DNA of 64,000 bases from the NCBI RefSeq assembly GCF_963921235.1, contig NC_086097.1, forward strand, positions 78,122,001 through 78,186,000. The letters are read 5' to 3'. This document shows positions 1 through 64,000 of the stretch, piece by piece (positions within the stretch are counted from its first letter, which is position 1; each line of letters opens with the position of its first letter). The position numbers and the translations under genes were made by a program. The stretch is from Mobula hypostoma. Taxonomy: Eukaryota. The notes beneath the pieces were generated by a model that saw only the letters and a program-made list of their open reading frames with translations, did not search any database and was not told the DNA's origin.

Positions 1-867
1 GATTTGTTGAGGCAGTTGTTCTTGAAGATTTTGTTGGAACTTCTGTACATGGCTGATGTCTTGAAGGATATCAACATTAAATTTCTTAATAATGTTCTGA
101 TGTTGGTGTTTCCTTTTGGGCCAAATCTTCATTCTCATGGTGGACGAGATGAGCCGATGGTCTGTCCAACATTCGTCAGCACCAGTAACAGCTCTTGTTA
201 TCAGTACATCTTGTTGGGCCTGAGATCGTACGATGATGTAGTCGATGAGGTGCCAGTGTTTGGAGCGTGGATGCTGCCAGGAGACTTTGTGTCTGTTTTT
301 CTGGCGAAATACGGTGTTTGTAATCACCAGGTTGTGCACAGCACATTTTGTGAGGAGGAGTGTTCCATTGGCGTTGACCTTGCCAACTCCTTCCTTGCTT
401 ATTATTCCAGTCCAGAGCCTATGATCTTCCCGACTCTGGCATTGAAGTCTCCCAAGAGAATGATCTTGTCATTGTTGGGAACAGAGGAAAGGACGTGGTC
501 AAGTTGGGCGTAGAAGTTCGTCTTTACTTCATCTTCAGCATCCAGAGTTGGAGCGTAGGTGCTGATGATGGTAGTGTGTTGGTTCTTGACAAACTGGATT
601 CGCAGGGTCATGAGACGTTCATTGATTCCTAGTGGTTGCTCTGTCAGCTTCTGAAGAAGGCTGTTTCAGATTGCAAAACCTACTCCATGGATCCTTGGTT
701 GTTCAGGATCAAGTCCTTTCCAGAAAAAGGTGTATTGACCTTGCTCTTCCTTTAGTTGCCCTTCTCCAGCTCTGCGGGTCTCACTCAGAGCAACAATGTC
801 AAAGTTGAAATTTTGGAGTTCCCGGGCAACAAAGGCAGTTCTCCTTTCTGGTCGGTCTGAGTTTGGT
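1..867 (-). mobile_element. RTE-clade LINE fragment (AP endonuclease region), runs off window start
   Basis: ORF 402-611 (-): TIISTYAPTLDAEDEVKTNFYAQLDHVLSSVPNNDKIILLGDFNARVG has the APE motifs YAPT and LGDFNARVG typical of RTE ORFs; upstream DIVALSETR-like motif near 775-800; frameshifted. Confidence 0.85.
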
Positions 868-904
868 TTTAGAGGTTTTAGGTAATCGTCTATTAACTAA
901 CAGG

Positions 905-1736
905 AGAGACGGAGCGAAGTCAAGATGGCGCTAAACAGTGACTCCTTTGCTTGCATCTTCGGAAACAGCTTTATTCCTATCTTTGATATCTCTTTTTTTC
1001 CTTTTCAAGGTTCTTTTCAAGACCCTGACTCTGACTTCAGTTCTTTGTGGGAATGGGACCCACTCTTAGGGCCTCACGACTGGCCGCCTTTTGATATCCC
1101 AAGGACACGGCCTGGAAGGCGAGCGCGCCTTCAAGATTCCAGATTTTCATGGCTCTGGAGACGTGCTGATTCTAGGCCGGTGCCCCTGACTGAAGCTTCG
1201 GGGGAGTACACAGAACATCTGGAGCAGCGGGCTAGCTGCCGGGAGTTGTGCATCCAGAGAGCTGAGCCTTTTTGGTGCCGACTCCCCGGGCACAGAGCTC
1301 GGAAAAAGCGACATGACAGACTTTTAACATCATAAATCAGCGAGCTGTTTGTTATGTCTCCCCTCTCTCTGTGAAATGGAGACATCTCTTTTTCCCTTAT
1401 TAGGGAGAGAGAGAGCCTGTCGTACGGTGAATTGCCGGGTGAACGATTAGGTTTTGGGGTACTGCAAGTCTGTGTCTTTATTGATGCTTGCTGCATGCTT
1501 AAGTGCCCAGTGGAGTGTGCTGATGCTTTTTTGCTGGTGTGGGTGGGGGTGGTCGTTGCCTTGCTGCTGCTCGTGCGTGGGAGTGGGGAGCAGGGGGGTG
1601 CTTTGGGGTTCTAATGTTTTAACTGTCAGTCGTTCTTTGGGGCACTCCTCTGTTTTCATGGATATTTGCGAAGAAAGAGAATTTCAGGATGTATATTGTA
1701 TACATTTCTCTTGACATTAAATGTACCTATTGAGAC
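905..1736 (+). mobile_element. Non-autonomous retroposon (CAAGATGGCG 5' start, Rex1/Babar-like 3' tail)
   Basis: Begins GTCAAGATGGCGC, no coding capacity, ends gtatattgtatacatttctcttgacattaaatgtacctattga; a related copy with the same layout lies at ~61960-62725. Confidence 0.55.
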
Positions 1737-2777
1737 CCCAAATGAAAAACAATCACCACTCTAGCCCATCACTGAATTATCTTACTATGTACGGGACACA
1801 GTGGAATCATCAGGAGCTTCCATTTTTGGCCTGCCGATGTGCTGGGGAGTATTTGTGTGACCCATATTCCCATTGCTCTGTGTATGACCTTCAGCTCTCA
1901 GTAGCGGAAGCAATATTTCATAAAACATCAACATTTCTTGTTCCAAATCAGTCTTTTTATTGCATGTTTACAGCACTAGAAGGAATTCATAGCATTCGAT
2001 TTAACTTAGTAATACCTCACCTTATTTCACTTCAGTGCTTAATTAATCCAAACTGGGATTTATGCTCACAAAAATATTTTAAAAATATTTTATTGATAGA
2101 TGTCAGTGGTAAGTTATTGTTGAAATACTGATTACAACACATTTCAAACAAGTTTAAAAATAACCTTCAAAATGAAAAGTACACAACACAGTGAACCTTT
2201 AAACTCTTTACCAAGTGATAACAGGACACTGCAGCACAGAAGTTTAAGTTCGTGTTGCACAAGGAAACAATTCCAAGCTCCTGTCTCTTAAATCTTCTTT
2301 ATTTCTCAATAATCAGTTTATTTGTCATCATTTTTGTTGAGGAACCAAACAGAAAAAAATATAATAAATTTAAAATCAAAAGTTAAGAAAGAGAGAAAGA
2401 ATAAGTTCTGTTGCAAAAAAGAGCTAGGTGGGAATTTAGAAGATATATTTAAAAACATCAGCCGTGAGGCCAGCCAGCAGTTCAGTGAAGGGAATAAAAA
2501 GTATTTCCCAACTTTGGAAATCTTTGGCCTGGTTCCACTGATTCCAAACACATTGCTTTGCAGGTCTGCATGTCTTCCCGACTCCCCCGTGCTGCAGCCT
2601 AGTCTAATCATTCATTAGGAATCCAGCAAAGGACACAGAATGGTCATGACAGTGGTATGGGGGTAGGGAAAAAATTGTGCTTGTTTGAGCAGATTGGACT
2701 GTTCATTAACTCTAACTATGCTGCAAAGAGAAAAATAACTGTTTTACTATTCCCATTTATTTGGGTGTAACGGTCAT

Positions 2778-3012
2778 TGAGTCATGGAATTGTGGAGCGT
2801 GAAAACAGGCCCTTCGGCCCAACTAATCCGTGCAACCAAGCTGTCACTGAGGTTGTCCCGTTTCCCCATATTTGGCTCCTGTCTCTCTAAATCTTTCCTA
2901 TCCATACACCTGCTCAATGTCTTTGAAACTATATAATTTTAAAGTTACTTTGTAAAGTTAAATTCTAAAGAGCCTTCACTATGTCTTTTGACAACTTATT
3001 CCATGTGTGCAC
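2778..3012 (-). mobile_element. Degenerate CR1 LINE 3' end
   Basis: aaacaggcccttcggcccaac...aaatctttcctatccatacacctg resembles the CR1 3' ends at 53772-54000 and 63529-63700. Confidence 0.6.
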
Positions 3013-3019
3013 TTTACAT

Positions 3020-4295
3020 TAGACTATTTTGTTGTGGACTACAGCTCCGCCTTGAATACTGTCCAGGCAAATCCATGTCCAACCTTCTAGACCTGGGACT
3101 CAGAACCTCCCTTTGCAGCTAAATCCTTGACTTCCTGATCAATAGACTACAATTAGTAAGGATAGCCAACAACAGCTCCACCAGATTTTATCCTCAACAC
3201 TGGTGTCCCACAAGGCAGCATCCTCCGTCCCCTACAGCTCCCTGTAGCCTCAGCACTGCGTGCCTTATACTAAGATAATGGGCCATATCTTAAATAATAA
3301 TGAATTGGAGTACAGAAAAGAGATATAGAACACAGTGACTTGGTGTCCTGAAGGTAATCTTACCCTCAGTGTCATCAAAGCAAAAGAACAGAACATTGAC
3401 TTCAAGATGAGAGAGATTACATGCTCCCGTTTACATCAATAGTGCTGAGGTTGAGAGAATTTAGAGTTTCAAGTTCCTGGGAGTGAACATCAAAATAGTC
3501 TGTTCTCTCTGACCACGTGGACACTATGGCCAAGAATTTGTACCAGCACCTCTAATTCCTCAGGAGGGTAAAGAAATTTGGTATGATCTGCTTAATCCTT
3601 GCCATCTTTACTGAGGCACTATAGAAAGCATCCGAAGTACCGAAGATTCTGCAGATGCTGGAAATCCAGAGTAAAACTGCACAAAATGCTAGAAAAACAC
3701 AGCAGGTCAGGCAGTATCTATGGAGAGGAATAAACAGTCAACGGTTCAAGTTAGAGCCCCTTCATCAGGAGCAAAAGTGCCATTTCTGGATGCATCATGG
3801 CTTGGTCTGGCAACTGCTCATGCCAAGGCAACACAAACTTGCAACGAGTCGTGGACCCATCACGGAAACTAAGCTTCCCTCCGTAGACTGTGGCTATACT
3901 TCTTGCTGCTTTGGTAAAGTGGCTACATAATCAAAGTCCTCACCCATCCCAGGCATTCTCTCATCTCTCCCCTCCCATTATGCAGAAGATACAAAAGCCT
4001 GAAAGAATGTACTACCAGGATCAAGGCCAGCTTCCATCTTGCTATTATAAGAAAATTTAAATGTTCCCTGTATGATAACATGGTCTCTTAACTTCAAATC
4101 TACCTTGTTATGGCCTTGCACCTTATTGTCTGCCTGCACTACACTTTCTTGTATCTATAAGATTTTATTCTGTATTCCATTAATGCTTAACCTAGTACTA
4201 CCTCAATTCACCGATGTGATGAAATTATTTGTACAGATGGCATAGAAAACAAGTTTTCCCTCTGTATTTTGGCACATGTGACAATAATAAACTGA
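3020..4295 (+). mobile_element. Degenerate Rex1/Babar-type LINE 3' half
   Basis: Decayed motifs ctcaacactggtgtcccacaagg (TGxPQG) and ttcaagttcctgggagtgaacat (FKFLGVNI); 3' tail catgtgacaataataaac; interrupted by a PLE terminal repeat at ~3640-3770. Confidence 0.65.
3640..3770 (-). mobile_element. Penelope-like terminal repeat (pLTR/SINE-like) fragment
   Basis: ctgcagatgctggaaatccaga...cagcaggtcaggcagtatctatggaga...cttcatcagga is the reverse complement of the 3' terminus of the PLE at 19500-19637. Confidence 0.65.
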
Positions 4296-7099
4296 TATCA
4301 ATATCTAATACCCTCTAGGTGTAAAAGATTTTCCCCTCAGATTCCTTTTAAATCTTTCCCCTCTCAACTCATGTGAATCCTTCATTATAGGGTGAAATTC
4401 CTCTGAGGCATTGAGGAGAGAGAACATAAATTAAGCAACAATGAATCAGAAGCCGTATTCCCAAGCTGCCCATTACTTTTTCTTCAACCGCATGATGTCA
4501 GGTACATATGTGACAAATAAAGCTAATCTAATCTAATTAATCGGTGCACATATCTGTCATAACAATGGCAGCTGCCAAAAATAATGAAAAGCTGTTGAAC
4601 TTTCTGTGACTATGGACCATCGTTCTCTCTGACATTATAAGGATCGCCCCAAATATCTGCTGAAAACGCACAGAAAACATTTCACTACATTGATTTACTG
4701 TGAACATCAACGGATTGTTATGACATGGGTAACACATAGGGTGAGGCTCAAACTTATAAACTTTTTATACATTGGGAAGAGCTACGTCAACTATGTCAAG
4801 GCTGACACACAATTAAAGAAGCTATCCATCAAAAGGCTCTCAGCAATATGTATCAGAGATTTTCTAACATGCTCTTGGGTTCTGCCTGAATCAAATGGAT
4901 ACCACAGCTAGTCCACCTCCTCTGCCTCCTCTTAGAGCCCTGCAAATTTTTTCCTTCCAAATGTTTATCCAGCTCAAATTTGAGTTCTACAATGGATCGA
5001 CCTCCAACACCACACCTGGCAGTCCAAGTTCCGATTCTATCGCTGCATTTAAAAATTTCTTGTGATATTTGTGATCTTTTGTCTTTCTATATCCTCTGAT
5101 CCTTGTGGACTGTTTCTCTTAATCTTCTCGAACTTTTTAAATACTTTTTATCAGATCTCCTTTCAATCTTCTCCAGTTCATCCACACAACAAAAGCCGTT
5201 CATCTCCAGAGTTACTCCAGTAGACCTCTCTTGCACTCTCTTGAACTAAAGCCTTCCCTTACTTCTTAAGGCATGACAGAACTGTACATAATGTTCCAAC
5301 TGTGGAATAAAATAACATTTAGTCAACATCCATTGTGACTTATTTGCTTGTAATAAGGAACCGTCAGGTTTGTTTGGCTCCAGGCTTGTTCCATAACTGA
5401 ACACCACGTAGTAGTGAGAGTAATGCCTCCTGGCTTCCAGATCAAGATCAGCAGTCTTATGCAACAAAATGCCCAAGCCAAGGCAAGTTCAGTTAATTCA
5501 AAGGGAATTTCCTCCCAGTGTCTGTTGAAAAAGTTATGAGCTGGACATCAGTCCTCACAGATTCAGGACATATTCAGTGAATTCCTAAGAGCCCTGTTCT
5601 TGGATCAACTCAAGCACTTGAGCAACCATCCTCCTGCAGCCAAAAAATTAAGAGGGGAACGGTTTGCTGGTAGTTCCATTCAGTACAACTTCGCTGAGCT
5701 CACACTCCCCTGCCACAGAACCTGGATAACACCTAGATTCAGGTTAATAAGTAACAGGTGGCAAAGACTAAACAGTAAAGAAAATCATGGAGTCAACTGA
5801 TTCATCTTGTTATAGCTCCAAAGAACTTTTGGAGACTAAGGGATTCAAGTGATATCTGGTCCAAATGGAAAAATAGATTAGAGGATCAATTATAATCTTA
5901 TTTAACAACAAAACTGGCTCAAGGGGCTATATGACTTAATTCTTCTTAAATTTCTTATATTCTTTTACTCTTATACAGATTTATCTGTAAATCATTAGTT
6001 TAATTTTGTGGCCAGCATGTGAAGCATTCAGCTCAGAATCTCTTCCATATCATCAGTGCTCCTCAAAGAAAAAAAACATAGATCCCAACTGAACATCTTT
6101 CAGTGTGTAATTAAAGTAGGTAATGAATTCTCGGCCAAGTATCCTTCCATAACTCAGCAAGTACACTGGGCAGGTCAAACTCCCAAATGGCTCTTTGAGC
6201 TGTTGTAGCCAAACTCAGAAATGAAGCAAACACCCTTGAGTTTTGCAGTGGCCTCATGCTGGACATAAATTGCTCTGTAAGCAAATGGCCAGACATGTAC
6301 ATCTCTATCACAATCAAAGAAAGAATTAGTAAAGTGCTTATGGAATTTGATACAGTGACTCCAATGTAAATTAGTCTCAAATTGATAAAAAAAAACGTTT
6401 AGCACCCCACAGCTACACATTTGGTAAATTTTTCCCATATTATCCCATTCCTTAAAATTATTGGGCACTCAGTCTTGCTAGCAATCACATCAGATCATTT
6501 TGAGAAAGGCTTTGCTTAAAATGTTAGCAATGGTTTCAAAATAAAAAATCAGAAAAGATGAGAACCAAGTGGAAAATAACAGCTTGATGATATCAGGAGG
6601 GACAGTTGTGATTCCTCCCATCACTGAACAGTATTTAGATGAAAGCAATAATGGGACTTGCCCTCCCTGCAATGGATATTTTCAAGGTGTGGTAGTTAAT
6701 TCTCCTCACAAGTACTCTTCCACCTTGACTTTCTCCACCCCGTCTTAGAGCTGATGCCTCAGGCAGCTGTTCACGCCGCTGTTTTTGCCACCTCAGGGAT
6801 ATCAAAGTGTGCTTGGGCTTCCTGTAGGAATTATTTATACCTAGAAGATTTATCCTCTTAAATAAGGCATTGTAATTGCCATATCCCACTGTGGTATAGA
6901 GCAATTAACACTATGCAGTCCAAGATTATTTTGTGCCTTTGTTACTAATGGGCTACACAGGTTCATTCGCCGAGGCAATCTGGTTTATAATATTTCCTAA
7001 CTGTGGTACTCTGCAGGACAGAGTGATCAGCAACCTTGAAGAAAATGGCCCATGACCACATTTTTCTCAGAGAATTGTAAATGTTAACAACTGTTTAGT

Positions 7100-7412
7100 G
7101 TCATAAAGAACTACAGTATAGAAACAGGTCCTTCAACCCATCTAGTCCATGCCAAACAATATTTCTGCCCAGTTCCATTCACCTGCACCTACTTGGACCA
7201 CAGCCCCCTATTTCACTCCCATCCATCTACTTACCCAAACTTTTCTTAAATGCTGAATTTGAACTCACATTCACCACATCTGCTAGCAGCTCATTCCACA
7301 ATCTCATCCCCCTCTGAGTGAAGATGTTCCCCCCATGTTCCCCTTAAATGTTTCACTTTTCACCTTTAACACATAACCTCTGGTTCTAGTCTTATCCAAC
7401 CTCAGTGGAAAA
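7100..7412 (-). mobile_element. CR1 LINE 3' end
   Basis: Colinear with the CR1 3' end at 53790-54095 (tacagtatagaaacaggtcc...ctcagtggaaaaa). Confidence 0.7.
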
Positions 7413-7414
7413 AT

Positions 7415-9845
7415 TGAGATGCTGGAAGGCCAGAGCAACACACACAAGGTGCTGGCAGAATTCAGCAGGTCAGGCAGCAACTATGGAAAAGAGTAAGCAG
7501 TCAATATTTTGGGCTGAGACACTTCATCATGACAGGAGAGGAGGAGGGGTGGGGGGAAGAAGCCAAAATAAGAAGGTGGGGGAGGAGAGGAGGACAAGCT
7601 CGAAGGTGATAGGTAGCAACAGTTGGGTGGGAATGTAGTAATAAACTGGGAGCTGATAAGTGGAAAAGGCAAAGGGCTGGAGAAAAAGGAATCTGATTGG
7701 GGAGGAGAGTGGATCATAGGAGAAAGGGAAGTGGGAGGGGCTCCAGGAGGAGGTGATATGCAGGTGAGGAAATGAGGTAATAGGTCAGAGTGGGAAAAGG
7801 ACGAAGAGGGAAGAGAGAGCCAAACAAAAAAACAGAAGTTGGAGAAATTACTGTTCATGCCATCAGGTTGGCATGAACGATTGGCATCGTTTGTAAGCAC
7901 CCCTCACCGGGCTCATATGCAAACTTGGCTTGGAAACCAGCTCTGCTGAGAGCCACAGTGGCTCAGTGGTGAGAAGGCCACCTTTCCTGAACAACATATG
8001 TCTAGGGTCAGTACGATTTGGGGACCAACCAAATAGGAAAGTTGGGATGTTCTGATTAATGGAACCCCAATTTGAGCAGATGCTGTGTAAATATGGCCCA
8101 TACACAATCATCAGTGAGCAAGAAATAACAGATAGTACACCGCATACAATTATAAGGAAAGTTTAATTACTAATTTCAGCTTTATTAAACAGTTATTAAG
8201 AGAAAGAAAAGAAAGAAAATAAAAAAATAAAAGGGCCCATTACAGTTAAACCAGTCTAAGTTGCACACTGCATTGGAGCTTGTATTGTCCAAAGCCGAGT
8301 ATGACCATTTCTACAACACTAAACTCTTATCACCATTCACCGGTAGAGGTTTCCATCTTAGACTCCTTCATCTTGTGAAGCACTTCTTGTAATCGTGTCA
8401 TCCATCGGATCAAATCCTACGGCTGCCTCTTCCAACCTTCTCTTCTCTGCATCTCCCACAAAAAAGACCACAAACTCCATCAGTGACCATCACAAATCTC
8501 TCTCCATCAAGCTCACTCTAGAACCTTATTCCAGTTCCACCATCCTGATTGGCTGACACAACACTCCTAAGTTGAACATCATAGCCCTTTCTGCCGAAAC
8601 AAAAACATTCTACCAGGAGGACACACTGCTTTTACTGAAAGCTACGAAGTGAAACACCCCACAGAATTAGCAGTGGAAATCTTAACAAGGGCATTACACT
8701 AGACAGAATATGAGGTGGCGCTCCTCCAACCTGAGAATGGCCTCTTTGTGGCAGAAGAGAAAACCATGGACTGACATGTCAGAACAGGAATGGGGATAGG
8801 AATTGAAATGGTTGGCCACCAGAAAATTTTGTTTTTTGTAGATGGAGCTGAGGTGCTTGACAAGCAGTCCTCCGATCTACATTGGGTCTCAGCAATGTAG
8901 AGGAGGCCACACCAGGATAAAATAGATCACCCTAACAGATTCACATGCAAAGAGCTGCCTCAGCTGATAGGTTTGTTTGGGGCTTTGCATGGAGGTGAGA
9001 GAGGAGGTGAATGTGCAGGCGTAGCACTTCTGCCATTTGCAGGGATAAGTGCTGGGAGGGCGATTAGTGGGGAGGGAGGAATGGACAAGGGAATTATGGA
9101 TGGAGTTGGCCCTGTGGAAGGTGGAGAGTGGGGCTGTAGAGACGTGTTTGATGGTAGGGACGTGTTGAAGATGGCAGAAGCTATGGAGAATGATGTGATA
9201 GATGTGCAGGCTCATGCAATGGCAGGTGAAGACAAAAGGAACTCCATTCCTGTTAAAGTGGAGAAAAGATGGGGTGAGCGCTGACGTCTGGGAAAGGAAG
9301 GAGATGTGGGTGAGGGCAGCATCAATGATGGAGGAAGAAGAACCCCATTCTTTGAAGAAGGACATCTCTGATGGATGCCCTGGAATTAAAAGAATCATCC
9401 TGGGAACAGATGTGGTAGAGACAAAAGTAACTGAGAAAAGTAAATGACATTTTTACAGGAAGCAGGGTGGGAAGAGGTATAGTCAGTAAAGCCATGGGAA
9501 TTGGTGTGTCTATAAAAGATATCGGTAGATAGTTTGTCTCCAGTGATGGAGACACAGAGATCGAAAAAGGAGAAAGAGGTGCCAGAATTGGACCAAGTGA
9601 ATTTAAGGGCAAGGTGGAAGTTGAAGGTAAAGTTGATGAAATTGATGGATTCAGCATGAATGCTTGAAGCAGCACCAATGCAATTGTCAACGTAGTGTAG
9701 AAAAAGTTGGGGAGTATTACCCAGGAAGACTTGGAACATGTCCAAAAAAATGCAGGCAGAGCTGGGACCCATGTGTGTGCCCATGGCTACGTCTGAGTTT
9801 TGAGAAACTGAGATGAGCTGAAAGAGAAATTGCTGAGAATTGGGT
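7415..9845 (-). mobile_element. Penelope-like element (RT C-terminus + GIY-YIG endonuclease + terminal repeat), interrupted by an LTR-like insert
   Basis: ORF 9395-9865: VAMGTHMGPSSACIF, LFLHYVDNCIG, FHLALKFTW, DYTSSHP (PLE RT). ORF 8889-9398: TYPCKWQKCYAC...FACESVRVIY (Cys motif leading into GIY-YIG). Terminal repeat at 7415-7535. Confidence 0.85.
7892..8698 (-). mobile_element. Probable solo LTR inserted in the PLE
   Basis: ~807 bp non-coding insert with TG...CA termini and imperfect terminal inverted repeats (tgtaagcaccc / gggcattaca); AATAAA on the minus strand near 8180-8187; PLE sequence resumes at 8699; no clean TSD. Confidence 0.55.
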
Positions 9846-10445
9846 GAACACATCATTCTCCCCAACTTCTGCCATCTCTAAAGAGATCTTAACACCAAAC
9901 ACACCCTTGCCACCACATCCCCCCCCCCACCATCTCTCCATTCCACAGGGATCCCTCCCTCAATGATTCCCTTGTCCATTTGTCCCTCCCCACTAATCTC
10001 CTTCCCGGCACTTATCCCTGCAAGCAACCAAAGTGCTATACCTGCCTATTCACCTCCTTCCTCACCTCCATTCAGGGCCCCAAACAGTCCTTCCAGATGA
10101 GGCAACACTTCACCTGCATATCTTCTGTCTTTTGTATCCAGTGCTCCCAGTGAAAATTAGGGAGATCTTTTCAATGAGCACCACAGTTCCATCCTCCAAA
10201 AGCTGAACTTTCTAGTGGCCCAACATTTTAATTCCCATTCCCATTCCAACATGTGGGTCCATGGCCTCCTCTTGTGCCACAACCCACCCCACCCACCTGG
10301 CTTCACCTACTACATTTTAACTATCCTTCTTCGTCTTCCCCCACCTTTTTGTCCTGGTGTTTTCCACTTCCTTTCCCAGTCCTAAAGAAGGGACTTGACC
10401 CATAAATGCTGCCTGACCTGCTGAGTTACTCCAGCATTTTGTGTC
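9846..10445 (+). mobile_element. Penelope-like element 3' part, inverted relative to 7415-9845
   Basis: ggcacttatccctgcaagcaaccaaagtgctatacctgc (GTYPCKQPKCYTC) followed by a terminal repeat ending ccagcattttgtgtc; head-to-head with the minus copy. Confidence 0.8.
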
Positions 10446-12859
10446 TGCCAGATGGAGGGGAACTGGTCAAGTTTGTTGTCAAGAAATAAATGGAGAGCTT
10501 TAAGGCCTTTTTAATCAGGAACTATGAACCTGAAAATATCTCTGAATGCCTTTGATTCAGTCTCTCTGGACTTCCAGCCTCTCACAAGCATTTGTCTTGC
10601 TCTTCATGCAACCTAAAATATATTCAGTTTTTAATCCTTCCCCTAGTTCTAATAAAAAGTTATTACACTGAAATTTTAAGTCTGACTTTCTTTCCACGGA
10701 TGCTACCTGACCAACTGAGTATATCGAGACTTTACTGTTTTCAATGAATTTTACACCACTGAAATTGTGTTATCACATACATCAGGTATTAGGCTCATAT
10801 GTCAGAGTCCTGAGTGTCTTAGTGGATATTTCCAGGGGATAAAGAGGAGGAATCACTGAAGAATCTACTCATAAATCAAAGCCCTTTTCATTTCAACATT
10901 TAGTTTTAAGTCTCTGGGTGCTACATTAACTATCATTGGTCACCAGCATTAAGTATGATTGCTTCACTAACAATGCAAACTTCCAAGCATAAGTGTTGAT
11001 TCTCAACCAATTGCAATTCTCAATTCAATGAAAATTGATCTCTATCAATAATTGTTTCCTGCTTCCCCTCTAAAGTCTTTAATCACACGGTTATCCATTA
11101 TCTTCACCACACTAGAAAGCTAGAAAGCACAAAATATTATTCAGCAGGTGAGCAGGACAGCACTGAACATCATTGGGACACATCTATCAGATATGGAAAA
11201 CATCTACAAACTCCCGATGGACTCATTCCACCCCACTTGTTTGATCTCCTATCATCTGGAAGAAGATACAGAAACATCTCTGCACAGACATCCTGACTGA
11301 GAAATAACTTATTCCCCCTGAGGTTGTCATGCAATTGAACAATGCTCACCCCATCTCCCCATAGTCCATAGGCATGCAAAACATGGGCATAATTCTTGAT
11401 GTAAAGGCAAATTAATTCTTGAAGGAAGCAAATTATATTTATATAGCATGTTTTAGAACTATGGGACAACATACAACTCTTCACAATTACGTACAATTTT
11501 AATTGTGGGAAAGACAGCAAAAATTTGATGTAAATCAATATCCCAAACAATAATAATCCTCTTCTGTGGAGAGATAAATGTTAACCACTATATACAGCGG
11601 ACTCATCTGCTCTTCTCTGAATAGCCCATGGATTCCTGACAAATTTATAAGACCCAAGAAGATTATGTACTCATGCTTCTGGGTAGCAGCTTGAACCTAT
11701 GACTTTTTGACCAAAGAGAAACAAGTACACTAGTCCAAGCCTGATTCAAGCTCACAGTGAATAGGTCAAACAAATAAATCAGATTTCATTCCATGTGCAT
11801 CCTACGCTAATCAATGGGACATGTGCTGCACATCGGTTTGCAAGACTCAACACATCTTCTAATACCCAAACAAGTGGATACTCATAGAGATAACAGGAAA
11901 AGAATGTGCCTGCACAAAAGTCAAGCACAGGAGAAGGACAGAAACTCCTTTTTCATGACAGAATTGATTTATAGGGTTTACAATTTTGATGCACAGGTGT
12001 TTTGTGTAAATCTATCTTTGTGTCCTACGACTGAACACATACTTTAAAAATTATATGCAGTTACATACATTCTACCCTCTTGGGAATTTAGCATAGAAGT
12101 AGACATGATCTCCTAATCAGACTAAGGTTTATACTGAGTTTGGCGGGGGATAGTTTCAGACAGAGGGTGGAAGGTTTAACCTCAACTCAAAATTTCCATC
12201 AGTTTTGGCATGTGCTGCAAATGCGGACAACAAAGAGAAAATCATGTGAACAGTGAGCACTGACACACGGTCCCAAGAAATGCTTTGATCTCTATGGCAA
12301 CAATCCTCCAGAATGGTCCGCTGACTCTCAACGGGTAAGGGAACCATCAAGTCGGATCAGATTCAGGGAACGTGGCACCCATCTCAACTATCAGTTTTCA
12401 CTGTGCTCTAAAATGCAGGGTAATCTGAGGAATCACACATGGATGCAAATAGAAACAAAACTCCACTTACTCAGTTGTCGAAGGCCAGGCAAAACCAGTC
12501 TGCAGAGGAAGAGTAATTTTAGTTTTAGAATTTTGCTCATCTATTAGTCACATAAATCTCTAGTTATTTACCAAAATAATTCCAAAATGGCTGATTATGA
12601 CCCAGGGAGAACTTAACAGTGGAGTTGTCCATGTGCACTTATTGGCCTTCTCTTTTCAAGCAATCGAGGACAGAAGATGTTGCAGTGTTGTGGGAAGAGA
12701 GTTCAACCCAGAACGATGGGAGATGGTATGAGAAGATGAATGCTCAAGCAAGCAAATGAGAGGCTGATCTAGTGGGCAGCAATGTCCTAATATGATGAGT
12801 GTTCTTTTCAAATTAATCCTCGGTATATAGGTGTAACTAAAAAGGCGGGTATTCATTTC

Positions 12860-13840
12860 TCATCAACGGCTGCCCTCGGGCAGGTGATGATATGTATTCA
12901 TGAATCTTCGCATTCCATGTGATAAAGTTACTTTCAAAGTGTTGCTAGAGAAATCCAGGATTTTGGCATTGCAGCAATGAAAGAATATTGATACATTTCA
13001 AAATCATGATGGCATGTAGCTCAAAGGTATGAGACACAAGTCTGTTACCATTGCCCTTCTTAATGCTGAGGATAAGACTTGCATGTTTGAGAGATAGTTC
13101 TGAAAATCACAATGAATACTACAGGACATTCTGTAACTAACAGATACAACAATCATGGTCATTGATGATAGAGGGATACTAGATGAAGTGCAGACAGGCA
13201 GGTTATGTTATCTTGTATAACCTGATTATTGTGGCTGTGACCAGGCCAGGCAGGTAGGGAGCAGGTGCTTGAAAGTCTGGATGCAAGACAATTGCTTTTA
13301 TAGTGTGTCACCGTCTTCCACTAGGATCCATCCAGTTCTTTCTGGTTCAGCGATGACCTCCAGAGTGTAGACTGTGCAAGGCAATGATAATACTAATGAA
13401 TGGCAAGGGTGTGGGGGGACTAGAACACTAAGCTTTCTTATGCTGGTCTTTGAATGGCACTCCTTGGTACTCATCACTGATCAGTCCAAGCCTGGATAGC
13501 GGACAAAACCTGTTACTTGCAGCTACATATGGCTTTATAAATAAAAACACAAAACCGTCTCTCAGCGCAGTGCAATCATCAGCACACATCTTGATGCCTG
13601 ATCTTATGTGCATAGAGTGTCTTTGATGAAACGGCTGAACATAGTTGACCATAGGACATTGGACTCCTACACTGAGATCAGTGTAAGGTGGTGGGCCTGG
13701 AACAACTATGGCCATTGTCTCTTATGCTGGGCCTGGCTCCTCACACTCAACAGGCTTCACCCTAACCATCATTGCCTTCAGTTTTGTTCAAAATCTTTGC
13801 AGCAGCTGTGGTCAGAGTAGCCTCTCTTATCTCCTTCGGG
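12860..13840 (-). mobile_element. Highly degenerate CR1-group LINE
   Basis: Patchy similarity to the reverse complement of 41905-42630 (e.g. cagtgcaatcatcagcacacat, decayed FADD region). Confidence 0.35.
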
Positions 13841-13898
13841 AGTATAGTACTATGGTAGTATAGTCTAGAGCAAAGCCAATCTGAACACTGGAGGCATG

Positions 13899-13977
13899 CC
13901 CTGTCGAAGGATCTTGGCCTGAAACGTCGACTGTACTCTTTTCCATAGATGCTGCCTGGCCTGCTGAGTTCCCCCAG

Positions 13978-13982
<5 letters not shown>
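13899..13982 (+). mobile_element. Penelope-like terminal repeat with hammerhead-like core
   Basis: ccctgtcgaaggatcttggcctgaaacgtcgactgtactcttttccatagatgctgcctggcctgctgagttcccccagcattt. Confidence 0.75.

Positions 13983-14068
<86 letters not shown>
13983..14068. repeat. (TG)n microsatellite, ~43 units with one CG interruption
   Basis: Seen directly; expanded from the tgtgtgt tract found in other copies of the PLE terminal repeat. Confidence 0.97.
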
Positions 14069-14070
<2 letters not shown>

Positions 14071-14399
14071 GACTGGAGATAGGTTACTGGTAACTGCAAA
14101 AATGCTGGTATCTTTAATCTTTTCTTTCATGATATCTTTATATCTTTAGATGAACTCATGCTGGTGTTCTATGCGTTTAGAAAACAACTCAGTCACTATC
14201 CCTGTTATTGGTTCTGTGGCTAGAACAGTTCAAAATGTGCTATTTCTAAAATGGAGATCTTTAGTTCTGCATACCCATTTTTAAATAATGCACTCAATGA
14301 TTTTTAATGTCATGTGGACGTACTCAGATCAGGTGATTACTGCCACTTGAAAGTTTAGAGTGTTAAGAATTTAACTTCAGGCAACACGGAGACAAAATT

Positions 14400-14785
14400 G
14401 AGAAGAAGGTTAGTGAATACAGGAATGGACATTTTATATTTGAATGCAGAAAGTATATGAAATGAGGTAGATGAGCATATAGCCCAGCTAGAAATTGGCA
14501 GGTATGGCTTTGTGGGCATCACAGAGTCATGGTTGAAAGCAGATCACAGCCTATCAAAAAGACAGGCAGCTGGACAGAGAGGGTTGGGTAGCTCTGTTGG
14601 TAAAAACTGATATCATATACTTTGAGGGAAGTGACATAGGATGAAAAGATATAGAATCTTTGTGGGTAAAGTTAAGAAGTAGCAAAGGTAAAAAGACCTT
14701 AATGGTAGTTATATATAGGCCTCTAAATAGTAGCCAGGGTGTAAGGTTGAATGGCCTAATTCTGCACTGATGTCTTATGAGCTTA
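14400..14785 (+). mobile_element. CR1 fragment (ORF2 endonuclease start joined to 3' tail)
   Basis: YLNAES (NARS-like), GITESWL, VIYRPLN motifs, then gttgaatggcctaattctgcactgatgtcttatg tail. Confidence 0.6.
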
Positions 14786-17195
14786 TGGTAACAGTCACAA
14801 GCTCAAGAGAAGTGCTTTCCATTAAACAATTGTGCTTGTGTGATTGTAGAAATAAAAACATAATCCATACATTCAGAGGACTACAAGACTATGCATTAAT
14901 AATTTCAACCTTTCTCCATAGCAATAGATTCCACTCACTACATGGAAGTCAGACATGCAAAACTTGATTAAACACAACAGCTGATCCTCTCCCACACATC
15001 CAGGACTAGCCATCAACAAGGAATTTCTCATCCAACGTTTTCTGAGTGGAAGTTTGTCCACAGTTGCTGAGGCTTTACCTGACATTCGGACAATCTGCTT
15101 CTGAAATTCAATCCCCTTGCCTCCGGTAGAACAAAGTGTCCAAAGTTCTGTGCAATTCACAATCTCTACTACACTGTATGCTCAGCAGAGATATATTTCA
15201 ACATTTCAATGCTCTTAAGACACACATATGCAAAATATTTTTCAAATCTACTTCCACATGAATGTATATCTGTGCCAGTAACAAATAAATCTGCAAAGAT
15301 TATTGGGTAATTTAATCTCATATATAATCTAAAATATTATTAGTATGAACATTGCCAAGAAAATAAAAGTGCAGGTGGCCTGCTAAACTTTGGTATGTAA
15401 GATTCCTTTACGAATATTTCTTAACACACAGATGGCTACATTAACAATTTCTGCTAAATCTGTTTTCCAGAGCAGCCAAGTCTCCTGAAAAGAGATTTGC
15501 TTATAAATTCTTTTTAGGAGGGGATAAGAAGAGGGAAACATGCTATCAAGTATTAGTGTGTAAAGTTCATTCAAAGAGGTAATTCTCCCATGCAGATTGC
15601 CAATTTAAATACCGCAAGTGAGGTCTCCATGATGAATTCCAACTGCACTTCAGAGAATTGTCTCTCCTTCAGGTGGTACTGGTGGAGGTAGAGTCGAAGG
15701 AGAGTTTATTAGCTTGAAACTATGGCCATTGTCACAACAAAAAATTAAAATCAATCTCTGTGGGAGAGGTCTGTTTTCTTTCGCTAAGAGAGTGTTGACA
15801 AAAAGAAAAATATGTTCATGGCTTTGTGTTTTCTGCTTTTCAAATTAACTTTATGTTTAACATCTTGAGGAATTTCTGTGAAATTGACTGTGAAAATTAA
15901 TTCAAAAAGCTGAAAGCACGATGGACATAAGATAAACATATTAAGCATTTAAGAACTTTTAGCTTGATTGTTGTGGGATTCATGAAGAACATAATATTCT
16001 CCTAGGAAGTGCCTTTCTGCAGACAGAGAAATGTTATACATAATAGGTATAAGCAGAGATTTCAAGGTAAGAGGGTTACCAGCAGGACAAAGCTGGCATC
16101 CTCATCCATATTCAGAAATGAAGTGATGGGATGAGGGAATTTCTGCTACAAGGTTAGAATTGAAAATTCAACTTGGCCTTGGAGCAGAGAAGGCTGGAAA
16201 GAGATGTGATTGGTGAATCCAAAATCATGATGGACACAGGTAAGGTAAACAGAAGGAGGACATTATCAGTAGCGAGTGATTCAAGGAATAGGGACTCAGC
16301 TTTGATGTAATGGGAGAAAGAAATACAGACAGTGTGTGAGAAAAAAGTTGCTTTTATTAATAAAGAGAGAGTGTGAGCTGGACCTCACTGTCAGCAAAAA
16401 TTTTGAAAGTAGTCAATCACGCCGCTATAGATTCTTGAAGGAAAATAATGTGGGGTATAGGGGAAATGGGTGTTGGGGACATTTTCTGGAGTTAAGGTGT
16501 ATAGCAAATATTTACTTCACCAGCAACCAGTCTTTAGACATGAACGTGGATTGTAGATTGAATTTAAAATGCAGCCTTGAACAGTATTTTTCCTGGAGCT
16601 CTGGATTGGAGTTGATTACAAACCAGACAATGCTGATTAACAATAATTTTGGGTGTCTGGAGTGTGGATGTGAAGACGGAGGTGTGTATAATTCAAAGAA
16701 AGCATTGTAGATACATTGTAAAATTGTCCTGCTGTTGCCTTGACCTTTAGCATATAAAAATGCCACGTAGTATTCAGCCGGGAGGCCACTTCCTCCAACA
16801 GCATCACATTTTGTTGAATAACACACTTCTGTATCGAGTGGCTTCAGTGTCCTTCCAGTGACTTTGTTCACACTAGGGGTAAATGGGACTGACTGGGTAT
16901 CTCCACTAAAGGGCACAGTAGATTGATGTGCTGAATTGCATTCCTGCATGCAGCAATGATTCGTGATTTTGTTCTAAAGCTCCCCATAAGAATTATGGAG
17001 CCAAAATGAATACCATTAGTAGATGTCAGCAATAGCTATCAAAAACTAAGCATTCTAAAATCAAAACATATATTTTCAAATAGCTTGGATGAAATTACTT
17101 CAGTAGGAGCTCCACATCTATTTTTCATTACAGCAAGGGACATTTGCCAGGAATAAGAAAATAATGATCAGCAGATGCAAAGGAACATTCATTCG

Positions 17196-17490
17196 AGCAA
17201 CTCACACAAAATGCTGGAGGAACTCTGCAGACCAGGCAGCATCTAGGGAAAAGAGTAACCTGTCGATATTTCAGGCCAAGACCCTTCATCAGGACCTTTC
17301 ACCTTAACCCATGACCTCTGGTTGTAGTCTCAAGCAACCTCAGTGGAAAAAGCCTGCTTGCCTGATGAAGGGTCTCGGCCTGAAACATCAACTGCTTACT
17401 CTTTTTCATAGCTGCTGCCTGGCCTGCTGAGTTCCTCCAGCATTTTGTGCGCATTGCTTGGATTTCCAGCATCAGCAGATTTTCTTGTAT
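17196..17490. mobile_element. Inverted pair of PLE terminal repeats flanking a 67-nt CR1 piece
   Basis: 17196-17293 is the reverse complement of 17361-17458; spacer 17294-17360 matches CR1 sequence at ~54040-54102. Confidence 0.8.
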
Positions 17491-18144
17491 TTATTTGTGC
17501 ATTTGTTTCCATTAAAACTAAAGAAAATGAAGAAAAGTTAATGAGATCTAACTATTGCAACTCAGTTCAAAGTAGTTCAGAAAGGCTCATTGAAATTCTA
17601 TCACAAAGTCTAACAATTTCTGTGATCAGATTTAATAAGAAAGCAGATTATAGGCTGCAATTGGGAGTATTTCCATAAATGCATTTTCTGAGTGTACGTG
17701 TTTCATGTACACACAAGAGATATCAGAAGTGTGTAGAGATATTAATCTGCATACATCATACAATTCACTGCTTTTCTTATTAATCTTTCAAGAAAATTTG
17801 ACAAATGATATGGGTCCTGAACACTGGAGGAAGTAAAATTGGATGGTTAAAGCTACTCCCATGTTCCTTAAAAAATCCACATGCTGCAGTGGAGGCACAC
17901 CCCACCTAAATTAAGTCCCTCCCAATGGATAGACACACACTCTCTACATTCCCACACCATCCACTCACGTTCAAACACACCCAGATACACATAATCATAC
18001 ACATCCTTCCAAACCCCCTACATAATCTACTGCTATTCCCTGACACTCTCTATTCCTACCCCACCATCCATATCTTATCCACAGCACCAATCTGCACTCC
18101 AATCATCTCTCCATCAGTCTGTCCAACCCCTGCTCCCCCAGTGA

Positions 18145-20165
18145 TCTCAGAATTAGTATCAGGTTGCTTATCACTGACATAAGTCGTGAAATTAGTTGTT
18201 TTGCAGCAGCTGTACAATGCAATACATAAAATATACTATAAGAAATATCATATATAAATACAGTACATCAAAATAATATGTAGGTGCAAAAAGTGAGCAA
18301 AGATAGTCAGGGATTATTTTCCATTCAGAAATCTGATAGCAGAGAAAAAAATGCTATTTCTAAAATGCTGAGTCTTCACACTCCTGATACTAGCAATAAG
18401 AAGACCCTGTTACTCGTAAAAAAAAAACGCCATCCGCTGTTCTCAATTCATCTGTCTCCGCCACATCTGCTCTCAGGATGAGGCTTTTCATTCAGGAGCT
18501 AAGAAGATGTCCTCCTTTTTCAAAGAAAGGGCTTTCCTTCCTCCATCATCAATGCTGCCCTCAACCGCACCTCTTCCATTCGCATTTGTCTGCTTCACCC
18601 TATCCTCCCGCCACCCCACCACAGACAGAGTTCCTCTTGTCCTCACCTGCCACCGCACTAATCACCACGACCAGCACATAATTCTCTGTAACTTTCACCA
18701 TCTACAACGGGATCCCACCACCAAGTGATTTTTCACTCCCACCCACCCATATTCTGCCTTCCGCAGGGATCACTCCCTATGTGACTCCATTGTCCATTTG
18801 TCCCTCCCCACTGATCTCCCTCCCGGCACTTATCCTTACAAGCAGAACAAGTGCTACACCTGCCCCTACAACTCCTCCTTCACTACCATTCAGAACCCCA
18901 AGCATTCCTTGCAGGTGAGGTGACACTTCATCTGTGAGCCTGAAGGGGTCAGCTACTGTATCCGGTGCTCGCAGTGTGGCCTCCTGTTTATCGGAGAGCC
19001 CTGAAGCAGATTGGGAGACCACTTCACCAAGCACTTATGCTCCGTCTGCCAGAAAATGCAGGATCTCCCAGTGGCCACCAATTTTAATTCCGCTTCCCTT
19101 TCCTGTACCAACATGTCGGGCCATGGCCTTCTGTAGTGTTGCAATGAGGCCACACTCAGGGTGGAGGAACAACACCTTATATTCCATCTGTGTAGCCTCC
19201 AACCTGATGGCATGAACATCGATTTCTTGAACTTCCAGTAATGCCCCCACCTTCCCCATTCCCTTTCCCTCTCTCTCAGCTTATCTCCATGCCCGCCATC
19301 ACCTCTCTCTGGTGCTCCTCCCCCTTTTCATTCTTCCATGGTCTTCTCCCCTCTCCTATCAGACTCCCTCTTCTCAAGCCCTGTAACATTTTCACCAATC
19401 AACTTCCCAGCTCGTTACTTCACCCCTCCCAGTTTCACCTATCACCTTGTGTTCTTCCTTCCCTCCCCCCAATTTCTTACTCTGACTCCTCATTTTTTTT
19501 CCCAGTCCTGATGAAGTGTCTAGGCCCGAGACCGTGACTGTATTCTTTTCCATAGACACTGCCTGGCTGCTGCGTTTCTCTGGCATTTTGTGGGTGTTGT
19601 TTGGATTTCCAGCACCTGCAGATATTCTCTTGTTTGAGCGGAGGACAAATGTGCTGGATGGTGGAGTCCTTTGATGACTAATGCCACATTTCTGAGACAT
19701 CACCTTTTGAAGATGTCCTCGATGGTGGGGAGGCTGGATCCCAAGATGGAGCTGGCTGAGCTTACAATCCTCTGCAACTTTTTCCCACTCTTTGCAGTAG
19801 CCCTTCCATACCATTCTGTGATGCAACCAGCTAGAATGTTCTCATTCTAGAGTCTTTGTTGGCTACCAAATCACCTTAAACTCTTAATGAAATATAGCCG
19901 CTGGTGTGCCTTCTTCATAATTGCATCAATATTTTGGGACCAGGATGCAGCATATTTTGGTCTCCTGATGAGGAATTCAGGGATCCAGTTGCAGAGGAAG
20001 GTACAGAACCTTATGTTTTGAAGCTTTTTGATTTCTGCTGAGGGGATGACTGAATTGAACACTGAGCTGTAATCAATAGACAGCAGCCTGACATATGTAT
20101 TGCTGTGGTCCAAGGCCGAATGGAGAGCCAGTGAGACTGCATTTGCTGTAGACCTATTCTGGTGG
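18145..20165 (-). mobile_element. Degenerate Rex1/Babar LINE split by a PLE
   Basis: ORF 19871-20113: NTYVRLLSIDYSSVFNSVIP...LCNWIPEFL...KKAHQRLYF; 3' tail at ~18145-18400. Confidence 0.7.
18418..19637 (+). mobile_element. Penelope-like element 3' part (GIY-YIG + terminal repeat)
   Basis: GTYPYKQNKCYTCPYNS...HFICEPEGVSYCIRCSQCGLLFIGE read at 18825-18996; terminal repeat with cagtcctgatgaag at 19503-19516. Confidence 0.85.
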
Positions 20166-21215
20166 TACGTCTTGCTTTTCAGCGAAGAGTTTTGAGATGC
20201 GTTCTTTGCATTGACAACCCCCTTGTTTTAGATGAGATGGAAATCAGTTTAGAAAAGAAAGAGTTGGAGGGAGAGCATAATAATGAAACGGAGGTGAGCC
20301 CAGATTTTCCTACAGCTAATTTTCAGACATAATCTGGAGGTAAATGAATCGGCCATTGAGACTTGGTCTCAGGTGTTGTGCGTGCTTGTTTAGGGGTTGA
20401 ATTCTGAGGAATGTAGAGCACTGGAGTACACCACTGGCCTGCCTTTGCACCCACTGGTGTTTATTTCACAGCCTTACTAGGAACATTTCTGTGTAGCTTT
20501 GCATATTTTCCTATCCTCCTATCCGTGCTTTTCTCCCACTCCATTTGATAATTACTCAACTTCTTCAGCCGTCTCGCTACTAATCTCCCCCTCCACAGCA
20601 GACTGGTAGCCCTATCATGTGATGCAAAAAGCAGCCTCATACCAAACTGGCACAGATCCCTTTCACAGCAAAGAACTCCTAGACCACTGCCTATTGCAAC
20701 TGAAGGCAGATTTAATAAGAACCTTCTGCCATTTTTGGACCTGCTCACTGAATCCATTATGATATCGAATTGCAGAATCCTCTAGGGCAGAAAGCAGCCT
20801 TTCAACCTATCACCTACAGTAAGTGCCTTAGGTCTTTTTGAAAGTTATTCATTTAATCTGATTCTTCTCTAGGGCTCTGTACATTTTCCCTTTCAAGTGT
20901 ATATGCAAAATCTTTTTGAGATTTACTATCGAACCTTTGTCTTGAATCAATGAGTTCAGATAACAACAGCTAATTATATAAAGTACACACTGTTCTTCAT
21001 CGTTTCTTAAATTCCTTGCCAATTATCAAAAGTTTCCTTATGAAGTCCATTCATTCTGGATCAATATGAACATTCTTTGAAGTCTTTAAAACCTCTTATT
21101 TTGACATTTTAAATATAAAGAGCTTGGAGTTACTATACAAGAGACAATGATCAGTGCACCTTTAAAGCCCAAGCAAACCATCCAGTTGTCATAAAGGCAG
21201 CTCAGCATAAGCTTC

Positions 21216-21408
21216 AGGTCAGGTAGCATCAATGGAGGGAAATGGACAGTCAACATTTTGGGTCAAGACCCTTTATTTGTATTAGATGAAGAGACTTGAT
21301 CTGAAATGTTGACTGTCCATTCCCCTCCATAGATGCTGACTTACTTATTGAGTTCCTCCAGCAATTTGTTTGCTGCTCCAGATTCCAGCATCCACAGTCT
21401 TTTGTGTC
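21216..21408. mobile_element. Inverted pair of PLE terminal repeats (palindromic short element)
   Basis: agcatcaatggagggaaatggacagtcaacatttt versus aaatgttgactgtccattcccctccatagatgct, separated by a short loop. Confidence 0.75.
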
Positions 21409-23440
21409 AATACTACCTTCAAATAACAAGCCATGGGTGACAAAGGACATTAAGGACATCCTGAAGGCTAAAAAGAGGGCGTTTAGAGATGGAAAGAGGG
21501 AGGAGCTGAGGGCAATACAGAGGGACCTGAAAGCCGGGATCAGGGAGGCTAAAGACATGTACAAGAGGAAGCTTGAGTGGAAACTCCAGCAGAACAACAT
21601 GAGAGAGGTCTGGAGGGGGATGAGGACAATCACTGGGTTTCGGCAAACTAGCAACAGAGGAGCGGAAGGCAGTGTGGACAGGGCCAATGAACTTAACCTG
21701 TTCTTTAACAGATTTGACATTGTGACCCCTGCCCATCTCCCACATGAGCCATCTGTTGTCGGCCCCCAACCAACACATATTCTACTCTCCCCTCCTACCC
21801 CTCCTCACAGTCCCCCACCCTGCTGTCATGACTACACCCCTCCCCCACACGAAACCACCACGGTGGGCTTCATGGCTGAACAGGTGAGAAGACAGCTGAA
21901 ACGTCTCAACCCAAGCAAGGCTGCAGGACCGGATGGTGTCAGTACCAGGGTGCTCAAAGCCTGTGCCCCTCAGCTACGTGGAGTACTTTGCCATGTACTC
22001 AACATGAGCTTGAGGCTCCGAAGGGTTCCTGTACTGTAGAAGATGTCCTGCCTCGTCCCTGTGCCGAAGACGCCGCGCCCCAGCGGCCTCAATGACTACA
22101 GACTGGTGGCGTTGACCTCCCACATCATGAAGACCCTGGAGAGACTTGTTCTGGAGCTGCTCCGGCCTATGGTCAGACCACAATTAGATCCCCTCCAGTT
22201 CGCCTACCAGCCCCGACTAGGAGTTGAGGATGTCATAATCTACCTGCTGAACCGTGTCTACGCCCAACAGGACAAGCCAGCGAGCACTGTGAGGATCATG
22301 TTTTTTGACTTCTCCAGTGCATTCAACACCATCCGCACTGCTCTGCTGGGGGAGAAGCTGACAGCGATGCAGGTGGATGCTTCCCTGGTATCATGGATTC
22401 TTGATTGCCTGACTGGCAGACCACAGTACGTGTGCTTGCAACACTGTGTGTCCGACAGAGTGATCAGCAGCACTGGGGCTCCACAGGGGACTGTCTTGTC
22501 TCCCTTTCTCTTCACCATTTACACCTCGGACTTCAACTACTGCACAGAGTCCTGTCATCTTCAGAAGTTTTCGGATGACTCTGCCATAGTTGGATGCATC
22601 AGCAAGGAAGATGAGGCTGAGTACAGGGCTACGGTAGGAAACTTTGTCATGTGGTGTGAGCAGAATTATCTGCAGCTTAATGTGAAAAAGACTAAGGAGC
22701 TGGTGGTAGACCTGAGGAGAGCAAAGGTACCGGTGACCCCTGTTTCCATCCCAGGGGGTCAGTGTGGACATGGTGGAGGATTACAAGTACCTGGGGATAC
22801 GAATTGACAATAAACTGGACTGTTCTAAGAACACTGAGGCTGTCTACAAGAAGGGTCAGAGCCATCTCTATTTCCTGAGGAGACTGAGGTCCTTTAACAT
22901 CTGTCGGACGATGCTGAGGATGTTCTACGAGTCTGTGGTGGCCAGTGCTATCATGTTTGCTGTTGTGTGCTGGGGCAGCAGGCTGAGGGTAGCAGACACC
23001 AAAAGAATCAACAAACTCATTCGTAAGGCCAGTGATGTTGTGGGGATGGAACTGGACTCTCTGACGGTGGTGTCTGAAAAGAGGATGCTGTCTAAGTTGC
23101 ATGCCATCTTGGACAATGTCTCCCATCCAGTACATAATGTACTGGCTGGGCACAGGAGTACATTCAGCCAGAGACTCATTCCACCGAGATGCAACACTGA
23201 GCGTCATAGGAAGTCATTCCTGCCTGTGGCCATCAAACTTTACAATTCCTCCCTTGGAGGGTCAGACACCCTGAGCCAACAGGCTGGTCCTGGACTTATT
23301 TCATAATTTACTGGCATAATTTACATATTACTATTTAACTATTTATGGTTCTATTACTATTTATTATTTATGGTGCAACTGTAAAGAAAACCAATTTCCC
23401 CCGGGATCAATGAAGTATGACTATGACTATGACTATGACT
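21409..23440 (+). mobile_element. Rex1/Babar LINE, 5'-truncated, relatively young
   Basis: ORFs 21404-22039, 22043-22807 and 22764-23306: NNKPW, KAAGPDG, DYRLVALTS, QFAYQ, FFDFSSAFNTI, GAPQGTVLSPFLF, KFSDD, YKYLG; one stop and one frameshift; (TATGAC)4 tail at 23416-23439. Confidence 0.93.
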
Positions 23441-24420
23441 TCTCCAGGCCAATAGACAAGGGCAATACTGCCAGGTGTGACAGCAGCATCCACATACCAT
23501 AGCTGAATCAAGAAATGTATGGCCTTCCTTGGGCTATGTTCAAGGTTTTGGCTGTAAAATGTGAATTGCAAACTTGCACGCAGGAAATGAAATGTAGTCA
23601 AAGCAGGATGTGAACTCATAGCTCCACACTCCAGCATTGGTATTCTCAGCAGTCTAAACATTTTAGTAAAACCACACACATGCACAACCATGCACATACA
23701 TACATACATACACACATACACTGACACATTCACACACTTTCAAATACACACACATGTACTCTAATTGGCATACACTCTCACGCTTGCCCTCTCACTGTCT
23801 GTCAAACACGCACACACCTCAAAGCAGCAGATTTGTCCTGCTGGTTTCAGAAGTAATAATCAGATAAACCTGCGGCTTGTAGTCACAATGGAATTAAATA
23901 CTGACATGATGCACTGATGGCATTCAAAGTCAGTTTGTGTCCAGAATGACTGCCCTATCAGAAATGAATTTCTGCTTCTTCCTTGGCAAGTCTTCAGTCT
24001 TTTCAGTTACCAGCCTTCCTTAAAAAGTATTTTTTACCTCAATCTGATGAAGCTGATCATCAATGTTTTTTTTCAATATCAATACTATACAGTTACACTT
24101 CCTCTTAACAACGTTTTTTTAAATTCCTTTTTTAGGGAATCTCCTATTTTGAGCGTACAACATCTTAAAATAATTTTAAACAATAAAATCTAAGAATGAA
24201 AATTTTAAAAACCTGCAGATGGATATCTGAAATAAAAATAGATAATACTGAAAACCCCTAACATATCAGCCAGAATCCATGGAAAGGGAAACAATAAACA
24301 CTTCGGGTCAGCCACCCTTTAGCAGAACTAAGTACTGTAGCAAAGGGATGAATCATTTCTGAATGCTAGTGCTGAATTTAGAAAGGTGTTCAATCATAAG
24401 GGTAGATTTCTATTCCACAC

Positions 24421-25611
24421 AGTTAACACCTACCTGAACCTAAGGCTCAAATCTATCTGAGAACCTGATTTCTGACTTAGTTGGCTATGGGAAGGAAAAT
24501 GGTCTAGTTGATGATAATACTTAATATAAACTTTATTAAAGCCACTTTATAAATAAATGCACCATACAATCCAACAAAAGCAATATATTCAAAACATTTC
24601 CATGAATAAGAACAATTCAAAATTCCAACATCTGTTTAAGTTCCAAATCTCAGATATCAACAAAAAACAAATTCCTGCTTGGCTAGAATCAGTGATATTC
24701 ATTGGAATAACCTTTGTTACTCCAATTCCTCTAACTAATTAGATCTAGTGTTATTCCCCATTTAAAAGTTTACAGACTAAACTTTCCCTTTTTTTTAGAA
24801 AACTAATTGAATTCCTATTCTTAAATATTATGATTAACTTTATTTTCAGTTCGTCAGTATATCTATAAATTGAAATTCAAATTCAAAAATGATATATCTA
24901 TACAGCTCAACTCCTTTCACAGCAATTCACCAATATCACCCTCTTTAAACAAAGTAAATCTCATTCAGTAACTTATCAAAGTCTTTGTAAAAATAATCCG
25001 TTCTCACAGAAAATCAAGTTCAGATCCTTCGAATGAAAATGAACTGGTACATCCAGCCGTATTAAATCCTCTATGTCACGAAACATTTTGTTCCCCCGAT
25101 GGTTCTTCTTGGGTGGCTTGCCATCTTGTTTGGTTGGATGAAATAGTTGATCATCCATGGAAAGTCAATTCACAGTACTTACCCAAAAGAAAAACCTGAC
25201 CAAATCCCTCGGTGTAATTTAACAGAACTAATTCCTGGTTGCATGGCAGAGATCTTGGACGTTCATTTCTGCCGATATTGTCTCGCTACAGCTGCTGCTT
25301 TGTTGTAGCTGTAACTCCAATAGATCTTTTGTCACTATCATCTCTCCTCCAGGGGTTTCACCCTGAGGTTTTCAAGTAAGTAAGGTACAGATACTCACTA
25401 CTAATTCCACTGTTAACAATTTATACATTTATTTTCTAATAGTTCACTGCGTTTCTCTCGTTTTCCTGCACTGTATCAGCCATGCCTCCTTCTCGCATAG
25501 CTTTTTTTCACCACCAAGTTCTTTTTTAAAGTTAGGTAAACCTCGTCTTCATCTCTCCACAGCTGGAGCATTCTAACATTACAACTTTGGGTTTAATTAA
25601 CCTGGGTTACA
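24421..25611 (-). mobile_element. Possible solo LTR
   Basis: Minus strand starts TGTAACCCAGG, has AATAAA at ~24532-24537 and ends near GTTAAC; non-coding; no TSD found. Confidence 0.3.
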
Positions 25612-25879
25612 CTTCCGAAAGCAAGAGCATAAAGACATGACCAAGTTCATGAAGCACTGGAGTTACAGATAGCAATGGATATGAGACTGAAAACTCAGTC
25701 CAAGGACTGAATCTTCTGGCCAAACTGAAACAGTGGGGTCCAGGCCCAAACCCAAGACCAGATAACAAACTGATAACATGCCAATTTAAGCACCGAGCCA
25801 AGTTAAAAATACGAAGGCATCAAGGCCAAGGGCGGAGAATGAACTCACTACTCCAAGAGGCCTTAGTACTGAACTGACT

Positions 25880-26043
25880 CTGCAGTGGTGGCCTGCAACC
25901 ATTGACACTTGCCTCAGACTGAACCTGGTTCCAAAGCTGTGTCCCACAACCATCAACCCTTGCCTCACACTGAACCTGGTTCCACAGCAGTGGCCCACAA
26001 CCATCAACCCTTGCCTCACACTGAACCTGGTTCCACAGCAGTG
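25880..26043. repeat. 51-bp minisatellite, ~3 copies, inside a non-autonomous element with a Rex-like tail (to ~26287)
   Basis: Unit cacaaccatcaacccttgcctcacactgaacctggttccacagcagtggcc; gives the 17-aa periodicity in ORF 25786-26121. Confidence 0.85.
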
Positions 26044-26994
26044 GTCTGCAGCCATCGGACTCCTTGAACTAGCTGCAGTGCTGAACTGGCTATGTGGCTG
26101 TGGACTTACTTTTTGGTTCATGTTCTATAGATTGTTTGTTTGCACGATTTGTTCTTTGTTTTCTCACAATGAATAGATGACAGTCTTTGTGGTGAGGGTT
26201 TTTTCATGAATTCTGACTGTAAGAAAATGAATCTCAGGGTTGCATATAGTAAACATACTTTGATAATGTACGTATTTTGAACTTTGTGCTCCCACCTCAT
26301 ATCTGGTTTATAATAACAGTATATTTGGAAACTATCAATGAACAGAGTATTCCAAATTCAAAATACGGATGGGCAGAAGGATGACGAAGGAATAATGTTC
26401 TAACCTTGTGTCACTTTGATTACTTCAGTTTCCCAAAATTTAGTTAATTGAAAGTTCAGTTTATCCAGTATTGCGTGCTGAATAAACAGTCTGACAATTT
26501 ACAGTAAGTAGAGGGGTCAAAAGAAGTTTAAAATTCAATTTATAATGACTTAACATTTTGAGGCATTTCTGAAATTACAGCTTGTCACATTGAATTTACT
26601 TTTTAATAGAAAAGGCATATATATGTATATTATCTTTATATTTGACCAATATTAATTGTATTTTCTTGCCTGGAGTTCAATATCATAATTATTAATGTAA
26701 ATAAATTGATGAAGTATGTTCAAGGATGTAAAACTCTGGTGTAAAATATTTCAGGTTTAAAAAATCCACAGTGAAGTTTAAGATCCTTTCTTTAGATCAT
26801 GAGATTGTTTTGTTGGAACCTGGTCCTCAGTTGCCTGTAAACTGTAAACTAGGGAAGGCTCAGTAGCACCCATGCTATCTTCAGAGCTTAAAGAGAGCAA
26901 ATCAGCCCCAAAAGCTGCTGGTAAACCTTTATCGATGTATAATTGAGAACATACTGACCGCATGGCAGTATGGTGCACTAGCTGCAATAAGATA

Positions 26995-29900
26995 AGCAAT
27001 ATCCTTGCAGATAGATTTGCTAGCATGGTCCGGGAGGGTTTAAACTAATTTACAAGGGGGATGGGACCCAGAGCGATAGAGCAGTGGAAGAAGTGCATGG
27101 AGTAAAGCCAGATTTAACATATAAATAGGCTTTGAGGAAAGAGAAGCAAAATATAGGGTGTGAAGGTAGTAAGGTAGAAGGGCTAAAGTGCGTGTACTTC
27201 AATGCAAGAAGCATCAGGAACAAAGGTGATGAACTGAGAGCTTGGATACATACATGGAATTATGACGTAGTGGCTATTTAAGAGACTTGGTTGGCACCAG
27301 GGCAGGAATAGATTCTCAATATTCCTGGATTTCAGTGCTTTAAGAGGGATAGAGAGTGGGGAAAAGGGGAGGAGATGTGGCATGACTGGTCAGGGATACT
27401 ATTACAGCTACAGAAAGGGTGGGTAATGTAGCAGGATCTTCTTTTGAGTCAGTATGGGTAGAAGTCAAGAACAGGACGGGAGCAGTTACTCTATTGGGAG
27501 TATTCTATAGGCCCCCTGGTAGCAGCAGAGATACCGAGGAGCAGATTGGGAGGCAGATTTCGGAAAGGTGCAAAAATAACAGGGTTGTTATCATGGTTGA
27601 CTTTAACTTCCCTAATATTGATTGGCAGCTGATAAGTTCCAATGGTTTAGACGGGGAGGAGTTTGTTAAGTGTGTCCAGGACGGATTCCTGTCACAGTAT
27701 GTTGACAGGCCGACTAGGGGGAATGCCATACTAGATCTAGTATTGGGTAACGAACCGGGTCAGGTCACAGATCTCTCAGTGGGTGAGCATCTGGGGGACA
27801 GTGACCACCGCTCCCTGGCCTTTAGCATTATCATGGAAAAGGATAGAATTAGAGAGGACAGGAAAATTTTTAATTGGGGAAGGGCAACTTATGAGGCTAT
27901 AAGGCTAGAACTTGCAGGTGTGAATTGGGATGATGTTTTTGCAGGGAAATGTATTATGGACGTGTGGTCAATGTTTAGAGATCTTTTGCAGGATGTTAGG
28001 GATAAATTTGTCCAGGTGAGGAAGATAAAGAATGGTAGGGTGAAGGAACCATGAGTGACAAGTGAGGTGGAAAATCTAGTCAGGTGGAAGAAGGCAGCAT
28101 ACATGAGGTTTAGGAAGCAAGGATCAGATGGGTCTATTGAGGAATATAGGGTAGCAAGAGAGGAGCTTAAGAAGGAGCTGAGGAGAGCAAGAAGGGGGCA
28201 TGAGAAGGCCTTGGTGAGTAGGGTAAAGGAAAACCCCAAGGTATTCTTCAATTATGTGAAGAACAAAAGGATGACAGGAGTAAAGGTCAGACCAATTGGA
28301 GATGAAGGTGGGAAGATGTGCCTGGGGGCTGTGGAAGTGAGCGAGGTCCTCAATGAATACTTCTCATCAGTATTCACCAATGAGAGGGAACTTGATGACG
28401 GTGAGGACAATGTGAGTGAGGTTGATGTTCTGGAGCATGTTGATATTAAGGGAGAGGAGGGGTTGGAGTTATTAAAATACATTAGGATGGATAAGTCCCC
28501 GGGGCCTGACGGAATATTCCCCAAGCTGCTCCACGAGGCAAGGGAAGAGATTGCTGAGCCTCTGGCTAGGATCTTCATGTCCTCGTTCTCCACGGGAACA
28601 GTACTGGAGGATTGAAGGGAGGCGAATGTTGTCCCCTTGTTCAAAAAAAGTAGTAGGGATAGTCTGGGTAATTATAGGCCAGTGAGCCTTATGTCTGTGG
28701 TGAGAAAGCTGGTGGAAAAGATTCTTAGAGAAAGGATCTATGGGCATTTAGAGAATCATGGTCTGATCAGGGACAGTCAGTATAGCTTTGTGAAGGGCAG
28801 ATCGTGTCTAACAAGACTGATAGAGTTCATTGAGGAGGTCACCAGGCATATAGATGAGGGTAGTGCAGTGGATGTGATCTACATGGATTTTAGTAAGGCA
28901 ATTGACAAGGTTCCACATGGTAGGCTTATTCAAAAAGTCAGAAGGCATGGGATCCAGGGAAGTTTGGCCAGGTGGGTTCAGAATTGGCTTGCCTGCAGAA
29001 AGCACAGGGTCGTGGTGGAGGGAGTACATTCGGATTGGAGGGTTGTTACTAATGGAGTCCCACAAGGATCGGTTCTAGGACCTCTACTTTTCGTGATTTT
29101 TATTAACCACCTGGATGTGGGGGTAGAAGGGTGGGTTGGCAAGTTTGCAGATGACACAAAGGTTGGTGGTGTTGTGGATAATGTAGAGGATTGTCGAAGA
29201 TTGCAGCGAGACATTGTTAGGATACAGAAGTGGGCTGAGAAGTGGCAGATGGAGTTCAACCCGGAGAAGTGTCAGGTGGTACACTTTGGAAGGACAAACT
29301 CCAAGGCAGAGTACAAAGTAAATGACAGGATACTTGGTAGTGTGGAGGAGCAGAGGGATCTGGGGGTACATGTCCACAGATCCCTGAAAGTTGCCTCACA
29401 GGTAGATAAGGTAGTTAAGAAAGCTTATGGGGTGTTAGCTTTCATAAGCCGAGGGATAGAGTTTAAGAGTTGCGAGGTTATGATGCAGCTCTGTAAAACT
29501 CTGGTTAGGCCACACTTGGAATACTGTGTCCATTTCTAGTTGCCTCACTATAGGAAGGATGTGGAAGCATTGGAAAGGGTACAGAGGAGATTTACCAGGA
29601 TTCTGCCTGGTTTAGAGAGTATGCATTATGATCAGAGATTAAGGGAGCTAGGGCTTTACTCTCTGGAGAGAAGGCAGATAAAAGGAGACATGATAGATGT
29701 GTACAAGATATTAAGAGGAATAGTTAGAGTGGACAGCCAGCGCCTCTTCCCCAGGGCACCGCTGCTCTGAGGACATGGCTTTAAGGTAAGGGGTGGGAAG
29801 TTCAAGGGGAATATTAGAGGAAGGTTTTTCACTCAGAGAGTGGTTGGTGCGTGGAATGCACTGCCTGAGTTAGTGGTGGAGGCAGATACACTAGCGAAAT

Positions 29901-30034
29901 TTAAGAGACAACTAGACAAGTATATGGAGGAATTTAAGGTAGGGGTTATATGGGAGGCAGGAGTTAAGAGTCGGCACAACATTGTGGGCCGAAGGGCCTG
30001 TACTGTGCTGTACTATTCTATGTTCTATGTTCTA
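26995..30034 (+). mobile_element. CR1 LINE: end of ORF1 + nearly complete, disrupted ORF2
   Basis: NILADRFASMVREGLN* (ORF1 end); YFNARSIRNK, FYRPP, DFNFP, ILDLV, SDH, KSPGPDG, NYRPVSL, GVPQGSVLGPLLF, KFADD, RDLGV; (TTCTATG)n tail; several stops. Confidence 0.95.
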
Positions 30035-32220
30035 ACAGCACATAGATCGGGACTGCACAGAACATCACTGGGATGCAACTACCAGATATGGAAACAATCT
30101 ACAGCTCATGCAAGATCGTTATGGACTCATCCCAGCTGCTCATTCCCCTACCATCCAGCAGGAGATACAGAAACGTCTCTGCACAGACTTCCAGTCTGAA
30201 AGACAACTTCTATGCCCAGAGCTGTCATGCAACTAAATAATGCCCTCCCCCTTCTACACTTAGTTCAAAGGCATGTAATTCATGGGCATAATTCTTGAAG
30301 CTATTTTACACTTAATGATTGTATTTATAACATGAGCAAGTGCAAAACTTGAATGGGACAGTCACTGTTTCTTTTTAATTTTAAAGTTGTTTGTTTTTAA
30401 TTCAGTTGTAACTTAGATGTCATTCTAAATAGCTCAAATGTTAAATATAGTCATTGTGTTTTAGTAATTGAATTGCCAGTATTTTTTTTGCACTGAATGG
30501 AATAACACTGCAATCTTGATGTCCTTGGCAATGACGATAAATCTCTAACTAACTCACTAAATCTGCTTTTCTCTTTTAGAGATGTGATGTGATGGATAAG
30601 AAGGTCTTGTGTTTGTAAAGAATTAGTTCCCGAATTTCTAGTCATTCTCATTAAAATAGTCATTATGTTTTCATAGAGAAACTAAGCGTCTCCTCCGAAG
30701 TTGCTAATTATGATGGACAAGACAGAAGGCACACTTCAGACATGTTACAGCTCCTGAAGCTTGGGACTCATTACGTTGTATGTGAGGTGCTGACACAAAG
30801 GAACTGTCTTTATGGGCTCTTGCAATCTTTGATATTGATTTTCATTGGACTGAGCTTCTTTCACCACTGTTTGTTCAAAGATGGAAGTGGTTCCATCTTT
30901 ATCCCACTACTCCAAAAGGAAGGTAACTCCATCCTCAGTCAATAAGCTGTTGCATGTTGTTAACATGCAACCAACCGCCACTAACCAATTGGAAGCTAAG
31001 GACAGAGGTTATGCAAATAAAGCAAGTATGAAAAGGAAGGGATTCAATCTGTTGTACACTATAGAACTATAAACACAAGAGACTCTGGAGGTGCTGGAAA
31101 TCCAGAGTACCACATACTCTGGGGCTCTTCAGCATGTCAGGCAGCATCTATGAAAAGGAGTAGACAGTTGATGTTTCGGGTTTGCATTTGTATATGTCAC
31201 CAGTTTGTGCTCTACCAAAAAAGACATTAAAATATAAAAGAATAACAGAATAAAAGAACAAAAAGAAAAATAAAATATAAAAGAATAAAAAGAATGGAAG
31301 CAAGATGCAGTTCAGTGTCAATATGAATAAGACACAATCTAAGCCACAAATTACTATCACAGTACTTACCAGAGAAAATCTGCAGATGCTGGAAATCCGA
31401 GCAACACACACAAAATGCTGGAGGAACTCCGTAGGCCAGGCAACATCTATGGAAAAAAGTACAGTCGACATCTTGGCCTGAAACGCCTGCTGTGTTCCTC
31501 CAATTATTATTATTTAACAATTTATCATTATTGCATGGCTTATTACTGCACAGTTGGAATTTTGTTGTTAAGATACTTTCCCCTGTACTGGCTCTCAGAT
31601 CCCTGCTTTCTTTTGGACTTCAGTTACTTTCCTATTCCTCACAGTAATTACTTGGCAGCATAATCCTTGATGTCTTAACAATAATTTGCATAGATTTGAT
31701 GGAATAAGTAACAACCAGAGATTTAAGTAAAAGCTTTATTTCCACCAGCTGAAATTCTTCTATCATCCCCACTTATTCTTATTCTCCTATTGCAAAACCA
31801 AGCTCTGGCTTCTGAGCATAACTGACTGATACTGCTCATTAGAAAGATCTTTCCAGGTCTAAAGGGCCATATTTTATGAAGCAATCTAAACCCTGGAGAA
31901 AAGTGCAGTGGTGAAAATTGCTTCATAAATATGACTTGAATTCCAATGACCTTTATGATTGAGACTAGTAGCTAACAGAAAAACTAATTACAGTTAAACT
32001 AAGCTTTGTATGTATTTAGTAGAAAACAGAAAGTGACCAAAAACTAGCAGCAGAAGGAGAGATGGGGCAACCATGTTCTTTTCAAATTTTATAAATCAGT
32101 CCCTTTAAGTTGATTACAACTACAACTATCCTTTACAGAATATTCACTTGTGAGTTATTCCAAGGATGCTACCAAAACAATCAAGGGCTGAGGTTTAAAG
32201 TATCTAAGAGGATCACAATC

Positions 32221-32520
32221 TTGTCATAGGGTTTGGAGGCTTCTGTGCATCAATGGCCCAGACAGCCATGTTAGCTGGAGTCAGGGCCTCATGCTTTGGC
32301 TCTTGGTAAGGTCACCCATGTCAAGCAAGTCAAGAGTGGTCCACCGATCCTCCAGGTTTGGGGGTTCAACTCAGGGCTAATAACCCTGACTGTTAAAAGA
32401 ATTGTTATGGGAACAGCAGTGAAGTATCCTTATGTATTTGTGTGTGGTTCTATGGACAGACTGAGACGGAGGACCTTCATTACTGCCCTAAATTCCAGTG
32501 GCAATATGGGCAGTTACAAC
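32221..32520 (+). mobile_element. RTE 5'-UTR-derived short element
   Basis: ctcttggtaaggtcacccatg motif shared with 38878-38900 (ctcctggtagggtcacccatg); non-coding. Confidence 0.5.
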
Positions 32521-32699
32521 AGGTTTATGGAGAGACAGAGGAAGGAGCTTTAATGTGAATTTGAGGGAAAAGTTCTTGTGGTCAGTAGCTGTAATTTACT
32601 GCTAGTGGGAACAGTGGAGACAGATACAATCACAGTGTTTATTTAGACAGGCACTTAAATAGGCAAGGCATGGAAGGATACAGATATAGTGCTTGAAGT

Positions 32700-32836
32700 G
32701 GCTTTGGGACCTTTGTCTTTGTTAAAATTCTTTTCTGCTAGTTTTATTTGAATGGCTTCCTTTACCAGGCGATCCCAAGGCCACTGGTGCGACACAGCGG
32801 TTTTGCGCCGTCAAAGTCAACCCTATGGCCATTGCA
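32700..32836 (-). mobile_element. Penelope-like GIY-YIG C-terminal fragment (different family)
   Basis: Minus translation NGHRVDFDGAKPLCRTSG / WDRLVKEAIQIKLAEKNFNKDKG (H..DFD, KEAI.I, FN.D.G pattern). Confidence 0.6.
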
Positions 32837-35759
32837 AATCTTTTTACTGTATCTTATTACATGTGACAATAATAAACCAAAAATAAAACCAGAATAGTCT
32901 TGTATGAAGCTACAGAAGTTCTCCACTCCAGGGCAGTTGACTAGTTTTCATTCCTATTTGCTAGAGCTGGAGACTTTATGCATCACAAAGGTTTCAAGCT
33001 GTTCCCTTGGAGCAGAATGCTGCTAAGTACACACGTGTTGCATTGCAAATATTCAAATCAACTCCAATGTAGTCCACAACCGAAAGGGTTTTCAGTTTTG
33101 TGCATGATCATAGACATGCACCATGCACAATAAAGCTTGACACTTTGATAGCAGTCATAATGCCTTCAGTGTGAACTTGCCCACTCTTCTGCCTGAGTCC
33201 CGTGGTCTGCTAGAGCAATGATTCTGGTGCCCAGACTGGTCTTGAGGAGTCCAGCAGCTTATTTGCTGCTCAGCTCTCTATCTTGAGACCTCAGTCCTTG
33301 CCCTGTAACAGTGGATGAGGTGCTGCAGAGTGGGTAAGTGAGCACCTTGAGGAGGGGGGAGAAGAAGAGGAAGCTACCTAAAGCTATCTGTTAGATCACC
33401 GACAACAGCCAGATGCTGGGAAAACCAAAGCTAATTGCCTTTGGTGTCCATTGAAAACTCCATTCACAAGCCAGCTAATCCATCCATCATCTTGATATGG
33501 AGCTGAAGCTGAAACTGACTGTTCACCAACTCCTGATACATTTGATTCCATATAGCCGTACTATCAGTAGGAATACTTATCCATGACATTGTCCAAATTC
33601 TATCTAATTTCAATTCACTGGTGCAGAATCCCCGTCTACACACATGTTACTTACCAGAAAGTTTATTTCTAACACATTCTTGGTCAGCCTCCCTTACTTT
33701 ATCCTTCGTTAATCCAAATATGTCATATAAATATGAGCACAAGAAAGTCTGCAGATGCTGGATATCCAAATTGTTGGAGGAAGCAATTTGTGTGTGTTGA
33801 TATAAATATAAGTCCTGCTTAATGGGTGTTCTTAGTAGGTGACTGGACAAGCGTGATGAATTGAGCAGGATCAGAGGCTGATAGTGTAAATGTGTGTAAA
33901 ATCATTCTCATTTGCATTTACCTGAACTTCACTATACTTTTGAGAATATTAAACATTTTTCAGCATTGCATCCAGGTCACGTATGTGACACCTGATTTGA
34001 ACCACCACTGTGCTCTTCTATCACTGCCTTTATCGTGTTGTGTAGTGTCATCCCTTGCATAGAGTTCACACCTTCCACTGACCTCCAAAACTCCATCAAA
34101 TACAATACTGAGCCACTCTTTCCTATGCCTTGTCCTTATGGCAACATTATCTGTAACTTCCATCACCTATCTTAGCCAAAATGCATTGCATCTTCAGAGG
34201 ATGCAAGCTGACTGCAAGCAGCTCAGGCTAGCTTTAAATTCTGCTAGCTACTGATGAAATTAGTTGAGATTACTACCTCTCAACCATTAGGCTCTTGAAC
34301 TAAAGGGGATAACTACAGTCACTTGCCCATCCATTGAGATGTTCCCAGAACCAATGATCTCACTTTGCGGACTCTTTATTTCATTACCTCATGTTCTCAC
34401 TATTTTTTGCTATTTATTTATATTTGCATCTACACAGCTTGTTGTCTCCTGCACTCTAGCTGATTGTTCATTGATGCTGTTATAGTTACTGTCTATACAT
34501 TAGCTGTGTGTGCCCGCAGGAAAATCTCAGGGTTGAATATGGTGACGTATAAGTACTTTGATAATAAAATTTACCTTAAACTTTATTAAAATTGGGACTT
34601 GTTTGTTCAGAGTCAATAAGCAGTACACTTAGAGAAATAACTTACAAATGAGCAGACCGCACATTGTTGACTTACTTCTTCACTGAGCAGGGTTTAACTG
34701 CACACCACACGCTGTACTTCCCTCCTCAGGAGCAACACAATATGACTTTCAAAAGCTTCATATCTATTTAACACAGGTCATTGTCCTCCTGAGGCAATCA
34801 GCTGTATTTGCACATCATTAGCACAAAATCCACAGGCAGCTCAATCAAATCAGTGAAAATTGACATGGACCAATTAATGTGAAGTCATGCTTTTGATAGG
34901 TCTTTTCCTCACACCTTCTGATAACATTATCTGCATATGATAACTCAATGTTGTTTGGGTGAAGACTGTTGTGTAATTATTACAATACTGCTCACTGTTT
35001 GGCCTGGAATATACCCAAAATCTAAATAACTATCACAAATCATAAATTGGTCAGTTCAGAGTAATATTCCTCACAACCACATAAATGGAACTTCTAGCAG
35101 AAACATTTTTACATGATCATTAATCTCTTAAATGTTTATATTCCTGTCAATGAGGAAGATGCACCTGAACGGCTTAACATATATGACATATAGTTAAAAT
35201 AGATATGTGCTGTGGATGAAATTGTTCATGGTTTAACTTCCGATTTACTATGATGAAATCTCTGTTAAAGGACAATTTTAGATATGTCAGTGAAGGTGCC
35301 GTAACATAGGTTATGGTCTTAGTAAATATTGTGAAGCTGACTAGAGTTAGGGGAAAACCCCATCGGCTAAAGAGCCTAGTATCACTCGAGCAGGATGTCC
35401 GTGATGAATCTTTTTATCCTGCGCCCTTCACTCAAAGTACTTCTGCTCTGTAATTTTCTGGATGTGCAAACTGGCAACATCATGCCCTAAAAAAAAATGT
35501 GTATCAAGATAATGAAGAACTTCATATCCAGTTTCATCGGCCAGGATAAGGAACAGGAGCCAACAAAAGTTGTTGAAAACCTTGATATGGCTGAAAGAGG
35601 AGAAACGAACTGCTTCAGCACAGCATTGATCCTATAAGCTTACATTAACTTCCCAATCTAGTAACTTACTGGATCTTATATATTCACAAAGAAAATTAAA
35701 ATGATTAGATGCAAGGAGAACCAACTAACTTGTTTAACTGAAACTAAAGTAAAGCTCTT

Positions 35760-35985
35760 CAGATGTTACAATTCTGAAACAAAATACAGAAAATGGTCAA
35801 CAGATTGGTAGCATCTGTGGAGACAGCTAGATTGACAAAATTAACATTTCAGGTTGACTCGAATTGACATCAGAAATAATTCTTGATGTCAGGTCAATGA
35901 TCTGAAATATTAACTATAGGATATGTTTTGCTTTATAGATAGTGCCTGACCTGCTAAATATTTTCAACATTTTCTGTTTTTTTAC
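35760..35985. mobile_element. Older inverted pair of PLE-type terminal repeats
   Basis: ttaacatttcagg...tgacatcagaa / ttcttgatgtca...ctgaaatattaa, flanked by decayed gcatctgtggaga and tgcctgacctgct arms. Confidence 0.45.
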
Positions 35986-37384
35986 TAAACACTGAACTGT
36001 GCTTCCAAGATGAGGCATTTGAACTGTACCAACAGCAGCACTACAAGTTTCAAACCAAAAGGAAGAAATAAGTGGCACCAGCAGTCTAATAAAGCAGTTA
36101 TGACATCGTGACTGAATGAGAACGCTATTTGTCAGTACTACGTCTTCAATAAAGCTGGCAGAAATGCATACAGTATTTGTGATTACTTTCTCTCTAACTA
36201 GTTGAGTCTGATGAGCACGCTAGAAGCATGGATTTATCTTGGGTAATTGTGTAGACCATCAATCCCTCATGTCCAATTTTATTCCTGCTCAGATCAGCGT
36301 TTCAGTAGTGCATTTTCTGGCTTGTTGGTCCTTCTTCTGCCAGCTACAGTCTAATCAAATCAGTGATTCCTCTACACTTAAAAGGTGAGATACACAGTTG
36401 CACAATATAATTCAGGTCTTTTCTATGAGTACAAATTATTCACAAAACTAGATACAGACAAGTTGATATTGTAATTAAGAACTTATCTGAGAAATGTATT
36501 GATAATGTTTAGTAGCTAATTCAGCAAATACCAACTGAAAATAAACAGATCATCATAAATAGAGTATAAAATCTGGAAGCAGAAAGGATTTGCAGGAGGA
36601 AAAGCTAAAAGATGGGAATTTATTTCTCATTCTAAAGTTAATATTTACTCTTTTATAAACACACATATAGAACACAAATCAAGATAACTTGATGTATTTT
36701 GAATTAATCACCCATATTGTGAGATGAAATAGAGATACTGGCATTAAATAAACAGTCACCTGACTACTAGATCACAACAGTTTTTAAGTAATTATTTAAA
36801 GTCCTTGATCTGAACCATCAATCTTTCTTCACATGTGCTCCCTATGTTTTTCTGTGTTTGTCTTATACCTGCAGTATTATGATTTTTGGTCAAATAAATC
36901 TTGCTGCAGCTTTGTAAGAATTGTCAGATTTGATGCCTCAGAGATTTACTAAAACAATTAATTTGTCAAAACTCCATCATTAAAAAGCCTCTGATTTCAA
37001 TATTGACTATAGTCACAACTTAGTTATTAAACATGTCTACATTTGACAATAAATTCTGAAGGTTCATTCTGTATAAGTTCTGACCAAGATGTTCTCAACT
37101 TTCTAGGCAAATTATTAAAAGGCTGATAAACGCTAATGTAGATAATCATGAGGATATTGCACTTGGGTAGCAGGAACAGAACACCAGTCACTCGGAAAAT
37201 ATCCAAATGGATAAAGGAGCAAAAGGAGCTGGAAGTACAAACACACAAATCATTGAAAGTTGAGATGCAGGTTGATAAGGCCTGAAGAATAAAAAACAAG
37301 CACAGAAAGTTGTGTTGAACTTGTCTTAAACCTTGGTTAGTCACTCTTGGAGTATTGTAAATAGTTTGCTCATACTTTGTCCCA

Positions 37385-37725
37385 ACATGGATGGAGGCCG
37401 TTGACCCATCAAGATCATGCCAGATGTCACAGCGTTCCCATCAATCCCATTACACATTGATTTCCTTTCAACTTGCTCTCTCTCACATGGTCATTAACCT
37501 CCCCACTCCCACTCCATGATACTCCCACCATCTATCTACACCAGGAGATTTTGAGAGGTCAGTTACTGCACCAGAAGATCTTTGGTATATGAATGCTTGT
37601 GAGAGTCCCATGCAGTGACAAGGAGAAAGTGCATGTAGTCTATATGGACAGAAGCCAAGGTCAGGATTGAATGTTGGTCTTGGAAACAGTGAGGCAGCAG
37701 CACACACTGCTAGGCTGCTATGCTG
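37385..37725 (-). mobile_element. Degenerate tRNA-derived V-SINE (HE1-like)
   Basis: Same layout as 46885-47180 (caggattgaatgttggtc B-box-like region on the reverse strand). Confidence 0.45.
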
Positions 37726-38475
37726 ACTCTCGTTGGTAGATCATAAGAAGAACACAGGAGCCTGTGGTGCGTACAAAAAAGATTTTAAAGTGCAATAAAA
37801 AGATTGAGTTTCCTATCTAAAGCAAAGCGATAAGGCCTATCAAGACCTTTTTAAAAGCATGAAAGTTGCCATCTAAACATCAGAAGAATTCAGAAGAAAA
37901 TCTTTCCTCAGAGAAAGAATGTTTAAAGGCTGCCAAAGGGTGTTAGAAGTAAAAAGCATAAGTTTGTTTAAGGGAAAGGGAGATAAGAATTTATGTGGAA
38001 AAATAAAAAAGAGGATTATGCTGATAGAGTTAGATGTGAGAAAGGGAAGAGGCTCAAGTGGGCCATAAAAGTACAAGCAGTTGGGCCAAATGGCTCACGT
38101 CCAAATTAATTAATTATGCAACTTTATAAACTATTTCATAAACTTCAGTGCCTGCTTACTATCCCCAGATATCACCAGCTTAAAAATATGTCAGACTATT
38201 CATGAATCCAATAAAACAGATGTCTCACCAAATTTTGTCTGCCTCTCCACAGTGTCAAATGTTCTGGAGTAATCCATGCTTAACTTTTTAATCATAATAA
38301 AACATAAAAATCTTGAGCTAACCCCAGAACTTTGACTTACAGAAATTTGTATGAAATAAACAGGCCCAATGTAAGTGGGTAAGGCCACTTGTTAAGTTTA
38401 CTTGCATAATGTTTGTGCAGCTGCTACTTTGATCAACTATTATCACAATGATCCCGAACTTTAAAATGATTATAA

Positions 38476-40340
38476 GACGAGAAACCATAAGATATAAGAG
38501 CAGAATTAGGACATTTGGCCCATTGAGTCTGCTCTACCATTTCATCACAGCTGATCCATTTTTCCTCTCAGCCCCAATTTCCTGCCTTCTCCCCATATCC
38601 CTTCGTGCCCTGACCAATCAAGAATCTATCAACCTCTGCCTTAAATATACATAAAGACTTGGGCTCCACACCTGCCTGGGGAAAAGAATTTCACAGATTC
38701 ACCTTTCCCTGGCTAAAGAATATTCCTCTTCATCTCTATTCTAAAAAGACGCTCCTCTATTTTTAGGTTGTCTCCTCTGGTATTAGACTCTCCCACTTCT
38801 CCGTGGATTGTCACCTTGTCGCGGTGGAGAGGCTTATGTGGTCCTGTGATCCTAAGAGCGATGCTGTCTGGGGCTATGCTCCTGGTAGGGTCACCCATGG
38901 CGGTAAGGTCGAGGGTGAGGTCTCTGACAAAGAACAATCCAACCAATACCTCAATGGTGGAACAGGCGGATGAAGTTACTTCGAACTCAACGGCTGTGAA
39001 GGTGGATGAAGGTTGCAACAAATCCATCTGCTCCAATCATCGTGGTTTCCATGCACTTAGAATCAGTTGGTTGATTTGTGAAGTATCGTGTGCTTCTTGG
39101 AATGCAACATCAGGTACACGTTAAACAAATATGTCTTCACTCTGTGGGCCACTTCAGTACGAAGACCATCATCCTCGACCTCGAGGGATAGCCACGACGA
39201 TGAGACTCTCCCACTATAGGAAACATCCTCTCCACATCCATTCAATCAAGGCCTTTCATCATTCAATAGGCTTCAATAAGGTCATCCCTCATTCTTCTGA
39301 ATTCCAGTGAGTACAAGCCCAAAACCATCAGACAGTCTTCTTATCACAAGCCATTTAATCCTAGAATCATTTTTGTGAACCTCCTTTTAACCCTCTCCAG
39401 TTTCGGCACATCCTGTTTAAGATAAGGGGCCCAAAACTGCTCACAATACTCTAAGTGAGGCCTCTCCAGTGCTTTATAAAGTCTCAACATTACATCCATG
39501 CTTTTACATTGTAGTCCTCTTGAAATGAATGCTATCATTGCATTTACCTTCCACATCACAGACTCAAACTGTAAATTAACCTTTAGGGAATCTGGCACAA
39601 GGAATCCCAAGTCCCTTTGCACTTCAGATTTTTTTAATATTTTCTCTCCATTTAGAAAATAGTCAACCCTTTCAATTTTTCTACTGAAGTGCATGACCAT
39701 ATACTTCTCAATTTTGTATTTCATCTGCCATTTCTTTGTCCATTCTCCTAATCTGTCCCACGTCCTTCTGTAGCCTCGCAACTTCCTAAAAACTACCTTC
39801 CCCTCCACCTATCTTCATATCATCTGCAAACTTTGCAATGAAGCCATCAATTCCATCATCCAAATCATTGACATATATACAAACGTTTGTAGTAAAAAGA
39901 ATCGGTCCAAACACTGACGCCTGTGGAACACCACTGGTCACCAATAGCCAACCAGAAAAGGCTCCCTTTCTTCCCACTCTTTACCTCCAGTCAATCAGCC
40001 ACTGCTTTATCCATCCTATAATCTTTCCTGTAATATCATGGGCTCGTAACTTGTTAAGTAGCTTCATGTGTGGCACCTTGTCAAAGGCCTTCTGAAAATC
40101 CAAGTACACGACATCAACTGATTCTCTTTTGTCTATCCTGCTTGTTATTTCTTCAAAGAATTCCAACAGGTTTGTCAGACAAAGTTTTCCCTTGAGGAGA
40201 CCATGCTGATTACAGCCTATTTTATCATGTGCCTCCAAGTACCCTGAGACATCATCCTTAATAATTGGCTCCAACATCTTCTCAACCACTACGGTCAGAC
40301 TAACTGGCTTATAGTTTCCTTTCTTCTGCCTCTCTCCCTT
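38476..40340 (-). mobile_element. CR1 LINE 3' part (RT), interrupted by an RTE-derived short element
   Basis: ORFs 39981-40289 (QHGLLKGKLCLTNLLEFFE, YLDFQKAFDKVPH), 39786-39977 (GVPQASVFGP, KFADD) and 39344-39808 (RPHLEYCEQFW); ccataagatataag tail. Confidence 0.92.
38798..39202 (+). mobile_element. Non-autonomous RTE-derived short retroposon with 13-bp TSD
   Basis: TSD agactctcccact at 38785-38797 and 39203-39215; RTE/Rex3-type 5' UTR (tgtcaccttgtcgcggtggagaggctt...ggtagggtcacccatgg); gacgatga tail. Confidence 0.8.
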
Positions 40341-41904
40341 CTTGCAGCATCCACAGGGAAGAAGCTGTTACCCACTCTGGCAATCCTAGTCCTGATGCTC
40401 CTGTACCTCCTTCCTGATGCTCCTGTACCTCCTTCCTGACAGTAGTGGATCAAAGAAGTTGTGAGATGGGTGGTGGGGTCGCTCAACAATGCTTTGGGTC
40501 CTTCGTCTGCAAGGCTCCCAGTAAATGTCACGAATGAGGAGGGGGGTAGTGTTGGGTGGAAAGCCAAAGATCCTCTCGGTGGCTTTTACTGTCCACTGTA
40601 GGGTCCTACAGTCCGATGATTTGCAGTTTGTTTACTACACAATGATGCAGACAGACAGGACTCTGTCGATGGTGCTCCTGTAGAACGTTGTTAGAATGGA
40701 GGCAGGGAGCTTTGCACTCCTCAATCTCCTCAGAAAGTGCAAACATTGCTGTGCCTCCTTGACTCAGGAGGTGTTGTGAATCCAGGTTAGATCATCCATT
40801 GTGTGCACACCAAGGAACTTTGTGTTCTTCACTCTCTCCACCACAGAGCCATTGATGTGCAGTGGAGAGTAGTCACACAGCACCTTCCTGAAGTCCACAA
40901 TCATCTCTTTTGTCTTGTCTACGTTGAGACTCAGATTGTTGTTCCCACACCATTTAATAAGCCTCTCTACCTCCTCTCTGTAAACCAACTCATCATTGTT
41001 GCTGATGAGGTCAACCACTGTTGTATTATCAGTGAAAATGATGATGCGGTTTGAGCTGAATCTGGCAGTGCAGACGCAAGCCAGCAGCTTGAACAGCAGC
41101 AAAATGAGCACACAACACCCCGGGGGTGGTGGGGGCGGGGGGAGCGGGGCGGCATTAGTCCTCAGGGTGATGGAGCTTGAGATGTTGCTGCCAACTTGAA
41201 CTGACTGGAGTCTTTCTACCAAGAAGTCCATGATCCAGTTAAAGAGAGGGGTGTTGAGTCCCTAAGAGGCCAGTTTACCCACCAGCCTTTGAGGGCTGAT
41301 CAAGTTAAACACTGAGCTGAAGTTGATGAACAACATCCTGGTGTATGAGGCTTTGTTTTCTAGGCAGGACAGGATGGAGTGGAGGGTCGAAGTTATGGCG
41401 TCATCAGTGGACTGGTTTGAGCAGTAGGAGAACTGAGTCTAATTGGAAGGTGGGATTTTGTACAATCCATTACCAACCACACAAAGCACTTCATAATTTT
41501 TGAAGTCAGTACCACTGGGCAGTGATCATTTCGGCCATTTACCATTGCTCTCTTTGGCACTGATGGTGGCTGCCTTGAAGTTGCAAGTTCAGTGGACTGT
41601 TTCAGAGAGATATTGAAGATGTCCATTAAGACCTCTGTTAGCTGGGCCACACAGTACCTCAGCACCCGACCAGGTATGTTGTCTGGCCCTGCAGCTTTGC
41701 ACAGATTTACCCTGGTTGGGGTCATCCTCACCTCAGCTGCAGCCAGAATGTGCCCATTCCTAAGGAAGAGAGGGGGCTTTCTATTGATGTCACATCAAAT
41801 CATGCATAGAAAGCATTCAGCCTATCAGGAGGGAGGCGTGCAGTCATTGACATGCAGGGTGGACTCGTGATCAGTTATGATTTGCACAACTTACACTTGC
41901 ATTA

Positions 41905-42630
41905 TATGACTAACCATTGTCCCTTGACATTCAGTGGCCTCACCATCACTGAATCCCCTACTATCAACATCCTGGGGGTTACCATTGACAGGAAACTGAA
42001 TTGGTCTCGCCATATAAACACCGTCGCTACCAGAGCAAGTGAAAGGCTACGGATCCTGTGGCTCAGACTCCTGACTTCCCAAAACTTGTCTTCCATCTAC
42101 AAGGCTCAGGTCAGGAGTGTAATGGAATACTCGCTACTCAGCTGGATGAGCGCAGTTCTATCAACACTCAAAAAGCTTGACACCATCCAATACAAGGCAG
42201 CCCAATTGATTGGTACTGCTTCCACAAGCATCCAATCCCTCTACCATTGACGAACATTTGCAGCTCTGTGTACTGTCTACAAGATGCACTGCAACAACAC
42301 ACCAAAGTTTCTAAAGCAGCACCTTCCAGACCCATGACCGCTACCATCTAGAAGGATGAAAACAGCAGATACCTGGGAACACCACCACTCAGAAATCCAC
42401 CTCCAAGTCACTCACCATCCTGACTTGGAGGCATATTACCATTCCTTCACAGTCGCTGGGTCAAAATCATGGAACTCCCTCCCTAACAGCAATGTGAGTG
42501 TACCTACACCTCGGCGACTGCAGCGGTTCAAGAAAAGACCTCATCACCACCTTCTCAAGGGTAACTAGGGATGGGCAAAAAATGCTGGCTTAGCTGGCGA
42601 TGGCCACATCCTGTAAGTGAATAAAATAAC
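41905..42630 (+). mobile_element. CR1-group LINE 3' fragment
   Basis: ORF 41852-42250: ILGVTIDRKLNWSRHI...IYKAQVRSVMEY; WNSLP in 42356-42568; ends gaataaaa. Confidence 0.8.
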
Positions 42631-42884
42631 AAAAATCTCTAGTGTCACAAAAGAGTCTGTGGATTTCCTGTGTAGACTCTCACTTTGCTTTCCTGATGGA
42701 ACAGGGGAGCACGGCTCTTGCAGATGTTAGAGTCATCCTGTCCACCAATCTGAAGACAGCATATCGATCCCTGAGAAGTGCAGGAGATTTGCTGCAGCAG
42801 TGTCGTGTTTCATCACAGTAACATCCTCAGTGCAATTTCCTACGTAGCCAGTCACTGATCCCGCATATTCATCAATGTTGACGT

Positions 42885-44506
42885 TTTTTTGACTAGGAAG
42901 TTTTTTGATTAAATTGATTCTATTATTTTATATTTTATTTGGAATAATAAAAGAGCAAGAATTAGTAAATGTCATTTACAAAAATTGAAAAAGGATGAAG
43001 GTTTTGTTTTGCCTAATTTTAGAATGTATTATTGGGCTGTTAATCTTTGATATATGTCTTTTTGGTTATACTGGGTTGATAAGACTGATCGGCCAATTTA
43101 GGTAGATCTGGAACTAAAAGTTGTAAAACAGTTTTATTTAACTTCGTTATTGGGGGCTCCATTACCTATGCAATTAGGTAAAGTTGTTAATTTAAACTTA
43201 TATCCTGTGATTAAGTATTCTTTACAAATTTGGCTCCAGTTCCGCAATTCTTTTAATCTTACAAAATTTAAACTTTGTAGTCTAATTTACCGAAATTACT
43301 TTTTTAAGCCTTCGTTGAGTGATCCAATTTTTCTACTTTGGAAAAATAAAGGTATTAATTTTTTTTTGGATTTATTTAAAAAAGATAGATTGATGTCCTT
43401 TGAACGATTAACTGATAAATATTCTCTTTCATATTCACACTTTTTGGAATACCTTCAAGTTAGACATTTTTTACAAAAATATTTAAGTAATTTCCCTTAC
43501 ATATTGGAGGCTGACCTGTTAGATACTATTATGAGTATGAATCCTTTGATTAAGGGTTCTATTGGAAGAATTTATAATTTATTATTACAATGGGATAAGC
43601 ATCAGTTGTCTAAGATTAAACAGGATTGGGAAAAGGAATTTAATTTGACTTTTATGACAGAGGATTGGATGTGGATATTGAAGTTGGTTAACTCTTCTTC
43701 AATTTGTGCTAGCCATTCATTGATTCAATTTAAAATTGTACATCATTATAATTTGACAAAGGAGAGACTTTCTAAAATTTTTCCTAATGTTGATAGTCAT
43801 TGTGATAGATGTAAAACTGAGATAGCTACGCTGACACATATGTTTTGGTCTTGTTCTATATTGGAACAGTTCTGGAAGTCGGTTTTCTCGATAATTTCTA
43901 AAGCACTTAAAATTAATTTACAACCTCATAAATTAACTGTGCTTTTTGGAATAGTTCCTCAAAATATTCATGGTATTTCTGTGTCTGAGCAACGTGTTAT
44001 TGCGTTTGTTACATTGATAACTAGGAGGGCCATTTTGTAGAAGTGGAAGGATACATCAACTCCCACTTTGTCACAATGGTTCTCTCAAGTGATGCTATGT
44101 CTTAGTTTGGAGAAAATTAGAAGTCGAACCTTTGAACCTTTATTTGATTTTGAGAAAAGATGGGGCTCATTTGCTCGTTATTATCATTTGAGTTAATTGA
44201 TATAATTTTTCCATGATCTAATTGTAAACTCTTTTAGTATATTTTCTTTTTTTGCTGGCGGTTTGATGTTTATTTTTAGAAGCTTTTTGTATGATGCATG
44301 GCTCCGGGGTTGTACACCTAATGGGTTCTCTTTTTTTTTCTCACTTTCCGGCTTAGTAGGTTTTTTTTGTTATCACAAAATTTTTTTTCAATCTTTAAGG
44401 TGATGAGTTTTTTTTGAGGCATTGTAAGTGTTGTTACTTCGATGTATTCATGTTATTTTTCGTATATATATACAATAAAAAGATTTGAAAAGAAAAAAAA
44501 AGAAAG
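42885..44506 (+). mobile_element. L1 LINE, 5'-truncated, with 11-bp TSD
   Basis: ORF 43150-44040 with L1 C-terminal CCHC (CDRC...LTHMFWSC); AATAAA + A-rich tail; TSD aatgttgacgt at 42874-42884 and 44507-44517. Confidence 0.93.
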
Positions 44507-45977
44507 AATGTTGACGTGATGATATTAGGTAGCCGCCTCCCTGAATGTGCTCCAGTCCATGCTTTTGAAACAGTCCTCCAGCGCTAGCTGGCACCTTCTG
44601 GCCAGGTCCCTAATTGTAACCAACCAACAGTGCCATTGATTGCCGATACATTTCAGAATTGTATTATAAATAACCTCATCAGTTTTGAGCTGGATTTGGC
44701 AATGGAAATGCCTTTGCCTAGCAGGGCTATGGCCCAGATGCTTCACCCTAAGTTTTTATTCTAACTTGTTCTTCAGCAGATTTTGATATAACTGATAATA
44801 TCAGCAATTATTATCAATTCCCTGAACTGAAAGGATATTTATGAGTCAGCAGTTTCCATTGTTCCAGAGTTACATAGAAGTCAAACTGGGAAAATATGGC
44901 AGACCGCCACTGAAGACCGATGGAACAGTACAGTACAGTATGGGCCCTGCAGAGCAGACCCGATGGGCCAAGTGGCCTATTTCTGTTCCTGTGTCTTATG
45001 TCTTACATCTTAAGATGTTGTGCTGATCGATGTAAACCCATTCCATGATCAATCCTACCCATCCATTAGTGAAACAGGATTTACAACAGACTGCTATTTA
45101 CTGTTGGTGAAACTAATCATTTGCTCTAATTCTAGATTTATTTAATTACTTGAGCTTAGATTCTTTGGGTATTACAGTGGAATTTGAGCTCATTCCCTTG
45201 GACTGATGATGCTAGCAAGCAACATAACTACTAAATTATTGTATCCTCAACTTGAATATGTCTAAATGTTCAATGCATATAGGTGCAAGCTGCTTTACTA
45301 TCCAATAAATAGCAAATGTACAATTGTCAGTGAGTGGCCCTAACTCCTCCTCCTTTCTGTAGCTTGATCTTCTGTCTTCTGGAGCATTCTGTATCCAAGA
45401 CCTCTCACACTACAGTTTTGTATTCAAAATCACTTCTACATGAAAGATTGTGGGAGAGAAATTATCAATATCATAACGCATCAATGCAAATAGAAAACTG
45501 CATACCGCGCCTGTCTTCTAGGTGACTGGGAACAATGCAATTTTCAGGCAAGGATTCATTTTAACCTCTAATCTAACCTGTGCAAGAACGTCACTTGTGT
45601 GCACATGGTTCTGTTGACAAATTTGTTCCCAGAGTTTCAATAAAAGACAAAATCACAGAGGGTACATAATGTTTAGAAATAACAAAACCTTAAGTTTAGA
45701 AAGACCAGTCTCAGAGAGGGCAAATAGGAGAACATTTTTTTCAAATTGCTCCAAGTCACCCGCAAAAAGCAAGTACGGGTGCTGAACAATTTATCCTTAG
45801 CCCTTGGACATTGAAGAGGTTACTTTGCCATAAATGTAAAACTGGGATAAAGTGCAAATGTTCCTCTCTGAAAAAATAACTGCTGTTTACAGGGGATCAA
45901 AATGTGAATGCTGTGTTAATGGTTCCAAATGAAAAGGTGTAGATGACCATGAATATGGGGAAAATCCCAAATAAATA

Positions 45978-46850
45978 CAATGGATTCCTCATACTTGGGC
46001 CATCGGTTAATCAGCCAGCCACTTATTTGGGGCAACTCTTAAAGAACAAATCGAGAAAGTAACCAGGATTGCCTTCATTTATTTGGGATACTATTCCACT
46101 TAGTTGGGACAGGAAATGATCATCTACATGCACTTGTCTGACCATTAGACACTACACCGTGCTTAGAGCAAATAGTTGTATCTGTTGTTTGTGCTTATGT
46201 TATGTTATCCATTTGGGCTGATGGACACTGATTCAAGAGGCAATGATTTTTAATAATTATTTTTATATTGACTTATTAAAAAGTTGAGACCCTTGCCGAG
46301 ATGCCATGAAAAGATTTGACACTAGCTGAAAAGAATTACCCTTCTGGACCAGATTAAAAGCTGTCCACCTATCGCCACTCATTGTCAGCTGGCAGAGATA
46401 ACCGCAGTGATGAAATCTACAATTTCACGCTTGATACAGCAACAAGACAAACCAGAAGAAGAATGGGCATTATGTGAGGGAGAACAGGGAACATTCGAAA
46501 AAATGAAAGCGTGAAGGTAAGGATCCAGATGTTAAAGAGGCCCCCGGTCAATGGTTTTACATTGTAACTGGACGAGGTGTGAGTGTCAGTGGAACAATGT
46601 TAAAAAAACGATTCAGAAGATATTAAAGCCACAGATGGTCGGCTGTCTCAATGGAAGTGTAGGCTCCACATTAAGTTTAAGAGAGCACGCAGTGAGAAAG
46701 GTAGTGCTGATGCTGAAAGTGCAGAAACATGGAAATCTACAAAATTCTCCAAATTGCTTCAAAAACTTGTGTAGATGAAACTTACAATGTTGACGATACA
46801 GGCCTCTTTTTTTCATGCCATGCTTGGCGGTTCCCTTTGCTACACAACAC
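45978..46850 (+). mobile_element. Tigger/pogo DNA transposon fragment (left TIR + decayed CENP-B-type transposase N-terminus)
   Basis: TA|caatggattc terminus as in 47921; decayed KSTISRLI, GKDPDV, KATDG, GSADAE, YNVDDTGLFF motifs. Confidence 0.8.
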
Positions 46851-46884
46851 TATAGTATCACTCCGCATACACTTAATATCATTC

Positions 46885-47180
46885 TTACATTTTATTTATT
46901 TACTTACTGGGGTGCAGCCCAAAACAGGCCCTTCCGGCCCTTCAAGCTATGCTGCTAGCAAACCCTGATTTAACTCTAGCCTAATCATGGGTCAATTTAC
47001 AATGACCAATTAATTTAACAACCGGTACATCTTTGAATTGTGGGAGAAAACCAGAGCACCCAGAGGCAACTCATGTGTCCTGGGGAGAATGTACAAATTC
47101 CGTACAGGAAGCAGAGGGAATTGAACCCAGGTGGCCTGTACTGTAAAGCCTTGTGTTATCCACTATGCTATCATGTCACC
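46885..47180 (-). mobile_element. tRNA-derived V-SINE (HE1-like)
   Basis: Minus strand: tagcatagtggataac (A box), gggttcaattccc (B box), tgggtgctctggttttctcccaca (V-domain-like), CR1-like 3' tail. Confidence 0.75.
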
Positions 47181-47920
47181 CTGTTGAGTAATCATCCTAA
47201 CACCACCCATAATTAAAATCATGGAAAGTATATTGTATCCAGTCAATAATGAATACCATGGAATATTTTTTGTTATTATTACCACTGGCTGGAAAATACT
47301 TTAAGATGTGTGGAGAAGTTGTGTAAAATCAGATTTCTGTAGATCCGGTCATTTATAACCCACAGAGCCCTGTATTTCTGGCAGTCAAATGTTTCCTAAG
47401 TCGTGTGACCTACAATAATTCACTCAATATCCTGTGAAGCATGGCTGAATTTCATTTGGGGACTTCTTCAGTCCCTGCCTGTGATCAGTGACCCAAAATG
47501 CAAACATTTTTTGTCACTATTATCCGAACTTTCTAAGAAATACTGACATTGAATGAGAGTTTTGGCTTTGCAGCAATGTAACAAACGTTGCCAAAATGGT
47601 TGGGGAAATAAATGATTTTGAAGTTAATTCTTTCAGTATATACTGCTATCAGGTTGAATGACAATTTGCTCCATTCACTTGGCCCCTTCACCAGTCTTGA
47701 GCAAAATATAATCAGCTTCTCATCTGCTTTAGCTGCTAACTTGTATACACTTCACAAAAGGGGGAATTAACTTATACAGGTGGAAGACTAAAATCCAAAG
47801 TGGGAGTCATTCTGTCCATGATAACCAAGGATCCCACTTTCCAACACTTGGTTTAAAGTGTGACATAAGCTGTTTCTTCGGCTACCTACCAGGTACTTTC
47901 TTAAAGTAGGGGCAAAAATA

Positions 47921-48693
47921 CAATGGATTCTGGTTAACTGGTTAACACATCAGGACCAGTACATTTTGGCCTATTTAAGTGTTTGCCCTAATTACCCGGA
48001 GTTTTATTGAAATAGTTAAAAAGGTATAAAAAAAGTCTAAGTACCATTTAACTGAGGTAACAAATTATGTTTTAAGTAAAGTGAACAAATTAGAAGACTT
48101 TCAATACAACTACAGTGCTATAAAACTGTGTATTAGTTCCTAATAGCTATCAACGGAGTAATTCATTCAGTGCACGCTGCGTGTCCTTTTGGTTATCTGT
48201 AAATGAACAAAATCACTGTAGACACCTACTTCTGATGATTGCATTGTCCAAATCTCTATTTTCATTGTAACGTTCAAGATGATTGTCAATGCCTTCAAAT
48301 TTGTCGTAAACTTGTTGAGGTAGTGAAATTGTTTCATTTTCACTCCCGGCTGTTCCTGGCATCTCCAAGCCAGATCACTTGAAACTGCAGGGAGCAAGAC
48401 AGTTCTGAATTGTCTCACTACTCATTTCTCATCTAGTATCAGTGACAAAAATCACTGCATTTTCAATACAAGCACACAGAATTGATGCTGTGTAAAAACT
48501 GTTCACTCTAAATACAGTGTGGTGTCTAACGCCACACAAGTGCTTGCATCAGATGCTAGTTAGAAACTGTTCAGCAACAATCGCCTGCCTTAATTAAGTG
48601 GTGTAGTGCCACCAATAAACAAAGGGAGTCCTGACTACTTTCTCAATTAATTTTTGTTCTTTAAGAGTTATCCCAAATATGTAGAATCCACTG
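47921..48693 (-). mobile_element. Tigger-derived MITE
   Basis: TA TSDs at 47919-47920 and 48694-48695; TIRs caatggattc / gaatccactg; internal sequence related to 45978-46180. Confidence 0.8.
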
Positions 48694-48824
48694 TATGTTG
48701 CTCTTCTCCAGAGGTGAAAGTGATCTGGCAGAGCTGGTTGCTAAATAGCCAAAGCTGTGTTTATGATATGACCATACTGGTTATCTTCACTGTACATACA
48801 TTGGTCTTTGTGTTATATATTCAT

Positions 48825-49640
48825 ACAACATTGAAGTGGGCCCATTGGCCCGCTGGGTCCATGCTGACAGTTGTCATTCAGCTCATTTACCAGCACTTGA
48901 TCCATGCCTTCCCCGATTTGGTGATTCAAATGCTCCCCCAGATACCTTTTAGATGCTGTGAGAGTACCCGTCAGTGTCACTTTCTTCAGCAGTATACTCC
49001 AGACCACAACTGGAATGAAAAACATTCCTCTGAATAAAGAAAAAAATCCTCCTCAGATCTTTTCTAACCTTCAACCTTTGCCCTCTGGTCTTATACATGC
49101 CCACTATGAAGAAATCTTTCTCACTATCTACTCCATCTATGCCACTCATAATTCTGTATAGCCTTATGATCCATCACTCTACACTCTCGGTTTCCTCTTC
49201 TCCAAAGAAAACAAACCCAACCTGAATAGTCAGTCATTCCTCATAAATGAAATGCCCCAGCACAGTTAGTCTCCTCTGCACCTTCTCCAGTGTGTTCAGA
49301 TCCTTCCTGTAGTGCTGTGACCAGAACTTCACCCAATGCTCTTGCTGGAGCTTAAACAAATTTTTATGACATTGTGCTATGATTTTTCTGCTTTTAGATT
49401 CAATACCCCTTCTGATGAAGACCAGCATTCTCTATGTATTTTTCACCACTTTTCTAGTTGTGCTGCCATCTTCAGGAAACTAGGCTGTTGGGCACCATGA
49501 TCCCTTTCTTCCTCAATATTCCCTAGGGCCCTACCATTCATCTGTCCTAACTTTAATTCCCAAAATTCATCAGCCTGAATTTTCCAGGATTAAATTCATC
49601 TGCCATTACTCCACCCAATTTATCAGCTGATGTAACCTCC
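48825..49640 (-). mobile_element. Degenerate CR1 3' part
   Basis: ORF 49234-49428 (FIRRGIESKS...FWSQHYRKD..LEKVQRR) and ORF 48949-49149. Confidence 0.75.
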
Positions 49641-50430
49641 TCCTTACAAATCAGGCCAGGTTATAAGTTGAACAGTTTCTGAGATAATCTTTCATTTAAT
49701 CATTTGAGTCCCACTAACAGCTACAATTTGCCACCATTAAAATAAAAACAACAAAATCTTACATTATCTACAAAAAACTAGATAATGTTATTAAACGCAC
49801 CTTGGATTTTTCCATGATTACCTGCAAAACTAGGACCAAGTGGAAATATTATTCTGTAACAGCTGCAGCTGTATTCAAAGGAACTTTGCTCAAGACGTAA
49901 GTGTAATAATTCCAAGAAAAAAATGCAGATGGTCGTAGATATGGCAAACAATCACAAATAAATATTTGGGTTTGAAAGTTAAATTGGTTACACGAAGTGC
50001 TTCAGAGCAAACATGATATTCTTTACTATAATAAATGTCTCTAATATTATCACAGGTTTCGTCTGTGGAAACAAAGTCAGAAGATGTGAGCCTCAACTTT
50101 TTCAGCCAGTTGCAGGCTTTTATGACTGTTTTCAAAAAAGGCACGTTCAGCTTCCTCTGAGAGCAGTCTATAGAAGTCAAGCATAACTTTCAGTTAAAAG
50201 AAGTACACAATAGGTGATGATAGTGCATTTGTAAAGCTTGATCAGAGATGAGAATAAATGAAATTGCACATCTTTCACTCAGTATCATGTACTTAAATCT
50301 ACATTCTTAACAAAATATTAGGACTTTCAAAACACTTTCCAATTACATATTTTTCAAGTTTAATCGCTGTTGTAATGGCCCATTTGTCCATGGATGGTTC
50401 TTCGCTCTGTGGTAGTGATGTTTGCTTATA

Positions 50431-50973
50431 CGCTCAATGGCCACTTTATTAGTTACCTCCTGTATCGAATAAAGTGGCCACAGAGTGTATGCTCGTGGTC
50501 TTCTGCTGCTATAGTCCATCCACTTCAATGATGGACACGTGCATTCAGAAATGCTCTTCTGTACACCAACGTCGTACCATGTAGTTATTTGGATTACTCT
50601 TGCCTTGCTGCCAGCTTGAACCAATCTAGCCATCCTCCTCTGACCTCTCTCATTACAACGCATTTTCACCCATAGAACTGCCACTCACAGGATTATTTTT
50701 AATTTTTTACACTATTCTCTGTAGACTCCAGAGATGGTTGTTCGTGAAAATCCCAGGAGATCAGCTGTTTCTGAAATACTCAAACCACCCTCTCTGGCAC
50801 CAACAATCATCCCACTGCCAAACTTACTTGGCCATTCTGATGTTTGGTTTGAACAACAACTGAACCTCTTGACCACGTCTGCACACCTTTGTGCATTGAG
50901 TTGCTGTCACATAATTGTCTGATTAGATATTTGCATTAATAAGCAAGGTATCCAATAAGGTGGCCACTGAATA
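50431..50973 (-). mobile_element. Internally deleted Tc1 transposon
   Basis: TIRs (TA)cgctcaatggccactttatt / aataaggtggccactgaata; ORF 50343-50684 GQRRMARLVQA...KSISE...LKWMDYSSRRP (Tc1 DNA-binding region). Confidence 0.8.
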
Positions 50974-51461
50974 TACTTCCAGAGTTTATAGACCAATGTG
51001 ATATAAAACTGCATGCTCACCTGCTTGTAACACAAGAGAGGAATTATGTTGGTTTACATCATGGCCATGGTAATCCTATGAAAATAGATTACTGTTAAGC
51101 AGAGTCATGCTGACATAATAAATGTACACATTTGTTTAGATTATGAGGACACTCAGTCCTCGTTTATTGTCATTTAGAAATGCATGCATTAAGAAATGAT
51201 ACAATGTTCCTACAGTATGATATCACAGAAACACAGGACAGACCAAGACTAAAACTGACAAAAACCACATAATTATAGCATATAGTTACAACAGTGCAAA
51301 GCAATACCGTAATTTGATAAAGAGCAGACCATGGGCACGGTAAAAAAAAGTCTCAAAGTCCCGATAGCCCCATCATTTCACGCAGACAGTAGAAGGGAGA
51401 AACTCTCCCTGCCATGAACCTCCAGCACCGCAAACTTACCAATGCAGCACCCTGGAAGCAA

Positions 51462-51940
51462 CAATTGTAGGCTGTATCTCGGGTAATGATGAGTTTGAGT
51501 ACAGAGAGGAAATTAAGAACCTGGTGGCATGGTGCAAAGACAATAACTTATCCCTCAACATCAGCAAGATGAAGGAATTGGATGTTGACTTCAGAAGGAG
51601 TAGCGGACCGCACGACCCAACTTACATCGGTGGTGCGCAAGTGCAACAGGTCAAAAGCTTTAAGTTTCTCGGGGTCAATATCACAAATGACCTGACTTGG
51701 TCCAACCAAGCAGAGTTCACTGCCAAGAAGGCCCACCAGCACCTTTACTTCCTGACAAAAGTAAAGAAATATGGCCTGTTCGCTACAACCCTCACTAATT
51801 TTTATAGATGCACCATAGAAAGCATTCTTCTAGGGTGCATCGCAACCTGGTACAGAAGTTGTCCTGTCCAAGACCAAAAGAAGCTGCAGAAGATCGTGAA
51901 CACGGCACAGCACATCACACAAACCAATCTTCCATCCGTG
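51462..51940 (+). mobile_element. Rex1/Babar RT C-terminal fragment
   Basis: ORF 51524-51961: WCKDNNLSLN, FKFLGVNI, KKAHQHLYFL, FYRCTIESIL. Confidence 0.85.
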
Positions 51941-51944
51941 GTTT

Positions 51945-52190
51945 TAAACATCACTATTTAAAAACTGCTCTCAGCATGGTGTAGAGTCTAACGTCTACAC
52001 AACATGCATGCGACTGATGCTAGAGAGAAAAAGTTCAGCAACTGTCCCTAGCCCCAATTACGTGGCGTATTATCCCAAATAAACAAAGTGAATACTGGAT
52101 ATTTTCTCAATTTGTTTCTGTTCTTCAAGAATTGTCCCAAATAAGCGGTTGCCCAGATTAACCAATGGCCCAATTAACTGGAATTCATTA
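51945..52190 (-). mobile_element. Tigger MITE terminal fragment
   Basis: Reverse complement of 45978-46180; ends ccaattaactggaattcatta. Confidence 0.65.
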
Positions 52191-52239
52191 TATTTTTTAA
52201 ATTTTGTTTTAGATTAACTATCTCCATACATCTTCTGAT

Positions 52240-52510
52240 GAAAGACCCTTGTGTGAGGAGAGACAGGATTTCCCTAAAACGTTTTCACTAGAGTTTAGAA
52301 AAGTAGCACAAGATCTCACTGAAATGTACCAAATTTGGCTTGGAATCAATAGACTGGATACAGGGATATACATTTCCGCTGACTGAGTGTGAGGATGAGA
52401 ACTCATGGTCACGGTCCCAGGAATATGGGATAACATATTTAGATCTGACATGTGAGGAAATTCCATCATTGGAAGTATGCTGAAACTGGAATTCACTTCC
52501 ACACAGTGTT
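52240..52510 (+). mobile_element. Old CR1 3' fragment, left half (continues at 61803-61958)
   Basis: Ends tggaattcacttccacacagtgtt (WNSLPHSV); joined to 61803 it reads on in frame RDSYLLNEFKKDIKRCL. Confidence 0.75.
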
Positions 52511-55500
52511 CATCACCATCATCATCAAGTGCCGTGCCCACTTTGAGCTTTGACTGCCATGGCCCACACACACTTGTTTTGGGTCATGTGGATCAATTCA
52601 TTGGTATTCGTTTCCAGTTCTCTGGCTGCTGTCTCCATCATCATTTGTCTTTGTCTTCCTCTTGCTTCCTTCCCTTCAGTCTATCCCATAATTACCGTGC
52701 ATTCTAACTCCTCTTTCTTAATCACATGTCCAATGAAGTTACGTTGCCTTTTCATGATCTCATACATTGTTTCTCTTTTTGTGCTTGCTCTGTTCATGAA
52801 ATCCTCGTTAGATATTTGTTTTGTCCATGATATTCTTTGCATTCTCCTCAAAAACCACATTTCTGCTGCTTCAATTCGATTCCTCATGTTACTAGATATT
52901 GTCCAACATTCTGAGCCATAACATAACTGGATAAACGTAACATTTCAGTACTCTGAGGTGGGTTGTCATGCCTAGTTTAGTATTGGTCAGTATACTCTTC
53001 ATTCTTGTAAAGGTGTCTTTTGCCATCCCTATTCTTCTTTTGATGTCCATATCGCACCTGCCATCTGATCTCACCCAGCTTCCTAAGTAGCAAAAGTTCT
53101 GTACTTGTTTTATGTCTTCCCTATCTATTCTCAGCCTGCAGATAGAATTCTCCTCCTTTTTGGATATCACCATACATTCTGTCTTTTTGCAATTGATAGA
53201 TAGACCCATTTTTGCACTTTGTTCAACAATTATATCAATTAAGTTTTGCAGTTCTTTCTCCGTACTTGCAATTAACATAGTGTCACCTGCATATCTGAAA
53301 TTGATGTTTTCACCACCAACTTTGATTCCCAAGATGTCTCTTATTTTTTGTAATATTGTTTCACTGTACACATTAAATAAATCAGGGGAGAAAACATACC
53401 CTTGTCTAATGCCTTTCTTGATTTTTGTAAACTGACTCACTTCTCCATCTATTCTTACAGTGGCAGTTTGTTCCCTATACAGATTTCTGATTAAGCGGAG
53501 GTCTTTTGAATCTAGATCCAGAGTTCTCTGTAATACTTCAAATAACTTATTGTGCTTCACTTTAGCAAATGCTTTTGTGTAGTCGATAAAACAAACAAAC
53601 AAATCTTTTTGCACTTGAATAGCTCATTCTGATAATAACCTTAACATCAATATTGCGTTTCTTGTACCTTTGTCTTTCACAAAACCATATTGTTCTTTAC
53701 CTATTTCAGCATGTATCTTACTTTTAGCTCTTAGAAGCTATATCACCAAGATACTTCAAAATTCTTGGTGATAGAAACCATAGAAACCATAGAAACTACA
53801 GCACAGAAACAGGCCCTTTGGCCCTTCTTGGCTGTGCCGAACCATTTTCTGCCTAGTCCCACTGACCTGCACATGGACCATATCCCTCCATACACCTCCC
53901 ATCCATGTATCTGTCCAATTTATTCTTAAATGTTAAAAAAGAACCCACATTTACCACCTCGTCTGGCAGCTCATTCCATACTCCCACCACTCTCTGTGTG
54001 AAGAAGCCCCCACTAATGTTCCCTTTAAACATTTCCCCCCTCACCCTTAACCCATGTCCTCTGGTTTTTTTCTCCCCTTGCCTCAGTGGAAAAAGCCTGC
54101 TTGCATTCACTCGATCTATACCCATCATAATTTTATATACTTCTATCAAATCTCACCTCATTCTTCTACGCTCCAGGGAATAAAGTCCTAACCTATTCAA
54201 CCTTTCTCTGTAACTGAGTTTCTCAAGTCCCGGCAACATCCTTGTAAACCTTCTCTGCACTCTTTCAACCTTATTTATATCCTTCCTGTAATTTGGTGAC
54301 CAAAACTGAACACAATACTCCAGATTCGGCCTCACCAATGCCTTATACAACCTCATCATAACATTCCAGCTCTTATACTCAATACTTCGATTAATAAAGG
54401 CCAATGTACCAAAAGCTCTCGTTATGACCCTATCTACATGTGACGACACTTTTAGGGAATTTTGTATCTGTATTCCCAGATCCCTCTGTTCCACTGCATT
54501 CCTCAGTGCCTTACCATTAACCCTGTATGTTCTACGTTGGTTTGTCCTTCCAACGTGCAATACCTCACACTTGTCAGTATTAAACTCCATCTGCCATTTT
54601 TCAGCCCATTTTCCCAGCTGGTCCAAGTCCCTCTGCAGGCTCTGAAAACCTTCCTCACTGTCTACTACACCTCCAAACTTTGTATCATCAGCAAACTTGC
54701 TGATCCAATTTACCACATTATCATCCAGATCATTGATATAGATGACAAATAACAATGGACCCAGCACTGATCCCTGTGGCACACCACTAGTCACAGGCCT
54801 CCACTCAGAGAAGCAATTCTCTACCACCACTCTCTGGCTTCTTCCATCGAGCCAATGTCTAATCCAATTTACCACCTCTCCATGTATACCTAGCGACTGA
54901 ATTTTCCTAACTAACCTCCCATGCGGGACCTTGTCAAAGGTCTTACTGAAGTCCATGTAGACAATATCCACTGCCTTCCCTTCATCCACTTTCCTGGTAA
55001 CCTCCTCAAAAAACTCCAACAGATTGGTCAAACATGACCTACCATGCACAAAGCCATGTTGACTCTCCCTAATAAGCCCCTGTCTATCCAAATGCTTGTA
55101 GATTCTGTCTCTTAGTACTCCCTCCAATAATTTACCTACTACTGATGTTAAACTCACTGGCTTATAATTTCCCGGATTACTTTTCGATCCTTTTTTAAAC
55201 AACGGAACAACATGAGCCACTCTCCAATCCTCCGGCTCTTCACTCATAGACAGCGACATTTTAAATATTTCTGCCAGGGCCCCCGCAATTTCAACACTAG
55301 TCTCCTTCAAGGTCCGAGGGAACATTCTGTCAGGTCCCGGGGATTTATCCACTTTAATTTTCCTCAAGACAACAAGCACCTCCTCCTTTTCAATCTGTAC
55401 AGTTTCCATGGTCTCACTACTTGATTCCCTCAATTCCACAGATTTCATGCCAGCTTCCTTAGTAAATACAGACGCAAAAAACCTATTTAAGATCTCCCCC

Positions 55501-57828
55501 ATTTCCTTTGGTTCCGCACAAAGCCGACCACTCTGATCTTCAAGAGGACCAATTTTATCCCTTACAATCCTTTTGCTCTTAATATACTTGTAAAAGCTCT
55601 TTGGATTATCCTTCACTTTGACTGCCAAGTCTTCTTTTTGCCCTCCTGATTTCTTTCTTAAGTATATGACTCATGATATGACTCATTAAACTTATGGTCC
55701 TATGTAATTCACATTCTATTGCTCCAGGTTTCTTAGGAAGAGTGATAAATACTGATTTCTTCATCTCTTCTGGTAATATCCCAGTCTCATAAATGTTATT
55801 GATTAAATCAGTAACTATTTCAATTCCATAATCTTCAAGGGCGATAATTTGTTCTATTACTAATTCATCAGGACCTGCTGCCTTTCCTTTCTTCATCTTA
55901 TTTATTGCATTACGAACTTCAGATTGTAAAATACTTGGACCTTTAATGTTTTTCTTAATTTCTGGTTTTTCACCTCGATCGTCTTCAAACAATTCCCGAA
56001 TATACTCATTCCATCTGTTCAAAATCTCATCTTTTTCCATGATAATGGTACCGTCCTTTGCTTTCAAACATCCACCTGAAGAACAGAGCTTTTCACCAGT
56101 GATATTCTTGATTTGTTGATGTAACCTTTTTGGATCAGTGATAGGGATTCTTTCTATTTGCTCACATTCCTGGTTTAACCATTCTTCTTTGGCTTTTTGA
56201 CATGAGCTTTTAGCTTTTTTATCTAAGGACTTATATTCTGTAGGATTTGCTTTCTTCTGTCTCCTTTCTTCCATTAGATTTTTGATTTCATCTGTCATCC
56301 ATTTATTCTTTGTGCTTTTTTCTTTTTTAGGAATCACTGACATTGCTGATTCTACCAAGACATCCTTTAGAGAGTTAAATTTCATTTCTGCATGATTGCT
56401 ATCATCTTCAACAGGTTCTATTTCTAGACTTTGAAATCTATTCCTTACTTCAATTGTAAATTTTTGTCTTACATTTTCTTCTTTAATTAATTGCAAGTAG
56501 TCAAGGGATTGTTAAGGTTTTTGCTTCTTTGGTTTTTTAAGTTTTACTTTTACATGACATACTACTGGGTTATGGTCACTATTAAAGTCTGCACCTGGAT
56601 ATGTTTTGCATTGAGTTACTGAGTTTCTAAATCTTTGGTTTATAGTAATAAAGTCAATTTGATTTCTAGTGTTATCACCTGGACTTTTCCCGGTCCACAA
56701 ATGCCTTGGATGGTTTTTAAAGTAGGTATTCATAATGACCTGATTATTTATCTTGCACCATTCTACCCATTTCTCACCTCTTTCATTTCCTTCCCCAAAT
56801 TTTCCTAGGGTATTTCCATCAGCACCTTGTCCTACTATAGTATTTTGATCTCCCATGACAATAACAATATCTTGAGATTTGCATCCATTCTTTGCTTGTT
56901 CAAGCTCTTCGTAGAATTTATCTATATCCTCATTTGTTCCATCTGTTGTTGGTGCATATGCCTGTATAATTGCTAAATCAAATGGTTGTCTTTTGAATCT
57001 AACAAGGAGCACTCTTTCTGATATTGCCCTATGTCCTAAAACACTTTTTGCCATGTTTTCATCCATAAGAATTCCTACTCCATTAGTATGGGATGTTCCA
57101 CAAGAATAAATTAGTGTTTTATTTCTATTCTGACATGTTCCAGCACCTATCCAATGAACTTCACTAATTCCCATGATGTTAATCTTTAGTCCTTCCATTT
57201 CATTTATCACATTGTCCAATCTTCCTGCTTGATATAGGGTTCTTACATTCCAAGTGGCAATAATTTTCTATTGTGCTTCTTGAATTTTTTGAGCAGCAGC
57301 TTGATGACGGTCGGGGATCCCCTGCTGACCAGAATCAATCCTATCGAGCGAAACATTTTCAGAATTATCTTGAAGATCCTCTTGACATTGTTGTTGTGTG
57401 ATACATTTTGTGAGTTTGACCATGGTTTTCTTAGCAAATAGAATCTAGGAAACCTAGTATCTAGCAACGGTGGTTTGCTATTGCCTACAGTTGGGCGAAC
57501 TAAAGAAATCGCCATTTCTCTTCCCAAATGTTCATCCGCCTCTCCTATAGCTTCCCAAATGTTCATCCGCCTCTCCTATAGCCGTTGACATTTGAGGTCC
57601 TAGCTCATCTGCCTTCTCCGTCATAAGTTCAGTTACTGAACCTGCCAAATCTGCTGCTGGCCTTCGCTCATATCCTGAGCAGGAACCCTTGCAGGTGCTA
57701 CCATTCCAGGTCAGAGCTGCCCTGGGAGTAATGAATGACTAAGGGGTAACTCCACTTTCCCCAAAGCTCTGAAAGTCCCCAATCAGAGCCTCATCACCAG
57801 TTGCAGTTTAGAGTCATACCCAGGACTA
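52511..57828 (-). mobile_element. Near full-length RTE LINE (5' UTR, EN, RT, (GAT)n tail), split by a CR1
   Basis: ORF 56512-57219 (GISEVHW, QAYAPT, NQIDFI, SDH), ORF 55606-56496 (KAAGPD, HRTISLMSH), ORF 52892-53614 (FIDYTKAF, GIRQG..FSPDLFN, FCYLGS); tail catcaccatcatcatc at 52511-52526. Confidence 0.92.
53772..55664 (-). mobile_element. Young 5'-truncated CR1 LINE inserted in the RTE
   Basis: Open 491-aa ORF 54153-55628 with a complete RT (GVPQGSVLGP, KFADD) plus ORF 53853-54149 after a single stop; (GGTTTCTAT)n tail. Confidence 0.95.
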
Positions 57829-58251
57829 CTGATATCAAAGAACATTTTGTTTTAGTTTCAGGGAAATTAGATAATAAGTTAATGGTTTTTGCTCATTTGC
57901 ATGCCCCAAATATAGATGATCCAGGCTTTTTTGAATGTTTTTGTTTCACTTTTATCAAATTTAAGTTTAAGTTTATATTCTTTGGTTTTAGGAGGAGACT
58001 TCATCTGTTGTTTAGATCCTGTTTTAGATCGTTCTTCTTCTAAATGATTGACTTGTAGTAGATCTGCCTCCTTTATCCAATCTTTTCTAATGAAATGTGA
58101 TATTATTGATGTTTGGCGTAATGTGATATTATTGATGTTTGGCGTATTTTTGCATCCAACAGATAAACTCATTTTTTTCTCATGTTCATCATACGCATTC
58201 CAGGATTGATTATTTTTTTGTTGATAGCCAATTGATTCCATTGGTTCAATC
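57829..58251 (+). mobile_element. L1 ORF2 endonuclease fragment, antisense to the flanking RTE and SLC9C1 copy
   Basis: FVLVSGKLDNK..HAPNIDDPGFF, GGDF, LDPVLDRSS, IDVWR, FFSHVHHTHSRIDYFFVDSQLIPLVQS; includes a 26-bp tandem duplication at 58094-58145. Confidence 0.85.
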
Positions 58252-58447
58252 CCAATTCTTTTATTGCCTCTTGATAATTTCTCTCCACAATACTTCTCAG
58301 TTGCTGAGAGATCACTTTTTGGTCTGGAATGTGATCAATAAGATTACTAACATCCTCTTCTCCTACAATATATCCTTTTCCAATACCACATCCAAAGCAG
58401 AGTTGTTTGTTTAGCTTTTAGTTGAGAAGATGTATGAAGGATGGTAA

Positions 58448-58570
58448 CAGGAAAGGAATGGAGGGTTATGGGCTGAGTGCAGGTCGGTAGCACTAGGTGA
58501 GAGTAAGAGTTCGGCACGGACTAGAAGGGCCGAGATGGCCTTTTTCCGTACTGTGATTGTTATATGGTTA
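58448..58570 (+). mobile_element. Short CR1 3'-end insertion within the SLC9C1 copy
   Basis: Close match to the reverse complement of 63530-63663; removing it restores LLKII-LPSFIHLLN. Confidence 0.88.
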
Positions 58571-60179
58571 TATAATCTTTAAAAGCTGAAGAACCCTGGC
58601 AAGGTGTATCAAGCTGAAAATTCGAACCATACGAACCTTGTACTCACTACGATCAAAGAATTGATCAACTATGACATCAGCTGCTGCTAATGTGATGATG
58701 AATAGGTCAAACAGATTCCAATGATCAAGGAAATAGGATTTACGCACAGCAAGAATCTTCATAAGTGCTTCTGTTTATACATATTATGAAGAAAACATAA
58801 TTGGTCATTTGCAGTTCCAGAGCATACTGTATATTCATTTTGGGATGCATTCCAGGATGATTGGGAAGATATTTAGGATTACCAGTACATGAAAAACATT
58901 CAAATGCACTGTTGTATACCATACAATGACAATATTTTGAAATTCTGCCTTTGTATGGCTTGTATTTGTCCACTTTGACATTATACATCCAGTCTTTCAG
59001 CTTTTTCCTGATGGTAACATAAATTCCTTTGAGATCCCAGTGTTTCTTCACATCTATTACAGTCATAAATCTTCTGGAATCAATCATGTTCTCGGTGATA
59101 CTAATCAGCGTACGTGCAGCTTGACGGTTTAGCATATCAGCACTATATTGCCGCCAGTAACTTGTCTTTTAAGCCTTTAAAAGGCATATTTTGGCTTCTT
59201 CCATCATGTCATCTATCTCACGGAGGGAAGGCTCCCATGGAATATTTTTTTCACAGTCAGGGCAATGAACTGCTTTAGTGCTTGGCAAAATTTCATCAAT
59301 TTGAACATTTTTTTGTGACATTTGTATGGGTCATCAATTTGCACAACTTTTTCTGCAATTACCCGGTTTGCATCTACCAGGAATCTATCCATTTTCAATA
59401 AAGAAAATCTGTTGGCCTGACTTTCTCTGATACGCTGAATTGCACCGTACATAGCCATGCATTTAGGGGCTGGAATATCTCGAAGGCCCAAGGTATCGAT
59501 AATCCATTCCATGGCGGTGCCATTGATTAGCAGTGTCAATAATACAGACCCCAATACATGCAGCAATATCTTGTTTCTGACATTCACTTCATCAGGTCCT
59601 TCCAAATGATATGCCATAAGAGATAAACTTAGAGTGAAAGCACCTTTTGTACCACTTCAGATGCAAACAGCTCCCCAGCGCCAATTGAAACCATAGCCCA
59701 GATGTTTTAACAATAGTGCCAAGCCCACGATAATTATCAAGCGTATATTATTTATTCCAAACTAAAGTACAATAATGAAAAAGCCATCAGTGATGGACAT
59801 ATGTTCCAATGTTTTTTGTGATATGACAACTCCAACAATCATGAAGATGAGAGAATTTCCTAGATATGTTAGCATTTCCCAAGAGCGCAATAAGAACACC
59901 TCAGTCTTTGGGCTGAAACTCACTGTTTCCATAAAGAGCCCCATAAATGTAACAGATATCACACCCAATATACCAACCCATTCACCGACATGGAACGCTA
60001 TGTAAGTATTTGCCAAACTGATCGTTATCTCCATTACCCCATCATTAAAGACATAGGTTAGGCAAAACATGGTGATTTTGACCATTATATATCCAAATAC
60101 TGGGCTTACAAACACCTTTAGCATCAGTCTTATAGCAAGTTCAACAGCTTCAACATCATGTGGTTCAAGAGCAAGTTCT

Positions 60180-61118
60180 AATGAAATTGAAATTTTAATT
60201 CAAAAAGGGAAAATGAAAAAATTTAGTTCTTGTATGTATAATTTGATTCAAAAACAGACAAAGAATCCATAAACAAGGAATCCATAAGTCAAAACAAAAA
60301 TGGGAAACAGATCTGAATATTAATATTGATGAAACAAATTGGTCAAGACTGTGTCTTGACAGTATGACAAATACAATAAATGTTCGACTTAGATTAGTAC
60401 AATATAACTTTTTACACCAATTATATATTACACCACAAAAAATAAATAGATTAAATTCAAATCTATCTGATAAATGCTTTCGGTGTAATCAAGAAATTGG
60501 TACTTTCTTACATTCTACTTGGTCTTGTTTTGAAATTCAACCCTTTTGGATAAATTTAAGAGTCTTATTGGAACAAATTACTGGAACTCAACTTCCACAT
60601 AACCCTGTATTATTTCTACTAGGTGATATTGAAGGGATAAAGCCGAAACTTAAATTGAATAAATATCAGAAAGAATTTATGAAAATTGCATTGGCAGTAG
60701 CTAAGAAGACTATAGCAGTTACTTGGAAATCTGATTCGTATTTAAGTATGAATCGTTGGAACAATGAAATGGCTAGTTCTATTCCACTTGAAAAAATTAC
60801 TTATAATTTGAGATAAATATGAAACATTTTTGAATATTTGGCGCCCTTATTTACAAAAGATAGGATGGCATATTTAATTGCTCCGATAAAGATCTTGGTC
60901 CCTTGGGGAAACTAACGAATAAGTATACTAAACTTATTTTGAATCCCATGGAGCATGTGGAAACCTTCCAATACCCAGGCGGTTCTTTTTTTCTTTCTTT
61001 CTTTTCTTTTTTAGGTAGGACTATATATGGAGGGGGAGGGTTAAGGGGAGGGGGAGGAGGGTAGATATTATCTTTCCATGTATTCATTTTGAAAACTTAA
61101 TAAAAATTATATTAAAAA
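60180..61118 (+). mobile_element. 5'-truncated L1 with 13-bp TSD inserted in the SLC9C1 copy
   Basis: ORF 60364-60816 with CFRC...FLHSTWSC; AATAAA + A tail; TSD aagagcaagttct at 60167-60179 and 61119-61131; removal restores FEVF*ELALEPHDVE. Confidence 0.95.
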
Positions 61119-61802
61119 AAGAGCAAGTTCTCAAAAGACTTCAAACATGGCAATAGCAGTTCCATCATTCAGCAATGATTCCCCTTCAATCAATAGAGTA
61201 AGCATTTTCGATGCACCTAGTTTCTAAGCAGAGCGACAGCTGTAATAGGGTCAGTGCAGGCAAGCATTGACCCAAACGTCACACCAACGTGCCAATCCCA
61301 GTTGAATGTGTAAACCTTGACAGCCAAAACAGCAATCATTGCAGCACTCAGGACCAAACCGGGACCAGCCAAAAGCACCACCTGGGAAAGTGACTTCAAA
61401 AATACGTGAGATTCAATTTCAAATGCACTGCTGAATATCAAAACTCGCATAAATGTATGAATAAGCAGCAATGGGTCAATTTGTGCAATGATTTCCCTGT
61501 ACCTTTGCACCAATGTATACTTGGTACTTAATGTTCCAAAAGCAATACCGAATATGTAGAGAACTACAGTGTGTGGAAGTTTTACTCCCTTTAGCAGAGT
61601 TCTGATCACAGCTCCGAATAGAAGAGTTCCAAAGATGAAGAGAATGATGTGAGACAGATCTTGAGCGATGATTCTGAAGTTGCTACCTTTAAACCCCAAA
61701 TGTGCCATAAGCGGGAGTCGTGGACATGTTGCTCAATTTAACACTTGTCGTGGCATACTCTGGGCGTAGATATTGATCAAGTGAATATAGTCACACACTG
61801 TT

Positions 61803-61958
61803 AGGGATTCCTATTTACTCAATGAATTTAAGAAGGACATAAAGAGATGCCTAGTCTCAAAATTCATCAAGGACAATGAGGAGAGAGCAGAGATATGATA
61901 TTGATATCAGCCATTTTGTATTGAATTGCAGAACAGATTGAATGCCCCACTCCTGCTC
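61803..61958 (+). mobile_element. Old CR1 3' fragment, right half
   Basis: NEFKKDIKRCL followed by tcagccat...attgaattgcagaacaga...ctcctgctc CR1-type 3' UTR. Confidence 0.7.
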
Positions 61959-61959
61959 A

Positions 61960-62725
61960 TAAGATGGCACCAGAGGTTTCTGCAGACCTGGACCTTCCAG
62001 TTTGTCTGCAAAACAGTTTTATTTCTTCTCTTTTAATGATTTTTCAAGGTGGTTGGGGTCCTGTCGGCGTCCAGGATCTATAGCTGCAATCAAACTGCAG
62101 TTCTTCACGATGATGTATTCTTGCTCTCAGAGTTTGCCGAGCAGCCTGGTGTTTTTCAATATCTCCAGGTATGGCTTGGAAGACGTGCACCCTCAGTGTG
62201 CAGTCCTGTGAACAACCTGATTCCTCGCTGGTGTGGCCGACTGAAGTATCCCAGGAGATTAAAACATCGAGACAGCAGTGTAGGTTGCCGTCAAAATAAG
62301 TTATGCTACAGATTGTAACATTGAAACAACAAGCTGTTTGTCTCCCTCATGCTTTGGCAGGAGAAAAATCTCTCACTCCTTCGTTAGTGAGAGAGTGAGA
62401 GCCTGTCTGAGATATTGAAGTGTTGGGATGGCTTTTGATGGAATCTAGATCACTGGGGGGTGGGGGGCTTTGTTCTTGTTTGCATGATGGGTGGTGGAGG
62501 ATGATGCTTTTGTGCTTTTACTGGGGCAAATATGGATAAGGGAGAGACATTGATTGATGCTTTTCTGCTTTTGTGCATGGGAGGTGGGAAGGGGGATTTG
62601 GGGATCTAACATTTTCTGTCATTCATTCTTTGAGATTGTTCTCTCTGCTTTGTGGATGTTTGTGAAGAGTAAGGATTTCAGGTTGTATACTTACACATTC
62701 TTTAATACTAGATTGAACCTTTGAC
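61960..62725 (+). mobile_element. Non-autonomous retroposon related to 905-1736
   Basis: Starts taagatggcac, has a GA-rich then G-rich middle, ends atttcaggttgtatac...tgaacctttga. Confidence 0.5.
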
Positions 62726-63528
62726 CATAGAAATATTTTCATATTTCTATGTTTCTATTATTGCTCATTAACGGATGATATTTAATTTTAAGAAGGAATG
62801 AGATTTTAGAGTAAATTATTTTGAATTAAAACACTCATAAATAACTCAAAATTTCCAAAGAAATGAAATGGATATGCCACAAAAATATTGAAAATTTGGA
62901 GGGAAAATACAAATATAAATGTACAAGGGTTAATTTTCACACTCATCAGAGAAGTGTACTTTCATTCTGGACACAAACCTTCTGGTTTCCACTTGAATTA
63001 AATTTAATTAAGTTAAAATCTGAGAATTTCTATATTGAGTGGGCAAGTTACTCTATTAATTTACTGAACAAATGGTGAAAGTTATTAAATCACTAAGAAC
63101 TTGAAAAATAGGGTGGATTACCCATAATTTGAAGGATTGGTTCCAAAATAAGCAATCTGCAGAATCCACAGGACATAGCAGACATGAACTCACATTTCAT
63201 GGAAAAGTGTTAACTATTTTTCATACAGTTTTCAAAGAGACTAAAGAGCAACCCAAACTGTGTGAACTCCATGGACTGAAATGATGGAAGAGTGATATAT
63301 TACAATGTAATCCCATGACTCTTTTGATGCTCATCAGATAATCTTTTGCCTACGTCAATTGTGAAAAGTGGGAATCCTGCCAAGGAGAGCAGAGATGCTT
63401 GCATCAGTTGAAAGAAACAGATTTATACAGGAAGCTCTATTAATTGTGAGATTTCTAGTTGAGACAAAATAATGGCTAATTTCAAAGCAGATGAATTAAA
63501 TCGGCATGTAGCTTTCATTAGAAGAACA

Positions 63529-64000
63529 TTATAACCATATAACTATATAACAATTACAGCACGGAAACAGGCCATCTTGGCCCTTCTAGTCCATGTTGAA
63601 CGCTTGCTCTCACCTAGTTCCACCGACCTGCACTCAGCCCAAAACCCTCCATTCCTTTCCTGTCCACATACCTATCCAATTTTTCTTTAAATGACAATAT
63701 CGAACCTGTCTCTACCACTTCTACTGGAAGCTCATTCCACACAGCCACCACTCTCTGAGTAAAGAATTTCCCCCTTGTGTTACCCCTAAACTTTTGCCCC
63801 CTAACTCTCAACTCATGTCCTCTTGTTTGAATCTCCCCTACTCTCAATGGAAAAAGCCTATCCACGTCAACTCTATCTATCCCACTCATAATTTTAAATA
63901 CCTCTATCAAGTTCCCCCCTCAACCTTCTACGCTCCAAAGAATAAAGACCTAACTTATTCAACCTTTCTCTGTAACTCAGGTGCTGAAATCCAGGTAACA
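63529..64000 (-). mobile_element. CR1 LINE 3' end, runs off window end
   Basis: ORF 63614-63910: IEVFKIM...TRGHEL...FFTQRVVAVWNELP; ataaccatataac tail. Confidence 0.93.

What the first reader, a model, noticed from the sequence alone, without database searches (positions are those of the whole stretch)
52500..61802. One ~9.3 kb chimeric retro-insertion: spliced SLC9C1 mRNA 5' part + antisense L1 piece + full-length RTE (apparent RTE 5' transduction)
Seen: cacacagtgtt (52500-52510) and cacacactgtt (61792-61802) match at 10/11 and flank the whole block. Deleting the block rejoins an old CR1 in frame as WNSLPHSV|RDSYLLNEFKKDIKRCL, the CR1 ORF2 C-terminal motif. On the minus strand the block reads SLC9C1 5' UTR/ATG, intronless CDS up to KELG, antisense L1, RTE 5' UTR-EN-RT, then the (GAT)n tail abutting the left TSD. 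It measures about 6.3 kb once three later insertions are removed. Known: ordinary processed pseudogenes keep the 3' end and poly(A) and lose the 5' end, the opposite of this copy; SLC9C1 is a sperm/testis gene. Inference: a source RTE lying sense in an SLC9C1 intron was transcribed from the germline host promoter and retrotransposed in cis together with the upstream spliced exons. This would be promoter borrowing and host-gene capture by an RTE. RT template switching is the alternative explanation.
Basis: partly seen in the sequence, partly recalled or inferred. Interest (0 to 1): 0.88.

Follow-up and report, generated by a model that had tools for sequence, protein, structure and literature searches.

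The report
Host exons captured by RTE retrotransposon
One old jumping-gene insertion in a ray-like genome carries 18 spliced exons of a sperm ion-exchanger gene fused, through a splice into an antisense L1 piece, to a complete RTE element; it is a dead copy, but it shows that RTE elements can carry off host exons, as L1 and SVA do in primates.

Summary
Window 52511-61791 (minus strand = sense) is one retro-insertion flanked by an 11-nt target-site duplication (10/11) inside an old CR1.

It holds, 5' to 3':
- a 64-nt inverted piece of the SLC9C1 5' UTR and 18 nt of filler;
- SLC9C1 exons 1-18 with all 17 introns removed;
- 424 nt of antisense L1;
- a full-length RTE with a (GAT)n tail.

The multi-exon parent gene lies on contig C45. 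Exon 18 ends exactly at its GT donor and is joined exactly behind a polypyrimidine-CAG acceptor of the antisense L1, so this is a real splice junction. The three parts have the same neutral age (3.4-4.6%). The TSD length matches ordinary copies of this RTE family. A second organism carries the same intronless copy and the same right junction.

The predicted source was not found. No L1 of this family lies in 180 kb of the parental locus, and no other L1-RTE junction was found in the assembly. A same-age sense RTE does sit in intron 21, but it has its own TSD and no L1 upstream.

Best reading: RTE-mediated 5' transduction of a spliced co-transcript (about 0.6). Template switching is the rival (about 0.28). 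This is a new variant of a known kind (SVA and L1 exon capture).

The parts
52500..52510 (.). Left copy of the target-site duplication (CACACAGTGTT), part of the old CR1 target
52511..52528 (-). RTE 3' microsatellite-like tail, (GAT)n-like in sense, lying against the TSD
   Evidence: other copies of the family end the same way
52511..57827 (-). Full-length RTE-type LINE, about 3.4 kb without the nested insertion. It has a 5' UTR, an APE-type endonuclease and a reverse transcriptase. Its 5' end AGTCCTGGGTATGAC is the canonical end of the family.
   Evidence: Pfam Exo_endo_phos and RVT_1. 39 of 39 non-self hits end at window 57826-57833. The 5' ends of 11 other copies were compared.
53733..55674 (-). 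Later nested CR1-like LINE fragment (RT ORF, tandem-repeat tail) inside the RTE. The first ~35 nt (53733-53767) are a near-palindrome that looks like an inverted RTE segment.
   Evidence: Contigs of other RTE copies skip 53732->55674 (table 5).
57828..57828 (-). One ambiguous nucleotide (T in sense) between the antisense L1 and the RTE. It is either untemplated or the RTE's first base.
57829..58252 (+). L1 endonuclease-region fragment (424 nt), antisense to the rest of the block. In the fusion RNA it acted as a cryptic exon that starts just behind an antisense polypyrimidine-CAG acceptor.
   Evidence: A matching L1 copy has L1-type ORF1p and ORF2p.
58253..61708 (-). Processed, dead copy of SLC9C1 exons 1-18 (ATG to ...KELG). 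It has 146 substitutions in 2374 aligned nt against the parent, 5 stop codons and several frameshifts.
58450..58576 (+). Later insertion of a 127-nt CR1-tail/SINE-like fragment, exactly between exon 16 and exon 17 sequence
60180..61118 (+). Later insertion of an L1 3' fragment with an A-rich tail and its own 13-nt TSD (60167-60179 and 61119-61131), inside exon 5 sequence
61709..61726 (-). 18-nt filler of unknown origin between the inverted 5' UTR piece and the ATG
   Evidence: no match with up to 3 mismatches in 200 kb of the parental locus or elsewhere in the window
61727..61790 (+). Inverted 5' UTR segment, identical in orientation to parental C45:54336534-54336597 (-102..-39 from the ATG) and therefore antisense within the block. 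It reaches to within 1 nt (61791) of the right TSD, a twin-priming-like 5' inversion.
61792..61802 (.). Right copy of the target-site duplication (CACACACTGTT)
   Evidence: The junction is bridged by contigs of two organisms (records 8 and 24).

Best explanation
One RTE-mediated, target-primed reverse transcription event copied a single fusion RNA into an old CR1.

Proposed steps:
1. The RNA started at the SLC9C1 promoter, about 102 nt before the ATG.
2. Exons 1-18 were spliced normally.
3. The donor of exon 18, which stands before the gene's longest intron (41.5 kb), was spliced to a cryptic acceptor in an antisense L1.
5. RTE proteins primed on the tail and copied the whole RNA.
6. The last ~100 nt of the 5' UTR were copied from the second nicked strand (twin-priming-like). 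This left a 64-nt inversion, a 38-nt loss and 18 nt of filler.

Shown: the single event, the spliced origin, the exact splice junction, the full-length RTE, the equal age of the parts, and the family-typical TSD and tail.

Inferred: that the L1-RTE adjacency was genomic (a source in or near SLC9C1, since lost or never fixed); that the normal release of the RTE's 5' end failed; and the twin-priming step. Splicing in trans to an L1-RTE transcript from another locus is a sub-variant that is not excluded.
For: 1. Single event. An 11-nt TSD (10/11) encloses the block. Three ordinary copies of this RTE family have TSDs of 10, 10 and 11-12 nt next to the same (GAT)n tail, while the window's RTE alone has none. 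There is no poly(A) or other tail at the L1/RTE junction.

2. Spliced parent. All 18 exons map in order to C45:54336636-54473528 with AG/GT-flanked boundaries, and the parental exons 1-18 form an open 803-codon frame.

3. Splice junction. The parent reads GAATTGG|GTGAGT. Antisense L1 copies read ...TTTCTTTATATTCACAG|GATYGAAC in 5 of 6 copies examined. The block reads GAATTGG-GATTGAACC.

4. Equal ages.
- SLC9C1 part, changes placed on the retrocopy lineage by 8 outgroup proteins: 66-73 per ~1853 nonsynonymous sites, or 3.6-3.9% +/- 0.45.
- RTE terminal branch: 3.4% (CI 2.7-4.3).
- L1 piece: 4.6% (CI 3.0-6.5).

5. The RTE reaches the family's canonical 5' end.

6. The RTE's partner is a cryptic exon of an aberrant isoform. 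Transduction requires this; a random template jump does not predict it (inference).

7. RTEs are described as promoterless and transcribed from introns (PMC6765202, passage). A same-age sense full-length RTE sits in intron 21 of this very gene.

8. Human L1-mRNA chimeras show the same pattern: sense first exons ending at donors, near-full-length element, one TSD, no intronic LINE-1 in 15 of the 17 gene loci, and long downstream introns (PMC13174262, sections 13 and 20). Here intron 18 is the longest of 25 introns.

9. Organism B carries the intronless copy and the right junction. Its contigs cross exon-exon joins and 61791|61792, with 33 differences in 1967 nt.
Against: - No source was found. 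No L1 of this family lies in C45:54450001-54630000, that is from exon 16 to 56 kb past the last exon. The window's L1 piece gave nothing significant there (best E about 0.19), and six L1 loci of about 3.3 kb each gave 0 hits at E <= 1e-8.
- Only the window itself spans the L1/RTE junction in the 3.48-Gb assembly. Only 40 of 2050 and 40 of 635 candidates were scored.
- The best other L1 match is 85% including gaps, 6.2% in substitutions, and is not near the gene.
- The intron-21 RTE is neither preceded by L1 nor specifically related to the window's RTE: distance 6.7% against 5.8-6.8% to the others, and 4 shared private variants against 1-2 for the window's other pairs and up to 7 for pairs overall.
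- A full-length RTE with one extra nucleotide at the junction is also what an end-of-template jump would give.
- The L1/RTE junction has no splice signal.
- No ribozyme that would explain 5' processing was detected.
Confidence: 0.6

Rival explanations
1. Template switching. The RTE reverse transcriptase copied an ordinary RTE RNA to its very 5' end. It then jumped onto a separate RNA, an aberrantly spliced SLC9C1 transcript (exons 1-18 plus a cryptic antisense-L1 exon), at or near position ...GATATCAG, and copied it to its 5' end. No RTE ever lay next to that L1 in the genome.
For: - The RTE ends at its canonical first base, and one extra nucleotide lies at the junction.
- The L1/RTE junction has no splice signal.
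- No genomic L1-RTE source exists in the assembly.
- Chimeric retrocopies made by LINE template jumps are known for L1 and a fungal LINE, including double jumps (PMC2104539, abstract in the listing).
Against: - It still needs an antisense L1 inside the SLC9C1 transcription unit, and that is also missing.
- The acceptor RNA would have to be a rare aberrant isoform rather than the normal mRNA.
- The junction shows no A-run and no obvious poly(A) signal, so it is not the 3' end of a mature RNA.
- Known L1 jump chimeras mostly carry 5'-truncated LINE parts, and the authors of the human L1-mRNA cases argue against jumps when a splice junction is present (PMC13174262, section 13).
Confidence: 0.28
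2. Two or more independent events. A processed SLC9C1 fragment and an RTE landed side by side at different times, or a later DNA rearrangement joined them.
For: The region does collect insertions: three later nested insertions lie in the block.
Against: - The only TSD pairs the RTE tail with the far 5' end of the SLC9C1 part.
- There is no TSD around the RTE alone, although 3 of 3 family copies checked at both ends have one.
- The SLC9C1-L1 part has no 3' tail.
- The ages of the parts agree.
- The CR1 target closes without a gap once the whole block is removed.
Confidence: 0.04

Closest known systems
Human LINE-1 / mRNA 5'-transduction chimeras (Law and Burns 2026, PMC13174262; sections 13 and 20 read)
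   Same: - Sense first exons of a host gene lie 5' of a (near) full-length LINE.
- The exon part ends exactly at a splice donor.
- One TSD flanks the whole.
- The source element is mostly absent from the host introns (15 of the 17 gene loci hold no intronic LINE-1).
- The last included exon stands before an unusually long intron.
   Different: - The mobilising element here is an RTE-clade LINE with a microsatellite tail, in a cartilaginous fish, not L1.
- 18 exons (2.4 kb) were captured, rather than 2-3.
- The acceptor lies in an unrelated antisense L1 fragment 424 nt upstream of the element, not in the element itself.
- The 5' end carries an inversion.
SVA exon trapping (MAST2-SVA_F1 in humans, STK40-SVA in chimpanzee; PMC6139936, abstract read)
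   Same: Host first exon(s) are spliced onto a retrotransposon RNA and carried along as a 5' transduction.
   Different: SVA is non-autonomous, is mobilised by L1, and founded whole subfamilies. Here there is a single dead copy with no sibling, and the carrier is an autonomous-type RTE.
Template-switch chimeric retrogenes (U6/L1 and mRNA/L1 in mammals; tripartite MGL chimeras in Magnaporthe, PMC2104539, abstract in search listing)
   Same: Copies of different RNAs are fused head to tail in one orientation inside one TSD pair, and a tripartite structure is possible.
   Different: One of the two internal junctions here is an exact splice junction, and the LINE part is full length rather than truncated at an arbitrary point.
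L1 twin priming (5' inversion). This is recalled knowledge; it is mentioned only in passing in PMC13174262 section 20.
   Same: The 5'-most part of the RNA is present in inverted orientation, flush with the 5' TSD, with a small loss at the inversion joint.
   Different: The machinery here would be RTE. The inverted piece is only 64 nt, and 18 nt of filler lie at the joint.

Membership tests
RTE-clade LINE insertion by target-primed reverse transcription | Single ORF with an N-terminal APE-type endonuclease and a reverse transcriptase; element about 3.2-3.5 kb | tested here: met
   Pfam Exo_endo_phos (E 9.8e-8) and RVT_1 (E 1e-21) on the element's ORFs. Length is 3375 nt after removing 53733-55674, about 3.4 kb in other copies.
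RTE-clade LINE insertion by target-primed reverse transcription | Microsatellite-like 3' end next to a short TSD (feature named in the abstract of PMC6007223) | tested here: met
   A (GAT)n-like tail at 52511-52528 lies against the TSD. The same tail and 10-12-nt TSDs are seen in 3 of 3 other copies with both ends in hand.
RTE-clade LINE insertion by target-primed reverse transcription | Phylogenetic placement of the RT/EN within the RTE clade | tested here: inconclusive
   The nearest proteins are named 'craniofacial development protein 2-like'. That this name marks BovB/RTE-derived endonucleases is recalled, not tested. The RT shows no L1 preference in PDB (R2-type 1.7e-15, L1 ORF2p ~1e-13). 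No tree with reference RTEs was built.
Spliced 5' transduction / exon trapping by a retrotransposon | Host exons in sense 5' of the element, with introns removed | tested here: met
   18 exons, 17 introns removed
Spliced 5' transduction / exon trapping by a retrotransposon | The exon part ends at a splice donor and is joined to an acceptor | tested here: met
   Parent GAATTGG|GTGAGT. Antisense L1 ...TATATTCACAG|GAT in 5 of 6 copies.
Spliced 5' transduction / exon trapping by a retrotransposon | One TSD pair around the whole, and parts of equal age | tested here: met
Spliced 5' transduction / exon trapping by a retrotransposon | A source element downstream of the last captured exon in the host gene | tested here: not met
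   No L1 and no L1-RTE junction in C45:54450001-54630000 or elsewhere in the assembly. The intron-21 RTE does not fit. The same gap is reported for 15 of 17 human L1 cases.
Template-switch chimeric retrogene | Junction between the parts at arbitrary positions without splice signals; LINE part usually 5'-truncated | tested here: inconclusive
   The L1/RTE junction has no splice signal, but the RTE is full length and the other junction is a splice junction.
Classical processed pseudogene | Keeps the mRNA 3' end with poly(A) next to the TSD | tested here: not met
   The copy stops at exon 18 of at least 26, and no A-tail follows it.
SLC9C1 (sperm-specific Na+/H+ exchanger) gene family, as origin of the captured exons | Na+/H+ exchanger domain followed by a voltage-sensor-like ion-transport domain; best matches to solved sperm-specific exchangers | tested here: met
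   PDB best hits are 'Sperm-specific sodium proton exchanger' at E 1e-32. Pfam Na_H_Exchanger and Ion_trans. Ray and shark homologues named sodium/hydrogen exchanger 10-like.
L1-clade LINE (identity of the 424-nt antisense piece) | Family copies encode L1-type ORF1p and ORF2p | tested here: met
   A copy matching the piece (L039) has an ORF1 matching human LINE-1 ORF1p (E 5.6e-14) and an RT matching LINE-1 ORF2p (E 1e-37, against 1e-11 for R2). Pfam Transposase_22 was not hit.

The most novel reading that the evidence does not exclude
RTE-clade LINEs are said to lack promoters and to depend on co-transcription from host introns. The novel reading is that they can trap and carry off long runs of spliced host exons when the release of their 5' end fails, and that their integration can include a twin-priming-like second-strand step. 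This locus would be the first documented RTE case. It would imply a route for exon shuffling and promoter acquisition in the many animal lineages where RTE/BovB, not L1, is the active LINE.
Probability: 0.5. Interest if true: 0.6.

Novelty: new variant of a known kind. Interest (0 to 1): 0.5.

Why it matters
RTE/BovB elements are among the most widespread and most often horizontally transferred LINEs. They are usually thought to copy only RNAs that carry their own 3' end, so they are not expected to move host genes.

This locus shows a clean case in which 2.4 kb of spliced host coding sequence, with its 5' UTR, rode in front of a full-length RTE. This is the same outcome as SVA exon trapping and the L1-mRNA chimeras described in 2026, but from a different LINE clade and a distant vertebrate lineage.

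It also gives a concrete, datable example (about 3.5% neutral divergence, shared by two organisms) for testing how promoterless LINEs use host transcription.

The copy itself is dead. No function is claimed for it.

Tried and rejected
- **Source hunt.**
  - BLAST of the block against 200 kb of the parental locus found exons and one RTE but no L1.
  - Six L1 loci against 180 kb gave 0 hits.
  - Genome-wide searches with the L1/RTE junction, the exon 18/L1 junction and the L1 piece found no sibling and no source. Only 40 candidates per search were scored.
- **Intron-21 RTE as source.** Distances and shared private variants are star-like, so it is neither supported nor excluded as the RNA donor. 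It is excluded as a cis source because CR1-like sequence and its own TSD flank it.
- **Paralogous empty CR1 sites at DNA level.** The left flank has no other DNA match in the genome, so a protein-level check was used instead.
- **5' ribozyme idea.** This was an HDV-like self-cleavage site that would define the RTE 5' end. Rfam found nothing better than E 1.9 and no ribozyme family. The MFE z-score of the first 188 nt is -0.31. The idea is untested rather than refuted.
- **The 18-nt filler.** It has no match with up to 3 mismatches in the parental 200 kb or elsewhere in the window.
- **Naming of the L1 ORF1.** Pfam and the protein search gave nothing. PDB sequence matches settled it.
- **Sequencing runs.**
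  - Among the listed pieces of organism C (X9), only exon-sized pieces inside longer contigs were seen, which is the parent gene.
No joint across the block was listed. This may be an empty site, but it cannot be counted as evidence.
  - Organism D (X10) had no cover on the unique SLC9C1 parts.
- **Earlier notes of this scan.** Two look-ups found nothing.
- **A wider sample of full-length RTE copies.** This was not possible.


Full report
**What is there**

The window is G000:C1:78122001-78186000 of a 3.48-Gb animal assembly. Its nearest protein matches are in rays and sharks. Read on the minus strand, window 61802->52500 contains the following:

| Window (sense order) | Part |
|---|---|
| 61802->61792 | right TSD copy |
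| 61791 | 1 nt |
| 61790->61727 | reverse complement of the parental 5' UTR, positions -102..-39 |
| 61726->61709 | 18 nt of filler |
| 61708->58253 | SLC9C1 coding sequence from the ATG to ...KELG |
| 58252->57829 | 424 nt of antisense L1 |
| 57828 | one ambiguous base |
| 57827->52511 | an RTE-type LINE ending in a (GAT)n-like tail |
| 52510->52500 | left TSD copy |

Three younger insertions interrupt the block:
- a CR1-like fragment at 53733-55674;
- a 127-nt CR1-tail-like fragment at 58450-58576;
- an L1 3' fragment at 60180-61118, with its own 13-nt TSD.

**Is the TSD real and does it enclose everything?**

- The two 11-mers match at 10 of 11 positions.
- The pattern with up to one mismatch occurs 3 times in 128 kb of sequence (both strands), against 1.75 expected. 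A hit at the exact junction therefore has a chance of order 1e-4.
- The flanks belong to one old CR1. The left flank aligns to a CR1-like ORF2 C-terminus (score 65).
- With one TSD copy kept, the joined flanks align without a gap across the WNxLP...FK motif (score 34, shuffles 17.6 +/- 3.5).
- Ordinary copies of the same RTE family have TSDs of 10, 10 and 11-12 nt directly next to AGTCCTGGG at the 5' end and the (GAT)n tail at the 3' end (3 of 3 copies with both ends available).
- The window's RTE has no such repeat at its own 5' end. Its partner repeat lies beyond the SLC9C1 part.

**The gene part is a spliced copy of a multi-exon parent**

- Genome searches found one parental locus on C45.
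- All 18 exon-sized matches lie in order on the + strand from 54336636 to 54473528, bounded by AG and GT.
- Joined, the parental exons give an open 803-codon frame. tblastn with ray and shark homologues finds at least eight further exons up to 54573675.
- The window copy has all 17 introns removed, 146 substitutions in 2374 aligned nt (6.15%), five stop codons and several frameshifts. The differences are spread evenly over the three codon positions (56/42/48). It is a dead processed copy that keeps the 5' end and lacks the last third of the gene.
- The identity as the sperm-specific Na+/H+ exchanger rests on PDB matches (E 1e-32) and on Pfam Na_H_Exchanger and Ion_trans.

**The key junction is a splice junction**

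- In the parent, exon 18 ends GAATTGG and the intron starts GTGAGT.
- The 424-nt piece is the endonuclease region of an L1 family. A matching copy encodes L1-type ORF1p and ORF2p.
- In 5 of 6 L1 copies examined, the antisense strand reads ...TTTCTTTATATTCACAG just before GATYGAACC.
- The block reads GAATTGG-GATTGAACC. The exon 18 donor is joined exactly behind a polypyrimidine-CAG acceptor.
- A reverse-transcriptase jump would not be expected to hit both boundaries to the base. A pre-mRNA therefore contained SLC9C1 exon 18 and, downstream or in trans, this antisense L1.

**The other junction**

- The antisense L1 stops at ...GATATCAG, where L1 copies continue ACACTAC.
- After one T, the RTE starts with AGTCCTGGGTATGAC. 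This is the common 5' end of the 11 other copies inspected. It is also where all 39 non-self hits in each of two searches end, give or take chance extensions.
- There is no splice signal, no A-run and no microhomology.
- This junction is either a genomic RTE-in-L1 insertion boundary or an end-of-template jump.

**Dating**

- Eight outgroup proteins place 66 of 106 nonsynonymous differences on the retrocopy lineage and 33 on the parent. Seven are undecided.
- This gives 3.6-3.9% (+/- 0.45) neutral change for the SLC9C1 part.
- RTE copies form a star. Pairwise distances are 5.3-7.0% and the window's terminal branch is 3.4% (CI 2.7-4.3).
- The terminal branch of the L1 piece is 4.6% (CI 3.0-6.5).
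- The three parts are therefore of the same age. The L1 was at most slightly older than the event, which fits a young and possibly unfixed source.

**Independent support from public runs**

Contigs of a second organism (B, run X5) cross exon-exon joins of the copy and bridge the right junction 61791|61792, with 33 differences in 1967 nt. The insertion thus predates the split of organisms A and B.

**The 5' inversion**

- Window 61727-61790 matches C45:54336534-54336597 in the opposite orientation to all the exons.
- In sense order the block begins: TSD, 1 nt, reverse complement of -39..-102, 18 nt filler, ATG. Positions -38..-1 are missing.
- This is the layout expected from twin priming. The second nicked strand primes inside the RNA and copies to its 5' end.
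- It places the RNA's 5' end about 102 nt before the ATG, which is a plausible SLC9C1 start site.
- It ties the SLC9C1 5' end to the same staggered break as the RTE tail.
- That twin priming is otherwise documented for L1 is recalled knowledge.

**The search for the source**

- Intron 18 is 41.5 kb, the longest of the 25 introns.
- Neither it nor any part of C45:54450001-54630000 holds L1 of this family.
- No other locus in the assembly carries the L1/RTE or exon 18/L1 junction.
- No L1 copy is specially close to the piece.
- A full-length sense RTE does lie in intron 21 (C45:54543390-54548216). It has its own 10-nt TSD and CR1-like sequence upstream, and it is no closer to the window's RTE than other copies are. 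It is not the cis source.
- It does show that this gene received a sense RTE during the same burst (terminal branch 3.4%).

**Weighing the mechanisms**

Both transduction and template switching need an antisense L1 in the SLC9C1 transcript that is now gone.

Three points favour transduction:
- It explains why the RTE's partner is a cryptic exon of an aberrant isoform.
- RTEs are described as promoterless elements transcribed from introns (PMC6765202, passage read).
- The human L1-mRNA chimeras of Law and Burns show the same set of features, including the missing sources and the long downstream introns. The authors there disfavour template switching when a splice junction is present (PMC13174262, sections 13 and 20 read).

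Template switching remains possible. It explains the exact end of the RTE and the extra base equally well, and it needs one insertion fewer.

My estimates are about 0.6 for transduction (cis favoured, trans-splicing included), about 0.28 for a template jump, and about 0.04 for independent events.

**Novelty**

- Exon capture by splicing onto a retrotransposon RNA is known for SVA (PMC6139936, abstract) and for L1 (PMC13174262).
- Jump chimeras are known for L1 and a fungal LINE (PMC2104539, abstract in listing).
- My searches for an RTE case listed none. This is a limited full-text search of open papers, not proof of absence.
- I rate the finding a new variant of a known kind, of moderate interest. 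The locus itself is a pseudogene.

Noticed in passing
C45:54336534-54336732 and C45:54347390-54347578 (loci L017, L036): Exon 1 of the parental SLC9C1 gene and about 100 nt upstream of it are present twice, 10.8 kb apart. Identity to the retrocopy is 92.8% and 91.8%. The second copy lacks a few bases of the upstream segment.
   Followed up: partly
C45:54543390-54548216 (loci L027-L028): A full-length sense RTE of the same age as the window's lies in intron 21 of the parental gene. It has the TSD ATTGTACTTG, a later ~1.9-kb insertion in its 5' part and a 314-bp deletion.
   Followed up: yes
window 56512-57267 (-): Apart from two ray proteins (86-87% identity), the nearest relatives of the RTE endonuclease are from shrimps, a rotifer, a jellyfish, molluscs and a sea urchin, at 50-56% identity. 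The only named non-ray vertebrate hit in the best 120 is a reef fish, at 46%. This pattern would fit horizontal transfer of this RTE lineage.
   Followed up: no
window 53733-53767: A ~35-nt near-palindrome lies at the edge of the nested CR1-like insertion. Other RTE copies carry about 28 nt there that look like the same segment in the other orientation (table 5c). It may be a small inversion tied to the nested insertion.
   Followed up: no
window 57520-57580 and 58094-58147: There are two private tandem duplications in the block: about 31 nt in the RTE 5' UTR and 27 nt in the antisense L1 piece. Both are absent from the other copies aligned.
   Followed up: partly
L047 (C21:96887600-96891690): This full-length RTE copy shows no TSD within 140 nt upstream of its canonical 5' end. 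It could be another copy with extra 5' sequence, or simply a decayed TSD.
   Followed up: no
P0006 (public ray protein, 813 aa): An annotated homologue ends just after the exon 17 equivalent. It contains a ~45-aa stretch with weak matches on the opposite strand of introns of the parental locus. It is probably a truncated or mis-joined gene model.
   Followed up: no

What the first reader, a model, noticed from the sequence alone, without database searches (positions are those of the whole stretch)
58200..58300. SLC9C1/L1 junction looks like splicing into a cryptic antisense-L1 exon
Seen: on the minus strand the junction is ...AAAGAATTGG|GATTGAACCAATGG; on the plus strand the L1 fragment stops exactly at LIPLVQ-S (caatc). 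Known: related L1 endonucleases usually continue S-C-x-Y here. A TCC TGY continuation would read RCAG|GATTG on the antisense strand, an AG acceptor at the breakpoint. Inference: a phase-1 SLC9C1 donor after KELG was spliced to this cryptic acceptor. The fused frame continues LNQWNQLAINKKIINPGMRMMNMRKK* and would encode an exchanger + voltage sensor without the cyclic-nucleotide-binding domain.
Basis: partly seen in the sequence, partly recalled or inferred. Interest (0 to 1): 0.7.

Follow-up and report, generated by a model that had tools for sequence, protein, structure and literature searches.

The report
Spliced sperm-gene fossil riding an RTE
A dead copy of the sperm exchanger gene SLC9C1 in a ray genome stops exactly at an exon end and runs on into a backwards LINE-1 fragment at a splice-acceptor signal, so it likely preserves a mis-spliced RNA that a different jumping gene (likely an RTE) at its tail pasted into the genome, a known kind of accident that here has an unusual driver.

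Summary
The junction is real and both sequence checks pass. The intact parent gene (G000:C45) has an exon ending AAGAATTGG|GTGAGT exactly at the break, and 26 of 29 L1 relatives read AG at that point on the antisense strand. A chance joint of this kind has p of about 1e-4 to 1e-3. The break is part of one insertion, about 6.3 kb at origin: an 83-base inverted 5' piece, 18 spliced exons, 423 bases of antisense L1 and a full-length RTE-type LINE ending in (GAT)n. One 11-base target-site duplication flanks the whole, and there is no poly(A), so the RTE likely drove it. The L1/RTE source is absent from the parent's 41.5-kb intron, its longest, and I found none elsewhere in the assembly: a lost allele or trans-splicing. 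The protein reading fails today, with 5 stops, 6 frameshifts and 2 insertions upstream, and 20 of 29 L1 copies would stop 3 codons after the splice. It works like human mRNA/LINE-1 5' chimeras. The scan noted this insert and other RTE 5' transductions in this genome before.

The parts
61792..61802 (-). 5' copy of the target-site duplication (AACAGTGTGTG)
   Evidence: 10 of 11 match to 52510-52500; 47 of 200000 random boundaries do as well
61709..61791 (+). Inverted 5' piece of the SLC9C1 RNA (twin-priming-like); 38 bases of the parent are missing between it and the sense part
   Evidence: 61727-61790 matches parent C45:54336534-54336597 at 94%, in the opposite orientation; 61709-61726 not found in the 400 kb of parent region
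58252..61708 (-). Processed SLC9C1 copy: 18 exons joined, from the parent's MTHLG start to KELG (exchanger plus voltage sensor, no cyclic-nucleotide domain); pseudogene
   Evidence: exons 89-98% identical to the parent; dS 0.070, dN 0.063; 5 stops and 6 frameshifts
60180..61131 (+). Later insertion: 3' piece of another L1-like family with an A-rich tail and its own duplication
   Evidence: 952 bases; AGAACTTGCTCTT on both sides
58450..58572 (.). Later insertion: 123-base short repeat (SINE-like; label from recall)
58251..58252 (-). Splice-type junction: parent donor TGG|GTGAGT joined to the antisense-L1 acceptor TTCACAG|G
57829..58251 (-). Cryptic exon start: antisense fragment of an L1-like endonuclease region (the L1 itself reads on +), with a private 26-base tandem duplication at 58095-58146
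58169..58251 (-). In-frame tail of the fused reading frame (26 codons and a stop)
   Evidence: only 9 of 29 family copies read past 3 codons
52511..57828 (-). Full-length RTE-type LINE (about 3.4 kb without the nested element): exact family 5' end, endonuclease, reverse transcriptase, (GAT)n tail; no duplication of its own
53733..55673 (-). Later insertion inside the RTE: another LINE (CR1-like; label from recall)
52500..52510 (-). 3' copy of the target-site duplication (AACACTGTGTG), directly after the RTE tail; single-copy DNA follows

Best explanation
This is a dead retro-insertion whose SLC9C1 part ends exactly at a splice donor and continues at an acceptor-type AG in an antisense L1 fragment, likely because the parent pre-mRNA was mis-spliced into an L1 that carried a full-length RTE, and the RTE's reverse transcriptase then likely copied the whole RNA from its own (GAT)n tail. 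Shown: 17 introns removed; exact donor; family AG; inverted 5' piece; complete RTE; no poly(A); one duplication around everything; matching ages; no coding capacity now. Inferred: (1) the joint was made by the spliceosome; (2) the L1 and RTE sat in the 41.5-kb intron after KELG, on an allele or segment since lost; (3) the RTE protein primed at the tail, and a second priming near the RNA's 5' end flipped 83 bases; (4) the copy then decayed and took three more insertions. The RNA would have encoded an exchanger plus voltage sensor without the cyclic-nucleotide domain, but nothing shows it was translated or useful.
For: Donor and acceptor; loose ends in independent contigs read the parent intron (X1, X7) and the L1 continuation TGTGAATATAAAGAAATTG (X7) at this spot. 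Chance 6.6e-5 to 4.6e-4 before any microhomology bias. Whole-insert duplication: 10 of 11, null 47 of 200000. Family RTEs have a 9-16-base duplication of their own in 12 of 14 complete copies; this one has none (best score 4). The 11-base length fits the RTE range of 7-15, mostly 10-12 (PMC6007223, passage). No AATAAA/ATTAAA in the L1 exon and no poly(A). Ages agree: RTE 0.033 (non-CpG) to 0.040 from its majority, retrocopy branch about 0.035-0.041 (half of dS; two thirds of dN), L1 piece somewhat older at 0.049-0.060. Human parallels end at donors, have one duplication around the whole and follow long introns (PMC13174262, section 13).
Against: The source is missing. There is no L1 of this family in the intron, and no L1/RTE junction elsewhere: of 16 pattern hits only the window has L1 upstream, and neither of the 2 non-self hits to the fragment's private variants is a close copy. 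Two nested elements must both have been lost. The RTE in a later parent intron (C45:54543390-54548216) is not the source: it shares 3 of 114 derived sites. The acceptor is only middling on a crude matrix from 18 parent introns: score 0.3, rank about 33 of 228 AGs, native range -1.9 to 16.2. The duplication has one mismatch, and ACACT after the tail also matches the next five L1 bases. 2 of 14 family copies lack a clear duplication anyway. 5' inversion is described for L1 (PMC2912911, passages); my searches listed no RTE case. RTE clade was not tested with a tree.
Confidence: 0.55

Rival explanations
1. Trans-splicing: the KELG donor, left unpaired by a very long intron, was spliced to a separate RNA that read through an antisense L1 into an RTE; the RTE then copied the chimera.
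For: No source in the parent intron. That intron is the longest of 25 (41,493 bases, next 22,718). In human, 15 of 17 mRNA/LINE-1 chimeras lack an intronic source, and the next intron has a median of 48 kb (PMC13174262, section 13 and passages).
Against: The other locus should still exist, and none was found (only 40 candidates were scored in each DNA search). A long intron is also the likeliest place for a cis insertion.
Confidence: 0.2
2. Cis-splicing into a short-lived intronic L1 allele only. The RTE was joined during reverse transcription, when its enzyme reached the 5' end of its own RNA and jumped to the SLC9C1-L1 RNA.
For: Needs only one lost insertion. Explains why the L1/RTE junction exists nowhere else. 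The L1 age overlaps the retrocopy age within error (383 sites). Template jumping is described for R2 (PMC2912911, passage).
Against: The jump would land inside the L1 exon, with no poly(A) and no clear microhomology. TGAT, 9 bases before the RTE start, looks like an ordinary RTE target site, since family duplications usually begin with tail-like bases.
Confidence: 0.13
3. An ordinary L1-made processed pseudogene of the mis-spliced RNA; the RTE inserted later at its 3' end.
For: 5' inversion is an L1 hallmark (PMC2912911). L1-like elements with A-rich tails were active in this genome. ACACT after the RTE tail matches the next L1 bases.
Against: No poly(A), no polyadenylation signal and no further L1 after the RTE. 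The RTE has no duplication of its own and would have had to land within about 5 bases of the insert's end. Its age equals the retrocopy's.
Confidence: 0.07
4. No splicing: a genomic deletion or template switch at the GG microhomology joined a longer retrocopy to a neighbouring L1. A variant is re-splicing of a full retrocopy, whose next exon begins GT.
For: 2-base microhomology at the joint. The normal next exon starts GTCTTCTG.
Against: Hitting an exon end and an AG together has p of about 1e-4 to 7e-3 (plus my bias assumption). No downstream SLC9C1 exon or second retrocopy was found. The duplication encloses the L1 and the RTE.
Confidence: 0.04
5. A once-functional or still-used retrogene or isoform for a cAMP-insensitive exchanger.
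For: The sense part starts at the parent's ATG and ran to an in-frame stop; the domain cut falls between the voltage sensor and the cyclic-nucleotide domain.
Against: 5 stops, 6 frameshifts and 2 insertions; overall dN/dS about 0.9; 66 of 106 amino-acid differences map to the copy. The acceptor is gone from the parent locus.
Confidence: 0.01

Closest known systems
Human mRNA/LINE-1 5'-transduction chimeras (Law and Burns, PMC13174262; section 13 read whole, plus passages)
   Same: Host exons end at a splice donor; sense, near-full-length LINE behind them; one duplication around the whole; long next intron; source usually missing. In RAP1GDS1 the acceptor lies upstream of the element.
   Different: The driver here is an RTE-type LINE with a (GAT)n tail, not LINE-1 with poly(A). 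The acceptor comes from a third element (antisense L1, 423 bases upstream of the driver). 18 exons (2.4 kb coding) are carried rather than the first few. The 5' end is inverted. The host is a cartilaginous fish.
SVA_F1 (MAST2 exon 1) and chimpanzee pt_SVA_D6 (STK40 exon 1) exon trapping (PMC6139936, passages)
   Same: Exon of a testis-expressed gene acquired by splicing; the acceptor may come from sequence outside the canonical element or from an extinct source.
   Different: Those founded subfamilies of 84-94 copies and are moved by L1 in trans. This one is single-copy and rides an autonomous element.
L1-made processed pseudogenes with 5' inversion by twin priming (PMC2912911, passages)
   Same: Introns removed; inverted 5' segment; short microhomology at the 5' boundary; flanking duplication.
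   Different: No poly(A); the 3' end is another LINE clade's tail; the 3' third of the gene is replaced by a cryptic exon.
SLC9C1 (sNHE/NHE10) (PMC13218627, passages; homologues P0001-P0014)
   Same: The parent keeps the exchanger, voltage-sensor and cyclic-nucleotide exons.
   Different: The window copy lacks the last 8 exons and is disabled.

Membership tests
mRNA/LINE-1 5'-transduction chimera | Host part ends at a splice donor | tested here: met
   AAGAATTGG|GTGAGT
mRNA/LINE-1 5'-transduction chimera | Splice acceptor at the joint | tested here: met
   26 of 29 L1 copies; middling matrix score; lies in an antisense L1, not in the driver
mRNA/LINE-1 5'-transduction chimera | One target-site duplication around the whole chimera | tested here: met
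   10 of 11 bases, null 47 of 200000; empty site not seen
mRNA/LINE-1 5'-transduction chimera | Driver is a sense LINE-1 with a poly(A) tail | tested here: not met
   The sense element ends in (GAT)n and belongs to another family: works like this class, not a member
mRNA/LINE-1 5'-transduction chimera | Long intron after the last exon; source often missing | tested here: met
   41,493 bases, longest of 25; source not found
L1-made processed pseudogene | Introns removed | tested here: met
   17 introns absent
L1-made processed pseudogene | Poly(A) tail before the 3' duplication | tested here: not met
RTE-clade LINE (52511-57828) | Endonuclease and reverse transcriptase in a short (about 3.4 kb) element | tested here: met
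   Pfam PF03372 and PF00078; length 3377
RTE-clade LINE (52511-57828) | Microsatellite 3' tail and 7-15-base duplications | tested here: met
   (GAT)n; 12 of 14 complete copies
RTE-clade LINE (52511-57828) | Placement in the RTE clade by an RT tree | not tested
   Named homologues are 'craniofacial development protein 2-like'; that this label marks RTE/BovB endonucleases is recalled
RTE-clade LINE (52511-57828) | T-stretch about 10 bases upstream of the duplication (PMC6007223) | tested here: not met
   The flank reads GTAAATAGGAATCCCT; the duplication starts with A, as the paper reports for many animal RTEs, where the T excess is slight
L1-clade LINE (57829-58252) | ORF1 of L1 type, endonuclease-RT ORF2, A-rich tail | tested here: inconclusive
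   Family copies: Tnp_22_dsRBD E 0.0039 and endonuclease E 0.0094, both below cut-off; RVT_1 E 9e-31; A-rich tail, most with AATAAA; no tree
HDV-like 5' ribozyme of RTE/R2 elements | Nested double pseudoknot starting at the element's first base | tested here: inconclusive
   No ribozyme family among 8 Rfam matches at E<=10; my unvalidated descriptor found no fit at the 5' end
Functional retrogene | Open frame and purifying selection | tested here: not met

The most novel reading that the evidence does not exclude
A fossil of trans-splicing outside mammals: the SLC9C1 donor before its longest intron was spliced to an unrelated RNA whose acceptor came from an antisense L1. An RTE enzyme, a clade thought to be strict about its own 3' end, then copied 2.4 kb of host coding sequence and did so by twin priming. 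RTE elements would thus be a general route to near-complete, domain-truncated retrogenes in cartilaginous fish.
Probability: 0.2. Interest if true: 0.65.

Novelty: new variant of a known kind. Interest (0 to 1): 0.45.

Why it matters
Non-L1 LINEs are thought to need their own 3' end and so to spare host mRNAs (PMC3747384, passages). Splicing into an exon that ends in the element gets round this. Here it likely delivered an open, 18-exon frame cut at a domain boundary, the raw material for new genes, although this copy died. A 5' inversion on an RTE-tailed insert suggests that twin priming is not confined to L1. The insert may also record a lost allele that truncated a sperm-motility gene. It has no function now, and the class is known from human LINE-1 and SVA, which limits the score.

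Tried and rejected
Source in the parent region: 600 kb around the gene (C45:54.25-54.85 Mb, no N) was searched with the L1 piece by blastn. Subsets were also searched by nhmmer (200 kb; best E 6.9), by tblastn of family ORFs and with 3' parts of 8 family copies (400 kb). The only antisense hit to the piece is a 71% scrap at C45:54692611-54692498, too diverged to be the source. The parent's intronic RTE was rejected as source. Junction pattern: 16 hits, 15 without L1. Private-variant pattern: 3 hits, namely self, a 20-base chance match and a 71% L1. L1 fragment upstream of 29 other RTE 5' ends: 0 of 29. Local duplication around the RTE: best score 4. Distal duplication for the two family copies without one (L138, L139): nothing convincing in 1.5 kb. 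HDV-like ribozyme as the reason upstream RNA was kept (lead from earlier notes): no fit. Expression: no RNA holder listed; two RNA-guess runs had no cover of the unique exons; neither is evidence either way. One 171-base contig of organism C lay at 61358-61528 with 2 differences, too little to use. The empty site could not be seen: no relatives are held for G000. Literature searches listed no report of this retrocopy or of an RTE-driven multi-exon retrocopy. I judged most hits from titles and abstract starts only, the library lacks most subscription papers, and no supplements were read.

Full report
Setting. The window is G000:C1:78122001-78186000. The nearest named proteins are from rays and sharks. 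The minus strand from 61708 to 58252 is a processed copy of SLC9C1. Its parent lies at G000:C45, about 54.34-54.57 Mb, on the plus strand. The 18 copied exons join into an open 795-codon frame, and the 8 downstream exons, including the cyclic-nucleotide domain, are present. No second copy of the last two exons was found among 40 scored of 403 candidates.

Observation. The parent exon ends at C45:54473527 and is followed by GTGAGT; the match extends one base into the intron's G. I fetched 29 of the 39 non-self L1 hits listed. All 29 continue TGT on the plus strand, mostly TGTGAATATAAAGAAATTGC, and 26 of 29 give an AG exactly at the break on the antisense strand. Contigs of organisms A and B show the parent intron as a loose end at this spot, and one run of B shows the L1 continuation. 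Two B contigs match across the junction without a difference but are 2 letters short of the tool's bridging rule. On a matrix made from 18 parent acceptors the site scores 0.3, about rank 33 of 228 AGs per 3.4-kb locus, at the low end of the native range of -1.9 to 16.2: plausible, not strong. A random mRNA-L1 joint would fall at an exon end and at such an AG with p 6.6e-5, or 4.6e-4 for any AG (taking 25 exon ends and about 3,700 bases of mRNA).

Whole insert. The L1 piece spans 57829-58252 and does not resume after the RTE. At 57828 a LINE starts at the same 5' end as 29 other copies. It has endonuclease and RT domains and homologues labelled 'craniofacial development protein 2-like' (the link of that label to RTE is recalled), and it ends in (GAT)n at about 52511. 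Of 20 family copies fetched, 13 were complete enough to score. 11 of these have a 9-16-base duplication at their own ends, as does the copy in a later parent intron: 12 of 14. The window's copy has none. Instead, the 11 bases after its tail (52510-52500) match 10 of 11 the bases just outside the far end of the SLC9C1 copy (61802-61792); 47 of 200000 random boundaries do as well. Single-copy DNA follows. At the far end, 61727-61790 is parent RNA sequence in inverted orientation, with 38 bases missing before the sense part. This is the layout of twin-priming inversions described for L1 (PMC2912911, passages). There is no poly(A) and no AATAAA/ATTAAA in the L1 exon. Without three later insertions the unit is about 6.3 kb.

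Ages. Copy versus parent: dS 0.070 and dN 0.063. Of 106 amino-acid differences, 66 map to the copy, 34 to the parent and 6 are unresolved against five outgroup proteins, so the copy's branch is about 0.035-0.041. The RTE is 0.040 (0.033 without CpG) from the majority of 21 copies. The L1 piece is 0.060 (0.049) from the majority of 31 copies, on only 383-399 sites. The comparison copies were chosen by likeness to the window. The order L1, then RTE, then retroposition soon after is compatible with these values but not proven by them.

Missing source. The intron after KELG is 41,493 bases, the longest of 25 (the last 8 lengths are approximate), and holds no L1 of this family. Nor does the DNA out to C45:54.85 Mb, apart from a 71% scrap. 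The RTE at C45:54543390-54548216 shares 3 of 114 derived sites with the window's copy and has its own duplication. Genome-wide pattern searches for the L1/RTE junction and for private L1 variants found no source. This is the main gap. A lost allele, trans-splicing and a template jump cannot be told apart with one assembly.

Protein. The copy has 5 stops (parent codons 193, 332, 367, 530, 740), 6 frameshifting indels (the first at codon 163), one in-frame 3-base deletion, and insertions of 952 and 123 bases. Spliced to the L1 family sequence, 20 of 29 copies stop after 3 codons; the window's 26-residue tail needs a minority variant. The cut does fall between the voltage sensor and the cyclic-nucleotide domain, whose role in cAMP activation is reviewed in PMC13218627 (passages). 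That truncated protein is a possibility for the ancestral RNA only.

Comparison. The closest described class is the 17 human mRNA/LINE-1 5' chimeras of PMC13174262 (section 13 read whole): donors at the joint, one duplication around the whole, long next introns, and a source missing in 15 of 17. SVA exon trapping is similar (PMC6139936, passages). This insert fails membership of the LINE-1 class because the driver is RTE-like and has no poly(A), but it works like it. It differs in the driver, the third-party antisense acceptor, the 18-exon cargo and the inversion. Duplication length and first base fit RTE (PMC6007223, abstract and passages); the upstream T-stretch does not. PMC3136929 (passages) ties non-mammalian retrocopies to LINE-1 numbers, and the word 'shark' does not occur in it. 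PMC3774820 (passages) states that RTE elements can have 5' ribozymes; I found none here. Nine literature searches listed no such RTE case, within the limits of the library.

Earlier notes. After I had written down this reading, the scan's index showed a first-reader note on the same 9.3-kb insert and, unchecked notes on other RTE and CR1 inserts carrying host pieces in this genome. I tested only the first and the ribozyme lead.

Verdict. Splicing at the junction is likely (about 0.9), and an RTE-driven single insertion is likely (about 0.85). A lost cis source is favoured (0.55 for the full model). The copy is dead. It is a new variant of a known kind; interest 0.45.

Noticed in passing
G000:C45:54336500-54336732 and 54347350-54347578 (L106, L107): The parent's first coding exon is duplicated about 11 kb apart. 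Both copies lack the MDVLLN-type start of its orthologues in frame: there is a frame break shared with the retrocopy, and a short stretch around the old start is kept only in the retrocopy's inverted piece. The parent seems to start at MTHLG.
   Followed up: partly
G000:C45 parent SLC9C1: 34 of 106 amino-acid differences map to the parent branch, suggesting fast or relaxed evolution of SLC9C1 in this lineage. One intron has a GC donor (after 54421280).
   Followed up: no
G000:C45:54543390-54548216: A full-length sense RTE of the same family and age sits in a later SLC9C1 intron, with its own 10-base duplication; it is an independent insertion.
   Followed up: yes
window 51020-51075, 50090-50168 and near 49820 (minus strand): Short AG-bounded, exon-like stretches (the first also ends at GTGAG); possibly a host gene whose intron holds the insert. 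Not identified.
   Followed up: no
L140:186-303: An RTE copy with an inverted piece of its own sequence (family positions 595-711) directly upstream of its 5' end.
   Followed up: no
L139 (G000:C9:43419600-43425100): A complete RTE copy without a local duplication; a candidate for another 5' transduction longer than the 1.5 kb examined.
   Followed up: partly
window 57545-57610: A private 31-base tandem duplication in the RTE 5' region, like the 26-base one in the L1 piece at 58095-58146.
   Followed up: no
P0006: The 813-aa stingray protein model also lacks the cyclic-nucleotide domain, ends one exon earlier (QKVISQ-AFTGK) and contains a stretch that matches repeats; probably an annotation artefact, but its locus would be worth checking.
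   Followed up: no
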